Source: an uncultured Rhizobiaceae bacterium
Lineage (GTDB): Bacteria; Pseudomonadota; Alphaproteobacteria; UBA7879; VGCX01
Direction of reading: 5' to 3'
Assembly (NCBI GenBank): GCA_964350815.1
Contig: CAYGKW010000003.1
Coordinates: forward strand, 26,500-90,499
DNA length: 64,000 bases
The translations under genes and the position numbers were made by a program. A model generated the notes under the pieces. It saw nothing but the letters and a program-made list of their open reading frames with translations, did not search any database and was not told where the DNA came from. Shown piece by piece: positions 1 through 64,000 of this stretch; position 1 is the first letter of the stretch, and every line of letters begins with the position of its first letter.

Positions 1-129
1 TCCGAGCCCGAGCTTGAGACTAGACGACAAATAGGTTTAAAGGTTATACTTTATTTGATAGTATTTAGTTTGTTGATGTATTTTGTATACAGATCTGTTT
101 GGCGTAACGTAAAATAATGTGGAGGAAAC

Positions 130-672
130 ATGTATAAAGCCATTAAATTTTTAAGTATCATTTTGGGACTGGGTTTAGGATCCTGTTCCTATGATATGGC
201 CAATTATATTGATTTATCCCACCCAAACTGTTCAAACAATAAAATTGTTGAAGTCAGCGAAAACATTTATAACATCAACCCCCAAATCTACAGTGAAATT
301 TCAACTTGGGTCAAAAACAACTTAAAACAAGATGGATATGAATTATCCGAAGAATCAAAAAATACCACAACAATGCTTGTAACAATTAATCATGAAGTAT
401 CTGATGTTAGTGGCGAAGCACCCATGATTCACCAAAAAGGTAAAAATGGACCAGATGTTGATAAACCAAAGATGTTCCGTCACAAAGTTAATATTATGAT
501 GGAAGATTTAGTTTGCGGTCGTGAAACAAAAACAATCAATGTTGAAATGGATACATTTGAACCAGATTTCCTAGAAGCCTTACCAGAACTAATGGAATCT
601 TTGGAAGAAGGCTTTGCAAATACAAAAGGCCCAAAATCCCGCACTGTCATAACAGTTGAAAGAAAACTCTAA
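130..672 (+). CDS. hypothetical protein, probable lipoprotein/secreted (N-terminal hydrophobic segment ending LGLGSC)
   Basis: 180-aa ORF with GGAGGA RBS before the ATG; signal-like N-terminus with lipobox-like LGSC; no recognisable domain. Confidence 0.5.
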   Translation: MYKAIKFLSIILGLGLGSCSYDMANYIDLSHPNCSNNKIVEVSENIYNINPQIYSEISTWVKNNLKQDGYELSEESKNTTTMLVTINHEVSDVSGEAPMIHQKGKNGPDVDKPKMFRHKVNIMMEDLVCGRETKTINVEMDTFEPDFLEALPELMESLEEGFANTKGPKSRTVITVERKL

Positions 673-730
673 CTCTATTGATTTCTTTTTAATAACCTCT
701 TAAATAAATATTGGTATAGAGGTTATTGGG

Positions 731-1513
731 ATGAAGTTATTATCATATTTATTTGTATGTATTGTTATATTTAATGTTAAGCACAGTCATGGTGCAGCCA
801 TGGGTTCATCTGCCGAAGCTGAAGCATCATCAAGAACTACTGCCCTAGTTAAAGTTAAAAAAGTTGATCCTTACATGGTTGATCCTAAAAATGTTGCCCT
901 TGTTGTGCATATAAGGGGTCTAGGAATCTATGTGCCATTAGGGGAACCTCCCGAAAGTTATGTTCCAGAAGATTTAAAACATATGCCCCCACCCTTGCCA
1001 AGATTATCAAATCCTTTCGATATAATGGCCCTTGCCAGAGAAGGTGAATCATCCGGTCCCTATTTATGGGCAATGCGTTCACAAATGACAACTGAAAGCA
1101 TGGAAACAAAAGATGCCGAGGGCCAAACTGCCCTTATAAAGATAATAAATGACGATGCTTGTGATTTTAATGCATTTTCTGTTTTAATGAATCATCCCAC
1201 ATTATTTCATAAGCCTGATGATGATGGTGTGTTACCAATTTTTGCAGCAATTAATGCAGAAGAAGATTATCCAGAAGAATACCCTTATGGGCTTAGTATT
1301 CTTAAGGCCTATGTAATTGCATCTATTCATGCTGGCCAAAGTTTTGAACAATTCTTAGATACTATAAAATCAAGCATCCATCCAGATACTGGTGTTTCCT
1401 TACATGATAGAATATTGGGCCTTTCAAAAGGATCTTTTATAAGAAATGCGTATGAACTTATTATAGGAAAAGGCGGAGAAGAATATTTAAGAATTATGGG
1501 ACAGATTTCATAA
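731..1513 (+). CDS. secreted hypothetical protein, possibly with ankyrin-like repeats
   Basis: 260-aa ORF with N-terminal signal peptide (MKLLSYLFVCIVIFNV...HG/AA); internal segments GQTALIKII and DDGVLPIFAAI weakly resemble the ankyrin G-TPLH-AA core. Confidence 0.45.
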   Translation: MKLLSYLFVCIVIFNVKHSHGAAMGSSAEAEASSRTTALVKVKKVDPYMVDPKNVALVVHIRGLGIYVPLGEPPESYVPEDLKHMPPPLPRLSNPFDIMALAREGESSGPYLWAMRSQMTTESMETKDAEGQTALIKIINDDACDFNAFSVLMNHPTLFHKPDDDGVLPIFAAINAEEDYPEEYPYGLSILKAYVIASIHAGQSFEQFLDTIKSSIHPDTGVSLHDRILGLSKGSFIRNAYELIIGKGGEEYLRIMGQIS

Positions 1514-1870
1514 ATTTTTATTAATAATAGAAGCCGCAAAAGCCGGTGTTGTCTGCATTTTCTTGACTACTACTGTTGTTCAAAGCTTCGAATAATAAAG
1601 GGCTGAAGAACAGCAACTTAAGATAATAAAATATGGCAGACTCACATACTTCGCAGCCTCTAACTTGACTTTAAAACACCCTGGCTTACCTATTCAAATT
1701 GAAAAATGGGGGGTTTTGCAACAAATAAGGTCTAATATTTAACGCTACAGAAATTTCAATAGGTTGTATAGATGAACATTCAATAAACATATAAAAATAA
1801 AGTATTTGCATCTAATTACTTTAAAATTCTACGATTGAATTGTAGAAATATTTGTTAAGCGGAGGCAAAA

Positions 1871-1933
1871 ATGAAAATCATCTTACTACTTATATCTATC
1901 ATACTTTTTCCAGAACCGAGTAAAGCCATGTAG
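1871..1933 (+). CDS. candidate 20-aa hydrophobic leader peptide ORF (MKIILLLISIILFPEPSKAM)
   Basis: Strong SD GGAGG 5 nt upstream of ATG; 20 codons then TAG; lies 40 nt upstream of the Arg-rich ORF, which starts with the same ATGAAAATCAT. Confidence 0.2.
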   Translation: MKIILLLISIILFPEPSKAM

Positions 1934-1972
1934 TATGCAGACCATGATCGTTCAGCATCAGCAGGGACACGT

Positions 1973-2875
1973 ATGAAAATCATGGCAAGAGAACGTTTTT
2001 TAAGAGGCCAGCAAGCAGATGCTGTTGATTGGGCACGTAGAAGTGGTTTTACCAAAAAGGGCAGAAGAAAAAGTCATTCTGGAGAACAAGAAAGAAGACG
2101 GTCTACGGGCTCAATACCCGCTGGTGCAGACCTGTGGAAAATGGAACAGCGTGCGGCAAGAAAGGCTGCAAGACTGGCAAATGAAGCAACTGAAGCAACC
2201 CCCGAAGCAGGCGAAAGTGCAGAATCCGCAAGCTTACCGGAATCATCTGCAGATTTATTGGGGGTGGAATCGCCAACCAGGGGCAAAACTGAAGTAATGG
2301 TACAAGCCGTTTTAAGGGCCGCATCTGCTGCAAGAAGTATTGCGCACAGAGAAGCATTTGCAGGGCTTGCACGGACTAACCACATGGCAAGAAGAGACAG
2401 CGCAAGGCACGTAATCCTAGAACGTCGTTCTGAAGATGCTATGAGAAGATTTTTGGGCCGGTATGGTTCAATACGTTCTCGCTCTGCACCACTTCCAGAG
2501 GTGGATAGACGTGACAGAGATGAAGTCAGCGTACTTATGGGGCAAGGACTTACAAGACCCGAAGCCGTTACCATAAGCCGGATGCGTTTTCTAAGAACCC
2601 CTTTCTTACAGGGATTAAAAGATGCTGATGGTACTGTCATCGCAACACCAGAGCAAACCCGTCGATTTATGCTAATTGAATATCAAACTTTATCTGAAGA
2701 GGTTGCCAGGTATACCCAATCTGATGAATTCAAAAAGGCCATCAAAGGTAAAGATTTTGAATTTGCAAAAGCCTTAATTCTTGCAAAAGCAGAACCAGAA
2801 GGTGAAGCCCCTGAAGAAGGAGCAGGCGAATCAGATGAGGTTGCGTCCACTGCGGACTCTGGATCTGATGAATAA
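1973..2875 (+). CDS. hypothetical Arg-rich protein with acidic C-terminal tail; compositionally atypical (GC-rich) relative to neighbours
   Basis: 300-aa ORF, AGGGA RBS; no signal peptide; many RR/RS motifs and an E/D-rich C-terminus; the long antisense ORFs 2074..2640 and 2103..2372 reflect the locally higher GC. Confidence 0.5.
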   Translation: MKIMARERFLRGQQADAVDWARRSGFTKKGRRKSHSGEQERRRSTGSIPAGADLWKMEQRAARKAARLANEATEATPEAGESAESASLPESSADLLGVESPTRGKTEVMVQAVLRAASAARSIAHREAFAGLARTNHMARRDSARHVILERRSEDAMRRFLGRYGSIRSRSAPLPEVDRRDRDEVSVLMGQGLTRPEAVTISRMRFLRTPFLQGLKDADGTVIATPEQTRRFMLIEYQTLSEEVARYTQSDEFKKAIKGKDFEFAKALILAKAEPEGEAPEEGAGESDEVASTADSGSDE

Positions 2876-2892
2876 ATATAAACCAAAACAAT

Positions 2893-2935
2893 TAAGGGTG
2901 TTTTGCAAGGTCTATCTTGCACCACCCTTTTTTAT
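2893..2935 (+). terminator. rho-independent terminator (imperfect hairpin tgcaag-N6-cttgca inside gggtg...caccc, followed by TTTTTT)
   Basis: Stem-loop plus T-tract immediately after the stop of the 1973..2875 ORF. Confidence 0.4.
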
Positions 2936-2967
2936 ATGGCAAAGTTATACTTGAACAGGAGAGTTAA

Positions 2968-3633
2968 ATGCTAAAAAGCTTATCTATGCACTTTATTTTA
3001 TTCATTGCCTTAATAACAAGCAATGCAAATGCAGCCCCAAGATATATTACGATTGCAGATAATACCGACAGAATTCGTTCTGTATTCGAAGATTTAAAAG
3101 TTATTAATGACAGCATCCCTTACTTTCAAAACCGAAAAAACGATAAAAAGAATGCTGACCCTGAATTAGAAAGTGCGGTCATTGATTCAATGTATGATTT
3201 GCAAAATTTCTTTTCCAACACAGACAAAGGCGATAAAACTTTCGATCAAACTTTTGATGAAATCAGAAAAAACTTAACCGAACGTGAAGTTGAAGAAATC
3301 TTACGACAAAGCGGCATGTTTAATGAAATTGTTGACCCTATTTTAGGGGGAAGCTACCAAAGAATTGAAAAAGTTCCAGGATACAGCACCCATAGTAATG
3401 GGAAAGATAAATTGTGGCGTGCATACCTAGCCACGATCTTAGCCTTCCAATTAGAAGTTATTCGGTACATGCAAAATCTTATGAATACCTACACAAATTT
3501 GGGGGTGACAACCCTTATTTCCAGGTCAGACGAAGAAATTACTTTAAAGCCATTAAGCAAGGCTTTAAGGCTTGCAGGTCAAGAAGTTGCTGACTTAAAA
3601 CGAAGATTGCAAGATATTAAAGACCTATCATAA
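2968..3633 (+). CDS. secreted hypothetical protein
   Basis: 221-aa ORF; signal peptide with ANA/AP cleavage-like site; no recognisable domain. Confidence 0.5.
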   Translation: MLKSLSMHFILFIALITSNANAAPRYITIADNTDRIRSVFEDLKVINDSIPYFQNRKNDKKNADPELESAVIDSMYDLQNFFSNTDKGDKTFDQTFDEIRKNLTEREVEEILRQSGMFNEIVDPILGGSYQRIEKVPGYSTHSNGKDKLWRAYLATILAFQLEVIRYMQNLMNTYTNLGVTTLISRSDEEITLKPLSKALRLAGQEVADLKRRLQDIKDLS

Positions 3634-3757
3634 TACGGTGAACAGCTAAAGGCCATTTCCTATCCATGAAAAACTGTACTGTCGTATCAATAATTCCTGT
3701 TATCAAGATTCGATTTAAATGTTAAATTAATTTTCTATAATTTTTAGGACATTCATA

Positions 3758-4972
3758 ATGAAACACTTAATTGGATCTATTTGCTTGGTTGCAGGAACCT
3801 CGATTGGGGTTGGAACTTTGGCCTTACCCATAACCCTAAGCCAACTGGGAATTATTCATACTTTTTGTTATATGGCTGTTGTTTGGGGTGTTATGTATTT
3901 TTCTGCAATTGCCAGTCTTGAATTAAATTTGCGTGCAGGCCAAGGCCTTCCTTTAGGAAACCTTGGGAAATTTTACAGTGGCAGAATTGCCCAGTTAATT
4001 GGAAACCTAAGCTTGGTTTTATTAATGTATGCTTTGCTTGCCGCCTATTTCAGTGCGGGAACATCTGTTACTTACAAAATATTACAATCCCTTGATTATG
4101 ATGTATCCAAAAGTTTTGTTAACAAACTTTATATATTTGTGAATTTTATTATCTTGTGCCTTAATTTAAAATGGATTGATACTATTAATCGTCTCTTATT
4201 TTATGGCCTTATTGCCATCATGCTTGTTGTTTCAAGTGCATTTATAATGGATATAGATTCTGGTCATCTTCCCCTTTGGGAGGAATCTTCCTACCATATT
4301 AAATCTTGGTCAAAACTTACACCCATTATGTTTACAGCCTTTGGATTTCAAGTTATTTTTCACACCCTGACGAACTATTGCAATAAAGATAAAGTGATGT
4401 TAAAGCGTGCCTTTTTCTGGGGCAGCATCCTTACGGCATTTATTTACTTGTTCTGGACCTGCAGTATTCTTGGGGTTCTATATAACCACAGCCCTGAAAT
4501 TTATAATAAAATGCTAAATAATAGAATTGATGTGGCTGAATTGATGACAGCCCTGTCAGATATTATTGCTTGGGCAAATTTACGTATGTTCTTTTGGATA
4601 ATCGTTAGCCTTGCTGTAATCACATCTTTTATTGGCGTCGGCATTGGTTTAAGCACAGCTTTGGAAAGTATTGTTCATTGGCCTAAAAAAGCCCCCAATC
4701 GTATGAAATATATTTTCAGCACCCTTCTTGCTGTAACCCCGGCCTATTTTATCGCAACAAACTTTCAAGATATTTTTATAAGTGCCTTAAGTTTTGCTGG
4801 AATGGTCTTGGCCGTGATTGCCTTGATCTTGCCTTTATATCTGTTGATAAAGTCCAACCAGAAAAACCCGACGGTTTTTTATAAAATCACAACGAACCCT
4901 ATTGCCATTGCCTTTGGTTTTGTCTTTGCCTTTTGGGTTATTGGCTGTGAAATATTGAATTTAATATCATAA
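3758..4972 (+). CDS. aromatic amino acid permease (HAAAP family, TyrP/Mtr/TnaB-like)
   Basis: 404 aa, about 11 TM segments; N-terminus VAGTSIGVGTLALP and LMYALLAAYFSAG match the tyrosine/tryptophan-specific transporter family. Confidence 0.8.
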   Translation: MKHLIGSICLVAGTSIGVGTLALPITLSQLGIIHTFCYMAVVWGVMYFSAIASLELNLRAGQGLPLGNLGKFYSGRIAQLIGNLSLVLLMYALLAAYFSAGTSVTYKILQSLDYDVSKSFVNKLYIFVNFIILCLNLKWIDTINRLLFYGLIAIMLVVSSAFIMDIDSGHLPLWEESSYHIKSWSKLTPIMFTAFGFQVIFHTLTNYCNKDKVMLKRAFFWGSILTAFIYLFWTCSILGVLYNHSPEIYNKMLNNRIDVAELMTALSDIIAWANLRMFFWIIVSLAVITSFIGVGIGLSTALESIVHWPKKAPNRMKYIFSTLLAVTPAYFIATNFQDIFISALSFAGMVLAVIALILPLYLLIKSNQKNPTVFYKITTNPIAIAFGFVFAFWVIGCEILNLIS

Positions 4973-4975
4973 CAA

Positions 4976-5008
4976 AAAAGCCCCAAATCTGGGGCTTTTC
5001 ACTTTTTA
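4976..5008. terminator. bidirectional rho-independent terminator (aagccccaaatctggggctt + T-tract) between convergent genes
   Basis: Perfect 7-bp GC-rich stem with A-tract upstream and T-tract downstream. Confidence 0.65.
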
Positions 5009-5020
5009 ACGTTTTATTAT

Positions 5021-6343
5021 TTAATCGATTTTTGAAAATAATAGCTGTGAAGACTCTGTCCCAAACAAAGGGTGCATTTCAACACCATACGCATAGTCTT
5101 TATTAAGACCATTTGATTCGCCCATGGCACGGTTGGCTGTATCAACAACAACATGCGTGTCTTTTCCAGACCCAATAGTACCAAGAACAGTTCCTGTATG
5201 TCCGCCAGCTCCATAAAGGCCTACTGAAGGATTTTCTTCTACACAGTCCATTTTCATGCCGCGGCGAACCCAAACCATTCCAGGAATAAATTCATCTGGG
5301 GTTTTAAAATGAACAGGGCTGAATCCTGCAACAAGGGGGTCTCTATAAGCAGCATCTCCTGCCCCATGCCAATCAGACATAATTGAACCCCAAGCAGCAA
5401 CCACACCCCCTTTATCTAAATAAGGTCGGGCTGTTGGGTCCATGCTATCAACACTATGCAACCACCAATGTAAAGTTGATGGAGATATTCCTTTTTTCCC
5501 TGCATCACGCCATATTCTTGAAGAACAGTCCATCCATGGATAGTCACCCAAAAGTTCTGCTTCCGGCCCTTCATCTCCATGAAATGCCCCAAAACCGTAT
5601 CCATTGCCGGTTTCAAATAAGATAGCTCTGCCACCAATATGACCTAAGGATGAAAGTTTTTCCATATCATCCCAAGTCACATCTTCAGGCACTGGAACCC
5701 CCATATGCCAGGGGGATCTTTGCAACCAATCCGCCCCAAACAAACCCACCATTGCAGCATTTAAATCTGTTTGGCCGGTTGCTTCCAAATAAGCCATTTG
5801 AAGAAGTGTTATAGATGTACGTCCTTCACTGCTAACAAATAATTTTCCTGTATCTGCATAAGGAACTTCTGTTGGATCTGCAGAAAACACCCCATCAGTT
5901 CCATCAACCAAAGTAGAAAGTCTTGATAATCCTGCGGCTGCCAAATTCAAGTTTAATCCAATTTTATCTGAACGTAAGACCCATGCAAGCCCCCGTTTAC
6001 CTTCTTCTACTCTGGTTTTCTTTGCAACCTCTTTGGCTGCATCAAACTGATCATAATTTTCTTTCTCTGATTCAAGTCTTGCGGCAACTTGTCCTTCTAA
6101 TTTTTCCACATCCGGGTCGGCGTCAGTTATTGCCTTTTGTAAAGTGGCTAACCATTTTGCTTGTTCTTCACGCCTTGCAACACCTTCTTCATAGTGCCCC
6201 CTAATTATGGGGTTATCTGAAATGGCTTTTTTTGCAACAGCTACGACTTCTGAATCTGGATCAGAGGAAAAACTTCCTGCAGCAGCAGCAGCGATAGAAT
6301 CTAAAGAAAATAGTAGACTTGTAATTAATAGAATTTTTTTCAT
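5021..6343 (-). CDS. secreted hypothetical protein (about 440 aa, Gly/Trp/His-rich C-terminal half)
   Basis: Start taken at the internal MKKILLITSLLFSLDSIAAAAA signal peptide preceded by GAAAGAGG RBS (the ORF-track start at 6397 adds 18 aa); no recognisable catalytic motif; GC content above local background. Confidence 0.55.
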   Translation of the reverse strand: MKKILLITSLLFSLDSIAAAAAGSFSSDPDSEVVAVAKKAISDNPIIRGHYEEGVARREEQAKWLATLQKAITDADPDVEKLEGQVAARLESEKENYDQFDAAKEVAKKTRVEEGKRGLAWVLRSDKIGLNLNLAAAGLSRLSTLVDGTDGVFSADPTEVPYADTGKLFVSSEGRTSITLLQMAYLEATGQTDLNAAMVGLFGADWLQRSPWHMGVPVPEDVTWDDMEKLSSLGHIGGRAILFETGNGYGFGAFHGDEGPEAELLGDYPWMDCSSRIWRDAGKKGISPSTLHWWLHSVDSMDPTARPYLDKGGVVAAWGSIMSDWHGAGDAAYRDPLVAGFSPVHFKTPDEFIPGMVWVRRGMKMDCVEENPSVGLYGAGGHTGTVLGTIGSGKDTHVVVDTANRAMGESNGLNKDYAYGVEMHPLFGTESSQLLFSKID

Positions 6344-6417
6344 GTGAACCTCTTTCTTATTCCCTATAAATATAAGGATTACCAACAGGTTATACAATAT
6401 GTTTTGGGAATATATTT

Positions 6418-7488
6418 CTATTTTTTACGTTTTCTTGCGCGTAATTTTCCCACAAGGGTTTTTATATGCCTATTGTGGTCAGAAAACTTTTTACTAAAGA
6501 CGTGCCCACCTTTACCATCTGCAACAAAAAATAATGCATCTGTATCCGCTGGGTTAATCAATACGGCCTCTAGGGCTGCCTGTGAAGGAGCTGCAATGGG
6601 GGTTGGTGGCAAACCCTTAATACGATAGGTATTAAATAAATTATCACTACGCATATCTTTGCCTCTGACAGGGCCTGTCAAAATCCCCGTTCCTTTAGTA
6701 ACTCCATAGATTGCTGTTGGGTCTGCCTGCAATCGCATTCCCTTTTTCAGCCTATTAAGATAAACGCCTGCCACCATTGGCATTTCACGTTTTAACAAGG
6801 CTTCGCGTTCAACGATGGATGCCAAGGTCAAAGCTTCGAATGGGGAAGTAAAAGGCAAACCTGCTTTGCGCTTATTCCACAATTCCTTCAGTATTTTTTT
6901 CATTTCTTTTTGCATCACATGAACCAATGTTGAATACCGTGTTCCTTTGGAAACTGTGTAGGTATCGGGAAATAAGGTGCCTTCCATAGGGTCAATATAT
7001 TCATCTTTTCTTAGAAAAGGGGCTTGCTCCATAATCAAGAAAATTTGGTGATTTGTTAAACCTTCTGGAAAGGTTATTTTGTAGTATCGCCCTTTGGCAT
7101 TTACAATCATATTGGTAATTTCAGCAGGCGTAATACCCGGGTATAAGACATAATCCCCAGCTTTTAAGTCCCCTTCAAGGCCTTGAAAATACACCCCATA
7201 TTCAAAAAAGGATTCTGATCTTATTATTCCATGTTTATAAAGTTTGTGCGCAATGTCAGAAAGGGTGCGGCCGCGCCTAACTTCAAAGTTCAATTCTTCC
7301 GTTAACGGCCCTGTGCTTACAAAGTATCCCGCAATGCCAAATATAATATAAAAGAAAATACCAACAATAAAAGTTGCTATGCGAAGACTGATGTCATGTT
7401 CGAAATGATGTTTTAAGAATTTCCAGGTTTTCTGGAAATGTTCATAAATATTTTTTTTATTTAAATTCCGTGAATACCAAACTTGCAT
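6418..7488 (-). CDS. mltG: endolytic murein transglycosylase MltG (YceG family)
   Basis: Single N-terminal TM followed by a YceG-like domain; conserved gene order immediately downstream of fabF; start ambiguous (TTG at 7506 or ATG at 7488), overlapping the fabF 3' end by 32-50 bp. Confidence 0.75.
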   Translation of the reverse strand: MQVWYSRNLNKKNIYEHFQKTWKFLKHHFEHDISLRIATFIVGIFFYIIFGIAGYFVSTGPLTEELNFEVRRGRTLSDIAHKLYKHGIIRSESFFEYGVYFQGLEGDLKAGDYVLYPGITPAEITNMIVNAKGRYYKITFPEGLTNHQIFLIMEQAPFLRKDEYIDPMEGTLFPDTYTVSKGTRYSTLVHVMQKEMKKILKELWNKRKAGLPFTSPFEALTLASIVEREALLKREMPMVAGVYLNRLKKGMRLQADPTAIYGVTKGTGILTGPVRGKDMRSDNLFNTYRIKGLPPTPIAAPSQAALEAVLINPADTDALFFVADGKGGHVFSKKFSDHNRHIKTLVGKLRARKRKK

Positions 7489-8734
7489 TCGTTCCGCCAA
7501 ACCCAAATGAATTAGAAAGCGTTGCCCTGATTTTTCGTTTTTTAGCCGTCAAAGGAACAAGATCAATGTCTTCAGTCCCCTGTGATGGATTATGTAAGTT
7601 TAATGTTGGCGGAGCAATCTGGTTTTGTAAAGCTTTAATACAAAAAATTGCCTCTACAGCACCGGCGGCGCCCAATAAATGGCCCGTAGATGATTTTGTC
7701 GAAGACATAGAAAATCCGTCTAACTTACCATCAAACAGTCTTTTGATGGCTGCAATTTCAATCATGTCACCTTTTGGTGTGGATGTTCCATGCGCATTGA
7801 TATAGTCAATATCTTCAATATTTAATTTCGCACTTTTTAAGGCATATTTCATGGCGCGGTATGCCCCATCGCCATCTTCTGCAGGTGCTGTGACGTGATA
7901 TGCATCCCCAGAAAGGCCGTATCCAGTAACTTCACAGTAAATCTTTGCCCCACGTTTTTTTGCGTGTTCCAGTTCTTCAAGAACAAGAACCCCGGCCCCT
8001 TCACCCATAACGAATCCATCACGGCCTTCATCCCATGGACGGGAACCTGCAGTCGGATCATCATTATATTTTGTGGACAAAGCACGGATTGCAGAAAACC
8101 CACTCATGCCCAAACGGCCAACACAAGCCTCGGCACCACCAGCCAGCATAACATCCGCATCACCTAATTGGATCAAGCGAGATGCATCCCCAATGGCATG
8201 CGCACCTGTTGAACAGGCCGTTACGACGGAATGGTTAGGGCCTTTAAATCCATGTCGAATGGAAACATTTCCTGATGCTTCATTAATCAGTGATGAAATA
8301 ATAAAATAAGGGCTTACGCGGCGCGGACCTTTTTCATGTAACGCAACCGCATTTTCATAAATATTGTCTAACCCTCCAATACCTGCACCAATAAGAACAC
8401 CTGTGCGTTCTTGTGATTCAGTATCAGTTGGTTTCCATCCAGAATCACTAACTGCTTCTTCAGACGCTGCAATGGCATGCGCTATGAAACGTCCCATTTT
8501 ACGCTGGTCTTTAGGCTCAATCATTGAATCAAGATTCAATAAACCTTTGCTTGCCGCATCTTCATCTTTTGATTCAGGTGCTTCGCCGGCAATTTTACAA
8601 GCAAGATCATCAGATTTGCACAAAGTAATTTTCCCAATCCCAGATTCTGAATTAATCAGTTTTTTCCAAGAATGTTCAACTCCGTATGCTAGTGGACTTA
8701 CAAGCCCAATACCTGTAACTACAACGCGTCTCAT
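7457..8734 (-). CDS. fabF: 3-oxoacyl-ACP synthase II (KAS II)
   Basis: 425 aa; VVTGIGLVSPL N-terminus, active-site ACSTGAHAIG, C-terminal NSFGFGGTNASL; adjacent to acpP. Confidence 0.95.
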   Translation of the reverse strand: MRRVVVTGIGLVSPLAYGVEHSWKKLINSESGIGKITLCKSDDLACKIAGEAPESKDEDAASKGLLNLDSMIEPKDQRKMGRFIAHAIAASEEAVSDSGWKPTDTESQERTGVLIGAGIGGLDNIYENAVALHEKGPRRVSPYFIISSLINEASGNVSIRHGFKGPNHSVVTACSTGAHAIGDASRLIQLGDADVMLAGGAEACVGRLGMSGFSAIRALSTKYNDDPTAGSRPWDEGRDGFVMGEGAGVLVLEELEHAKKRGAKIYCEVTGYGLSGDAYHVTAPAEDGDGAYRAMKYALKSAKLNIEDIDYINAHGTSTPKGDMIEIAAIKRLFDGKLDGFSMSSTKSSTGHLLGAAGAVEAIFCIKALQNQIAPPTLNLHNPSQGTEDIDLVPLTAKKRKIRATLSNSFGFGGTNASLVFTEFK

Positions 8735-8772
8735 GATCTTACTCGTTAAAGAAAAGCAAAGCTTTTCGTGAT

Positions 8773-9009
8773 TTAATTGTTTGATTCAATAAAGCTTACA
8801 GCGTCATCAATTGTTTGAATTTTTTCTGCTGCATCATCTGGAATTTCAACATCGAATTCTTCTTCAAAAGCCATAACAAGTTCAACTGTATCCAAACTAT
8901 CAAGACCTAGGTCATCAATAAAACTTGAACTTCCTTTGATCTTATCTTTTTCAACGTTTGCCTTTTCAGATACGATATCAACTACCCTCTCTTGAATGCT
9001 TTTTGACAT
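8773..9009 (-). CDS. acpP: acyl carrier protein
   Basis: 78 aa with [19 protein letters not shown] phosphopantetheine-attachment motif. Confidence 0.95.
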
Positions 9010-9188
9010 GTTTTTTCTTCCTTTATTAAATTTTCATAAAAAATAAGCAATATTTGTCTTGGTACCATAATCTTTTAAACTTGACTAGTCAAAAAATAAT
9101 CTTTGATACAGAATAGTTTCATTCATATCTCCCCTTTTTGCTTAAAAAAACTTTACTAGAAAAATAATATTAAAACTTTGATTTTTGG

Positions 9189-9479
9189 CTAATCCACAAA
9201 CGGACAATATTTGGTTATCGGACGATCACGGTCATTTTTGGCATACATCAAGGCTGTCTGTAAAATACGTTCGTCTTCCACCCCTTTTGCCTTTGATGTC
9301 TTTTTAATTTGATCCAAATACTCAACAGCTTTAGGGGTAAGAGTTATTCTGACATAGCACGAATGGTTGGCCAAACTGAACGGAAGCCATTGGGGATCCC
9401 TTAATAAAGACCGCAACCCATCTTCAATTACATTTACATATTTTTTAAATTCTTCAGGAATTTTTATAATGTATTCCAA
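9189..9479 (-). CDS. hypothetical small protein, possible ribbon-helix-helix DNA-binding fold
   Basis: 96 aa; segment YVRITLTPKAVEYLDQI...ILQTAL resembles a beta-strand/helix RHH (CopG/Arc-like) pattern; weak. Confidence 0.4.
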   Translation of the reverse strand: MEYIIKIPEEFKKYVNVIEDGLRSLLRDPQWLPFSLANHSCYVRITLTPKAVEYLDQIKKTSKAKGVEDERILQTALMYAKNDRDRPITKYCPFVD

Positions 9480-9535
9480 TGCTGCCCCTGCCTTTTATTA
9501 ATTAAGGCGCTATCCTACACACATTGTCAAGAAAC

Positions 9536-9566
9536 AAAAAAAGCCGCACAAGTATGTGCAGCTTAT
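9536..9566 (-). terminator. rho-independent terminator downstream of trxA (gctgcacatacttgtgcggc + T-tract on minus strand)
   Basis: Hairpin plus T-run immediately 3' of the trxA stop on the minus strand. Confidence 0.4.
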
Positions 9567-9584
9567 AGTTTATACAGTATAAAA

Positions 9585-9908
9585 TTACAGACCGTTAATC
9601 CATTCTTTCAAAGCACTTTCAGGCATAACACCTGTATGGGAACCAACTTTTTCCCCGCCTTTGAAAACCATCATTGTTGGCACCCCACGCACACCAAGGC
9701 TTGCCGGCGTATCAGGGTTGGAATCGATATCAATTTTAACAATTTTAAGGGTGTCCCCAAGTTCTTCATTTAATTTATCAATGATGGGGGATAACATCCG
9801 ACAAGGACCACACCAAGGAGCCCAAAAATCAACCAAAACTGGTTTATCTGATTTTAATACTTCCGCTTCAAAGTTGCTGTCTGTTGCATTTACAATTGTA
9901 TTGGCCAT
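9585..9908 (-). CDS. trxA: thioredoxin
   Basis: 107 aa with WAPWCGPC active site. Confidence 0.95.
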   Translation of the reverse strand: MANTIVNATDSNFEAEVLKSDKPVLVDFWAPWCGPCRMLSPIIDKLNEELGDTLKIVKIDIDSNPDTPASLGVRGVPTMMVFKGGEKVGSHTGVMPESALKEWINGL

Positions 9909-10074
9909 TCGTGTATCCTTAAAATTATTTATTAATTACTATAGTTTTAAAATATTAGATTGGGGGCGTTATTACAAGAAAAATAAGTTCAATTTTTGAT
10001 GAACATGGAATTGATTTTCGAATCACAAGTCTGTTATAAACAAGTATCAACTTTTTCATTAACAAGGAAAACCT

Positions 10075-11010
10075 ATGGCTGATCAAAAGAAAACTGATTT
10101 ATTAATTATTGGAAGTGGCCCTGCTGGATATACTGCAGCAATTTATGCGGCACGTGCGGGACTTAAGCCCTTATTGGTCACAGGCGCAGAACCTGGCGGT
10201 CAGTTAATGATTACGACAGACGTTGAAAATTACCCTGGGTTTGAAGATGCCATTCAAGGACCTTGGTTAATGGAACAAATGGAAAAACAGGCCAAAAATG
10301 TTGGTACAGAAATTATTTTTGACTACATTAACAAAGTTGATTTCTCCAAGGCCCCTTTCACCTGTACAGGGGATGTGCATGAATATGTTGCCCAATCTGT
10401 AATTATTTGCACAGGGGCCAAAGCCCGTTGGTTAGGCCTTGAAAGTGAAAAAAAATTTAAAGGATTTGGCGTATCTGCGTGTGCCACATGTGATGGAATT
10501 TTCTTTAAAGGCCAAGATGTGGCTGTTATTGGTGGGGGGAATTCTGCTGTTGAAGAAGCCATTTACCTTTCAAAGATATGCAAGTCCGTTACACTTGTTC
10601 ACCGCCGGGATAAACTGCGGGCGGAAAAGGTATTACAAGACAAACTTTTAAACACCAAGAACATCAACGTTGAATGGGATCATGAACTGGATGAAATTCT
10701 TGGAAAAGAAGATCCAAAAGAAGTCACTGGCCTTCGCCTGAAAAGTACCAAAGATGAAAAAACAAAAGAAATTAAAGTTGGGGGCGTTTTTGTTGCCATT
10801 GGTCATGATCCGGCCACAGGTATTTTTAAAGATCACCTGGACATGGATTCAGAAGGCTATTTAAAAGTTGAAAAAGGTGGTACAAAAACCAGTGTGCATG
10901 GTGTTTTTGCAGCAGGGGATGTTCAAGATAAGGTCTATCGCCAGGCCGTTACAGCAGCCGGTCAAGGGTGCATGGCCGCGCTTGAGGTTGAAAAGTTTTT
11001 ACAAGAATGA
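10075..11010 (+). CDS. trxB: thioredoxin-disulfide reductase
   Basis: 311 aa; GSGPAGYTAAIYAARA FAD motif, redox-active CATCDG, GGGNSAVEEA NADPH motif. Confidence 0.95.
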   Translation: MADQKKTDLLIIGSGPAGYTAAIYAARAGLKPLLVTGAEPGGQLMITTDVENYPGFEDAIQGPWLMEQMEKQAKNVGTEIIFDYINKVDFSKAPFTCTGDVHEYVAQSVIICTGAKARWLGLESEKKFKGFGVSACATCDGIFFKGQDVAVIGGGNSAVEEAIYLSKICKSVTLVHRRDKLRAEKVLQDKLLNTKNINVEWDHELDEILGKEDPKEVTGLRLKSTKDEKTKEIKVGGVFVAIGHDPATGIFKDHLDMDSEGYLKVEKGGTKTSVHGVFAAGDVQDKVYRQAVTAAGQGCMAALEVEKFLQE

Positions 11011-11046
11011 TATCGTACAAATCACATTAAATTATAAGGGGTTAAC

Positions 11047-12261
11047 ATGGCCAAAAAGAAATCACAAAACAAATTAATAAAGTTTATCGCTGCCAGCGTT
11101 GGTATCATTCTAGTTGGATGTTCAATTGCTTGGTATGCCGGCATGCAAAAAGTTAAAGAAATTGATGCAAAATCAATTGAATATCTTGAAGCCCACGGAT
11201 TTAAAGTTGATCGATCTGAACCATCTTATTCAGGTTTCCCTTTCAAAATTGTCCGAAAAAGGGACTATTTTAACATGACGCAAGAACGTAAAGGCACAGT
11301 GTTTACATACACAATTGAAAGTCCAGAAATTTCAGCCTGGATATTCAACCCCACGCACCTTGAATTCGATGGAAAAGTAAAAATAAGCTTAAGCAGAAAT
11401 GGTCAAACTCCTGTTGAAATTGACTTAAACAAGGCAACAGTTGATTTAACCTTAGACAAAGAAGGGCAACTGATTCAAAAAGGTTGGGCTATCAATAATA
11501 TAAATTTCACTACAAACTCTGTGGAAGGTGCTGCTGTAAAAATCAATGAAATTGCTTCAAAATCTGAATCTGAATCAAAAGGCAACAACACAGAAATCGA
11601 ATCAGAATTTATTGTAAAAAACATTGAATTGGCCACAAAAGCAAAACCAATCGTAATTGATAAGATAAAGTTAAAAGGTAAAGTTACTTCCAAATTCAAA
11701 ACTTACGAAGCCATAAGCAAGGCAATTGAATCTTTAGACACTGAATTGCGCCAAAAAATCAATGAAAGTTGTGAATCAAAATCTGGGCGATTGCCTCCGA
11801 TTGGGGACATGATGAAGGAACTTGAAGACACAAAAGCCAAAGCGTCTGGTGAAATTGAAATTAAGATAGGGAAATTTAAATTGGAAATGGACCTTAATGC
11901 AAAAATCAAAGATGGATTCCCAGATCTTGATGTTAAAATCCTGTTAGATGACTTTGATCAAATGACACAAAGCATGGTTGAGGCAGGAACACTTGATCCA
12001 TCAAGCGAACAAATTGCCCGTTTATCTTTGTCTGCTGTGGCTGACCGTGATGCGAATGAAGGTGACTATGTTATCAAAGCCTCTTTAAAAGACAGAAAAT
12101 TTGTGGTTGGCAAAAATACAATCAAAGAATTTAAACAAGTTGATTGGAATAATATTCCTGTACCTGATGATTTTTGTCAAAAACATCAAGATCGCCTAAG
12201 CCGATCTGAAGGTTTAATGTTACAAGGGCTATCCCCCTACATCAGCTACCCTGTATTTTAA
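11047..12261 (+). CDS. hypothetical lipoprotein / membrane-anchored protein
   Basis: 404 aa; N-terminal hydrophobic segment ending LVGCS (lipobox); Lys/Glu-rich repetitive body; no recognisable domain. Confidence 0.5.
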   Translation: MAKKKSQNKLIKFIAASVGIILVGCSIAWYAGMQKVKEIDAKSIEYLEAHGFKVDRSEPSYSGFPFKIVRKRDYFNMTQERKGTVFTYTIESPEISAWIFNPTHLEFDGKVKISLSRNGQTPVEIDLNKATVDLTLDKEGQLIQKGWAINNINFTTNSVEGAAVKINEIASKSESESKGNNTEIESEFIVKNIELATKAKPIVIDKIKLKGKVTSKFKTYEAISKAIESLDTELRQKINESCESKSGRLPPIGDMMKELEDTKAKASGEIEIKIGKFKLEMDLNAKIKDGFPDLDVKILLDDFDQMTQSMVEAGTLDPSSEQIARLSLSAVADRDANEGDYVIKASLKDRKFVVGKNTIKEFKQVDWNNIPVPDDFCQKHQDRLSRSEGLMLQGLSPYISYPVF

Positions 12262-12710
12262 TGACAAATATTCGTATTAAAATTTTGGATAACGGCAAGG
12301 GGCTTCCCTTGCCAGCTTACGGCACAGAACAAAGTGCTGGGGCTGATTTGGCTGCGGCTATTGACCATGATATTCATTTAATCCCTGGCCAACGTGCAAT
12401 TGTTCCTTGTGGATTTGCGATTGCTTTACCCCATAACTTCGAAGCCCAAATCCGATCCCGTTCTGGATTAAGTGCGAAACAAGGCTTGATTGTCTTAAAT
12501 GCCCCCGGCACCATTGATGCAGATTATCGTGGTGAAATCAAAGCCATTATGATTAATATGGGCGAAGAAGACCTAACAATTACACGTGGGATGCGCATTG
12601 CCCAAATGGTCATTGCCCCAGTGGTTCAAGCCAAATGGCAGACAACAAGTGACTTATCTGAAGACGAAACCACCCGCGGTTCAAGTGGGTTTGGATCTAC
12701 TGGTGTTTAA
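12261..12710 (+). CDS. dut: dUTP diphosphatase
   Basis: 149 aa; AGADL, GLIVLNAPGTIDADYRGE and C-terminal RGSSGFGSTG dUTPase motifs; start overlaps the upstream stop (TAATG). Confidence 0.95.
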   Translation: MTNIRIKILDNGKGLPLPAYGTEQSAGADLAAAIDHDIHLIPGQRAIVPCGFAIALPHNFEAQIRSRSGLSAKQGLIVLNAPGTIDADYRGEIKAIMINMGEEDLTITRGMRIAQMVIAPVVQAKWQTTSDLSEDETTRGSSGFGSTGV

Positions 12711-12725
12711 AATTTCACTTTATAG

Positions 12726-13673
<948 letters not shown>

Positions 13674-13685
13674 AAAGGTTCTAAA

Positions 13686-14855
13686 ATGAACGTTCATGAA
13701 TATCAAGCCAAACAATTATTAAAAAAATTTCACGTTCCTGTTCTTCCGGGATCTGTTGCCTTAAACCCAAGGGAGGCAATGGAGGCCGCCCGTGATATTC
13801 CATCCAATGTCTGGGTTGTAAAGGCCCAAGTTCATGCTGGAGGACGCGGTAAGGGCGGCGGGATTAAGCTTGCTAAATCTGTTGAAGAAGTTGGGGATTT
13901 AACCAAAAGTATGATTGGCATGAATCTTGTGACGCCACAAACATCCAAAGAAGGTAAGAAAGTTCGTTTTGTTTATGTGGAAAGTGGCTGCAATATTGAA
14001 ACTGAATTATATTACAGCATTTTAATTGACCGCGAAACCAAGCGCGTTACCATTGTTGCGTCATCAGAAGGCGGCGTGAATATTGAAGAAGTTGCTGAAA
14101 AAACACCTGAGAAAATCTTTAAAATTACCATTGACCCTGTGACAGGTATTTGTGGCCACCATATTCGTTACTTAAACAAAGCCCTTGGAATGCCGAAAGA
14201 AACAGCAAAGCTAATGGGCCAATTTGTTAAAAATACATACAAAGCATTTGTGGAATCGGATGCCTCTTTATTGGAAGTTAACCCCTTAGTCATCACGAAA
14301 GAAAATGATTTATATGCCTTGGATGCAAAAATGTCATTTGACAGTAATGCCTTGTATCGCCATCCAGATATTAAAATTTACCGGGATATGGACGAAGAAG
14401 ATCCAAAAGAATTAGAAGCCAGCGAATATGATCTGAACTATATTTCATTGGATGGGAATATTGGCTGTATGGTTAATGGGGCCGGCTTGGCGATGGCAAC
14501 CATGGACATCATTAAACTTCATGGCGGGGATCCGGCGAACTTTCTAGATGTTGGCGGCGGCGCCACCAAAGAAAAAGTAACAGAAGCCTTTAAAATTATT
14601 TTGGCAGACACCAAAGTCAAAGGCATCTTGGTTAATATATTCGGGGGCATCATGAAATGTGATGTTATTGCCGAAGGTATTATTGCTGCCGCCAAAGAAA
14701 CCAAACTTTCTGTGCCATTGGTTGTGCGCCTGCAAGGTACAAATGTAGAAAAAGGCAAAGAACTACTTGCCAAATCAGGGTTAAAAATTACAGCAGCCGA
14801 TGGTTTGGATGATGCTGCAAAAGAAATTGTATCTGCTGTGAAAGGGGGCAAATAA
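13686..14855 (+). CDS. sucC: succinate--CoA ligase (ADP-forming) beta subunit
   Basis: 389 aa; [13 protein letters not shown]-terminus, ATP-grasp fold, C-terminal [10 protein letters not shown]. Confidence 0.95.
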
Positions 14856-15727
14856 TGTCAGTCCTAATTAATAAAAATACAAAAGTTATTTGCCAAGGGT
14901 TCACTGGAAATCAAGGAACCTTTCATTCAGAACAAGCCATTGACTATGGCACAAAAATGGTTGGCGGGGTAACACCCGGTAAAGGTGGGTCAAAACATTT
15001 AGGCCTGCCTGTATTTGATTCTGTTATTGATGCCAAAGAAAAAACCAAGGCTGATGCCTCTGTTATCTATGTCCCTGCCCCCTTTGCTGCTGAATCAATT
15101 TTGGAAGCAATCGAGGCTGAAATTCCATTGGTTGTCTGTATTACTGAAGGCATTCCTGTTTTAGACATGGTTAAAGTAAAGCGCGCATTGGTTGGATCAA
15201 AAACAACCTTGATCGGTCCGAACTGTCCAGGCATCATAACGCCCAATCAATGTAAAATTGGGATTATGCCTGGCTACATCCATAAACCCGGCAAAGTTGG
15301 AATTGTTTCAAGGTCAGGCACTTTAACTTACGAAGCGGTTCATCAAACAACTGAGGCAGGCTTGGGACAATCCACCTGTATTGGTATTGGGGGGGATCCC
15401 GTTAATGGATTAAGTTTTGTTGACTGCCTAGAACTTTTTTATGCAGATCCAGAAACCGAAGCCATTGTTATGATCGGCGAAATTGGGGGAAATGCCGAAG
15501 AAGACGCCGCTGAATTCATCAAATCACAAAAGAATAAAAAGCCTGTAGTTGGCTTTATTGCTGGCCTTACAGCCCCCAAAGGGCGTACAATGGGTCATGC
15601 TGGCGCCATTATTTCTGGGGGCCAAGGGGGTGCTGAAGATAAAATCGAAGCATTAAAAAGTGCAGGTGTTATCGTATCAAAATCCCCTGCAGAAATTGGG
15701 GCAACAATGATAAAAAATTTTCAATAA
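14855..15727 (+). CDS. sucD: succinate--CoA ligase alpha subunit
   Basis: 290 aa; [11 protein letters not shown] and catalytic-His region GHAGAII; start overlaps the sucC stop. Confidence 0.95.
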
Positions 15728-15797
15728 CCAGTTGAAAAATCCTACAAACACTTTACTTATAAGATAGATTTAACAAACACTTGGATTGGAACTATTA

Positions 15798-16589
15798 ATG
15801 CAAAAAGGCAAATTAATTTTTGAAGGCAACAACAAAAAAATTTATGAATGCAATGATTCCAATTCTTTAATTCTGCAGTTCAAAGATGGGCCAAGTTCGT
15901 TAATTCAGCTTTCAGCCCACGGCCCCATTCATGGAAACGGTATTTTGTACAACACAATTTCCGGATTCATTATGCAAAAGCTTTCAGATTTAAATATTCC
16001 CACACATTTTATTGCACAACTAAATATGCGGGAACAGATGGTTCACTGCCTGGATATGTTTCCTTTTCGTGTTGTTATGCGCAATTATGCTGCAGGTAAT
16101 ATGATGCGTAAGTTTGGCCTTATTGAAGGAACCAAATTACCAAAACCAATGATTGAATATTACATTGATGCCTTTGAAGATACCGATTCTGAAAACATGT
16201 GCTTGATTGACAAGTCCCATATTGAAAGTATGGGTTGGGCCACGAAAGAAGAAATTGATCAAATTGAAGAAGCCACAAAGCGGGCCAATGATTTTATGAA
16301 TGGTTTGTTTTCAGGTATTAAACTTAAATTGGCAAATTTCAGCCTAAGTTTTGGCCGTCATTTTTCTTATGAAGAAGAAGACATCAAAGTTATGATTGGT
16401 AATGAAATTTCCCCAAAAACGTGTCGTCTGTGGGAAGATACCAGTGAAAATAAATTTAAATTTAGATACATCAGTTTATTAGAAGTTGCCGAACGTCTAA
16501 AACTTTTGCCCCAACACGCAGAAAATTCAAAAGAAAATTCTAAACCTGATACAAAACAAGACATTTACAAACTTAGTGATAAGGTATAA
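15798..16589 (+). CDS. SAICAR synthetase (PurC) family protein with degenerate active-site motifs and a C-terminal extension
   Basis: Aligns along its length with E. coli PurC (MQKGKLIFEG vs MQKQAELYRG; VMRNYAAGNMMRKFGLIEG vs VVRNRAAGSLVKRLGIEEG), but the canonical LVDFKLEFG is LANFSLSFG and GDEFSPD is GNEISPK; ATG at 15798 preferred over TTG at 15786. Confidence 0.65.
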   Translation: MQKGKLIFEGNNKKIYECNDSNSLILQFKDGPSSLIQLSAHGPIHGNGILYNTISGFIMQKLSDLNIPTHFIAQLNMREQMVHCLDMFPFRVVMRNYAAGNMMRKFGLIEGTKLPKPMIEYYIDAFEDTDSENMCLIDKSHIESMGWATKEEIDQIEEATKRANDFMNGLFSGIKLKLANFSLSFGRHFSYEEEDIKVMIGNEISPKTCRLWEDTSENKFKFRYISLLEVAERLKLLPQHAENSKENSKPDTKQDIYKLSDKV

Positions 16590-16591
16590 AA

Positions 16592-16822
16592 ATGGCTTTA
16601 ACAGAAAATGAAATTGTTAAGTATATTAAAGAGGCGCTGCCTGATGCTGAAATAAAAATTCAGGACTTGGCTGGTGACGGTGACCATTATGCAGTCAAAG
16701 TGATTTCTTCGGCTTTCAAAGGAAAATCACGCGTTCAGCAACATCAAATGGTATACAAGGCAATGAAAGGCCATATGGGCAGCACTTTGCATGCCATGGC
16801 TTTAAAAACTGAGGAAAAATAA
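16592..16822 (+). CDS. BolA family protein
   Basis: 76 aa; BolA-like helix-turn with conserved ...HALALKT C-terminal motif; immediately upstream of monothiol glutaredoxin, a conserved pairing. Confidence 0.8.
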
Positions 16823-16823
16823 A

Positions 16824-17153
16824 ATGGAAAACCCCCCAATTTTTAAATTGATTGAAAAACAGATCAAAGATAACGATGTGGTTTTATTTATGAAGGGAAC
16901 CCCAAATTTTCCTATGTGTGGTTTTTCTTCTGTTGTTTCCCAAGTTCTTCAAAACTTAGAAGTTGAATTTCATCCCGTTAATGTGATGGAAGATCCTGAA
17001 ATGCGCCAAGGTATAAAAGAATTTAGTGACTGGCCCACCATCCCACAACTATACGTCAAAGGGGAATTTATTGGGGGGTGTGACATCATTCGTGAAATGT
17101 ATAATGATGGTGACCTTCAAACCTTATTAAAAGAAAAGAAAATTATAAACTAA
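16824..17153 (+). CDS. grxD: monothiol glutaredoxin Grx4
   Basis: 109 aa with CGFS active site and VVLFMKGTP motif. Confidence 0.9.
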
Positions 17154-17154
17154 C

Positions 17155-18642
17155 ATGACTGAAAAATTATCAACAGAAAATCAATTACGCGACATTCGCA
17201 TACAGAAAATTGAAAAACTTAAGGAAATGGGCCTTAACCCCTACCCTTATAAATATGAAAGATCTGCCATTGCAAAAGATCTTCATGAAAAATACAAAGA
17301 CTTAGAAGATGACGAAGAAACAACTGATGTTGTGCGCATTGCCGGTCGTATTATGGCCATTCGCAACAGCGGTATGTTTATTGATTTGCTTGATGAATCA
17401 GGTCGCATTCAAGTATTCACCCATAAAAACAGCGCCAGCGAAGAAATTCTGGCACTGGCAAAACTTTTGGATATGGGGGATTGGATTGGAATTGAAGGTA
17501 TTGTCCGTCGTACAAAACGCGGGGAATTAACCATCAATACACAAAACATGGAATTGTTGTGTAAATCCCTGTTACCTTTACCGGAAAAATATCATGGGCT
17601 GACGGATATCGAAAAACGGTATCGCCAGCGCTATATCGACTTAATTGTTACCCCTGAAAGTCGTCAGCGCCTGCGTACACGCAGCCAAATTATTTCTGAC
17701 ATCCGTAATTATTTAACAAATGAAGGGTTTTTAGAAGTTGAAACTCCTATGCTACATGTCATCCCAGGGGGGGCAACGGCAAAGCCATTTGTGACCCATC
17801 ACAATGCATACGGCATGGATATGTATTTACGTGTGGCACCTGAATTACACCTAAAACGTCTTATTATCGGTGGGTTATCTGATAAAGTTTTTGAAATCAA
17901 TCGTTGTTTCAGAAACGAAGGGGTTTCCCCGCGCCATAACCCTGAATTTACCATGGTTGAAATGTATCAAGCCTTTGCTGATTTTGAAACCATGATGGAT
18001 TTAACAGAAAATATTGTTATTCATATTTGTGAAAAAGTATTGGGAACGTATGAAATTCCGTATGGCGACACCACCATTAATTTCAAAGGGCCTTGGCAAC
18101 GCAAAAGCATGATGACTTTGGTTAAAGAGGCAACGGGCATTGATTTCGATATTTTCAAAACAGCAGAAGAAGCCCTTGCAGCAGCCAAAAATATTGGCGG
18201 TATTCCCTTAAAAGGTACTGAATCTTGGGGCCATGTGGTTGAGGCCGTGTTTGCAGAAAAAGTTGAACCCAATTTGATTCAACCCACCCATGTGACCGAA
18301 CTTCCTTTAGATATTTCACCATTGGCAAAGGTGCATCGCAGCAACCCACGTCTAACAGAACGCTTTGAAACTTTTGTTAATACCTGGGAAATTGCGAATG
18401 CCTTTTCAGAATTAAATGATCCCATTGATCAACATCAACGCTTTGAAGGTCAAGTTGCCCAGCGTGAAGCCGGCGATGAAGAAGCCCAACACATGGACGC
18501 TGACTTTATTAATGCCTTGGAACATGGAATGCCGCCAACAGGTGGTTTAGGTATTGGGATTGACCGTTTGATTATGCTTTTGACAAATGCAACAAGTATA
18601 AGGGATGTGATTGCCTTCCCAACAATGAAGCCCAAAGATTAA
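17155..18642 (+). CDS. lysS: lysine--tRNA ligase (class II)
   Basis: 495 aa; OB-fold anticodon-binding N-domain, class II motifs (FRNEG, GGLGIGIDRL). Confidence 0.95.
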   Translation: MTEKLSTENQLRDIRIQKIEKLKEMGLNPYPYKYERSAIAKDLHEKYKDLEDDEETTDVVRIAGRIMAIRNSGMFIDLLDESGRIQVFTHKNSASEEILALAKLLDMGDWIGIEGIVRRTKRGELTINTQNMELLCKSLLPLPEKYHGLTDIEKRYRQRYIDLIVTPESRQRLRTRSQIISDIRNYLTNEGFLEVETPMLHVIPGGATAKPFVTHHNAYGMDMYLRVAPELHLKRLIIGGLSDKVFEINRCFRNEGVSPRHNPEFTMVEMYQAFADFETMMDLTENIVIHICEKVLGTYEIPYGDTTINFKGPWQRKSMMTLVKEATGIDFDIFKTAEEALAAAKNIGGIPLKGTESWGHVVEAVFAEKVEPNLIQPTHVTELPLDISPLAKVHRSNPRLTERFETFVNTWEIANAFSELNDPIDQHQRFEGQVAQREAGDEEAQHMDADFINALEHGMPPTGGLGIGIDRLIMLLTNATSIRDVIAFPTMKPKD

Positions 18643-18645
18643 GGT

Positions 18646-20358
18646 ATGAAAGAAAAAATATTTAAAATTATATCCAACCCGAATACCCCCTATTGGAAAG
18701 ATTTTTTTATCCTATTTTTAATTCTTGGCCCTATTCTATTTGGCTTTCTTGATCTGCGTCCCTTTGCCGTTCCGGATGAAGGCCGTTACGTTGAAATCCC
18801 AAGGGAAATGGCTGTAACAGGTGATTATATTACCCCGCGCCTGAATGGGCTTAAGTATTTTGAAAAGCCCCCGTTAATGTATTGGGTCCAAAGCTTTTTT
18901 ATTAAATCTTTCGGCCTCAAAGAGTGGGCAATGCGTTTGCCACTTGCGATCATGGGCTTATTTGGATGCTTTATGATTTATGCCGCGGGGCGTTTTTTGT
19001 TTAATCGTTCTTCTGGATTAATTGCTGCAACTATATTGGGATCCAGCCTACTTTATATTGTGTTATCCCAATTGATCACCTTGGATATGGGCGTTTCTTT
19101 TTTTCTAACGGCTTGTTTATTATCCTTCATAACAGCGGTCAATTTACAAAATTCCCAGCGCCGTCTATTTATGTATTGTGCTGCCATTTTTGCGGCTTTG
19201 TCCGTTTTAACGAAAGGGCTTATTGGATTGGCCTTGCCTGGTTTAATTGTTCTTATCTGGATAACCTTAACAAATAACTGGAAATTACTGGGCCAACTTT
19301 ATTTGCCCACCAGTATCTTAATATTTTTTGCAATCGCCACCCCGTGGCATATTTTGGTCAGCCTTAAAAACCCAGAATTTTTTGATTTTTATTTTATTAA
19401 TGAACATTTCAACCGCTTTTTAACCACGGTTCACCGCCGGTATCAACCTTTTTGGTTTTTTGTTCCCATTATCATTGCGGGGTTTATGCCTTGGACATCT
19501 TTCATGATCAAAGCCCTGTATAAAAGCATAAAATCTGCAAAGAAAAACCCCAATATTTTATTCTTTTTGCTTTGGACCCTTGTTCCTTTTGTCTTTTTCA
19601 GCCTGTCCAATTCAAAATTAATTCCTTATATTTTACCAATTTTTCCAGCCTTGGCCTTAATAACAGCAAACCACATATCGGATTGCATTCAAAAAAAGCA
19701 AAGCCTGCGATTTGAAATATTTGTTTTCAGTGGGATCTGTCTGGCCATTATGTTGGCCGGTTTTTATGGCATCCAAAGAATTGATTTGGACCTGTTTCTT
19801 AAATTAAAACCTTATATTATTCTTTTGTACTTTATTCTTGGGTTTTCGGCTGTAATACCCCCCATCCTTCGCATTTGGAAGGGAAATTTCTGGGCCTTTT
19901 GTTCAATTTTGGCCAGTGGACTTCTTATTATTATCACGGCAAATCTTGCATCTGTTCATGCCAACAAAATTTCCATCAAGCCTTTGGTTGCAAAGCTTAA
20001 AGCAATTATGCCGGAAGACACCAAAATCATCAGTTATTCAACGTATTATCACGATTTACCGGTTTACTTGAACAAGCTTATTACCATTCATAATTGGACA
20101 AATGAACTGGAATTTGGCCAAAAGATGGAGCCCCATAAGACACAGCGCCTAACCTATAATCATCAAGATGTGATTGATGCCTGGCAAAGCAAGGATTATG
20201 TTTGTATGTTTACAAAGCTTGAACTTTACAACAATAACTTAATTAATCAAAAATGGTTTACGCCCATGATCCTTGGCCAGCATGATAATCAAATACTGGT
20301 TTGCAATCGTATCCCCGAAGAGGCCTTGCAAAAATCTGCACAAGAAAAAATGCAATAA
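18646..20358 (+). CDS. arnT: undecaprenyl phosphate-alpha-4-amino-4-deoxy-L-arabinose arabinosyl transferase (GT83, ArnT-like)
   Basis: 570 aa polytopic membrane protein; DEGRYVEIPREMAVTGDYITPRLNGLKYFEKPPLMYW closely matches the ArnT periplasmic-loop signature. Confidence 0.85.
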   Translation: MKEKIFKIISNPNTPYWKDFFILFLILGPILFGFLDLRPFAVPDEGRYVEIPREMAVTGDYITPRLNGLKYFEKPPLMYWVQSFFIKSFGLKEWAMRLPLAIMGLFGCFMIYAAGRFLFNRSSGLIAATILGSSLLYIVLSQLITLDMGVSFFLTACLLSFITAVNLQNSQRRLFMYCAAIFAALSVLTKGLIGLALPGLIVLIWITLTNNWKLLGQLYLPTSILIFFAIATPWHILVSLKNPEFFDFYFINEHFNRFLTTVHRRYQPFWFFVPIIIAGFMPWTSFMIKALYKSIKSAKKNPNILFFLLWTLVPFVFFSLSNSKLIPYILPIFPALALITANHISDCIQKKQSLRFEIFVFSGICLAIMLAGFYGIQRIDLDLFLKLKPYIILLYFILGFSAVIPPILRIWKGNFWAFCSILASGLLIIITANLASVHANKISIKPLVAKLKAIMPEDTKIISYSTYYHDLPVYLNKLITIHNWTNELEFGQKMEPHKTQRLTYNHQDVIDAWQSKDYVCMFTKLELYNNNLINQKWFTPMILGQHDNQILVCNRIPEEALQKSAQEKMQ

Positions 20359-20478
20359 CGACGTCCTGTTTTTTAATCCTTCCCATAACATATTGAGTTA
20401 ACAAGAGGACGAGGCATAAGAGACGACGCCTACGAATGGTAGGCAAGGAACGCAATAACGACGTCCTATTTTTTAATC
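20352..20478. repeat. 27-bp direct repeat (GCAATAACGACGTCCTRTTTTTTAATC) at 20352-20378 and 20452-20478, flanking a 73-bp spacer
   Basis: Two copies with one mismatch; copy 1 spans the arnT stop codon and T-tract, copy 2 sits upstream of arnB. Confidence 0.7.
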
Positions 20479-20544
20479 ACTATGTTATAAAATTTTTCTG
20501 GGCGATTATTGAACTTTATGCTATTTTCTAGATGCTGAAGGAGT

Positions 20545-29992: not shown

Positions 29993-30505
29993 CAGTTTAC
30001 CCCGTACACATTGACTGCCTCTGACTTCTGGATTGTCCAACCTATCGCGCTGGGGATCCACAGGAGTTCTCTCCTACTTTTTCGCCCCTTTTCCCGTTAA
30101 ATTCCCCCAAAATATGGACATATTGACGTACCTATACATAATGGGCGTACTAGGGTATTTTATTTGGCTCCCAGTTTTTTAAAAACTGCCTAAAAAATAA
30201 GCAAAAAATTAAAGAAAATTCAAAAAAGCATATAAAAAAATGAAGCGTAACGCATGGCTCAGGTAATAAAAAAAGGGAAAAACATCCTAAAAAGACTAAA
30301 AAAATAACATTAAATAATTGAAAAATATGCATAAATTTCATTATGCAAAAAACGCATATGATTTCCCGTTAATTTATGGATACAATCTTATTCTTACATA
30401 AACCTTCTGCGCATAAAAGTGCGCCTTGCAACAATCCAATAAGATATTTTCTGGACTTATTCCCATCTTATTGTTTAAAATAGATTTTATTAAAGGGAGC
30501 AATAA

Positions 30506-31312
30506 ATGTCACAAAGACTTAGACCAACCAATGTGACCAGGGAATCCTGGGATTTTATGACAGACCATCTGTCTTCTTTAATTAAAATTATTGCCATTCC
30601 CCTTATTATATCAATTGCCCTAGAGGGGTTTATCGAAATTTATTATGCGGGCGCCCCTTCCCCGTATATGAAGGCTGGGGTTGATGCCTTTTACACAGTG
30701 ATTGAGGCAATGTGGGGGGTACGTTGGCTCCGTTATCTTTTAGAACCACCACGTCAAAATCAATACTTTATGGCCCCTTTCCGGTTTGGAAAACACGAAG
30801 TTAAATATGCTTTGTATGGAATTGCCGTATTACTTCCCATTATATTAGATGATTTTACAGGAAGTCTGGCCCTACCCACCATTGCCAAAACGGGTTTATA
30901 TTTCACTATCTTTTTATTCACCCTGGTCCTTTTCAGGTTTGAATTCATCTTCCCCGCCATTGCCATTAGTCATGCCACAAGTTTTTCTGTTTCATGGCAA
31001 AAGTCAAAAGCTTATTGGGGATCTATGATTATAAGTTTCTTACAATCCTTAATCATAATGATTCCTGTTATAACCCTTTTATCTTTTATTGGATTTGTCT
31101 TATTTGTTGTTGTGTGGGCCTTCGGCTTTACAGACATATCAGGCTGGACAGCACAGGATGGATTTGGGCCTTTGTTCTTGAAAAACCCTGTTATTCTTGG
31201 GGTTTATTTATTCATAAAAGAAAGTGCATTCTTCACAATTCAAGCCTTATTTTTGACAATTGTAGGTCTTTATTACAGGCATGCTTCTGTAAAATTGGTG
31301 TCAAAAAAATAA
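30506..31312 (+). CDS. hypothetical polytopic membrane protein
   Basis: 268 aa with about 6 hydrophobic segments; AGGGAG RBS; no recognisable domain. Confidence 0.5.
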   Translation: MSQRLRPTNVTRESWDFMTDHLSSLIKIIAIPLIISIALEGFIEIYYAGAPSPYMKAGVDAFYTVIEAMWGVRWLRYLLEPPRQNQYFMAPFRFGKHEVKYALYGIAVLLPIILDDFTGSLALPTIAKTGLYFTIFLFTLVLFRFEFIFPAIAISHATSFSVSWQKSKAYWGSMIISFLQSLIIMIPVITLLSFIGFVLFVVVWAFGFTDISGWTAQDGFGPLFLKNPVILGVYLFIKESAFFTIQALFLTIVGLYYRHASVKLVSKK

Positions 31313-31564
31313 TAGGGAATTTATAAGATTTTAACGCCTTAAAATTTTCTAATTGAAATGCATCACAACATGTCTTATATTGATGTTAAGTAATGTTTTT
31401 GGGGATTGGCTCATTTTTTGATTAATACATAATTCTACTTCTACGACTTTCTTGACGATACAGTTCCAGAATTTTCGAATATCTAAGTATTATTTTCTGT
31501 ATTTCCTAACAAACAAGCATCCACATTCATTATGAATATTAACGATAGCATTAAGGAGAATAAT

Positions 31565-31771
31565 ATGGCTACCGGAACTGTAAAATGGTTTAACCCAACT
31601 AAAGGCTTTGGATTCATCACACCAGATGGTGGAGACAAAGACGTATTCGTACACATTAGCGCGGTTGAAAAGGCTGGTTTAACTGGTCTTCAAGAAAACC
31701 AAAAAGTTAGCTATGAAGTAGCAACTCAAAAAGGACGTCAATCAGCTGCAAATCTTGAACTAGTTGATTAA
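31565..31771 (+). CDS. cold-shock protein (CspA family)
   Basis: 69 aa from the internal ATG with AAGGAG RBS; [18 protein letters not shown]1 and VFVHIS RNP2 motifs; long AT-rich 5' leader typical of csp genes. Confidence 0.9.
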
Positions 31772-31794
31772 TTATCAAGTCTTTTATTGATAGA

Positions 31795-31828
31795 AAACCT
31801 TGCCAAAAATACTTGGCAAGGTTTTTTA
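31795..31828 (+). terminator. rho-independent terminator after csp (aaccttgccaa-aaatac-ttggcaaggtt + TTTTTT)
   Basis: 10-11 bp perfect stem with T-tract. Confidence 0.75.
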
Positions 31829-31882
31829 TTAATTTTACTATTGACCTTCGTGTTTATCCTAACTATATTGACGACATGGTGC

Positions 31883-31958
31883 GGGCACTTAGCTCAGTCG
31901 GTAGAGCATCTGACTTTTAATCAGAGGGTCACAGGTTCGAATCCTGTAGTGCCCACCA
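31883..31958 (+). tRNA. tRNA-Lys (anticodon TTT)
   Basis: 76 nt cloverleaf: acceptor GGGCACT/AGTGCCC, D-arm AGCTCAGTCGGTAGAGC, anticodon loop CTTTTAA, T-arm CAGGTTCGAATCCTG, 3' ACCA. Confidence 0.9.
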
Positions 31959-32067
31959 CCTTATCAAGTTTTTTCCCCAAATAAACTGACTTTTACCTTG
32001 TGATTTTACCCTACCTCGTCTATAGTAATTTCATCTTATTTTAATCAATAATTAAGGACCTTGAAAT

Positions 32068-32547
32068 ATGGCTGGCAGCGTAAATAAAGTTATTCTTGTT
32101 GGAAATCTTGGACGTGATCCTGAAGTACGTCATTCCCAAGATGGATCAAAAATTGTAACCTTTTCCATGGCAACATCTGAAAACTGGCGGGACAAAGCAA
32201 CAGGCGAACGTCGTGATCGCACTGAATGGCACCGTGTTGTTGTTTTTAATGACAAGCTTGCGGAAGTTATCGAAAGATACGTAACCAAAGGATCCAAATT
32301 ATATATTGAAGGCCAGCTTCAAACCAGAAAATGGACTGATAATACGGGCCAAGAAAAATATACAACTGAAGTTGTTTTGCCAAAATACCGTGGGGAATTA
32401 ACCATGCTTGATGCCAAAGGCGGGTCAGGCAGCAATGATTTTGGATCATTAAATCAAGATTCTGGATCCAGCAATATGGATCAATCAACACCTGAATCCG
32501 TAAGTTCAGGAAAATATGATGATCTAGATGATGACATTCCATTCTAA
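32068..32547 (+). CDS. ssb: single-stranded DNA-binding protein
   Basis: 159 aa; OB fold ([17 protein letters not shown]), Gly/Ser-rich linker, acidic tail DDDIPF. Confidence 0.95.
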
Positions 32548-32577
32548 AAAAACCTAACTTAAGCACAGAGGTATTAC

Positions 32578-35337
32578 GTGAGCGATAATATAAAAGACGT
32601 TTTGAATACAAGTTCTTCGATTGAACCAGTGATTCTTGAAGATGAAATGAAAAAGTCCTATTTGGACTATGCGATGAGTGTTATCGTATCCCGTGCGTTA
32701 CCAGATGTACGCGACGGTTTAAAACCAGTTCACAGACGTATCCTTTTTTCAATGAAAGAAGGGGGTCTTGATTATAACAAGCCCTACAGAAAATCAGCCC
32801 GTGTGGTTGGGGATGTTATGGGTAAGTATCACCCGCATGGTGATGGTTCCATTTATAATGCGATGGTCCGTATGGCCCAAGATTTTTCTATGCGTGTCCC
32901 TTTGGTGGATGGGCAAGGAAACTATGGTTCCATGGATGGTGACGAAGCAGCCGCCATGCGTTATACCGAGGCACGTCTTTCCCAACCTGCGCATTTCATG
33001 TTGTATGATATTGACAAAGATACTGTTGATTTCCAAGCAAACTATGATGAAAGTTCAAAAGAACCTACTGTCCTACCTGCCCGTTTTCCAAACCTGCTTG
33101 TAAATGGTGCTGGTGGTATTGCTGTTGGTATGGCCACAAACATCCCCCCTCACAACTTGGGTGAAGTCATTGATGCTTGTTGTGCTTATATCGAAAATCA
33201 TGACATTACAGTTGAAGAACTTATGCAAATCGTTCCTGGACCTGACTTTCCAACAGGGGGAACCATTTTAGGACGCCGTGGTATTTTAGACGCTTACACA
33301 ACAGGGCGTGGGTCCATCACAATGCGCAGTAAAACGCATGTTGAAGAAATTCGTAAAGACCGCGAAGCCATCATCATTACAGAAATTCCATACCAAGTTA
33401 ACAAATCCCGTATGGTTGAACGCATTGCTGAAACGGTTAATGCAAAAATTGTTGAAGGTATTTCAGATTTACGCGATGAATCAGACCGTAATGGTGTACG
33501 TGTTGTAATTGAAATTAAAAAAGATTCTGATGCCTCAGTTGTTTTAAATCAACTGTACAAACACACGCCTGTGCAAACAAGTTTTGGGATCAATACACTT
33601 GCATTAAATGCGGGTAAACCTGAAACAATGTCTTTACGTGATATTGTTTCCCACTTCATTCGTTTCCGTAAAGAAGTTATTTCCCGTCGCACCCGTTTTG
33701 AATTACGCAAAGCACGTGATAAAGCACACGTTTTGTTGGGACTTGCCATTGCTGTTGCCAATATAGATGAAATCATTGCCATTGTTCGTGCAGCAAAAGA
33801 TCCTGCAACTGCGCGGGAACAATTAATGGCAAAAGACTGGCCGTCAAAAGACATAAAGCCTTTAATTCGCTTGGTCGAAACCTTGCCTGATAGTCAGCCC
33901 GATCCAGAAACTTATAAGTTAACCGAAGTTCAAGCCAAAGCCATTTTGGATTTACGCTTACACAAATTAACAGGCCTGGAACGCAGTAAAATTTCAGATG
34001 AATTACATGAAATCATCGAACAAATCAAAGAATATTTATCAATTCTAAGCAATCGTGACCATTTATTGCGCGTTTTAAAAGAAGAACTTGTCGAAGTTAA
34101 AGATAAATTTGCAACCCCACGCCGATCAGATTTTTCAGATGAAGACATTACAACAGCAACAGAAGACCTTATCCAACAAGAAGATATGGTTGTGACTGTA
34201 AGCCACAATGGATACATCAAACGTGTTCCCCTTTCAACGTATCGCGCACAACGTCGCGGTGGAAAAGGCCGTTCTGGAATGGGTACCCGTGATGAAGATT
34301 TTGTTGAACGCGTATTTGTTGCCCACACGCACACGCCTATTCTTTTCTTCTCTGATCATGGTTTATGCTATGCTTTGAAGGTTTATATGTTACCGATTGG
34401 ATCTGCAACATCACTTGGAAAAGCAATGGTTAATATTTTACCTCTTTCCAAAGATGAAAAAATATCAACCCTTATGGCCATGCCTGAAGATGAAACCCAA
34501 TGGGAAAACTTGCACATTATGTTTGCAACAAGCAAGGGGACTGTACGCCGCAATAAGTTATCTGACTTCATGAATATTCGTGCCAATGGTAAAATTGCTA
34601 TGAAGTTGGAAAGTGGGGAATCTCTTGTAAATGTGGCTGCATGTGATGAAGATTCAGATGTCTTTTTAGCAACCCATCAAGGAAAATGTATTCGCTTCCC
34701 TGTTACAAATATTCGTGTATTTGCAAGCAGAAATTCAATGGGTGTTCGGGGCATTAAGCTTTCGAACAAAGACCGTATTATTTCCATGTCTATTCTACAG
34801 GGCAGTAAATTCACTATTGAAGAACGGGATGAATATTTGAAAAAATCCCGTGCTTTAAGATCTGAAGATTCTGATGTTCCGACAGTTAACTTAACTGAAG
34901 AACGTTTTGATGAAATGCAAGCAAATGAACAGTTCTTGCTGACCATTACAGAAAAAGGATTTGGTAAACGTTCTTCCACTTATGAATACCGTCTATCATC
35001 ACGTGGTGGTATGGGTATTGCCAACATGGAAATCACGGATAAAACGGGTCTTATGGTCTCTTCCGTAATTGTCGAAGATACAGACGATATTATGTTGGTA
35101 ACCAATGGGGGAAAACTAATTCGCAGCCCAATTAATCAAGTTCGTATTGCTGGACGCAAGACACAAGGTGTTCGCCTGTTCCGTATTGATGATAAAGAAA
35201 AAGTTGTGTCTGCAGATTGTATTCGTGAAGATGAAGATGCTGTGGAAGGTGAATTAAACGAAGACCAAGTGGATACTTCTGAAAATAATCCCGAAACTGA
35301 ATCTTCTTCAAAAGCAGATGAAGTTACGGAAGAATAG
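32578..35337 (+). CDS. gyrA: DNA gyrase subunit A
   Basis: 919 aa, GTG start with AGAGG RBS; catalytic-Tyr region [13 protein letters not shown]-like [17 protein letters not shown], GyrA C-terminal beta-pinwheel repeats and acidic tail. Confidence 0.95.
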
Positions 35338-35582
35338 GTCGATAGCCTTATTTATTAAGGCTGTCTGACTTCCAACTAAATATACGGATAAAGTTAAAAC
35401 CTAAATTCAGATAACCTAGAAGCCCTAGATCTATCGGTCTGCAGCATTTTTTGCAATAATTAGTAGCTAAAACCAGCCTGGGGCTAAGGTTTTATTTTCA
35501 AGTCCAAAAAGCTTTTTAACCGGCTTATTTACATGTACTAACACCCACAGGGAACTTCCTGATTTCAAAGTTTTTTTCTTTT

Positions 35583-37511
35583 TTATTTATATTTACGATG
35601 CCATGCAATAAACATTAAAACTGGCCACAATGAATAATGCCAATTTTTATTATGCTTGCTATGCTGAATCCATTTCTCACGAATTGGATTTGCGTTCAAA
35701 ACACCCGTGTCATTAAGTGATTTTTCACTTAAAAGATCTTCAGCCCAATCTTTTAAATCCGTACGCAGCCAAGTATCAATGGGTACACCAAAACCCATTT
35801 TTGGGCGTTCCATAATTTCTTTTGGCACATATTGGTGTAATAATTCACGCAATATCCATTTACTTTTTCCATTGCGAACCTTCATATTATGGGGTAATTG
35901 CCAGGCATATTCCACAACTCGATGGTCTAAAATAGGAACTCTGGCCTCTAGACTGACAGCCATACTTGCCCTATCAACTTTGGTCAAGATATCATCTGGT
36001 AAATAAGTTAGACTATCCAACAGCTGCATATGGCTTGTAAAATTATCCCCTTTAAGACCTAAATTCCAAATACCTAAGTCTTTTTCTTTTCCATTCTTAA
36101 CCAACGTATCTGGGTGCATCCATTGGCTGACAAGCGATTTGTAAAAATCAACTTCTGAATTCATGCGCAATACTTCGGACAGCTTTTTAATTTTCGATGA
36201 AATATTGTTTGGTCTTTTGCTTCCTGGAATTAAGTATGACAACTTTTCCCAAACACTTGATGGCATTTGATCCAAAGAATAAGCCAACGGTTTATGCATA
36301 AAAGACGGCAAATTTTGAAGTTTATTCCATATGTCTATGCCTGTTGTATATCGATTATATCCTGCAAAAAACTCATCCCCACCATCACCCGACAAACTAA
36401 CAGTCACATGTTGGCGTGCCAGCTTAGAAACTAAATAGGTTGGTATTTGGGATGAATCTGCAAAAGGTTCATCATAATATTCAGGCAAATCTGGAATAAC
36501 ATCTTGTGCATCTTTTGTATTTACATAAAATTCATGGTGATCCGTTTTAAGATGATCCGCCACTTTTTTTGCATGTTGTGCTTCGTTATAATCGGCCTCA
36601 TTAAACCCGATTGAAAAAGTTTTTATGGGGCGTTTGCTTTGCGCTTGCATCAAAGCCACCACCAAGGAACTGTCATAACCACCGGATAAAAAAGCGCCCA
36701 ACGGAACATCTGCCAACATGCGTTTTTTAACAGCATCCTTTAAAATATCTTCCAATTGCGCAATGGCTTCTTCATCAGAAACAGCTAAAGGACTGGATTG
36801 CCCTTTTTCATACACATCCTGCATAGACCAGTATTCTTCTTCTTGAATATCATCTTGTCCTTTAATGGTAATTAAAGTCCCTGGCTTTTGCTTTTGTATG
36901 CTTTTGAAAATAGAATGTGGGGCGGGCACATAACTAAACCTAAAATAAGAAGTCAGTGAATCTTGGTCTAAAGAGGGGCTCCATTCTGGATGGGCCCTGA
37001 AACTTTTCAAGGAAGATCCAAAAAACAAAGTATTCTTTTGAATTCCCCAGTACAAAGGTTTTATGCCAAGCCTATCACGGCACAATATTAATGATTTATT
37101 TTTGCGATCCCATAAAGAAAAGGCCCACATTCCAATAAATTTCTGTACCGACTTTTTAACACCCCAAGTTTCAAAAGCGGCCAGCATTACCTCTGTGTCT
37201 GACCCCCCTTTGAAAGAACAACCTTTACTTTCCAATTCTTTACGAAGTTCAGGGGCATTATAAACCTCCCCATTATAAACCATACAATAACGCCCTGACC
37301 CAGACTGCATAGGCTGGTGACCTAAAGGGGATAAATCTTGAATAGATAAACGTCTGTGACCCAAAGCAATGCCATAAGTTTCATCAGACCAAACCCCCGA
37401 ATCATCAGGACCTCGATACTTTATTTCAAGAGCCATTTTTTCAGCAATTTTTTCAAGATGGGAATTCTTGTATTTTTTCTTAAAATCAATAAAACCTGTT
37501 AAACCACACAT
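35583..37511 (-). CDS. asnB: asparagine synthetase (glutamine-hydrolysing) family amidotransferase
   Basis: 642 aa; N-terminal MCGLTGF Ntn-Cys, SGGYDSS PP-loop; located with glycosyltransferases, as for WbpS-like sugar amidotransferases. Confidence 0.85.
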   Translation of the reverse strand: MCGLTGFIDFKKKYKNSHLEKIAEKMALEIKYRGPDDSGVWSDETYGIALGHRRLSIQDLSPLGHQPMQSGSGRYCMVYNGEVYNAPELRKELESKGCSFKGGSDTEVMLAAFETWGVKKSVQKFIGMWAFSLWDRKNKSLILCRDRLGIKPLYWGIQKNTLFFGSSLKSFRAHPEWSPSLDQDSLTSYFRFSYVPAPHSIFKSIQKQKPGTLITIKGQDDIQEEEYWSMQDVYEKGQSSPLAVSDEEAIAQLEDILKDAVKKRMLADVPLGAFLSGGYDSSLVVALMQAQSKRPIKTFSIGFNEADYNEAQHAKKVADHLKTDHHEFYVNTKDAQDVIPDLPEYYDEPFADSSQIPTYLVSKLARQHVTVSLSGDGGDEFFAGYNRYTTGIDIWNKLQNLPSFMHKPLAYSLDQMPSSVWEKLSYLIPGSKRPNNISSKIKKLSEVLRMNSEVDFYKSLVSQWMHPDTLVKNGKEKDLGIWNLGLKGDNFTSHMQLLDSLTYLPDDILTKVDRASMAVSLEARVPILDHRVVEYAWQLPHNMKVRNGKSKWILRELLHQYVPKEIMERPKMGFGVPIDTWLRTDLKDWAEDLLSEKSLNDTGVLNANPIREKWIQHSKHNKNWHYSLWPVLMFIAWHRKYK

Positions 37512-37519
37512 CTATTTTC

Positions 37520-38674
37520 TCAAAACTCTTTATAAACTACATCATATTTAGATACACAGCTTGTGATACTAAATTCTTTTTCAACTTTTTCACGCCCTAG
37601 TTTACCCATAGTTACGGTATTTTTATCATTAAGCACTTTTAGTAATGCTTCAGATAACTTTTTAGGATTTTTACTGGGCACCAAAAATCCTGTTTTTCCA
37701 TCATCAACTAACTCTACTATACCTCCAACTGCTGTCGCAATGACAGGTATGCTTGACGCCATATATTCCATCACTGCATTTGGCATTCCTTCTTCATGGG
37801 AACATAAAATACCTAAATTGCTTTCAGATAAAATTTGGGGTATATCTGCGCGCAAACCTAAGAATCTTATATGGGCACCTAAGTTTAAATCTTGGGCTTT
37901 TTGTTCCAGTTGATTTTGAACACCTCTATCGCGACCTATCAATAACAACATCCATTTTTTAGATATTTTATCTTTAATTAATGATAATGCTTCCAACAAA
38001 TCCATATGCCCTTTATAGGCAATAAGATTGGCTGTCATGGTCATAATAAAAGTATTGGAATCTATGCCCAAAGTTTTATGTATATTTTTATTTTCCACAT
38101 TATTAAATGTATCTAAATCAATTCCATTTTGAATCAGTCTTATTTGATTTTCCTGGATTCCTTCATCTAATAAATTTTTCTTAACTGCGTTGCTGTTCGC
38201 CAAAAATAGATCTGCTGATTTATGTGTTTTTCTTTCTAACCTTCCAAAAAATGGAACAGATTTTTGATAGTGATTCAGGGATCTGCGACTCATAATCTTT
38301 GGCCCCTTATGACCTGAAAGCTTTGCAGCCATCATCCCCAGAACATAGGCTTGTGACAGAAAAAAATGGGCGATACAATTTTTATCTTGGGCCAGAACCT
38401 GACGTAACTTGCACATAGAAGCTATAACTTCTAGAAATTTACTAAGTTTACCAGGTAAAAATGTAATCTTTTTTGGAGAAATCACATCAATGCCTACATC
38501 TTTAAAGGCCGACATCATCGCACTATCTGAACGTAATGTATGAATAACTGGCAACCAACCAAGCTTTTTTAATCTAGGCAAAACCTGAAGCAAGTGACGC
38601 TCCGTTCCCCCAAAATCTAAGCTTGTGATAATAATTCTGATTGTTTTATTCATACTTTTTTGTAAGTTTTTCAA
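37520..38674 (-). CDS. glycosyltransferase family 4 (GT-B, RfaB-like)
   Basis: 384 aa; EGMPNAVMEYMASSIPVIATAVGG E-X7-E GT4 signature. Confidence 0.8.
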   Translation of the reverse strand: MKNLQKSMNKTIRIIITSLDFGGTERHLLQVLPRLKKLGWLPVIHTLRSDSAMMSAFKDVGIDVISPKKITFLPGKLSKFLEVIASMCKLRQVLAQDKNCIAHFFLSQAYVLGMMAAKLSGHKGPKIMSRRSLNHYQKSVPFFGRLERKTHKSADLFLANSNAVKKNLLDEGIQENQIRLIQNGIDLDTFNNVENKNIHKTLGIDSNTFIMTMTANLIAYKGHMDLLEALSLIKDKISKKWMLLLIGRDRGVQNQLEQKAQDLNLGAHIRFLGLRADIPQILSESNLGILCSHEEGMPNAVMEYMASSIPVIATAVGGIVELVDDGKTGFLVPSKNPKKLSEALLKVLNDKNTVTMGKLGREKVEKEFSITSCVSKYDVVYKEF

Positions 38675-39752
38675 ATACGTTTTGCCACAAATTAAGTATT
38701 TTTCTCAATTCATATTGTTCCATATCTTTTTTCGCCGAGTTCCCCAGTTTTTTCTGTAATGCAGAATCATCAGCCAATTTTTCCATAGCCTTTGCCAAAC
38801 TTAATGAATCTTTGATTGGAACTAGGATACCATTTTTTCCGTTATTAATTAAATCCGAAGGGCCAAAATCGCAATCTGCAGAAATAACGGGCATACCTAT
38901 AGCCATGGCCTCCATTAACGAATTTGGCATGCCTTCATAAATAGAAGAAAAAACAAAAATTTTTGATTGCGCAATTTCTTTCTGGGGTTCTTTAACAGCA
39001 TCTTTTAAAAAAATACGTCCTTCCATACCAAGGGTTTGTATTTGTTTTTCAAGCTTTTTACTGTCTTCATTATTCCCCTTACCAATAATTTTTAAAGTCC
39101 AGTCAGGGTGTTTTTTTGATACTTTTGAAAAGGCATCAATTAAATATGTGTATCCCTTTTGAATACTTATGCGGCCCAAAGCAACAAATTCTTTTTTACC
39201 CCCCGTCCAATTGATATTATTTTCTAACACTATGGGGTTTGGAATTATGCTGGTATTTTTTTGAATCTGTGTGGAAAAACATTCTTTAATACCCTTATTT
39301 TGAACCACTAAAGAACTTGCTTTACAATAAGCCCAATTTCGAAGAAACTTTTTAACTTTTCCTATTGGTGTGGTTTTAGGATTTATCCTTTCTGAAACAA
39401 CCACGGGGACATCAAGCCCCAGGGTCGCAAAGACTGCCATAATATTATTTGTATCCAGAAACGATATAACAATATCAGGATTAAATTTTTTTATTTGATC
39501 ACGCAAACCAAAAAATCTTTTTATTAAAATCATTGGTTTTGCATATTTGCAGGAGGTTAAAGTATCTAACTGAACGACATTAATATTTGTGTTTAGTTTA
39601 TAGTAAGGTTTTGAATTTGAAGGTTCATACGTCACAAAACAAACATTGTGACCTTCTGCAACCCAACCATTTGCTAAAGTTGACATGACGCGCTCTGCCC
39701 CTCCCCCTTGAAGGGCTGGAATAGATAATAATATTTTTTTTGACTTTGGCAT
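38646..39752 (-). CDS. glycosyltransferase family 4 (GT-B)
   Basis: EGMPNSLMEAMAIGMPVISADC GT4 signature; start set to internal MPKSKK because the longer ORF (to 39839) runs into tRNA-Ser; overlaps the downstream GT4 by 29 bp. Confidence 0.8.
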   Translation of the reverse strand: MPKSKKILLSIPALQGGGAERVMSTLANGWVAEGHNVCFVTYEPSNSKPYYKLNTNINVVQLDTLTSCKYAKPMILIKRFFGLRDQIKKFNPDIVISFLDTNNIMAVFATLGLDVPVVVSERINPKTTPIGKVKKFLRNWAYCKASSLVVQNKGIKECFSTQIQKNTSIIPNPIVLENNINWTGGKKEFVALGRISIQKGYTYLIDAFSKVSKKHPDWTLKIIGKGNNEDSKKLEKQIQTLGMEGRIFLKDAVKEPQKEIAQSKIFVFSSIYEGMPNSLMEAMAIGMPVISADCDFGPSDLINNGKNGILVPIKDSLSLAKAMEKLADDSALQKKLGNSAKKDMEQYELRKILNLWQNVFEKLTKKYE

Positions 39753-39764
39753 ATCATGAACCTT

Positions 39765-39853
39765 TGGCGGAGGGAGTGGGATTCGAACCCACGGTACGCA
39801 TAACGCACAACGGTTTTCGAGACCGCCCCATTCGACCACTCTGGCATCCCTCC
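39765..39853 (-). tRNA. tRNA-Ser (anticodon CGA), long variable arm, encoded CCA
   Basis: Reverse complement gives GGAGGGATGCCAGAGTGGTCGAATGGGGCGGTCTCGAAAACCG...GGGTTCGAATCCCACTCCCTCCGCCA; anticodon loop CTCGAAA. Confidence 0.85.
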
Positions 39854-39970
39854 GTAAACTTAATCAGACAATACAATATTTGCCTATTTTGTACAAGCAT
39901 CTACTCTGTATCTTGTGCTTATAAACCCAAGTATATATAGTCTAGTTCAATATTAAAGGAATCTATATTT

Positions 39971-41008
39971 ATGTCTTTTTCAAAAGACTTATTAAATTGG
40001 TACGATCAAAACCACCGGCATTTACCCTGGAGAGCCAATCCCGGGGAAAAACCCAATCCATACCATGTTTGGATAAGCGAGATTATGCTACAGCAGACAA
40101 CTGTTCCTACGGTTATTGATTATTTTAATCGATTTATTCATAAATGGCCTTCAATTACAAAACTTGCAACCGCCTCTTTAGATGATATTTTACATAGCTG
40201 GCAAGGTCTTGGTTATTATTCACGCGCCCGCAATCTGCATAAATGTGCACAGACTATTACACTTAATCATGATGGACTTCTTCCCCAAACTGAAAAAGAA
40301 CTTCTTGCCTTACCTGGGATTGGCCCTTATACAGCAGCAGCCATTTTAAGCATTGCTTTTGACACCCCAACACCTGTTATTGACGGGAATATTGAACGCA
40401 TTCTTTCCAGGCTGTTCATTATTGACATACCTATATCAAAGTCAAAAAACCTTTTAAAAAGTAAAGCAAGTCTATTAACACCTGTGAATCGGTCAGGGGA
40501 TTTTGCACAAGCAATGATGGATTTAGGATCAGAAACTTGCACCCCAAAAAAACCAAATTGTGCAAACTGTCCTATTCAAAATTACTGTAAAGCATATGAC
40601 CAAAATATAATGGAACAGTACCCAATAAAAATCAAAGCCAAACCCAAGCCAGAAAAGCATGGCTATGTGTACTTAATATTTAACAACAAACAACAAGTAT
40701 TCCTTGAAAAACGTCCTTCTAAAGGATTGCTTGCGGGTATGTTTGGATTTCCAACATCTGAATGGACGGTTGAAAAACCCAATAAAAAAGATTTAGAAAA
40801 CACTAAATGGCAAGATTTATGTGTAACGCAGAAAACAATTAAGCATACGTTTACGCATTTCCATTTATTCTTAACAATCGTAACTGGCACATCAAATGAA
40901 TCGGGTGATATGTGGAAAAAAGAAATAAATCTAAAGGATTATGCAATTCCTACATTAATGAAAAAGGTCTGGAAAAATTATAAAAATGTGGAGCAAGCTG
41001 GACTATGA
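39971..41008 (+). CDS. mutY: A/G-specific adenine DNA glycosylase
   Basis: 345 aa; LLNWYDQNHRHLPWR, HhH-GPD region LPGIGPYTAAAI, 4Fe-4S cluster CTPKKPNCANCPIQNYC, C-terminal NUDIX-like domain. Confidence 0.9.
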   Translation: MSFSKDLLNWYDQNHRHLPWRANPGEKPNPYHVWISEIMLQQTTVPTVIDYFNRFIHKWPSITKLATASLDDILHSWQGLGYYSRARNLHKCAQTITLNHDGLLPQTEKELLALPGIGPYTAAAILSIAFDTPTPVIDGNIERILSRLFIIDIPISKSKNLLKSKASLLTPVNRSGDFAQAMMDLGSETCTPKKPNCANCPIQNYCKAYDQNIMEQYPIKIKAKPKPEKHGYVYLIFNNKQQVFLEKRPSKGLLAGMFGFPTSEWTVEKPNKKDLENTKWQDLCVTQKTIKHTFTHFHLFLTIVTGTSNESGDMWKKEINLKDYAIPTLMKKVWKNYKNVEQAGL

Positions 41009-41186
41009 CTTGCTCCACTGTACTTCTCTTTTCTCTTACAAACACCATTCTGCCAAATTTATTTATTAGAAACTTTTGCAAATTTCGCATGATATTATTT
41101 TGTTCTATTTATTTTTATGCATAATTTAATGAAACAAACTTGCCCCCAAACCATAAATACCCTATATTGCAGCATATAGATTTAAT

Positions 41187-41263
41187 CGGAGCGTAGCGCA
41201 GTCTGGTAGCGCACTACACTGGGGGTGTAGGGGTCGCAGGTTCAAATCCTGCCGTTCCGACCA
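41187..41263 (+). tRNA. tRNA-Pro (anticodon GGG)
   Basis: 77 nt: acceptor CGGAGCG/CGTTCCG (one G-U), D-arm GCGCAGTCTGGTAGCGC, anticodon stem CTACA/TGTAG with loop CTGGGGG, T-arm GCAGGTTCAAATCCTGC, ACCA. Confidence 0.85.
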
Positions 41264-41331
41264 TTCTATAACACACTAAGCATATCGATAAAAATGTGGA
41301 TACTCCCCAGATCTTATGATAATTTAATCGC

Positions 41332-41949
41332 ATGAAAGTAATTACTTATAAAAACGATTTACCAGATAATTTTGCAGTCCCAGAATCTATTGCCATTGAT
41401 TCTGAAACGATGGGCTTAAACCCTTTTCGCGATCGACTTTGTGTTGTTCAATTATCAACTGGGGATAATATTGCCCACCTTGTGAAGTTTGATAATAAAA
41501 AACCTTTACACGCACCGAACCTTGTAAAACTTTTGGAAAATGAAAAAGTGTTAAAAATATTTCATTTTGGGCGTTTTGACTTAGCCATGATTAAACAGCA
41601 TTTGGGGGTCATGCCAAAACCAGTTTACTGTACAAAAATTGCATCAAAACTTATCCGGACTTATACAAATAAACATAGTTTGAAAGAGCTGTGCTCTCTA
41701 TACGCCAAGGTTGATTTATCAAAACAAGAGCAATCCTCTGACTGGGGTGCGGCAGAGCTTACCAAGTCACAAGGCACTTATGCAGCCAATGATGTTTTGT
41801 ATCTTCATAAAATAAAAAAAGAAATTGATATTCTGTTAAAAAGAGAAAATCGTTATAACCTTGCCTACGAATGCTTTAAATTTTTACCAACAGTTGCAGA
41901 ATTAGACTTGCTTCAATGGGAAGTTGGTGATATTTTTGCCCATAATTAG
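41332..41949 (+). CDS. rnd: 3'-5' exonuclease, short-form ribonuclease D
   Basis: 205 aa; DEDDy exonuclease motifs [26 protein letters not shown]. Confidence 0.75.
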
Positions 41950-41959
41950 TGAGAATTCA

Positions 41960-42304
41960 ATGACCCAAAAAACAGTTAAAATTAAATTTTTAGATCAAGA
42001 AAACAAAGAACATGTGATTGATGCGCCTGTTGGACTTTCTATTCTTGAAATTGCCCACGATAATAAAATTGAACTTGAAGGTGCCTGCGAAGGATCTTTA
42101 GCCTGTTCAACATGTCACGTTATTGTTGAAGAAGAATGGTTCGATACATTACCAGAAGCAACTGAAGATGAAGAAGATATGTTAGATCTTGCTTTTGGCT
42201 TAACCCCCACTTCAAGACTTGGTTGCCAAATCATTATTACTGAAGAAATGGAAGGTTTAACTATTAAACTTCCTGCTGCAACCAGAAATATGATGGTTGA
42301 ATAA
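41960..42304 (+). CDS. fdx: 2Fe-2S ferredoxin (adrenodoxin type, ISC-associated Fdx)
   Basis: 114 aa from the internal ATG; [14 protein letters not shown] and LGCQ cysteine ligands. Confidence 0.85.
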
Positions 42305-42309
42305 ACCCT

Positions 42310-42504
42310 ATGAAATGGACTGATATTTATGATATTGCCATTGCCCTTGAAGAAGAACATCCTGATGTGGATATTTTAGGCGTACGCTATACAGATTTAT
42401 GGAAGTGGGTCTGCAATCTTTCCGACTTTGATGATGACCCGAACAAATCAAACGAAAAAACTTTAGAGGCAATCCAAATGGCCTGGCTTGATGAGCGAGA
42501 TTAA
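42310..42504 (+). CDS. iscX: Fe-S cluster assembly protein IscX
   Basis: 64 aa; MKWTDIYDIAIALEEEHPDVD...FDDDPNKSNEKTLEAIQMAWLDE aligns with E. coli IscX/YfhJ. Confidence 0.8.
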   Translation: MKWTDIYDIAIALEEEHPDVDILGVRYTDLWKWVCNLSDFDDDPNKSNEKTLEAIQMAWLDERD

Positions 42505-42564
42505 ATATTTTTTCAACTATTTCTCTGAATTTATTCATATTTGTGATAAATTACCTTAAAGATC

Positions 42565-43803
42565 ATGATGAAAAACACAAAAATAATAACAGCAAGTATT
42601 TTTGGGAATGCCCTTGAATTCTATAACTTAACTTTATATGGATTTTATGTAAGCATTCTTGCCCCCTTATTCTTTCCGTCTGAGAATGCAACTTATTCTC
42701 TGATTGCAAGTTTAAGCGCCTTTGCCTTTGGCTTTTTTGTACGTCCTATCGGTGCAATCGTTTTTGGCTCTATCGGTGATAAACTTGGCCGACGCCTGGC
42801 ATTAAGCTTATCTATTTTATTCATGGGAATTCCCTCATTAATTATCTCTGTATTACCTGGATATTCGAAAATTGGTTTTGTTGCACCTTTGGTTCTTATT
42901 CTTTGCCGTTTATCCCAGGGGCTTTGCTCTGGTGGGGAATTCAACGGAGCAACCATTTTTGCTTTGGAACATGTGGGTAAAGACCGCCCTGGATATGTAG
43001 GAGGCCTAATCGTGGGGTCTTGCTTGCTGGGTTCCTTAATAGCAACCGGTATTGCCATGTTTTTCAACCAGGATATATTTCCAGACTGGATATGGCGTGT
43101 ACCTTTTCTCATTGGCGGACTGGCCAGCTTTTTTGGGTTATATATGCGGCGTCAAATTGATGAAAGCCCTGAATTTATTGAAGCTGAAAATAAAAATAAA
43201 ATTGACCACCTTCCTTTGAAAAGTGCGCTAACAAAACACCTAAGGTCTTGTTTGTTGGTTTTTAGCATTGCCTCATTTGATGGTGCGCTGACATATACTC
43301 TTGTAACTTTTATGATTGTTTATGCCACAGAATGTTTGGGCATTTGCAAAGAATATTCTATGATTTATAACTTTATAGGCATTGCTTCTTGTATGGTTGC
43401 CTGCCCAATATCAGGATATTTAGTAGACAAGTACAAAATTAAAAATGTCTTAATTATATCAAGTTTATTCGTATTAATTTTCAGCTATCCAGTATTTTTA
43501 TTAATTCAGTCCAAGGCATGGTTTCCCAATGTTATAGCAAATATTTTGTTAGGCTTGATGGTTGGAAGTATCATTGGTATACAACCTCTATTCTCACAAC
43601 GCCTGTTCCCAGTGCAAGACAGATATACAGGCATTGCTTTTAGTTATAGCTTGGGTTTGGGACTTATGGCAGGAATCACGCCAATAGTATTAACTATGCT
43701 TGTAAAAGAATTAAACCTTTACAATATGCCTGCTTATTATTTAATGGGATTTGCGGCTGTGTTTATACTTATCATTAAAAATGTACAATTGAAAACTAAG
43801 TGA
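42565..43803 (+). CDS. MFS transporter, metabolite:H+ symporter family (ProP/KgtP-like)
   Basis: 412 aa, 12 TM; GAIVFGSIGDKLGRR MFS motif A, LSQGLCSGGEFNGA. Confidence 0.8.
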   Translation: MMKNTKIITASIFGNALEFYNLTLYGFYVSILAPLFFPSENATYSLIASLSAFAFGFFVRPIGAIVFGSIGDKLGRRLALSLSILFMGIPSLIISVLPGYSKIGFVAPLVLILCRLSQGLCSGGEFNGATIFALEHVGKDRPGYVGGLIVGSCLLGSLIATGIAMFFNQDIFPDWIWRVPFLIGGLASFFGLYMRRQIDESPEFIEAENKNKIDHLPLKSALTKHLRSCLLVFSIASFDGALTYTLVTFMIVYATECLGICKEYSMIYNFIGIASCMVACPISGYLVDKYKIKNVLIISSLFVLIFSYPVFLLIQSKAWFPNVIANILLGLMVGSIIGIQPLFSQRLFPVQDRYTGIAFSYSLGLGLMAGITPIVLTMLVKELNLYNMPAYYLMGFAAVFILIIKNVQLKTK

Positions 43804-43853
43804 ACTTAGCTTACTATCTTAATAAACAATAATTATCATTTTAAGGTAGGCTA

Positions 43854-44450
43854 ATGACCCAATCAAAGCAGGATGTTCTTAAGTTTTGGTTCCAGGAAAC
43901 GGATTCTGAAAACCTCAAGCTAGCAATGAAGCGGTGGTTTGAACCTGATGCAAAGTTTGATAATGAAATTAAATCAAAATTTTCCGACTTAATTGAAGAT
44001 GCCTTGAATGGCAAGATAGACGACTGGTCAGCCACAATAGATGGAAGCCTTGCTTCAGTCATAGTTTATGATCAATTTACACGAAATATTCACAGGGGTT
44101 CGGCAGCATCTTATACTGGTGATCGTAGGGCCCTTGCAATTTCAAAGAATATTATTTCTTTGGGCCATGATAAAAACTTGCCGTTACTTCAACGTTTGTT
44201 TCTATACCTGCCCTTTATGCATTCAGAAGATAAAGTAACGCAAAAACAATCAGTTGAACTTTATGCTGAACTTGCTAAGGATGCACCCTCTTCCGTAAAG
44301 AAGTATTTTAATGATTCCCTTGATTTTGCAAAAAAACATAAAGAAATTATTGATAAGTTTGGGCGGTTTCCCCATCGAAATAAAGAATTAAACCGTGAAT
44401 CCACAAAAGAAGAATTGGATTTTATAAAGAAAAAAGGGCGTGGATTTTAG
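43854..44450 (+). CDS. DUF924 family protein
   Basis: 198 aa; VLKFWFQE...KRWFEPDAKFDNEIKSKF fits the W-F...D..FD..I..F signature of DUF924. Confidence 0.55.
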   Translation: MTQSKQDVLKFWFQETDSENLKLAMKRWFEPDAKFDNEIKSKFSDLIEDALNGKIDDWSATIDGSLASVIVYDQFTRNIHRGSAASYTGDRRALAISKNIISLGHDKNLPLLQRLFLYLPFMHSEDKVTQKQSVELYAELAKDAPSSVKKYFNDSLDFAKKHKEIIDKFGRFPHRNKELNRESTKEELDFIKKKGRGF

Positions 44451-44487
44451 ATATCCCCACCCTTTAATTCCAAAAAGTATTTTTTTA

Positions 44488-45720
44488 TTAAGCCTTAACT
44501 TTACTATCATATTTAATAAAGAAAAAGCCTGCTGTTCCAATGAGCAATCCAGTAACTAGACTGAACATTCCCATATTGAAAGCATACTCTCCATAGAAGC
44601 GAACATTATCAGTCATTGTACCTTGCCAAAATGCATCCAAAAGATTACCGAAAACTATTGGATATATAATACCACTGATCATATTGATCATATTAACGAT
44701 TCCAATCATTGTTCCGCCCAACCATTCTGGTGTGCGTTCTGTAACCATTCCAAAAACCAAAACTTGGTAAGCACTGAAAAATCCAATTATGATTAAAAAG
44801 ACAGCAACACCTGCAAATGGTAATTTTAAATACATAATTCCAAACAAAGCACCAAGCATCAACAATCCACTTAAGGCAATCAGCTTGGCATAATTATGGA
44901 ATCTTTCAGAAAGTAAGGCAATCATTGGCCCTCCAAAAACCATTCCACCGTATATAATACTTCCTGGTGCTGCCGCATCTTGACTGCTCCAGCCATACAC
45001 TTGGCCAAAATAAGTCTTACTCCAGGATCCTGCAAAAGAATATAAAGGCCCAGAAAGCAATGCACCAAACAAAGAAATCCATAATATTTTGTTATCAATC
45101 ATAACCTGCCATGCAGCCTTAAAATCAAGTTTTTCTACCTGATCTTCCTTAAATCCAACTGGATTTTTTACAAAAAGGAAGATGGCTAAACTTATTAATG
45201 CCCCGATCATAGACAGATAAAATAAAGTAGACTTCCATCCAACTAAGTCAACTGAATAGCTTAATGGCATACCACCAAACATCGCCCCTGATAGCCCGAT
45301 TGCTACAGTAATTCCAACGATTCGGGAATATTTTTCTTCTTCAAACCACATGCGAATAAGTTTTGATGTTGATATAAAGGCACCGGCTGCCCCAACCCCG
45401 ACAAGGAAGCGACCAATTAATACGGTTGTCCAACTTTCTGCAATAGAAAATAAAAACACACCACAACCACAAACAAGGCACAAGGCCGTTGCAATATAGC
45501 GGGGGCCATATAGATCTAAAAGAACCCCGCTAGGAATCTGCATCAAGGCATATCCTGCATAAAAAGCCCCGACAAGCAATCCAAATTGGGATGCTTCAAT
45601 ATTAAAATACTGTTGCAGATCTTCTGCCATGACATCTGGGGAAACCCGTGCAACAAATTGATAAAAGAAAAAGGCGCACATAAGTGACCACATAAATAGA
45701 GATCGCGCTTTTATAGACAT
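44488..45720 (-). CDS. MFS transporter
   Basis: 410 aa, 12 TM; GRFLVGVGAAGAF and PSGVLLDLYGPR MFS motifs. Confidence 0.75.
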   Translation of the reverse strand: MSIKARSLFMWSLMCAFFFYQFVARVSPDVMAEDLQQYFNIEASQFGLLVGAFYAGYALMQIPSGVLLDLYGPRYIATALCLVCGCGVFLFSIAESWTTVLIGRFLVGVGAAGAFISTSKLIRMWFEEEKYSRIVGITVAIGLSGAMFGGMPLSYSVDLVGWKSTLFYLSMIGALISLAIFLFVKNPVGFKEDQVEKLDFKAAWQVMIDNKILWISLFGALLSGPLYSFAGSWSKTYFGQVYGWSSQDAAAPGSIIYGGMVFGGPMIALLSERFHNYAKLIALSGLLMLGALFGIMYLKLPFAGVAVFLIIIGFFSAYQVLVFGMVTERTPEWLGGTMIGIVNMINMISGIIYPIVFGNLLDAFWQGTMTDNVRFYGEYAFNMGMFSLVTGLLIGTAGFFFIKYDSKVKA

Positions 45721-46013
45721 TTTTTAACTCCAAACTTTAAACTTAGTTTAATTCTTTTGGTCCCCTTCTTGGAAACCTTATTATACGTACAAATCTTATG
45801 AAATTATATTAAATGAAATAGGACAGCAGCAGCTGCCACAAGCATCATGACCATGCTTAGGGTAGTAATATTTTTAAATGTATTTATATTACGGTAATTC
45901 ATAATCTAACATATTATGGGTTGAGTTCAGGTAAATCAAGAATAAATTTAAAAAAATAAAATTTACAATTAGTTTATTGAACAAACTTATTACATAAACA
46001 AAAATGTCAGAAG

Positions 46014-46943
46014 TTAAAGAGTGTAAAAATGATGACTTGATACTGCCTTAAATTCATTAGAATATGCGCCTTGAATAAAATCGATCCCATCTAATTTGTT
46101 ACGTTCTATATTCAAAATACGACCATGAACAAACATGAATTCATTTGGATACTTATTTAACATATAATTTGCATACAATTCATATTCAGAAAAATTGCCA
46201 TCTTCCAAATCTAAATCATTCAAAGCATCAAACCACACTTTCTTATATTTATTTTCCAGATCTGCTTTAAGTAATTTTAACTTTTGTTTATTAAACAACA
46301 TGTGGTGCGCTGTAAAATCTAAATTATAAAACTTTTTAACGCCTGTCACCCGTTCAACAAACTTCTTTCTTTCCAAAGAATAATCTCTGTAGACATTAAA
46401 AATAGTTTTTCCTTTATAAATAAAAACATGGGCACGCATTAAAATCATATCTGCATCTATCACCAAAAAGTTATCTTTTTCCACAAAAGAATCAGCATTT
46501 AATTTTAGATACTGTTGTTTGATCCAACCTTTTTGTGTTTTTTTATCTGAAAATTTTGGCAAGACATTATTTTCTTTTATAAATACCAAATCATTATCTT
46601 TTGCGAATTTTTTTAATTTTTCAGATTCTGGGGCCACAATATAAATTTTATTTATTGGGTGCATTAACAGCCCCTTTATTGATTTAATTGTATATTTTGC
46701 AGTTGGTATATCCTTTTCAACGATAGGAATAACAATATCTAGCGGAACATCACTTTTGTGAATTTTATTATCCATAGTTGGGTCATTGGAATAACGATAA
46801 AGCAAGGACATGTGAAGGTTTCTAAGTTTTTTATGAAAGTGTGATTCTGAATTTGGTAAGCTTTCCGGGGTGCTTATCAACCAAAAACTATAAAATATAA
46901 TTAACAAAAAAATACCGGCAATAATTAAAAATATTTTTTTCAT
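46014..46943 (-). CDS. hypothetical membrane-anchored protein, possible GT-A-type glycosyltransferase (DXD-like VIDADMIL)
   Basis: 309 aa; single N-terminal TM; very AT-rich/Lys-rich; IVIPIVEKD and IDADMILM resemble nucleotide-sugar transferase motifs; weak. Confidence 0.4.
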   Translation of the reverse strand: MKKIFLIIAGIFLLIIFYSFWLISTPESLPNSESHFHKKLRNLHMSLLYRYSNDPTMDNKIHKSDVPLDIVIPIVEKDIPTAKYTIKSIKGLLMHPINKIYIVAPESEKLKKFAKDNDLVFIKENNVLPKFSDKKTQKGWIKQQYLKLNADSFVEKDNFLVIDADMILMRAHVFIYKGKTIFNVYRDYSLERKKFVERVTGVKKFYNLDFTAHHMLFNKQKLKLLKADLENKYKKVWFDALNDLDLEDGNFSEYELYANYMLNKYPNEFMFVHGRILNIERNKLDGIDFIQGAYSNEFKAVSSHHFYTL

Positions 46944-46944
46944 A

Positions 46945-48675
46945 TTATCTTTCCTTTATTTGGTTTAAAAACCATGTTTTATGTTTTTCTTCAAGGTGGT
47001 CATGTAATTTCTTATATACATTTTCATGATAATTTTTTAACCACATCTTTTCACTTTTATCCAGCAGGTCAAATTTAATTAACTTAATATCAAAAGGTGT
47101 GCACGTTAATGTTTCAAATCCGTACATTTCACAATCTGAATCTTGAACTTTGATGGACTTCACCATCACAACATTTTCCAAACGAATGCCATAATGATCT
47201 TTTTTGTAATACCCTGGTTCATTTGACAAAAGCATGCCCGCTTGCAAAGGCACGGGTGAATAACGCTTACTTATACCTTGGGGGCCATCATGCACACCCA
47301 AGTAACACCCAACCCCATGTCCTGTTCCATGTCCATAATCTAAGCCTACATTCCACAAAGGCTGACGGGCCAATGCATCCAACTGCATCCCACTGGTACC
47401 TTTTGGAAATTTTGCTGTAGCAATGGCAATATGTCCTTTTAAAACGCGAGTATAATTGTCTTTTAAATCCTGTGGTGGGGCTTTTTTCCCAACCCAAACG
47501 GTGCGCGTCGTATCAGTTGTACCATCTAAATATTGCCCCCCAGAATCACATAAGAATAAGCAACCATCCGTCAATTTTTTATTAGTTGCCTCTGTTGTGT
47601 GATAATGCGCCAACGCAGCATTTTCGTTCACCCCTGCAATGGTACCAAAACTTGGTTGCATGAATAGGTCTTGTTCCTTGCGTAATGATAAAATTTTATC
47701 CATGGCATCGTACTCATCTGCCCCTTCTGCAACCGCCTGCGTATCCAACCAATACAGAAATTTTGTTAAAGCCACACCGTCATGGATTTGGCAATTACTT
47801 GCCCCCTTTTGCTCTGCAATATTTGTGATGGCTTTGGGTAATTGACAAGGGTCTTCACCAAAAATAATCTTATTCTGGCCTTGTAGTTTTTCATATATGG
47901 CATAAGGCGTTTTTTGTTGGTCCAATAAAACCGATTGATCTTTCAAGCCTTGTAAAAACTCTGAAAAACTGTCTATGTTTCTATAGTCAATTTTTTCCAG
48001 ATCAATATATGTATCAACTTGATCCACATTACAAAACAGAGTTACATGACCTTGTTTATCCATGTAGGCATATGATAAAAATATGGGGGTGTAATCCACA
48101 TCACTTCCACGTAAGTTCAATAACCATGCAATAGAATCAGCCCGACATAAAATAACACCATCGGTTTTTAAATTTTCGACAATTTTTTGCCGTTTATCTA
48201 AAGACGATTCCCCAGCATATTTTAAGGGATATTCTATAATGGAGTTTGCTGGAAGGTTTGACCTATCTTCCCAAACGGCATCAACCAAATTAGTATTAAT
48301 TGGGATAAGGTTTTCCAACTTGTTAAAAGCCTGCTGTTCACGACAAGTTAATGTCCAAGGATCAAATGCCAATTTTTTGTTTTTCTGTTTGGATAAAAAT
48401 TTTGAAATATTTGCAATAGTATAGTCTTGAATTTGAAAGTTTTCCTGATCAACTTCAGAAGCTGCCTGGATTGTATAACGCCCGTCCACAAACAAAACTG
48501 ATTCAATTTGGGTGACAATTAAAAAACCAGCAGATCCTGTAAAGCCCGTCAACCATTCAATTCTTTTATAAGCATCCGGTATAAATTCATTTTGGAATGG
48601 ATCTGCCATAGGAATCAGATAACCATCAAACCCTTGATCTTTAATATGCTTTTTTAAACTGACTAACTTAGACAT
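46945..48675 (-). CDS. pepP: Xaa-Pro aminopeptidase (M24B, aminopeptidase P, long form)
   Basis: 576 aa; creatinase-like N-domains, HGTGHGVG metal-binding motif, SNEPGYY, ENV. Confidence 0.9.
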   Translation of the reverse strand: MSKLVSLKKHIKDQGFDGYLIPMADPFQNEFIPDAYKRIEWLTGFTGSAGFLIVTQIESVLFVDGRYTIQAASEVDQENFQIQDYTIANISKFLSKQKNKKLAFDPWTLTCREQQAFNKLENLIPINTNLVDAVWEDRSNLPANSIIEYPLKYAGESSLDKRQKIVENLKTDGVILCRADSIAWLLNLRGSDVDYTPIFLSYAYMDKQGHVTLFCNVDQVDTYIDLEKIDYRNIDSFSEFLQGLKDQSVLLDQQKTPYAIYEKLQGQNKIIFGEDPCQLPKAITNIAEQKGASNCQIHDGVALTKFLYWLDTQAVAEGADEYDAMDKILSLRKEQDLFMQPSFGTIAGVNENAALAHYHTTEATNKKLTDGCLFLCDSGGQYLDGTTDTTRTVWVGKKAPPQDLKDNYTRVLKGHIAIATAKFPKGTSGMQLDALARQPLWNVGLDYGHGTGHGVGCYLGVHDGPQGISKRYSPVPLQAGMLLSNEPGYYKKDHYGIRLENVVMVKSIKVQDSDCEMYGFETLTCTPFDIKLIKFDLLDKSEKMWLKNYHENVYKKLHDHLEEKHKTWFLNQIKER

Positions 48676-49552
48676 CTTTTGATAAAATTATGGTTGACCA
48701 GCCCTCCAGATGAAAGACTTTTGAAACTTTTAAACCATATTTTGTATGGGCCTGGACCACTTGTTCTTCCTGTTCTTCCAATAAACCTGATAAGATTACA
48801 TATCCACCTTTTTGCAAATGCTGGGCAAGATCCCCCGCCATATCACACAAAGGCCCTGCCAAAATATTGGCCATTATCAAATCATATTGATCCTCTGATT
48901 TTAAAGGCGCATAACCTGTACCCTCAATAACATCAATCAGACTTTCCACTTGATTATCTTTGGCATTGTCTGTGGCCGTTGTAACAGAGAAAGGGTCAAT
49001 ATCAATACCCAAAACTGGAATTTGAAAAAGCTTTACAATCGCCATGGATAAAATGCCTGAACCACAACCAACGTCCAGGGCTTTTTTGAATGGCTGGGTG
49101 CTTAAATGATCAAGGGCAAGCAGACATCCTTTGGTGGATGCATGTTCCCCGCTGCCAAAAGCCAGCGCAGCATCAATCTTAAGGACATGTTTTTCTTTGG
49201 GAATATGCCCTTCATAATGGGACCCATGAATAAAAAAGGACCCAACATCAATTGGGGGAAAACTTTTGCGATTTTCAGCCACCCAATCTTTTTCTGGCAG
49301 TTTTTCCAGTTCTGCCTTTAAGGGATCTGGTAAATTAAAATCAATTAAGAATTGATCCAATTTTTCCTGAGCTTGGGATGAATTACAATTTTTTATATCC
49401 CGAATGGGTAAGGTAACTTCAAGGTTCACTTCATTTTTATGTCCCTGAACACCGTACGACACAGCTGCCCCAATCTCATTCAAAGCATACACATACAAAG
49501 GTTGATCCTTTGTATCTACAATGATATTCCATTTCCAAATTGATTCATTCAT
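48668..49552 (-). CDS. prmA: ribosomal protein L11 methyltransferase
   Basis: 294 aa; SAM-binding LDVGCGSGILSMA, PrmA N-terminal domain. Confidence 0.9.
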   Translation of the reverse strand: MNESIWKWNIIVDTKDQPLYVYALNEIGAAVSYGVQGHKNEVNLEVTLPIRDIKNCNSSQAQEKLDQFLIDFNLPDPLKAELEKLPEKDWVAENRKSFPPIDVGSFFIHGSHYEGHIPKEKHVLKIDAALAFGSGEHASTKGCLLALDHLSTQPFKKALDVGCGSGILSMAIVKLFQIPVLGIDIDPFSVTTATDNAKDNQVESLIDVIEGTGYAPLKSEDQYDLIMANILAGPLCDMAGDLAQHLQKGGYVILSGLLEEQEEQVVQAHTKYGLKVSKVFHLEGWSTIILSKDV

Positions 49553-51705
49553 GCGGCACTCACAAAACTATCCATAACTTTTTTTGTTCCTGTATGATCA
49601 AAATTGATCGTTAATTTATTACCATCTGATTCAGATATAATGCCATATCCAAACTTTATATGGAATACACGTTGACCCACTTTATATTTTGATGAACTGG
49701 GGCTAAAAATTAATTTTTCAGTTTCTTTTTTCTGCGATGGCTTAAAAAAAGCTGGTTTACTGTTCATAAAAGAAGTATCCAAAAAGCAAATATGTTCCTT
49801 GGGCAATTCTTGAAGGAATCTTGATGGTGTGCTGTTTTGCCATTGGCCATGCACCTGACGATTGGCTGCAAATGTAATATAGGCCTGACGACAGGCACGT
49901 GTTAATCCCACGTAGGCCAAGCGCCTTTCTTCTTCCAGTTCATTCTTACCACCTTCCATGATGACTTTTTGGCTTGGGAATACACCTTCTTCCCAGCCTG
50001 ATAAAAAAACTGTGTCATATTCTAGGCCCTTGGCACTGTGCATCGTCATGATCATAACATTATCATCATAGGCTGACTTTGTGTTTTCCATTACCAAACT
50101 GACATGTTCCAAAAAGGCTGGCAAATCTTGAAATTCTGCAATGGCTGATACAAGCTCTTTTAAGTTTTCAAGGCGCCCTGATGCTTCGATACTTTTATCT
50201 TTTTTCCACATGGTGGCATAACCTGATTCGTCCAAAATCATTTCCACCAATTCCACATGATTTGTTGATTCCAACAAGCCATTCCAACGATCAATATTAT
50301 GAATGAAATCCAATATGGCCGTACGAGTTTTACCTTTAATTTCATCAGTTTGAACAATATCACGAACTGCTTCCATCATCGATAGACCAGTATCCCTTGC
50401 AATCATATGCAATTTCTTAACAGTTGCCGCCCCAATACCACGCTTTGGTAAATTGATAATTCGGTCAAAGGCCAAATCATCTTTTGGTTGCACAACAAGC
50501 CGTAAATAGGCCATTGCATCACGGATTTCCATACGTTCATAAAAACGCACCCCCCCAATGATAATATAGGGGATGGATTGACTCATGAAGGCTTCTTCAA
50601 ATTCACGGGTTTGAAAACCTGCCCTAACCAAAATCGCCATATCAGAATAGCGTTTATCATTACGATGATAATTTTCGATTTCTTCACCAATCCAACGGGC
50701 TTCTTCACGGGCATCCCAAGTGCCTTTGATTCGGACGGGTTCACCTTCATCAAATTCTGTCCAAAGGGTTTTCCCCAAACGATTGGCATTTTGTGAAATA
50801 AGGCCTGAGGCAGCCCCAAGAATATGGGGTGTTGATCGATAGTTTTGCTCCAAACGAACAACTTTGGCCCCTTTAAAATCTTTTTCAAATCGCAAAATAT
50901 TACCAACTTCGGCCCCTCGCCAACCATAAATAGACTGATCATCATCCCCCACCACGCAAATGTTCTGGCTTTTTTGACTCAGTAGCCGCAACCATAAATA
51001 CTGGGCAACGTTGGTGTCTTGATATTCGTCCACCATGATGTATTTAAATTGGCGTTGGTATTGTTCCAGGATATCTGGATGATTTCTGAAAATCGTCACC
51101 ACATGCAGCAATAAATCGCCAAAATCGACTGCATTTAATACCTTTAAACGCTCTTGATAAAGCTTATAAATATGCCAGGCCTGCTGCCGGGATTCTGTCA
51201 AAAGATCGCCTGAGGAAACTTGATCAGGCAACAAGCCTTTGTCTTTCCACATATTAATATCATAAGCATGGAATTTGGCTGTTTGTTTGTTGGCTTCAAT
51301 ATTTTCAAGTTCCAACAATTGCTTGATCACACGAATTTGGTCATCCGTATCGATGATGGTAAAGTTACTGTCCAACCCAACCAAGTCTGCATGGCGCCGC
51401 AGGATACGCATTGAAATTGAATGGAATGTCCCAAGCCACATCCCCTGGATATTTTGACTGATCAAATCAGATACCCGGTTTTTCATTTCATTTGCAGCTT
51501 TGTTCGTGAAAGTCACGGCCAAAACTTCAGATGGCCACGCCTTCCCCTGTATCAGAATATGGGATAAACGGGTAATCAAAACACGTGTCTTACCCGTCCC
51601 TGCACCAGCAAGTATTAATAATGGGCCTTCTGTATTATTTACAGCATCGCGTTGCGGCGGGTTTAAAGTATCTAAATAGGAAGTATCTTGGTGTTGTTCA
51701 GACAT
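49549..51705 (-). CDS. uvrD: ATP-dependent DNA helicase UvrD/Rep/PcrA family
   Basis: 718 aa; Walker A GAGTGKTRVL, motifs TFTNKAA, DEYQDTN, GDDDQSIYGWRGA, C-terminal VGLTRA. Confidence 0.9.
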   Translation of the reverse strand: MSEQHQDTSYLDTLNPPQRDAVNNTEGPLLILAGAGTGKTRVLITRLSHILIQGKAWPSEVLAVTFTNKAANEMKNRVSDLISQNIQGMWLGTFHSISMRILRRHADLVGLDSNFTIIDTDDQIRVIKQLLELENIEANKQTAKFHAYDINMWKDKGLLPDQVSSGDLLTESRQQAWHIYKLYQERLKVLNAVDFGDLLLHVVTIFRNHPDILEQYQRQFKYIMVDEYQDTNVAQYLWLRLLSQKSQNICVVGDDDQSIYGWRGAEVGNILRFEKDFKGAKVVRLEQNYRSTPHILGAASGLISQNANRLGKTLWTEFDEGEPVRIKGTWDAREEARWIGEEIENYHRNDKRYSDMAILVRAGFQTREFEEAFMSQSIPYIIIGGVRFYERMEIRDAMAYLRLVVQPKDDLAFDRIINLPKRGIGAATVKKLHMIARDTGLSMMEAVRDIVQTDEIKGKTRTAILDFIHNIDRWNGLLESTNHVELVEMILDESGYATMWKKDKSIEASGRLENLKELVSAIAEFQDLPAFLEHVSLVMENTKSAYDDNVMIMTMHSAKGLEYDTVFLSGWEEGVFPSQKVIMEGGKNELEEERRLAYVGLTRACRQAYITFAANRQVHGQWQNSTPSRFLQELPKEHICFLDTSFMNSKPAFFKPSQKKETEKLIFSPSSSKYKVGQRVFHIKFGYGIISESDGNKLTINFDHTGTKKVMDSFVSAA

Positions 51706-51813
51706 AGATAATGCCTACCATATTTACACCTTAAAAACCATTGAAAAAAGCCAAAAACCTGCTAATAATGATATTAGTTAAGTATTAATAAATAAATGTA
51801 CAGGGAAAAAGAA

Positions 51814-52071
51814 ATGAAAAAATTTATACTATTAAGTGCTTGTGCATTGTTTTTATGCAATGCAGAAAATTCACATGCTGCAGCAGAAGAAGGAAAACCT
51901 TTATTAGGGGAGAGTCCAAAATCCTATAAACCTGTTTCTCCAAAAGAGGAGAAAGGAAAATTAAGACCCCGAGGAAGTGGAAAATCCCCAGTTCGATCAC
52001 CTAAAGGGCCAATAGGACTTGCAGGTCTTTCTTCAGCTGATGCACTTAGGGAACTTGGTGCCCTTGATTAA
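51814..52071 (+). CDS. small secreted basic Pro/Lys-rich protein
   Basis: 85 aa from internal MKKFILLSACALFLCNA signal peptide; followed directly by a strong terminator. Confidence 0.45.
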   Translation: MKKFILLSACALFLCNAENSHAAAEEGKPLLGESPKSYKPVSPKEEKGKLRPRGSGKSPVRSPKGPIGLAGLSSADALRELGALD

Positions 52072-52110
52072 TAAAAAAACACCGGCTTAAGCCGGTGTTT
52101 TTAAATTTTT
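52072..52110. terminator. bidirectional rho-independent terminator (acaccggcttaagccggtgt flanked by A- and T-tracts)
   Basis: Perfect 8-bp stem between convergent genes. Confidence 0.75.
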
Positions 52111-52125
52111 TATATTAGGAAAGGT

Positions 52126-53007
52126 TTAAGCTGTTACTTCAGCTGTTGTTTTTCCAAAACCGAAAATGCGTTTAGCTGCAACATATCCTGCACCAGTAAC
52201 TTCTGCTGCTCTTCTGAACCAACCTTTGGCAGTTCTTGTTGCTGCTTGTGCCATTCCGGCGGCGGCAGTCCTTACTTTAATGTAGGCTCGTCCCATTGCA
52301 GTTGATTCATCAACAACACTTGTTCCAACAACCCAAGATAGAACTAGTTTTCCAGCTCTACTGGCTTTTTGCTCAACAATTTTTCCAAATTTCACAGCGA
52401 ATTTAGCTGCTGTTTTTTTCAAAGTGGGGTTTGTAAATGATTCTAAAGGCACCATATTTCTGGTCATTAATGTAACGCCACCCGCAATATCTGCTGCCGT
52501 TGCCTTTTCAGCCATATACATGGCTGCTGCGACTGTACCTGCTGTTGCAAGGCTTCCAGCGCCTTCTTCAAATGTTCCTTGAAGGGCTTGGCTTAAAGCA
52601 GTTACTACAGAGTAAATCACTCCAGCTTCTGCACTAACAAATGAAAGCTTAGATAGATTTCCTTCAGCCTGACCTAATGCCCAAACCATATCAGCATGCA
52701 TTTGTTTTGCTTCTGCGGTTGAAAACACAGGATCTGAATCTTCTACTTTTTTTTCTTTACCAAAGTCACCTAGTGCCTTCGCTTTTTTCTTTTGGAATCG
52801 CTCTTCTGTCATAGGGGAATCACCACTATGCATGGCTCCGCCACCTGCAAATCTTGTTGCGGCTTGAAAACCGTCTAAGAAACTTGAATTTACCACACGT
52901 ACAGTTCTTGTCGCACTGGCGCCTTCTTCTTCCATTCGTACCTCTGCAACTGCAGATGTACTTACTATTAATGCCGATGCGAAAATCGCATAAAACTTAT
53001 TCATCAA
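52126..53007 (-). CDS. secreted Ala-rich hypothetical protein
   Basis: 293 aa; signal peptide MMNKFYAIFASALIVSTSAVA; Ala/Thr/Gly-rich, GC-elevated; divergent from the lipase gene. Confidence 0.55.
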   Translation of the reverse strand: MMNKFYAIFASALIVSTSAVAEVRMEEEGASATRTVRVVNSSFLDGFQAATRFAGGGAMHSGDSPMTEERFQKKKAKALGDFGKEKKVEDSDPVFSTAEAKQMHADMVWALGQAEGNLSKLSFVSAEAGVIYSVVTALSQALQGTFEEGAGSLATAGTVAAAMYMAEKATAADIAGGVTLMTRNMVPLESFTNPTLKKTAAKFAVKFGKIVEQKASRAGKLVLSWVVGTSVVDESTAMGRAYIKVRTAAAGMAQAATRTAKGWFRRAAEVTGAGYVAAKRIFGFGKTTAEVTA

Positions 53008-53147
53008 ATCACCTCATCAAATATTGATTACAGTAGGTATATAAAGGCTTTTATTGACTATTTCAACCCCTTTTTTTATTTGACTTCAAGCAACTAATTC
53101 TTATATGTAGGTTAGGATGAATTTAAAGCATATATAAGGATTTAGAG

Positions 53148-54458
53148 ATGAAACTTAATAAACTTAAGTTATTATTCGTATTTACACTTTTAAATATTAC
53201 GACCGCTTGGCAATTTACCTGTGGTGCTGCTGGTGCAGCTGCCTCAGCAGGTTCTATGCCTGAAGATCACCGTGATCGTGCTGTTGTGGCTGGTGTTTTT
53301 TCACACCTAGCCTATGCAAAATTAAAGCCAGGCCCTTTAGAGGATCAAGAACTAGAAGGATTTAACCCAGCCATAAGAGGTTTACTTCCAGAAGGGGCTT
53401 CTATTATTTCAGATACTTGTCATGATGCTGTTGGTGACGGAGCAGAAGCAGCCGCAGAAGTTTTATTAGCATCAACATCAGGACTTCGCGCCATTAATAT
53501 TCAACTTGCTGATGGAAGCCAACACTTATCCTTCAGAGGCACAAAAACACCTTATGGAGCCCTAACAGATGTTGTTTTATTGGCTTGTGCTTTGGATCAT
53601 GATCCAAAGGCAGCTTTGTTAGACCTTGCAACAAAAATGGCCAAAGACTATGCACCTGAAATTGTACCCGAAGCAGTTATAAAAAGTTCTCTTGAACAAG
53701 TTGTAGAACATCTTGGTGAAGCTGCTTCAAAAAGCTTAGAAAGCTCAGGCGGTGGTGAAGCTGCAGCTGAAGAAGAAGATAACGCTTGGTCAGTAACAGG
53801 ATTTACAAAAGCTGTAGCAGCATGGCTTCCCGCAAGCACGACTGGGGATGATTCGTGGATGGGAATAGCAAAAAGCTTGCTATGGGAAGCAGGCGTGGCT
53901 CTTGCCGAATCTGGACATGAAGCCTTCTTTGATTCTTTACCTGAAGATATGAAAATGGCTTTAAAGGCAATAGGCTCAGGAAGCTCTGAAGACTTCAAAA
54001 GAGTAATGCGCCATAGATTAGAAATAGCTGTAGAACAAGCTGTGTCTGCAATAAGAGAAGCAAATACTGCAGGAACTTTAAAAGGGATTTCAGGGCACTC
54101 ACTTGGAGGAATTTCTGCAGAACTTGCTGCGGTTAAACTTATTGCGGCAGGGGAATTAGACCCCGCAATAGAAGTTACCTGTTTTTGTTCTCCTGGAGGG
54201 CGTGAATTATTTGAATTTATGGGAATTGCGGTTCCAGAAGAATCAAATGTTATACACATTGCCCGCGCAGGCGACCTTATTAGCCGCATGGGATCAGTTA
54301 GTGCTTCCCACTCCTACACAATTGATGGGCTAGATCCAAGCCAAGTTGCCGCAGCATATGAATGGCTTGAAGAATCTGCACCTATGCATGCCTTGGTTGC
54401 CCATGGGATCACACCAACTGTTTGGGCACTACTTAAAGATCTTGCAAAAAGAACTTAG
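53148..54458 (+). CDS. secreted class-3 lipase-like alpha/beta hydrolase
   Basis: 436 aa; signal peptide; VAGVFSHLAYAK, HLSFRGTKT (lipase_3 FRGT motif) and nucleophile elbow GHSLGG, separated by an unusually long Ala/Glu-rich insert of about 190 aa. Confidence 0.7.
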   Translation: MKLNKLKLLFVFTLLNITTAWQFTCGAAGAAASAGSMPEDHRDRAVVAGVFSHLAYAKLKPGPLEDQELEGFNPAIRGLLPEGASIISDTCHDAVGDGAEAAAEVLLASTSGLRAINIQLADGSQHLSFRGTKTPYGALTDVVLLACALDHDPKAALLDLATKMAKDYAPEIVPEAVIKSSLEQVVEHLGEAASKSLESSGGGEAAAEEEDNAWSVTGFTKAVAAWLPASTTGDDSWMGIAKSLLWEAGVALAESGHEAFFDSLPEDMKMALKAIGSGSSEDFKRVMRHRLEIAVEQAVSAIREANTAGTLKGISGHSLGGISAELAAVKLIAAGELDPAIEVTCFCSPGGRELFEFMGIAVPEESNVIHIARAGDLISRMGSVSASHSYTIDGLDPSQVAAAYEWLEESAPMHALVAHGITPTVWALLKDLAKRT

Positions 54459-54477
54459 CTAAAAAAAATAAACTACA

Positions 54478-54507
54478 TTTAAAGCCGGGAAATCCCGGCT
54501 TTTTTTA
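54478..54507 (+). terminator. rho-independent terminator (aaagccgggaaatcccggcttt + TTTTTTT)
   Basis: Perfect 8-9 bp stem with 7-T tract after the lipase gene. Confidence 0.75.
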
Positions 54508-54673
54508 TATCTATTTTCAGTCAATACCGAAAAAACTTCAATTATTTACTATAAATTTACTCTAACTCTATTTATGAGATCGTCACAAATTACTTATTTT
54601 TTACTTTAAATAGAACAAAAATAGTACCTTAAAAATTGGTCTGTATTGGGCGCTTCAGCAGTCCCTATTTTAT

Positions 54674-54740
54674 TTCCATTAAAATAAGAATTATTTCCAT
54701 AAAATCCCATTGATTTCCATATTATCCCATGCTATCCCAT
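54674..54740 (+). promoter_or_regulatory. array of six TYCCAT direct repeats (complement ATGGRA), five in exact 10-bp phase; candidate MraZ operator of the dcw promoter
   Basis: Motif ends at 54679, 54700, 54710, 54720, 54730 and 54740, about 90-150 bp upstream of mraZ; E. coli MraZ binds phased TGGGN direct repeats in its own promoter. Confidence 0.5.
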
Positions 54741-54766
54741 TAATAGTGGATGTATAACATGGATAA

Positions 54767-54801
54767 AGTACCTTCAGATTCACAGTGTTTCTGAAGGTAC
54801 T
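54767..54801 (+). promoter_or_regulatory. perfect 12-bp inverted repeat (agtaccttcaga-N11-tctgaaggtact) in the mraZ leader
   Basis: Read directly; 29 nt upstream of the mraZ ATG; no following T-tract, so not a classical terminator. Confidence 0.4.
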
Positions 54802-54829
54802 TACCCAAACAAAGTAGCGGTACAGATTT

Positions 54830-55294
54830 ATGTCATTATTTTTATCGACATATATAAATAAAGTGGACAAGAAAGGACGGGTTTCCGTTCCTGCCACATT
54901 CCGTGCGGCTTTAGGCAAAGAAACATTCAACGGCATTATCGCATTCAGATCTTATAAACTTGCGGCTATTGAAGCATGCAGTATGGATCGCATGAAATTA
55001 ATAAGCGAAAGTGTCGATAATTTAGATTTATTTTCTGATGATCAAGATGATCTTACAGCAACCATATTTGCTGATTCGCATCAGCTAGCGTTCGATAGTG
55101 ACGGACGTATTATGCTTCCAGATGATTTAAGGCAGCATGCCCACATTGATGACAGGGCAGCCTTTATCGGTCGCGGGGCAACATTCCAAATTTGGGATCC
55201 TGATGCGTTTACAAAACATCAGCATACGGCACGTCAGCGCGTCCATGATAGGAAGGCAACGTTAAAACTGAAAGCGGATGATGCTAAGTCTTAG
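54830..55294 (+). CDS. mraZ: transcriptional regulator MraZ
   Basis: 154 aa; two MraZ/SpoVT-AbrB repeats (KVDKKGRVSVPATFR and DSDGRIMLPDDLR). Confidence 0.9.
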   Translation: MSLFLSTYINKVDKKGRVSVPATFRAALGKETFNGIIAFRSYKLAAIEACSMDRMKLISESVDNLDLFSDDQDDLTATIFADSHQLAFDSDGRIMLPDDLRQHAHIDDRAAFIGRGATFQIWDPDAFTKHQHTARQRVHDRKATLKLKADDAKS

Positions 55295-55304
55295 GGAGAA
55301 GAAT

Positions 55305-56276
55305 GTGAAACATATAACACCACAAAATACTCACACAGATCACATTCCAGTAATGTTAGCCGAAGTCGTGCACGCGTTGACGCCCATTGATGGCAAAACG
55401 TATATAGATGGAACCTTTGGGCGTGGGGGATATTCCAAAGCTATTTTGGATGCGGCCAATTGTAACATAATTGCAATTGACCGGGATCCTGACGCCATTA
55501 ATGAAGGTCAAAAACTGGCAGCCACCTATAAAAATCGCATAAACCTGGTTCAAGATCGCTTTAGTAGTTTGGATCAAGTTGCCCTTAATCTTGGGCACAA
55601 AAAAGTGGATGGCGTTGTTTTGGATATTGGGGTTTCATCCCCTCAGTTAGATGCGGCAGAGCGCGGTTTTTCTTTTCAAAAAGAAGGGCCTTTAGATATG
55701 CGAATGGAAAAAACAGGACTTTCCGCTGAAGAAGTTGTTAATGAATATGATGAAAAAGAACTGGCACATATCATATGGAAATTTGGAGATGAACCAAAAT
55801 CCCGCCAAATTGTAAAGGCTATTGTAAAAAGACGGCCTCTGAAGAACACCCTAGATTTGGCTGACGCTGTCTATGCTGTGTATGGCAAAAAGAAAGCCCA
55901 TCAGAAAACTGACCCCGCAACAAAAACTTTTCAAGCAATTCGCATCTATATCAATAATGAATTAGAAGAGCTTGAAGAGGGCCTAAAAGCGGCTGAAAGA
56001 ATTTTAGCAAAAGATGGACGTCTTGTGGTTGTGTCCTTTCATTCATTAGAAGATAGAATTACAAAGAATTTTATTCGTGAACGCAGTAGCAATAGGCCCA
56101 ACGTATCAAGGCATCAAGCCATATTTGATACAGATGCAGACATAAATGAACAACATAGTTTCAAAGCCCCCAAAAAGGCAGTCAAACCTTCTGAGGAAGA
56201 AATAAAAAGAAACCCCCGTGCACGTTCTGCAAGATTAAGGGTGGCCGTTCGACTTGAAGGAGAATCACATGAATAA
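55305..56276 (+). CDS. rsmH: 16S rRNA (cytosine1402-N4)-methyltransferase
   Basis: IPVMLAEVV, YIDGTFGRGGYS SAM motif, VVSFHSLEDR; GTG at 55305 with GGGAGAAG RBS preferred, the ATG at 55278 would overlap mraZ. Confidence 0.85.
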   Translation: MKHITPQNTHTDHIPVMLAEVVHALTPIDGKTYIDGTFGRGGYSKAILDAANCNIIAIDRDPDAINEGQKLAATYKNRINLVQDRFSSLDQVALNLGHKKVDGVVLDIGVSSPQLDAAERGFSFQKEGPLDMRMEKTGLSAEEVVNEYDEKELAHIIWKFGDEPKSRQIVKAIVKRRPLKNTLDLADAVYAVYGKKKAHQKTDPATKTFQAIRIYINNELEELEEGLKAAERILAKDGRLVVVSFHSLEDRITKNFIRERSSNRPNVSRHQAIFDTDADINEQHSFKAPKKAVKPSEEEIKRNPRARSARLRVAVRLEGESHE

Positions 56277-56634
56277 TGCATTTTTAAGAAACATGAGTTT
56301 GCTGGGCATTTTAATAAGTTGCGGAATGGCTTTTGCCGTTTACCAGACGAAGAATCAGGTCGTCAATATTGAAAAAGAATTAAACCACGTTAACAATAAT
56401 ATTATTACAGCAAATGAAAGTATTCATACTCTTAAGGCTGAATGGAGTTATTTAAACACCCCAAATCGTCTTAACAAGTTAAACAACAAGTTTTTAAAGC
56501 TTCGCCCGACCGCTGTAAAGCAAATTGCCTCTGTTAAGAACTTCCCAACTGTTCTTGCATCGGTCAGGGCGAATCGTTATGGAAAAATTATTGTCGCCGA
56601 TATCAGCAAAAACAATCTAAGAAAGAGGGGGTAA
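56269..56634 (+). CDS. ftsL: cell division protein FtsL-like
   Basis: about 121 aa; single TM (LLGILISCGMAFAVY) followed by a coiled-coil region; conserved position between rsmH and ftsI; ATG at 56269 with AAGGAGA RBS. Confidence 0.6.
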   Translation: MNNAFLRNMSLLGILISCGMAFAVYQTKNQVVNIEKELNHVNNNIITANESIHTLKAEWSYLNTPNRLNKLNNKFLKLRPTAVKQIASVKNFPTVLASVRANRYGKIIVADISKNNLRKRG

Positions 56635-58349
56635 TGCATAAAACCCTTCCCTATTTTGGTAAGCGTCTTGCCCCCCACTATTATATTGAAACAATTCAAT
56701 CCCCCGACTGTGTTCAAATTAAAAATAGAAGTTTAATAAGTTTTATTGCTTTCGGGTTTATTTTCTTTTGTATTGTTATCCGTTTAATAAACATTATGTT
56801 GCTGAATGGCCAATCTTCATCTGATTCACTTTCCCTTCCTTCAAGTCTTATAGAACGTGGGGATATATATGACAGGAATGGAGAAGTCCTTGCCACAAGT
56901 TTGGTTACCGGATCAGCTTATGCAAATCCGCAGCAGATCAATGACGTAAAAGAAACTGTAAAAAAATTAATAGCAACCTTTCCTGACTTAAATGAAAAGG
57001 AATTAAACGCTAAGCTTTCTTCTAAAAAAGGATTTATATGGATAAAAAGGTATTTAACACCAAAAGAGCAAAATAAATTAAATTACTTAGGACTACCTGG
57101 GATTTATTTTCAACGCGAAGAGCGCAGGGTGTATCCACATAAAAATTTGACGTCTCATATTGTAGGATTTACAGGCACAGATAACATAGGATTGTCTGGT
57201 ATTGAAAAGAAATTTGATGCCACATTAAAAAAAGACCAGCAGGATGTTAATCTTTCCCTTGATATCAGGGTGCAACATGTATTGCATGATGAACTGCAAA
57301 AAGGAATAACTAAATTTAGCGCAAAAGCAGGGAGTGCCATTATGCTTGATGCAAAAACAAGCGAAATTGTTGCAATGGTTTCTTTGCCAGATTATGACCC
57401 AAATCACCCTGATAAAATCAACAAAGATACAAGTTTTAATTCCAGCACTCTGGGCATCTATGAAATGGGGTCAATCTTTAAAATATTCACTGTTGCATCT
57501 GCTTTGGATTCAGGAAAAATAAAATTGACAAGTGGTTATGATGCCTCTGAAGATTTTAAAGTTGGTCGTCATAGAATAACTGATTTTCATAAAAAGAAAC
57601 GCTGGCTATCAGTCCCTGAAATTCTTATGTATTCTTCAAATATTGGGGTTGCAAAAATGGCACTTGAACTTGGAAGTGCAAAACAAAAATCCTTTATGGA
57701 AAAAATGGGTCTTTTGAGCCCAATGAACATAGAGATACCTGAAAATGGAAGACCTTTGGGGCCAAAATCATGGCAAGATATTACAACTGCCACAGTTTCA
57801 TATGGATATGGCTTGGCCATCAGTCCCCTGCAGCTTGCAAATGGCATAGGTGCAATCGTAAATGGCGGAATACTTAATCAACCTACAATTTTAAAAGGTG
57901 GTAATAAAGATCTTGCTCAAAAACGGGTAATTTCATCAAGAACATCAGACAAAATGCGTAAACTTTTACATTTAGTTGTTAAAAAAGGAACTGGGAAAAA
58001 AAGTGATGTAAGTGGTTATGTTGTAGGCGGGAAAACAGGAAGCGCCAACAAAAAAGAAGGTAAATCATATGTTAAAAAAGGAAAACACAGGGCCTTATAT
58101 GCAGGTGCTTTTCCTATGTATGATCCTAAATACATTGTCCTTGTTATCTTAGACGAACCAAAAGGAATAAACGAAACTTTTGGATTTTCAACTGGGGGGT
58201 GGACTTCTGCCCCTATTGCTAAAGAAATCATCACAAAAACAGCCCCGATCTTAGGGGTCCTGCCCGTTGATGAAAAATCCCCTAAAATAAAATCAGCCAT
58301 GCATATCAATATAAATAGCAGAAAAGAAAAAACACATGCAATTGGATAA
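56634..58349 (+). CDS. ftsI: peptidoglycan D,D-transpeptidase FtsI (PBP3)
   Basis: 571 aa; N-terminal TM, SXXK (SIFK), SSN and KTGS (GKTGSA) motifs. Confidence 0.9.
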   Translation: MHKTLPYFGKRLAPHYYIETIQSPDCVQIKNRSLISFIAFGFIFFCIVIRLINIMLLNGQSSSDSLSLPSSLIERGDIYDRNGEVLATSLVTGSAYANPQQINDVKETVKKLIATFPDLNEKELNAKLSSKKGFIWIKRYLTPKEQNKLNYLGLPGIYFQREERRVYPHKNLTSHIVGFTGTDNIGLSGIEKKFDATLKKDQQDVNLSLDIRVQHVLHDELQKGITKFSAKAGSAIMLDAKTSEIVAMVSLPDYDPNHPDKINKDTSFNSSTLGIYEMGSIFKIFTVASALDSGKIKLTSGYDASEDFKVGRHRITDFHKKKRWLSVPEILMYSSNIGVAKMALELGSAKQKSFMEKMGLLSPMNIEIPENGRPLGPKSWQDITTATVSYGYGLAISPLQLANGIGAIVNGGILNQPTILKGGNKDLAQKRVISSRTSDKMRKLLHLVVKKGTGKKSDVSGYVVGGKTGSANKKEGKSYVKKGKHRALYAGAFPMYDPKYIVLVILDEPKGINETFGFSTGGWTSAPIAKEIITKTAPILGVLPVDEKSPKIKSAMHININSRKEKTHAIG

Positions 58350-59823
58350 ATTATTAAAGAACTTAAAATATTCAGAATCTTTATATGCTTGGCCATCTGC
58401 AGAGAGAGACCTCAATGAAATTACAGTAAACGGGATTTGTATTGATTCTAGGGATGTTCAACCAGGTTATCTTTTTATTGCCATTCCTGGTGTTAAAGAT
58501 GATGGGGCAAAATATATATCTGAAGCAATTAAAAAAGGGGCTGACGTTATTGTCACCTCCTCTGAAAAAATTGAAAAATATGGATCTGAGCATACAAATA
58601 TTTGTTTTCTAGAAGTTTCTAATCTAAGGAAATTCACAGCATTTGCTGCAAAAACTTATTATGCGGGACAGCCCAAAGTTAATGCTGCTGTAACAGGCAC
58701 AAATGGGAAAACATCTGTTGCTGATTTTACCCGTCAAATATGGGAAAATATTGGAAAGCCTTGTGCCAGCCTTGGAACCTTAGGATTAAAAAGTAAATTA
58801 GTAAGTAAAGAAAAATATTTAACAACCCCTGATGCTGTTTATTTGCATAAGCTTTTATCAGAAATGGAAGAAAAGGGCATTAATAATTTTGTTATGGAAG
58901 CTTCAAGTCATGGTATTGCACAACATCGTTTGGATGGTTTAGATCTTAACATTGCTGCCTTTACGAACATAAGCCCAGAACACCTTGATTATCACAAAAC
59001 AATGGAAAATTATTTTGATGCAAAACTGGCATTATTTACAAAATTGTTACCCCTTAAGGGCACCTGTGTTTTAAATGCAGATATTCCTGAATTCAAAAAA
59101 ATGAAAATTGCCTGTGAACCAAGAAAAGTAATTTCTTACGGTAAAAAAGGGTATGATATTATTCTTAAAAAATCTACGCCTACGTCACAAGGTCAAGATC
59201 TTACGCTTGGTGTTTTTGGACAAGATTATGATATTCACTTTCCTTTATTTGGAACTTTCCAAGTATACAATGCACTTTGTGCACTTGGTATTGTCATTGC
59301 AAGTGATATTAATGTCCAAGATATGGCTGTCTCTGCACTTGAAAATTTAACTGGTATTTCTGGACGGCTTGAACTTGTTGGGACCACACCCAACGGAGCC
59401 AGTGTTTTTATTGACTATGCACACACTGAAGATGCCATGAAAAATTTATTAGAATCACTAAGACATCATACAAAAGGTGAATTACATATTTTATTTGGAG
59501 GGGGTGGAGATCGAGACTACAGAACCCGAAAACCACGGGGAGAAGTCTGTAAAAACCTAGCAGACAAGGTTTATATAACAGATGACAATCCCAGAAATGA
59601 AGATCCTGCAGTAATTCGCGGCCAAATTTTAGAGGGCTGTCCCGATGCTGAAGTTATTCCTGACCGCAACAAAGGTATTAAAAAAGCTGTAAAATCTTTA
59701 AAACCTAATGATATATTGGTTGTGGCTGGAAAAGGCCCAGAAGAAGGGCAAATTATAAAAGGAGAAACCCTTCCTTTTAGTGACAAACAGTCAATTTTAG
59801 ATGCAATTAAGGATTTGAAATGA
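58336..59823 (+). CDS. murE: UDP-N-acetylmuramoyl-L-alanyl-D-glutamate--2,6-diaminopimelate ligase
   Basis: 495 aa; Mur ligase GTNGKTS P-loop, DNPR motif (DDNPRNEDP). Confidence 0.9.
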   Translation: MQLDKLLKNLKYSESLYAWPSAERDLNEITVNGICIDSRDVQPGYLFIAIPGVKDDGAKYISEAIKKGADVIVTSSEKIEKYGSEHTNICFLEVSNLRKFTAFAAKTYYAGQPKVNAAVTGTNGKTSVADFTRQIWENIGKPCASLGTLGLKSKLVSKEKYLTTPDAVYLHKLLSEMEEKGINNFVMEASSHGIAQHRLDGLDLNIAAFTNISPEHLDYHKTMENYFDAKLALFTKLLPLKGTCVLNADIPEFKKMKIACEPRKVISYGKKGYDIILKKSTPTSQGQDLTLGVFGQDYDIHFPLFGTFQVYNALCALGIVIASDINVQDMAVSALENLTGISGRLELVGTTPNGASVFIDYAHTEDAMKNLLESLRHHTKGELHILFGGGGDRDYRTRKPRGEVCKNLADKVYITDDNPRNEDPAVIRGQILEGCPDAEVIPDRNKGIKKAVKSLKPNDILVVAGKGPEEGQIIKGETLPFSDKQSILDAIKDLK

Positions 59824-61214
59824 GCACAAAAACTTTATGGACAGCCGAAGATATTGCAACAGCAACAAGTGGAACCTTAATTGGAAATGAAGATTGGGTA
59901 GGAAACAAGCTTTGCTTAGATTCAAGGGAAGTGACCCCTGGCGATATTTATGTTGCCTATCGTGGTGAAAAAGTTGATGGTCATAATTTTATTGAATCTG
60001 CCATTAAAAATGGAGCCATTGCAGCAATTGTTGAAGATGTTCCTGACAAGCAAGACCATTCCTATGTCTACGTTAGGCAGTCTGAAGAAGCCCTTATCAA
60101 TATTGGAAATTATGCCCGCAATCGTTTTGAGGGAACTGTTATTGGGGTGACAGGAAGTGTTGGAAAAACATCTACAAAAGATATGCTGGCCCATGTACTT
60201 GAAAAACAAGCCCCCACAAATAAATCACAACGCAGCTTTAATAGCTTAGTTGGCTTACCTATCGCCTTGTCTGCCTGCGATCCAACATATAAATATAATG
60301 TTTTAGAACTTGGAATGACATCATCTGGTGAAATAACAACACTGTCACGCATGGCACGCCCCCATATTGCGATCATCACAATGATTGCGCCTTCCCATCT
60401 AGAATTTTTTGATTCAATAGAAGGTATTGCCAGGGCCAAAGCAGAAATTTTTGAAGGATTACCTTCATACGGAATAGCAATTATTCGAGGAGACATTCCT
60501 GAAAGCCACATATTAACCGATGCCGCAAAAGAAAAAAGAATTGAAAACATTATAACATTTGGAGAATCAAAGGATTGTGATTGTCACATTTTGGAATATT
60601 CTGCTGGAAAAGAAATTAATACAATAAAAGCAAACATTGGGAAGAAAACAGTATCATTTAATCTAAGTGTCCCAGGCAAACATTGGGCATTAAATGCAAT
60701 TGCAAGTCTTGCAGCTGTTAATGCAGCTGGTGCAAATGTTGAAGAAGCATGTGATGCAATGGTGACATACAGTGCGCCTGAAAGACGTGGGCAGCCAACT
60801 CACTTTGAAGACAATATTTTGCTAATTGATGAAAGTTATAATGCAAATCCAGTATCTATGCGGGCTGCGTTAGAAAGCCTTGCAGAACGTCAAATAAAAG
60901 GCAAAAAAATTGCAGTCTTAGGTGATATGCGTGAACTAGGTCCCACAGCCCCTGAACTTCATGCAGGAATGGTTTCCTGCATTATCAAGTCTGAAATTGA
61001 CATTTTGTTTCTTTATGGGCCTTTAATGAAAAATCTATATGAAGCAATTAAAGGCAAAGTAAAAACTTATTATTTTGATGATTTGCAAGAACTTAATGTG
61101 AAATTAATTGATGCAGTAAATCCTGATGATGCTATAATGGTAAAAGCATCACTTGGGACAGGGTTTAAAGCAATAATTGATGCAATGCAGACTCATTTTA
61201 AGAAAACAAAATAA
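59820..61214 (+). CDS. murF: UDP-N-acetylmuramoyl-tripeptide--D-alanyl-D-alanine ligase
   Basis: 464 aa; GSVGKTSTK P-loop, Mur ligase C-domain; 4-bp overlap with murE. Confidence 0.9.
   Translation: MSTKTLWTAEDIATATSGTLIGNEDWVGNKLCLDSREVTPGDIYVAYRGEKVDGHNFIESAIKNGAIAAIVEDVPDKQDHSYVYVRQSEEALINIGNYARNRFEGTVIGVTGSVGKTSTKDMLAHVLEKQAPTNKSQRSFNSLVGLPIALSACDPTYKYNVLELGMTSSGEITTLSRMARPHIAIITMIAPSHLEFFDSIEGIARAKAEIFEGLPSYGIAIIRGDIPESHILTDAAKEKRIENIITFGESKDCDCHILEYSAGKEINTIKANIGKKTVSFNLSVPGKHWALNAIASLAAVNAAGANVEEACDAMVTYSAPERRGQPTHFEDNILLIDESYNANPVSMRAALESLAERQIKGKKIAVLGDMRELGPTAPELHAGMVSCIIKSEIDILFLYGPLMKNLYEAIKGKVKTYYFDDLQELNVKLIDAVNPDDAIMVKASLGTGFKAIIDAMQTHFKKTK

Positions 61215-64000: not shown

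What the first reader, a model, noticed from the sequence alone, without database searches (positions are those of the whole stretch)
15798..16589. PurC-like protein with degenerate catalytic motifs inside the sucCD-bolA-grxD-lysS operon
The ORF aligns over its whole length with SAICAR synthetase. The motif that is otherwise near-invariant in the family, L-V-D-F-K-L-E-F-G, reads LANFSLSFG (D to N, K to S, E to S). The downstream GDEFSPD is GNEISPK. There is also a Ser/Lys/Glu-rich C-terminal extension of about 30 aa. The gene is packed with 2-58 nt spacing between sucD and a BolA-Grx4 pair. A PurC scaffold that has probably lost catalysis, co-transcribed with TCA and Fe-S trafficking genes, suggests a repurposed pseudoenzyme. 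The alternative is a remnant in a lineage that lost de novo purine synthesis but kept the gene under operon constraint.
Basis: partly seen in the sequence, partly recalled or inferred. Interest (0 to 1): 0.55.

Follow-up and report, generated by a model that had tools for sequence, protein, structure and literature searches.

The report
Dead PurC homologue in BolA–Grx operon
This gene encodes a protein with the fold of the purine-synthesis enzyme PurC that has lost almost all of the residues the enzyme needs. It is nevertheless kept under strong selection, immediately upstream of the iron-sulfur trafficking genes bolA and grxD, so it is most likely a repurposed "pseudoenzyme" of a kind I found no description of.

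Summary
The ORF at 15798-16589 (263 aa) has a SAICAR-synthetase fold: Pfam PF01259 scores 142 bits, and the AF2 model matches Ehrlichia PurC (3kre) with TM 0.75/0.83. It scores below NCBI's purC equivalog cut-off (114.5 against 189.9).

By E. coli numbering it carries K11N, E90R, S100N, K123D, D129M, D175N, K177S, E179S, D191N and D196K. All of these residues except K11 and S100 are invariant in my 49 canonical references; those two are kept in 88% and 92%.

It is not decaying. Against a 95%-identical orthologue with unsaturated dS, dN/dS is 0.074; its neighbours give 0.024-0.049. A sister clade at about 46% identity keeps an intact ORF and the order sucC-sucD-purC*-bolA.

It is one member of a large, unnamed radiation. 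About 80 of the top 150 50%-identity cluster representatives are degenerate alpha-type PurCs. Six mutually divergent lineages (33-46% identity) keep purC*→bolA(→grxD) with gaps of -1 to 36 nt, while their upstream neighbours differ.

The link to sucCD is specific to this lineage. The C-terminal tail is not peculiar to the degenerate form.

What it does is inferred. It probably works by binding something, and BolA-GrxD is the leading candidate. Whether the genome has other pur genes could not be tested.

The parts
15798..16589 (+). purC* : 263-aa PurC-fold protein with a degenerate active site (stop codon included)
   Evidence: ORF. Pfam PF01259 scores 142 bits. TIGR00081 scores 114.5, below its cut-off of 189.9. 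The AF2 model has pLDDT 79.8 and pTM 0.77. The top 38 Foldseek PDB hits are all SAICAR synthetases. dN/dS is 0.074.
15822..15839 (+). EGNNKK (aa 9-14): remnant of the phosphate-binding GKAK loop. K11 is replaced by N; K13 is kept.
   Evidence: For the human equivalents G16-K19 as the ATP site, see PMC9376930.
15879..15914 (+). FKDGPSSLIQLS (aa 28-39): replaces FKDDATAFN, the substrate loop that is T40-N43 in human PAICS. It has a one-residue insertion and low model confidence.
   Evidence: pLDDT <50 for residues 34-42
16053..16100 (+). DMFPFRVVMRNYAAGN (aa 86-101): E90R (loss of a Mg ligand), R94 kept, S100N
16164..16202 (+). IDAFEDTDSENMC (aa 123-135): replaces the YKxDxLGDP loop. K123D and D129M, plus an insertion; D125 maps to D130 or F126 depending on the alignment.
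   Evidence: The loop has low confidence at 127-131. D137 in human PAICS bridges MgB and MgC.
16329..16358 (+). LANFSLSFGR (aa 178-187): D175N, K177S, E179S
16398..16436 (+). GNEISPKTCRLWE (aa 201-213): D191N and D196K; R199 is kept
16512..16586 (+). Ser/Lys/Glu-rich C-terminal tail (aa 239-263), predicted disordered. Its last codons carry an AAGG Shine-Dalgarno-like sequence for bolA.
15728..15797 (+). 70-nt spacer between sucD and purC*. No terminator-like hairpin and no Rfam element.
16592..16822 (+). bolA (76 aa), starting 2 nt after the purC* stop codon
   Evidence: PF01722, 56 bits
16824..17153 (+). grxD, a monothiol glutaredoxin (109 aa; the motif CGFS can be read directly in the translation)
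   Evidence: PF00462, 72.6 bits
17155..18642 (+). lysS (class II lysyl-tRNA synthetase), 1 nt after grxD. The same order occurs in L035.
13686..15727 (+). sucC-sucD directly upstream. This neighbourhood is conserved only in clades A and B.

Best explanation
The gene encodes a non-catalytic descendant of the alphaproteobacterial short-type PurC, called purC* here.

Shown:
- The PurC fold is kept.
- The former active site has lost the four acidic residues that hold the Mg ions (E90R, D129M, E179S, D191N).
- It has also lost a phosphate-loop lysine (K11N), the aspartate-binding lysine (K177S) and the CAIR contacts D175N and S100N.
- The gene is under purifying selection about as strong as on its housekeeping neighbours.
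- It is the first gene of a tightly spaced purC*-bolA-grxD unit that recurs in at least six deeply divergent lineages.

Inferred:
- It cannot make SAICAR.
- It now works by binding rather than by catalysis. The most likely role is as an accessory or regulatory partner made in step with the BolA-GrxD [2Fe-2S] trafficking pair.
- It may use the remodelled cleft, now neutral to cationic and free of Mg, to bind an anionic ligand or a partner protein.
- Constraint on catalysis was relaxed either by loss of de novo purine synthesis or by displacement by a long-type PurC, as seen next to partly degenerate short PurCs in L031 and L034.

My probabilities for each step: no SAICAR-synthetase activity about 0.9; functional protein under selection about 0.9; function tied to BolA/GrxD about 0.4.
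For: Fold. Pfam scores 142 bits. The AF2 model has pLDDT 79.8. Foldseek gives 3kre at E 4e-22 with TM 0.75/0.83, and all 38 significant hits are SAICAR synthetases.

Active site. I mapped residues onto genome-verified E. coli PurC and onto human PAICS numbering. The roles of the residues come from PMC9376930 (E97 and D137 bridge MgB/MgC; K191, K228 and R232 bind Asp; G16-K19 bind ATP) and PMC3261824 (E179 contacts ADP; S100, R94, R199 and D175 contact CAIR, and all are fully conserved). Ten of the 15-16 mapped positions are replaced in the window protein. NCBI's equivalog model is failed (114.5 against 189.9), and PGAP names a clade B member 'hypothetical protein'.

Selection. Window against L040 gives dN 0.028, dS 0.385 and omega 0.074; sucC, sucD, bolA, grxD and lysS give 0.024-0.049. 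Against L001 and L006, omega is about 0.06. Clade B gives 0.046. ORFs of 262-276 aa are intact in every clade A and clade B full-length sequence and locus retrieved from separate assemblies.

Family. Profile A2 was searched against 1.84 billion cluster representatives. About 80 of the top 150 are full-length alpha-type PurCs with at least 3 central catalytic residues replaced. The losses follow a consistent pattern: E90 is kept in 8%, D129 in 10%, K177 in 20% and R215 in 10%, whereas K13 is kept in 90% and D191 in 80%.

Operon. The order purC*->bolA(->grxD) is found in:
- the window and clade A, with a 2-nt gap
- clade B, with a 5-nt gap
- P0122/L035, with a 2-nt gap, followed by grxD-lysS
- P0145/L036
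- P0140/L057, with a 1-nt overlap
- P0153/L058

These PurC* proteins are only 33-46% identical to one another, and their upstream genes differ. The bolA Shine-Dalgarno-like sequence lies inside the last purC* codons.
Against: - There are no biochemical data. Inactivity is inferred from residue loss alone.
- The BolA/GrxD link may be inherited synteny rather than a functional one. In the nearest canonical relatives (Micavibrio-like MAGs), bolA-grxD already lie beside purC, on the opposite strand with the zeta-subunit gene between them.
- Some degenerate PurCs are not next to bolA (P0124/L038, L030-L034).
- No PurC-BolA fusion was found among the 534 proteins held.
- Former pocket positions are not conserved between clades A and B: 4-5 of 16 are identical, against 46-49% elsewhere, with Fisher p 0.06-0.17. 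This argues against a shared new ligand in the old pocket.
- The alignment around K211 and R215 is ambiguous because of the deletion (disagree).
Confidence: 0.6

Rival explanations
1. It is a neo-functionalised enzyme or small-molecule sensor. The remodelled cleft binds a new ligand, such as a nucleotide or another phosphorylated or carboxylated metabolite, without Mg. The protein acts independently of BolA/GrxD, and the operon position is only inherited.
For: - K13, R94 and R199 are kept, and new basic residues appear at R91 and K207. The cleft therefore changes from strongly acidic to neutral or cationic.
- In the wider degenerate family the ATP-side residues are often kept: K13 in 90%, D191 in 80% and E179 in 65%.
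- bolA-grxD adjacency predates the degeneration.
Against: - Pocket positions differ between the sister clades A and B: R91/T, S184/K, N202/D, R210/E. No shared new ligand site is visible.
- The window clade has lost E179 and D191 as well.
- The tight purC*-bolA junction has been kept through divergence down to 33-46% identity, while the upstream genes changed.
Confidence: 0.2
2. It retains an ancestral second (moonlighting) function of alpha-type short PurC, after catalysis became dispensable because a long-type PurC took over. On this reading the genome still makes purines, and purC* does what all alpha-type PurCs also do besides catalysis.
For: - In L031 and L034 a short PurC carrying E90Q/G, D129N and K177R sits directly upstream of a 339-341-aa long-type PurC and purS, with purQ nearby.
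- Degenerate representatives are about as distant from each other (34%) as from canonical PurCs (36%). A profile built from them retrieves canonical Rhodospirillales-type PurCs first. Both fit repeated independent degeneration from a canonical ancestor.
- Many non-catalytic positions are conserved in both sets (NMREQ, RxNDF, GR, EVAxRLG).
Against: - No long-type PurC, purS or purQ is present in the 64-kb window.
- No moonlighting role of bacterial PurC appeared in the literature searches.
- Conserved non-catalytic positions may simply maintain the fold.
Confidence: 0.12
3. It is a neutral remnant of a lost purine pathway. The ORF is kept open only because bolA-grxD expression depends on transcription and translational coupling through it.
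For: - The purC* stop and the bolA start are 2 nt apart, and the bolA Shine-Dalgarno-like sequence lies inside purC*.
- There are no pur genes in the window.
Against: - Coupling would select against stop codons and frameshifts but not against missense changes. The observed dN/dS is 0.074 at dS 0.385, close to its housekeeping neighbours.
- 71 positions are invariant across clades A and B.
- AF2 predicts a confident fold.
Confidence: 0.04
4. It is still an active SAICAR synthetase that uses a divergent set of residues.
For: - The whole protein aligns with PurC, and JGI pipelines annotate relatives as SAICAR synthase.
- K13, R94 and R199 are kept.
Against: - All four acidic Mg ligands, the Asp-binding lysine and the CAIR contact D175 are replaced. 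E90 is kept in 98% and the others in 100% of 49 canonical clusters from bacteria to human.
- According to PMC9376930, the enzyme's role is to position three Mg ions and the substrates.
- The protein fails the TIGR00081 cut-off.
Confidence: 0.04

Closest known systems
PurC / SAICAR synthetase, short bacterial type (Pfam PF01259; NCBIfam TIGR00081; structures 3kre, 2gqr/2gqs, 4fe2)
   Same: It has the same fold and domain order, with 30-41% identity to alphaproteobacterial PurCs. It shares the family's non-catalytic signature positions (NMREQ, RN.A.G, R.ND, GR, E.SP..C.LW, EVA.RL).
   Different: - Ten of the 15-16 mapped substrate and metal ligands are replaced.
- The substrate loops are rebuilt, with one insertion and one deletion.
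- It scores below the equivalog cut-off.
- No pur gene lies nearby; instead it heads a bolA-grxD unit.
Partly degenerate short PurCs beside a long-type PurC (loci L031, L034) and Micavibrio-type variants (L030, L032, L033)
   Same: They derive from the same alpha-type short PurC, and the first losses fall at the same positions: E90, D129 and K177.
   Different: - They keep E179, D191, D196 and R199.
- They sit at the ancestral position, divergent from the zeta-subunit gene, next to purS/purQ/long purC or gcvT-gcvH rather than upstream of bolA.
HisZ, the catalytically inactive histidyl-tRNA-synthetase paralogue that serves as regulatory subunit of ATP phosphoribosyltransferase (from my own knowledge, not tested here)
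   Same: It is a precedent for a nucleotide-metabolism enzyme fold that lost catalysis and is retained under selection as a binding or regulatory subunit.
   Different: HisZ has a known partner (HisG) and stays within its pathway. Here the partner is only inferred from operon structure and lies outside purine metabolism.
BolA-monothiol glutaredoxin (Grx4/GrxD) [2Fe-2S] pair
   Same: bolA and grxD are the conserved downstream genes and are probably co-translated with purC*.
   Different: I found no description of a PurC-like third component in the papers searched.

Membership tests
SAICAR synthetase superfamily (Pfam PF01259 fold) | Significant match to the family HMM over most of the domain | tested here: met
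   142.1 bits against a gathering score of 20, covering residues 7-216 of the protein and positions 2-201 of the 233-position profile
SAICAR synthetase superfamily (Pfam PF01259 fold) | Three-dimensional fold of PurC | tested here: met
   The AF2 model has pLDDT 79.8 and pTM 0.77. Foldseek gives 3kre at E 4e-22 with TM 0.75/0.83, and ranks 1-38 are all SAICAR synthetases or PAICS.
PurC enzyme (EC 6.3.2.6; NCBIfam TIGR00081 equivalog) | Score at or above the curated equivalog cut-off | tested here: not met
   114.5 bits against a cut-off of 189.9. PGAP names a clade B member 'hypothetical protein'.
PurC enzyme (EC 6.3.2.6; NCBIfam TIGR00081 equivalog) | Acidic ligands of the catalytic Mg ions (E. 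coli E90, D129, E179, D191) | tested here: not met
   They read R91, M134, S184 and N202 in the window protein. In 49 canonical clusters E90 is kept in 98% and the other three in 100%. Their roles are described in PMC9376930 and PMC3261824.
PurC enzyme (EC 6.3.2.6; NCBIfam TIGR00081 equivalog) | CAIR contacts R94, S100, D175, R199 (and R215) | tested here: not met
   R94 and R199 are kept, while S100 is N and D175 is N. The R215 position is ambiguous because of an 8-residue deletion.
PurC enzyme (EC 6.3.2.6; NCBIfam TIGR00081 equivalog) | Aspartate-binding basic residues (K177, K211, R215) and the phosphate-loop lysines K11 and K13 | tested here: not met
   K177S and K11N. K13 is kept. K211 and R215 are uncertain.
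PurC enzyme (EC 6.3.2.6; NCBIfam TIGR00081 equivalog) | SAICAR synthetase activity | not testable with these tools
   This needs an enzyme assay or purC complementation.
PurC enzyme (EC 6.3.2.6; NCBIfam TIGR00081 equivalog) | Presence of the rest of the de novo purine pathway in the genome | tested here: inconclusive
   tblastn finds no purS, purQ or long purC in the 64-kb window. The 20 further ORFs scanned include no pur domains.
Degenerate alpha-type PurC (purC*) radiation defined here | Alpha-type short PurC backbone with at least 3 central catalytic residues replaced | tested here: met
   10 of 15 key positions are replaced. It groups with about 80 other degenerate cluster representatives.
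Degenerate alpha-type PurC (purC*) radiation defined here | Immediately upstream of bolA-grxD and co-directional with them | tested here: met
   The gap is 2 nt in the window. The same order occurs in L001-L006, L035, L036, L040-42, L045, L057 and L058. It is not universal: P0124 and L030-34 lack it.

The most novel reading that the evidence does not exclude
purC* is a dedicated third component of the BolA-GrxD [2Fe-2S] trafficking and sensing system in a large radiation of probably host-associated alphaproteobacteria. On this reading a former purine enzyme has become an adaptor or nucleotide-responsive regulator that links Fe-S cluster delivery to metabolic state. It would have arisen repeatedly, or once very early, from the pur-operon gene that lay beside bolA-grxD.
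Probability: 0.25. Interest if true: 0.75.

Novelty: new variant of a known kind. Interest (0 to 1): 0.6.

Why it matters
1. It would add a widespread pseudoenzyme family derived from a core purine-biosynthesis enzyme. I found no description of one in the searchable literature.

2. The conserved purC*-bolA-grxD unit gives a concrete, testable candidate partner for the BolA-monothiol-glutaredoxin pair, whose bacterial roles are still debated.

3. There is a practical consequence. Automatic pipelines label these proteins 'SAICAR synthase' (JGI names). Metabolic reconstructions of such uncultured alphaproteobacteria may therefore wrongly score a purine-pathway step as present. NCBI's cut-off avoids this but leaves the protein as 'hypothetical'.

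4. The series runs from canonical, to partly degenerate beside a long-type PurC, to fully degenerate. It is a natural system for studying how an enzyme loses catalysis stepwise: the CAIR-Mg and aspartate sites go first and the ATP side last.

Tried and rejected
- Exact look-ups of the window protein and of P0001 found no recorded contig.
- Naming the organism failed. The closest named LysS is Candidatus Nucleicultrix amoebiphila at 63%. Its lysS is not next to purC or bolA, so the locus gave no context.
- The last protein search, with a 70-sequence profile of degenerate PurCs (A4), returned canonical Rhodospirillales-type PurCs on top and no named carriers.
- The metagenome scan added only clade A and B members and Micavibrio-like loci.
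- The idea that purC*-bolA arose by deletion of purS-purQ-purL from a purC...purL-bolA-grxD operon came from my memory of Rhizobiales. I could not support it: canonical loci with purS and purQ (L019, L027, L028, L039) have no bolA or grxD within 10 kb.
- The test of whether former pocket residues evolve faster than the rest between clades A and B was not significant (p 0.06-0.17).
- I looked for PurC-BolA fusions. The long 'hits' P0121, P0123, P0415 and P0416 are tandem-duplication assembly chimeras.
- There is no riboswitch or other Rfam element, and no terminator, upstream of purC*.
- The afdb50 fold library was unavailable.
- Wolf et al. 2014 was not held.
- One literature search was wasted because 'purc' matched 'purchased'.
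- YN00 dN/dS failed numerically for many pairs, so NG86 values are reported.
Full report
**1. What is there**

The window carries a co-directional run of genes: trxB, DUF2125, dut, mdh, sucC, sucD, the ORF in question, bolA, grxD, lysS, and then an arnT-like lipid A modification cluster.

The ORF runs from the ATG at 15798 to the stop codon at 16589 and encodes 263 aa. All orthologues begin MQKGKL, so the in-frame TTG at 15786 is not the start.

The spacing around it is as follows:
- It lies 70 nt after sucD. There is no terminator-like hairpin and no Rfam element in that gap.
- bolA starts 2 nt after its stop codon, and an AAGG Shine-Dalgarno-like sequence sits inside its last codons.
- grxD and lysS follow with 1-nt gaps.

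**2.

Family assignment:
- Pfam SAICAR_synt scores 142 bits.
- The best PDB sequence match is Ehrlichia PurC, 3kre, at 1e-40.
- The AlphaFold model has pLDDT 79.8 and pTM 0.77. In the PDB it matches only SAICAR synthetases among significant hits, with 3kre at E 4e-22 and TM 0.75/0.83.
- NCBI's purC equivalog model is failed, at 114.5 bits against a cut-off of 189.9.

I verified the E. coli PurC sequence from NC_000913 and aligned it with human PAICS, canonical relatives and the window protein. The roles of the residues are taken from two papers.
- PMC9376930: G16-K19 bind ATP; E97 and D137 bridge two of the three Mg ions; K191, K228 and R232 bind aspartate; E193, D207, D212 and R215 line the site. 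The paper also states that the enzyme's role is to position the substrates and the Mg ions.
- PMC3261824: E179 contacts ADP; S100, R94, R199 and D175 contact CAIR.

By E. coli numbering the window protein reads as follows:

| Position | Window residue |
|---|---|
| K11 | N |
| K13 | kept |
| E90 | R |
| R94 | kept |
| S100 | N |
| K123 | D |
| D129 | M |
| D175 | N |
| K177 | S |
| E179 | S |
| D191 | N |
| D196 | K |
| R199 | kept |

The region of K211 and R215 carries an 8-residue deletion, and two alignments disagree on it.

In 49 canonical 50%-identity cluster representatives, the positions other than K11, K13, E90, R94 and S100 are kept in 100%; E90 and R94 are kept in 98%. The two rebuilt substrate loops (aa 34-42 and 127-131) and the tail (aa 241-263) are the low-confidence parts of the model.

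The tail is not special to this protein. Canonical alpha PurCs have tails of about 15 aa, and the Micavibrio-like ones have tails of about 35-45 aa.

**3. It is not a decaying remnant**

Close relatives were retrieved from independent assemblies. All have intact ORFs of 262-276 aa. They form two groups:
- Clade A is 81-100% identical to the window protein and includes Tara Oceans contigs.
- Clade B is 44-48% identical and is carried by separate contigs, one from a MAG labelled K_DeepCast_35m. Its motifs read LVSYTLRFGR and GDEITPRTCELW.

Both clades keep the order sucC-sucD-purC*-bolA.

The best dN/dS estimate comes from the 95%-identical orthologue in L040, where dS is not saturated. It gives dN 0.028, dS 0.385 and omega 0.074. 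The flanking sucC, sucD, bolA, grxD and lysS give omega of 0.024-0.049.

At greater divergence omega is about 0.06 in clade A and 0.046 in clade B, but dS is saturated there.

A constraint that only kept the reading frame open for translational coupling to bolA would not suppress missense changes. The 'remnant under operon constraint' alternative is therefore rejected.

**4. It belongs to a large, unnamed radiation**

I searched a profile of clades A and B against 1.84 billion 50%-identity representatives. Clades A and B collapse into one representative, P0001, at 470 bits. The next score is 238 bits.

Among the top 150 representatives:
- About 80 are full-length alpha-type short PurCs with at least 3 of the central catalytic residues replaced.
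- 46-49 are fully canonical.
- The rest are fragments or frameshift and duplication chimeras.

The pattern of loss in the 71 other degenerate representatives is consistent:

| Site | Residues and percentage retained |
|---|---|
| CAIR-Mg ligands | E90 8%, D129 10%, D125 10% |
| Aspartate site | K177 20%, K211 11%, R215 10% |
| ATP side | K13 90%, D191 80%, E179 65% |

The CAIR-Mg and aspartate sites are thus almost always gone, while the ATP side is often kept. The window clade is an extreme case, having also lost E179 and D191.

Degenerate representatives are as far from each other (34% identity) as from canonical PurCs (36%). A profile built from them retrieves canonical Rhodospirillales-type PurCs first. 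This fits either many independent degenerations or one old, fast-evolving radiation. I could not distinguish the two.

Only three GTDB species representatives carry clade A or B.

**5. Genomic context**

- *Canonical arrangement.* In Pseudooceanicola the ATPase-inhibitor zeta-subunit gene (PF07345) is divergent from purC, which is followed by purS.
- *Nearest canonical relatives.* In Micavibrio-like MAGs (38-41% identical, every catalytic residue intact) the order is grxD<-bolA<-zeta<- ->purC. Adjacency of purC and bolA-grxD therefore predates the degeneration.
- *Degenerate lineages.* Six mutually divergent lineages have the co-directional order purC*->bolA(->grxD): clade A, clade B, P0122, P0145, P0140 and P0153. 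They are 33-46% identical to one another. The gaps range from -1 to 36 nt. The upstream genes differ: sucD, radC, a photolyase, a thioredoxin. In L035 the order continues grxD-lysS, as in the window.
- *Exceptions.* P0124 has zeta divergent from purC* and then NAD kinase. The partly degenerate L030-L034 are also exceptions.
- *L031 and L034.* Here a short PurC with E90Q/G, D129N and K177R is followed directly by a long-type PurC and purS, with purQ nearby. This shows a second way, besides loss of the pathway, in which catalysis by the short PurC can become dispensable.
- *sucCD.* This linkage is specific to clades A and B.

**6. How it most likely works**

Shown: an intact PurC fold, an ablated metal and substrate site, strong purifying selection, and a conserved, tightly coupled purC*-bolA-grxD unit.

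Inferred:
- The protein cannot make SAICAR (my estimate, about 0.9).
- It acts by binding, most plausibly as an accessory or regulatory partner made together with the BolA-GrxD [2Fe-2S] pair (about 0.4).

The former cleft has changed from strongly acidic to neutral or cationic, with R91 and K207 gained, K13, R94 and R199 kept, and five acidic residues lost. It could therefore bind an anionic ligand or a partner without Mg.

Against a shared new ligand, the cleft positions differ between clades A and B: only 4-5 of 16 are identical, compared with 46-49% elsewhere, although the difference is not significant. Against the BolA link, the adjacency is partly inherited, it is not universal, and no fusion proteins were found.

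**7. What could not be done**

The 64-kb window has no purS, purQ, long purC or zeta gene and no pur domains in the 20 further ORFs scanned.
- The organism is an unnamed alphaproteobacterium. The best named LysS relative is Candidatus Nucleicultrix amoebiphila at 63%.
- Full-text searches found no paper describing a degenerate or pseudo-PurC, or a purC-bolA-grxD unit.

**8. Verdict**

This is a new, catalytically degenerate variant of a known enzyme family. It is widespread but unnamed, is partly mis-annotated as SAICAR synthase, and is otherwise left as 'hypothetical'. Its function is unknown, and the BolA-GrxD partnership is the leading testable hypothesis.

Noticed in passing
L031:9803-12095 and L034:9575-11675: There are tandem PurC genes. 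A short alpha-type PurC with E90Q/G, D129N and K177R is followed directly by a 339-341-aa long-type PurC (VDTKYEFG...IDEIHTPDSSRFW) and then purS. purQ and a zeta-subunit gene lie upstream. This looks like an intermediate stage in the displacement of the short enzyme.
   Followed up: partly
L030, L032, L033 (match at 10001-10850 in each): Micavibrio-labelled MAGs carry a different PurC variant (GLTK instead of GKAK, D129R, K177R/N, R215D/N; E90, E179 and D191 kept). In L030 and L032 it is followed by ORFs I took to be gcvT and gcvH from their sequences (no domain search) rather than pur genes.
   Followed up: no
L009:9528-9851(-), L038:67-399(-), L039:9524-9838(-) and about 30 other loci: The gene for the alphaproteobacterial F1-ATPase inhibitor zeta subunit (PF07345) is a conserved divergent neighbour of purC across canonical and some degenerate lineages. 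It is absent from the window.
   Followed up: partly
window 11047-12261 (+): The DUF2125 protein between trxB and dut evolves much faster than its neighbours. It is 57% identical to the L001 orthologue, against 88-93% for the flanking genes, with dN/dS 0.18-0.20.
   Followed up: no
window 130-3633 (+), 5021-6397 (-), 52126-53007 (-): Several ORFs of 180-458 aa, most with hydrophobic, signal-peptide-like N-termini, have no Pfam match (130-672, 731-1513, 1973-2875, 2968-3633, 5021-6397, 52126-53007). They may be lineage-specific secreted or surface proteins.
   Followed up: partly
window 18646-23723 (+): An arnT-like glycosyltransferase (PMT_2/Arnt_C), a DegT-type aminotransferase, a GT2 and an epimerase/dehydratase form a lipid A aminoarabinose-type modification cluster directly after lysS. 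It is conserved in L001 and L002.
   Followed up: no
proteins P0121, P0123, P0415, P0416: Public protein sets contain PurC 'proteins' with internal tandem duplications of 60-130 residues. Several others (P0137, P0139, P0152, P0161) have frameshifted C-termini. These are probably assembly or gene-calling artefacts, and they inflate profile scores.
   Followed up: partly
L035:14040-14306 (+): About 3 kb downstream of the full-length lysS there is an 88-aa lysS fragment (PF00152) whose 100-aa tblastn match (14001-14300) is 76% identical to the window LysS. An LRR-repeat protein gene follows it.
   Followed up: no
L003:1290-1886 (-) / L004: The clade B genome encodes an alternative oxidase (PF01786, AOX) and a NifU/Nfu protein a few kb upstream of the trxB-sucCD-purC* block.
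   Followed up: no

What the first reader, a model, noticed from the sequence alone, without database searches (positions are those of the whole stretch)
54674..54740. Ten-bp-phased TYCCAT direct-repeat array upstream of mraZ: candidate MraZ operator
The motif ends at 54679, 54700, 54710, 54720, 54730 and 54740, five of them exactly 10 bp apart. On the other strand they read ATGGGA/ATGGAA, i.e. TGGGA/TGGAA cores on one face of the helix. E. coli MraZ represses the dcw promoter by binding a phased series of TGGGN direct repeats upstream of its own gene. This array is at the equivalent location, about 90-150 bp upstream of the mraZ ATG, and suggests the autoregulatory circuit is retained with an expanded set of five to six repeats rather than three.
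Basis: partly seen in the sequence, partly recalled or inferred. Interest (0 to 1): 0.5.

Follow-up and report, generated by a model that had tools for sequence, protein, structure and literature searches.

The report
MraZ operator interleaved with dcw promoter
A row of evenly spaced TCCCAT-like boxes just upstream of the cell-division regulator gene mraZ is very probably that regulator's own binding site; in this group of bacteria the boxes face the opposite way from E. coli's and alternate with the promoter's own recognition elements.

Summary
TYCCAT ends at 54679, 54700, 54710, 54720, 54730 and 54740 on the + strand. No simulated 64-kb sequence gave more than 3 clustered copies or a phased chain longer than 2.

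The gene downstream (54830-55294) is a bona fide MraZ, and its three DNA-contacting residues are conserved.

Of 79 alphaproteobacterial mraZ upstream regions, 75 carry at least 4 CCCAT-like boxes at exactly 10-bp phase, always on the coding strand. In a metagenome sample, every array of four CCCAT boxes with dissimilar spacers lay upstream of mraZ.

Three details need correction:
- **Position.** The array is not where E. coli's is. Its spacers spell a conserved -35 (TTGAYN) and an extended -10 (TGnTATmCC) in 77 of 79 loci, so the boxes alternate with the inferred core promoter. In E. coli the boxes lie downstream of the -10.
- **Orientation.** The boxes point the opposite way from E. coli's GTGGG repeats.
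- **Number.** Four to five boxes is normal for this lineage, not a local expansion.

The most likely mechanism is autorepression by promoter occlusion. Binding and the transcription start site were not tested. I rate it a new architectural variant of a known operator, of moderate interest.

The parts
54674..54679 (+). Distal box TTCCAT (reads ATGGAA on the - strand), 21 bp (two helical turns) upstream of the next box, at about -70 relative to the predicted start
   Evidence: The same 21-bp offset is present in the closest relative L001. It is not part of the core shared by more distant relatives.
54695..54700 (+). Box 0, TTCCAT: an extra upstream box in 10-bp phase, at about -49 to -45
   Evidence: The equivalent position is a weaker CCAT/CCAG-like box in many relatives (columns -11 to -6).
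54705..54710 (+). Box A, TCCCAT. Its final T is the first base of the predicted -35 hexamer.
   Evidence: columns 0-4 carry 1.0-2.0 bits across 72 anchored loci.
54710..54715 (+). Predicted -35 hexamer TTGATT, occupying the spacer between boxes A and B
   Evidence: TTGHNN-N14-TGNTAW is present on the coding strand in 77 of 79 loci, in 0 on the reverse strand, and in about 1.1 in shuffles. The -35 variants are TTGAAT (22), TTGACG (21), TTGACA (17), TTGACT (7) and TTGATT (4). This is inferred from conservation; no transcription start data exist.
54715..54720 (+). Box B, TTCCAT
   Evidence: columns 10-14 carry 1.5-2.0 bits and were not used for anchoring.
54725..54730 (+). Box C, TCCCAT. Its final T together with the following G forms the TG of an extended -10.
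   Evidence: columns 20-24 carry 1.5-2.0 bits.
54730..54738 (+). Predicted extended -10 element TGcTATCCC (TG at 54730-54731, hexamer TATCCC at 54733-54738), 17-nt spacer from the -35
   Evidence: the -10 hexamer is TATCCC in 43 loci and TATACC in 30 of 77. G25, T27, A28 and T29 are nearly invariant. The simple sigma-70 scan does not report it because the hexamer lacks the final T.
54735..54740 (+). Box D, TCCCAT, overlapping the 3' half of the -10 hexamer
   Evidence: columns 30-34.
54743..54747 (+). Predicted transcription start region, about 7 nt after the -10 hexamer, giving a leader of about 85 nt
   Evidence: Inference from the promoter geometry. Not measured.
54766..54802 (+). 13-bp stem-loop in the predicted 5' leader (AAGUACCUUCAGA ... 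UCUGAAGGUACUU)
   Evidence: 91-nt leader MFE -24.7 kcal/mol, z = -2.95 against dinucleotide shuffles. It is largely retained in L001. Non-homologous hairpins occur at the same place in about 30% of relatives. Its role is unknown.
54830..55294 (+). mraZ, the presumed cognate regulator and first gene of the dcw cluster
   Evidence: NCBIfam NF001477 equivalog, 176 bits against a cut-off of 162. PF02381 in all homologues. K15, R17 and R93 align with the base-contacting K13, R15 and R86 of M. genitalium MraZ (PMC12957436).
54481..54502 (+). Intrinsic terminator of the upstream gene. It marks the left edge of the regulatory intergenic region.
   Evidence: 9-bp stem with 6 GC pairs, followed by a T run.

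Best explanation
[quoted passage not shown] Each CCCAT box (ATGGG on the other strand, i.e. the TGGG core of the E. coli TGGGN repeat) would be read in the major groove by one subunit of an MraZ oligomer. Successive subunits would engage successive boxes one helical turn apart, as in the M. genitalium cryo-EM complex. In this lineage the four core boxes (A-D, 54705-54740) alternate with the promoter's own elements. The A-B spacer is the -35 (TTGATT). The C-D spacer plus box D form an extended -10 (TGcTATCCC). Box 0 and a distal box extend the site upstream to about -70. An MraZ assembly on these boxes would cover about -50 to -5 and exclude RNA polymerase, so mraZ-rsmH-ftsL-ftsI would be negatively autoregulated by promoter occlusion. 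Shown here: the repeats, their phase, their conservation, polarity and specificity for mraZ, and the conserved DNA-contact residues. Inferred: the promoter assignment, the start site, MraZ binding and the sign of regulation.
For: The array is far beyond chance and unique in the window.

Of 79 mraZ upstream regions from alphaproteobacterial genomes (51-95% MraZ identity), 75 have at least 4 boxes within 1 mismatch of CCCAT at exactly 10-bp phase on the coding strand. The same test for ATGGG or GTGGG on that strand never gives more than 2.

Box columns carry 1.5-2 bits, while the B-C spacer carries 0.4-0.8 bits. The A-B and C-D spacers are conserved as TTGAYN and GnTAT, giving TTGHNN-N14-TGNTAW in 77 of 79 loci against about 1 in shuffles and 0 on the other strand. 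Only the spacers that coincide with sigma-70 elements are constrained, which argues for a promoter interleaved with a periodic operator.

The motif-to-gene test points the same way. Among 80 metagenome loci with four exact phased CCCAT boxes, 13 have an MraZ homologue 14-175 bp downstream on the same strand. The other 67 are micro- or minisatellites whose spacers also repeat. All 8 arrays with dissimilar spacers precede mraZ.

Between the window and L001, the substitutions inside the array fall only in spacers.

The protein is an MraZ equivalog with K15, R17 and R93 aligned to the base-contacting residues of the solved complex.

Known MraZ operators are 3-4 GTG(G/T)/TGGGN boxes at 10-bp period in the mraZ promoter region, and they repress.
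Against: No binding, footprint, start-site or expression data exist for this organism or, in the literature I could search, for any alphaproteobacterium.

The box begins with A rather than the G of the published GTG(G/T) consensus.

Three of the six boxes in the window are TTCCAT (ATGGAA), one step further from TGGG.

The predicted -10 hexamer TATCCC lacks the usually critical final T, and the simple promoter scan did not call it.

MraZ has been reported to activate in M. gallisepticum (cited), so repression is not guaranteed.

The comparative set was chosen through mraZ.
Confidence: 0.8

Rival explanations
1. MraZ does bind the boxes, but it acts as an activator or a dual regulator of a weak promoter, for example by compensating for the poor -10 (TATCCC), rather than as a repressor.
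For: MraZ overproduction was reported to activate the operon in M. gallisepticum (cited in PMC12957436). The -10 hexamer is non-consensus in all relatives. Extra boxes extend upstream of the -35 to about -70, a position from which activators commonly work.
Against: Boxes B, C and D lie inside the spacer and the -10, where a bound protein would clash with RNA polymerase. The near-consensus -35 and the TG extension are enough for an activator-independent promoter (established knowledge of extended -10 promoters). MraZ represses in E. coli, B. subtilis and M. genitalium, and was shown to bind the equivalent repeats in B. cenocepacia.
Confidence: 0.1
2. The phased boxes are recognised by some other factor, or are a structural feature of alphaproteobacterial Pmra promoters (for example intrinsic curvature or UP-like elements), and their link to mraZ is only positional.
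For: No binding data exist. Other regulators act near this promoter in relatives: a perfect DnaA box lies 25-51 bp upstream of the array in 27 of 79 loci, CtrA-like TTAACCA or TTAA-N7-TTAA motifs occur in some, and CenR ChIP signal upstream of mraZ is reported in Rhodobacter (PMC9275681).
Against: The box core TGGG, the 10-bp period, the direct-repeat arrangement and the placement at the mraZ promoter match experimentally defined MraZ sites. None of the DnaA, CtrA, GcrA/CcrM or CenR motifs resembles CCCAT. The other motifs are patchy, whereas the boxes are near-universal. Curvature would not require an invariant CC(C)AT.
Confidence: 0.07
3. The array is a chance or slippage-generated short tandem repeat in A+T-rich intergenic DNA, with no function.
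For: Tandem Repeats Finder reports it as a period-10/20 repeat. Most four-box CCCAT arrays in metagenomes are simple satellites.
Against: The spacers differ from one another, unlike satellites. The array is conserved box by box across genomes with 29-63% G+C and MraZ identity down to 51%. Simulations never approach it.
Confidence: 0.01

Closest known systems
E. coli Pmra operator: three TGGGN (GTGGG) direct repeats bound by MraZ (Eraso et al. 2014, as cited in PMC8475190 and PMC7761207; sequence read)
   Same: Direct repeats with a TGGG core and an exact 10-bp period in the promoter region of mraZ. The gene order mraZ-rsmH-ftsL-ftsI is the same. Autoregulation is presumed.
   Different: E. coli has 3 boxes on the coding strand. 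They start 8 nt after the -10 (TAAACT), overlap the start site and lie 20-44 bp before the ATG. Here there are 5 phased boxes plus 1, on the opposite strand (CCCAT on the coding strand). They span the -35, the spacer and the -10 and end 89 nt before the ATG. The base 5' of TGG is A rather than G.
Mycoplasma genitalium four-box MraZ operator (AAAGTGT-N3 repeated; cryo-EM complexes 9qlr, 9qlg and others; PMC12957436)
   Same: More than three boxes at 10-bp period, one MraZ subunit per box. The base-contacting K13, R15 and R86 correspond to K15, R17 and R93 of the window protein. In that system binding and repression fell stepwise as boxes were mutated.
   Different: The box sequence is GTG(T/G) with an A-rich 5' flank. 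The start site lies inside box 1, so the operator is at or after the -10 rather than interleaved with the -35 and -10. MraZ identity to the window protein is low (E about 5e-7).
Burkholderia cenocepacia PmraBc: four 7-nt repeats with 3-nt spacers (PMC7761207)
   Same: A proteobacterial four-box array at 10-bp period, shown by EMSA to be bound by MraZ.
   Different: It is located downstream of the -10 and overlaps the start site, as in E. coli.
Bacillus subtilis MraZ-binding repeats (three GTGG[A/T]G, 4-nt spacers; White et al., bioRxiv 10.1101/2022.02.09.479790)
   Same: Phased direct repeats required for repression of the mra operon. The triple repeat is unique in that genome, as the array is unique in this window.
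   Different: Three boxes with a GTGG core. No interleaving with the -35 and -10 is described.

Membership tests
MraZ operator (MraZ-binding direct repeats of the dcw/mra promoter) | Three or more direct repeats of a short box with a 10-bp (one helical turn) period | tested here: met
   Five boxes are exactly 10 bp apart and a sixth lies 21 bp upstream.
MraZ operator (MraZ-binding direct repeats of the dcw/mra promoter) | Box core matches the experimentally defined consensus (TGGGN in E. coli; GTG(G/T) across phyla) | tested here: inconclusive
   On the - strand the boxes read ATGGGA (three copies) and ATGGAA (three copies). The TGGGN form is met by three boxes and by the lineage consensus ATGGG. 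The leading G of GTG(G/T) is replaced by A throughout the lineage.
MraZ operator (MraZ-binding direct repeats of the dcw/mra promoter) | [quoted passage not shown] | tested here: met
   The array lies 89-156 nt upstream of the mraZ ATG, between the upstream gene's terminator and mraZ.
MraZ operator (MraZ-binding direct repeats of the dcw/mra promoter) | Boxes on the coding strand, downstream of the -10 and overlapping the start site (the arrangement in E. coli, B. cenocepacia and M. genitalium) | tested here: not met
   The boxes have the opposite polarity and overlap the inferred -35, spacer and -10. This is an architectural feature of the characterised examples rather than a requirement for MraZ binding, so it defines a variant and does not exclude membership.
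MraZ operator (MraZ-binding direct repeats of the dcw/mra promoter) | Conserved upstream of mraZ in related genomes and specific to that gene | tested here: met
   75 of 79 relatives have at least 4 phased boxes. All non-satellite four-box arrays in a metagenome sample precede mraZ. There is no second array in the 64-kb window.
MraZ operator (MraZ-binding direct repeats of the dcw/mra promoter) | Specific binding by MraZ, and MraZ-dependent regulation of the operon | not testable with these tools
   Requires EMSA or footprinting and reporter or RNA measurements.
MraZ protein (PF02381; NCBIfam division/cell wall cluster transcriptional repressor MraZ) | Scores above the curated family cut-off and has two DXXXR-type motifs with the base-contacting Lys/Arg residues | tested here: met
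   NF001477 scores 176.2 bits against a cut-off of 162. D13-K14-K15-G16-R17 and D89-S90-D91-G92-R93 align with K13/R15 and R86 of M. genitalium MraZ. These positions are invariant in the 23-sequence alignment.

The most novel reading that the evidence does not exclude
Alphaproteobacteria as a group use a previously undescribed MraZ operator architecture. It has four to six boxes of reversed polarity. Their spacers are the -35 and the TG-extended -10 of Pmra, so regulator and sigma factor read alternating 5-bp segments of the same 45 bp. The box requirement cripples the -10 (TATCCC/TATACC), and the TG extension compensates. If so, MraZ repression is polarity-independent, purely steric, and much tighter than in E. 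coli. In many lineages this promoter would also integrate replication and cell-cycle inputs, through an adjacent DnaA box and a GANTC site created at the -35/box junction.
Probability: 0.5. Interest if true: 0.55.

Novelty: new variant of a known kind. Interest (0 to 1): 0.4.

Why it matters
MraZ is one of the most widely conserved bacterial transcription factors, yet its operator has been defined in only a handful of species, none of them alphaproteobacterial in the literature I could search. This locus and about 90 relatives give a clean, testable operator model for that class. The model makes several concrete points:
- The same TGGG-type box can work in the opposite polarity.
- The operator can be written into the gaps of a promoter rather than placed after it.
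- It predicts which bases serve MraZ and which serve RNA polymerase.

This gives a direct handle on how dcw expression is set in Alphaproteobacteria, where cell-cycle control by CtrA, DnaA, GcrA and CcrM is well studied but MraZ has been largely ignored. The design logic, interleaved operator and promoter, may also interest synthetic biologists. It does not overturn anything: it extends a known circuit.

Tried and rejected
1. Rfam search of 54400-54900 at E <= 1: only sub-threshold noise, no known RNA element.

2. Simple sigma-70 scan: no + strand promoter was called in 54400-54900. This is because the scan demands a T at the last -10 position, so the promoter assignment rests on cross-species conservation instead.

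3. Testing whether the boxes could be read in the E. coli orientation (GTGGG or ATGGG on the coding strand): never more than 2 phased boxes in any of the 79 loci, so rejected.

4. DnaA box in the window: none within 1 mismatch. The two 2-mismatch matches (54758, 54801) are not convincing.

5. TTAC-N7-TTAC as a conserved response-regulator site: two copies in the window, but found in only 3 of 79 loci, so not pursued.

6. Literature: Eraso et al. 2014 (PMC4010979) is not held, and one call failed on a term that was too short. Searches combining MraZ with TGGGN, Alphaproteobacteria, Caulobacter or DnaA found no description of an alphaproteobacterial MraZ site. Fisunov et al. 2016 (Biochimie) could not be read, so prior mention there cannot be excluded.

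7. A regex with a wrong spacer length was corrected.

8. Footprinting between the window and L001 is weak evidence on its own, because the intergenic regions are 89% identical.

Full report
**1. The observation**

The sequence reads ...tttTTCCATtaaaataagaattatTTCCATaaaaTCCCATtgatTTCCATattaTCCCATgctaTCCCATtaatag.... The last five copies are exactly 10 bp apart and the first is 21 bp from the second.

TYCCAT is not enriched in the window overall: 127 matches against 122 expected. Its clustering is unique, though. There are 6 same-strand copies in 67 bp and a five-long 10-bp chain here, against a maximum of 2 copies and a chain of 1 elsewhere in the window. In 200 Markov simulations the maxima were 3 copies and a chain of 2. 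A three-box phased pattern occurs nowhere else in the 64 kb.

**2. Context**

- ORF 54830-55294 is MraZ (NCBIfam NF001477, 176 bits against a cut-off of 162; PF02381 in all homologues).
- It is followed by rsmH (TIGR00006), then a small ftsL-like ORF and an ftsI-like PBP. This is the canonical 5' end of a dcw cluster.
- The upstream gene (53148-54458, same strand) ends in an intrinsic terminator at 54481-54502.
- The array therefore sits in a 371-bp intergenic region that can only serve mraZ.
- The closest genomes are uncultured Alphaproteobacteria. Holosporaceae-like MAGs are among the relatives.

**3.

A scan of one genome per species with an MraZ profile returned 80 loci at 51-95% identity, all from Alphaproteobacteria of several orders. 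In 79 regions with at least 150 bp of upstream sequence (78 of those loci plus the window itself):
- 75 carry at least 4 boxes within one mismatch of CCCAT at exactly 10-bp phase on the coding strand. The distribution is 32 loci with four boxes, 40 with five and 3 with six.
- The same test for ATGGG or GTGGG on the coding strand never exceeds 2.

Anchored on the box followed by TTG, the consensus is tCCCATTGAc.CCCAT.....CCCATG.TATmCCAT. The box columns carry 1.5-2.0 bits. The B-C spacer carries only 0.4-0.8 bits.

Between the window and its 95%-identical relative L001, the differences inside the array fall only in spacers.

**4. Specificity in the other direction**

- Thirteen loci have an MraZ homologue 14-175 bp downstream on the same strand (hmmsearch E from 1e-16 to 1e-53).
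- The other 67 are micro- or minisatellites in which the spacers repeat too.
- All 8 arrays whose three spacers differ from one another at 3 or more positions precede mraZ.
- These loci range from 29% to 63% G+C, so the motif is not a by-product of composition.

**5. The promoter is written into the spacers**

The conserved A-B spacer plus the last T of box A spell TTGACN, TTGAAT or TTGATT. The conserved C-D spacer plus its neighbours spell TGnTAT(C/A)CC, and 17 nt separate the two hexamers.

The pattern TTGHNN-N14-TGNTAW occurs on the coding strand in 77 of 79 loci. It occurs on the opposite strand in none, and in about 1.1 loci after shuffling.

Only the two spacers that coincide with sigma-70 elements are constrained. 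A purely periodic protein contact would not produce that asymmetry. I therefore read the region as an extended -10 promoter interleaved with the operator.

In the window the assignments are:

| Element | Coordinates | Approximate position |
|---|---|---|
| -35 TTGATT | 54710-54715 | -35 |
| TG of the extended -10 | 54730-54731 | -15/-14 |
| -10 hexamer TATCCC | 54733-54738 | -12 to -7 |
| Predicted start | about 54745 | +1 |
| Box D | 54736-54740 | -9/-5 |
| Box C | 54726-54730 | -19/-15 |
| Box B | 54716-54720 | -29/-25 |
| Box A | 54706-54710 | -39/-35 |
| Box 0 | 54696-54700 | -49/-45 |
| Distal box | 54675-54679 | -70/-66 |

From my own knowledge, the form GnTATmCC also resembles the Caulobacter housekeeping -10 consensus GCTANAWC.

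The caveat is that TATCCC lacks the usual final T, and the simple promoter scan does not call it. The start site is inferred, not measured.

**6. Comparison with characterised operators**

- **E. coli.** The region reads TTGACA-N18-TAAACT-cctttca-GTGGGaaattGTGGGgcaaaGTGGG-N19-ATG. There are three boxes on the coding strand. They begin 8 nt after the -10 and lie 20-44 bp before the ATG.
- **Literature consensus.** Published work describes three GTG(G/T) boxes with a 10-bp period across phyla. Four boxes occur in M. genitalium, with the start site inside box 1. Four also occur in B. cenocepacia, downstream of the -10 'as in E. coli'. B. subtilis has three GTGG[A/T]G repeats that are required for repression.
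- **Structure.** In the M. genitalium cryo-EM complexes one subunit reads each box through K13, R15 and R86. These align with K15, R17 and R93 of the window protein, which are invariant in its relatives.

The present array shares the TGGG core, the period, the direct-repeat form and the link to mraZ. It differs in four ways:
1. polarity, which is reversed;
2. position, on the -35, spacer and -10 instead of after the -10;
3. the base 5' of TGG, which is A instead of G;
4. number, with 4-5 typical in the lineage and 5+1 here.

**7. Mechanism**

The best-supported reading is that MraZ subunits load cooperatively on boxes one turn apart, cover about -50 to -5, and exclude RNA polymerase. This would give negative autoregulation of mraZ-rsmH-ftsL-ftsI.

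The steps shown are the array, its phase, conservation, polarity and specificity, and the conserved contact residues. The steps inferred are the promoter and start site, binding itself, and the sign of regulation.

My confidence that this is the MraZ operator is about 0.8. Given that, my confidence in repression by occlusion is about 0.85.

The rivals are activation or dual control (0.1), another factor or a structural role (0.07), and a functionless tandem repeat (0.01, effectively refuted).

**8. Novelty**

I found no description of an alphaproteobacterial MraZ site in the searchable literature. Two key papers could not be read: Eraso 2014 and Fisunov 2016.

As an MraZ operator the feature is expected. 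As an architecture, with reversed polarity interleaved with the -35 and an extended -10, it appears to be an undescribed variant. That variant is conserved across the alphaproteobacterial orders represented among these loci. Interest is moderate at 0.4: not surprising in kind, but a crisp, testable model for a poorly characterised and widely conserved regulator.

**9. Things seen in passing**

- **Leader hairpin.** A 13-bp stem-loop lies in the predicted leader at 54766-54802. Non-homologous hairpins occur at the same place in about 30% of relatives.
- **DnaA box.** A perfect DnaA box (TGTGGATAA on the coding strand) lies 25-51 bp upstream of the first box in 27 of 79 relatives. The window has none.
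- **GANTC site.** A GANTC (CcrM) site is created at the -35/box B junction in 31 of 77 relatives. The window has none there.
- **CtrA-like motifs.** These occur in some relatives.
- **TTAC-N7-TTAC.** Two such direct repeats lie in the window's intergenic region. One 17-mer is shared with L003.

Noticed in passing
window 54766-54802 (+): A strong 13-bp stem-loop lies in the predicted mraZ 5' leader, about 20 nt after the predicted start (91-nt leader MFE -24.7 kcal/mol, z = -2.95). It is largely kept in L001, with one G-U change and one mismatch. About 30% of relatives have unrelated hairpins at the same position (z < -2). It could be a 5' stabiliser or a processing or attenuation element. There is no Rfam match.
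   Followed up: partly
L004-L007, L010, L012-L015, L018, L020-L022, L026, L028, L029, L036, L045, L049, L052, L055, L058, L061, L062, L065, L072, L078, L079 (about 25-51 bp upstream of the first CCCAT box): A perfect DnaA box (TGTGGATAA on the coding strand, i.e. TTATCCACA on the other) sits just upstream of the MraZ array in 27 of 79 relatives, always in the same orientation. This suggests DnaA input into the dcw promoter in many Alphaproteobacteria. The window and L001 lack it; the best matches have 2 mismatches, at 54758 and 54801.
   Followed up: partly
Relatives with -35 TTGAAT, TTGACT or TTGATT followed by CCCAT (e.g. L005, L012, L035, L061); window 54777-54781: In 31 of 77 relatives the -35/box B junction reads GANTC (TTGAATCCCAT or TTGACTCCCAT). 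That is a CcrM methylation site overlapping both the -35 and a box. The window's junction (TTGATTTCCAT) is not GANTC, but a GATTC lies in the leader hairpin stem, next to the loop.
   Followed up: no
window 54546-54560 and 54590-54604 (+): There are two TTAC-N7-TTAC direct repeats (11-bp period, response-regulator-like) 44 bp apart in the intergenic region. The 17-mer TTACTTATTTTTTACTT is identical in L003 (73% MraZ identity), where it lies about 20 bp upstream of box A. The motif is found in only 3 of 79 loci, so its significance is unclear.
   Followed up: partly
L008, L017, L019, L032, L048, L057, L073 and others (within 60 bp upstream of the -35): CtrA-like motifs (TTAACCA; TTAA-N7-TTAA in 9 forward and 9 reverse loci against 2.35 in shuffles) occur upstream of the mraZ promoter in a subset of relatives. 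None is in the window.
   Followed up: no
window 55278-55310: The longest rsmH ORF starts at an ATG (55278) that overlaps the end of mraZ by 17 nt. A GTG at 55305, preceded by AGGGAGAAG, looks like the more likely start, and the RsmH family match begins at residue 20.
   Followed up: no
window 53148-54458 (+): The gene upstream of the array encodes a 436-aa protein with an apparent signal peptide and a GHSLGG lipase-type nucleophile motif. It has no NCBIfam match. It may be a secreted hydrolase and is unrelated to the dcw cluster.
   Followed up: no
L082-L161 (metagenome scan): Most exact four-box CCCAT arrays in metagenomes are 5- or 10-bp micro- or minisatellites (e.g. (CCCAT)n, (CCCATTAAAT)n). 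Many come from a single sample series (Ga0126342) and are probably eukaryotic. They are unrelated to MraZ.
   Followed up: yes
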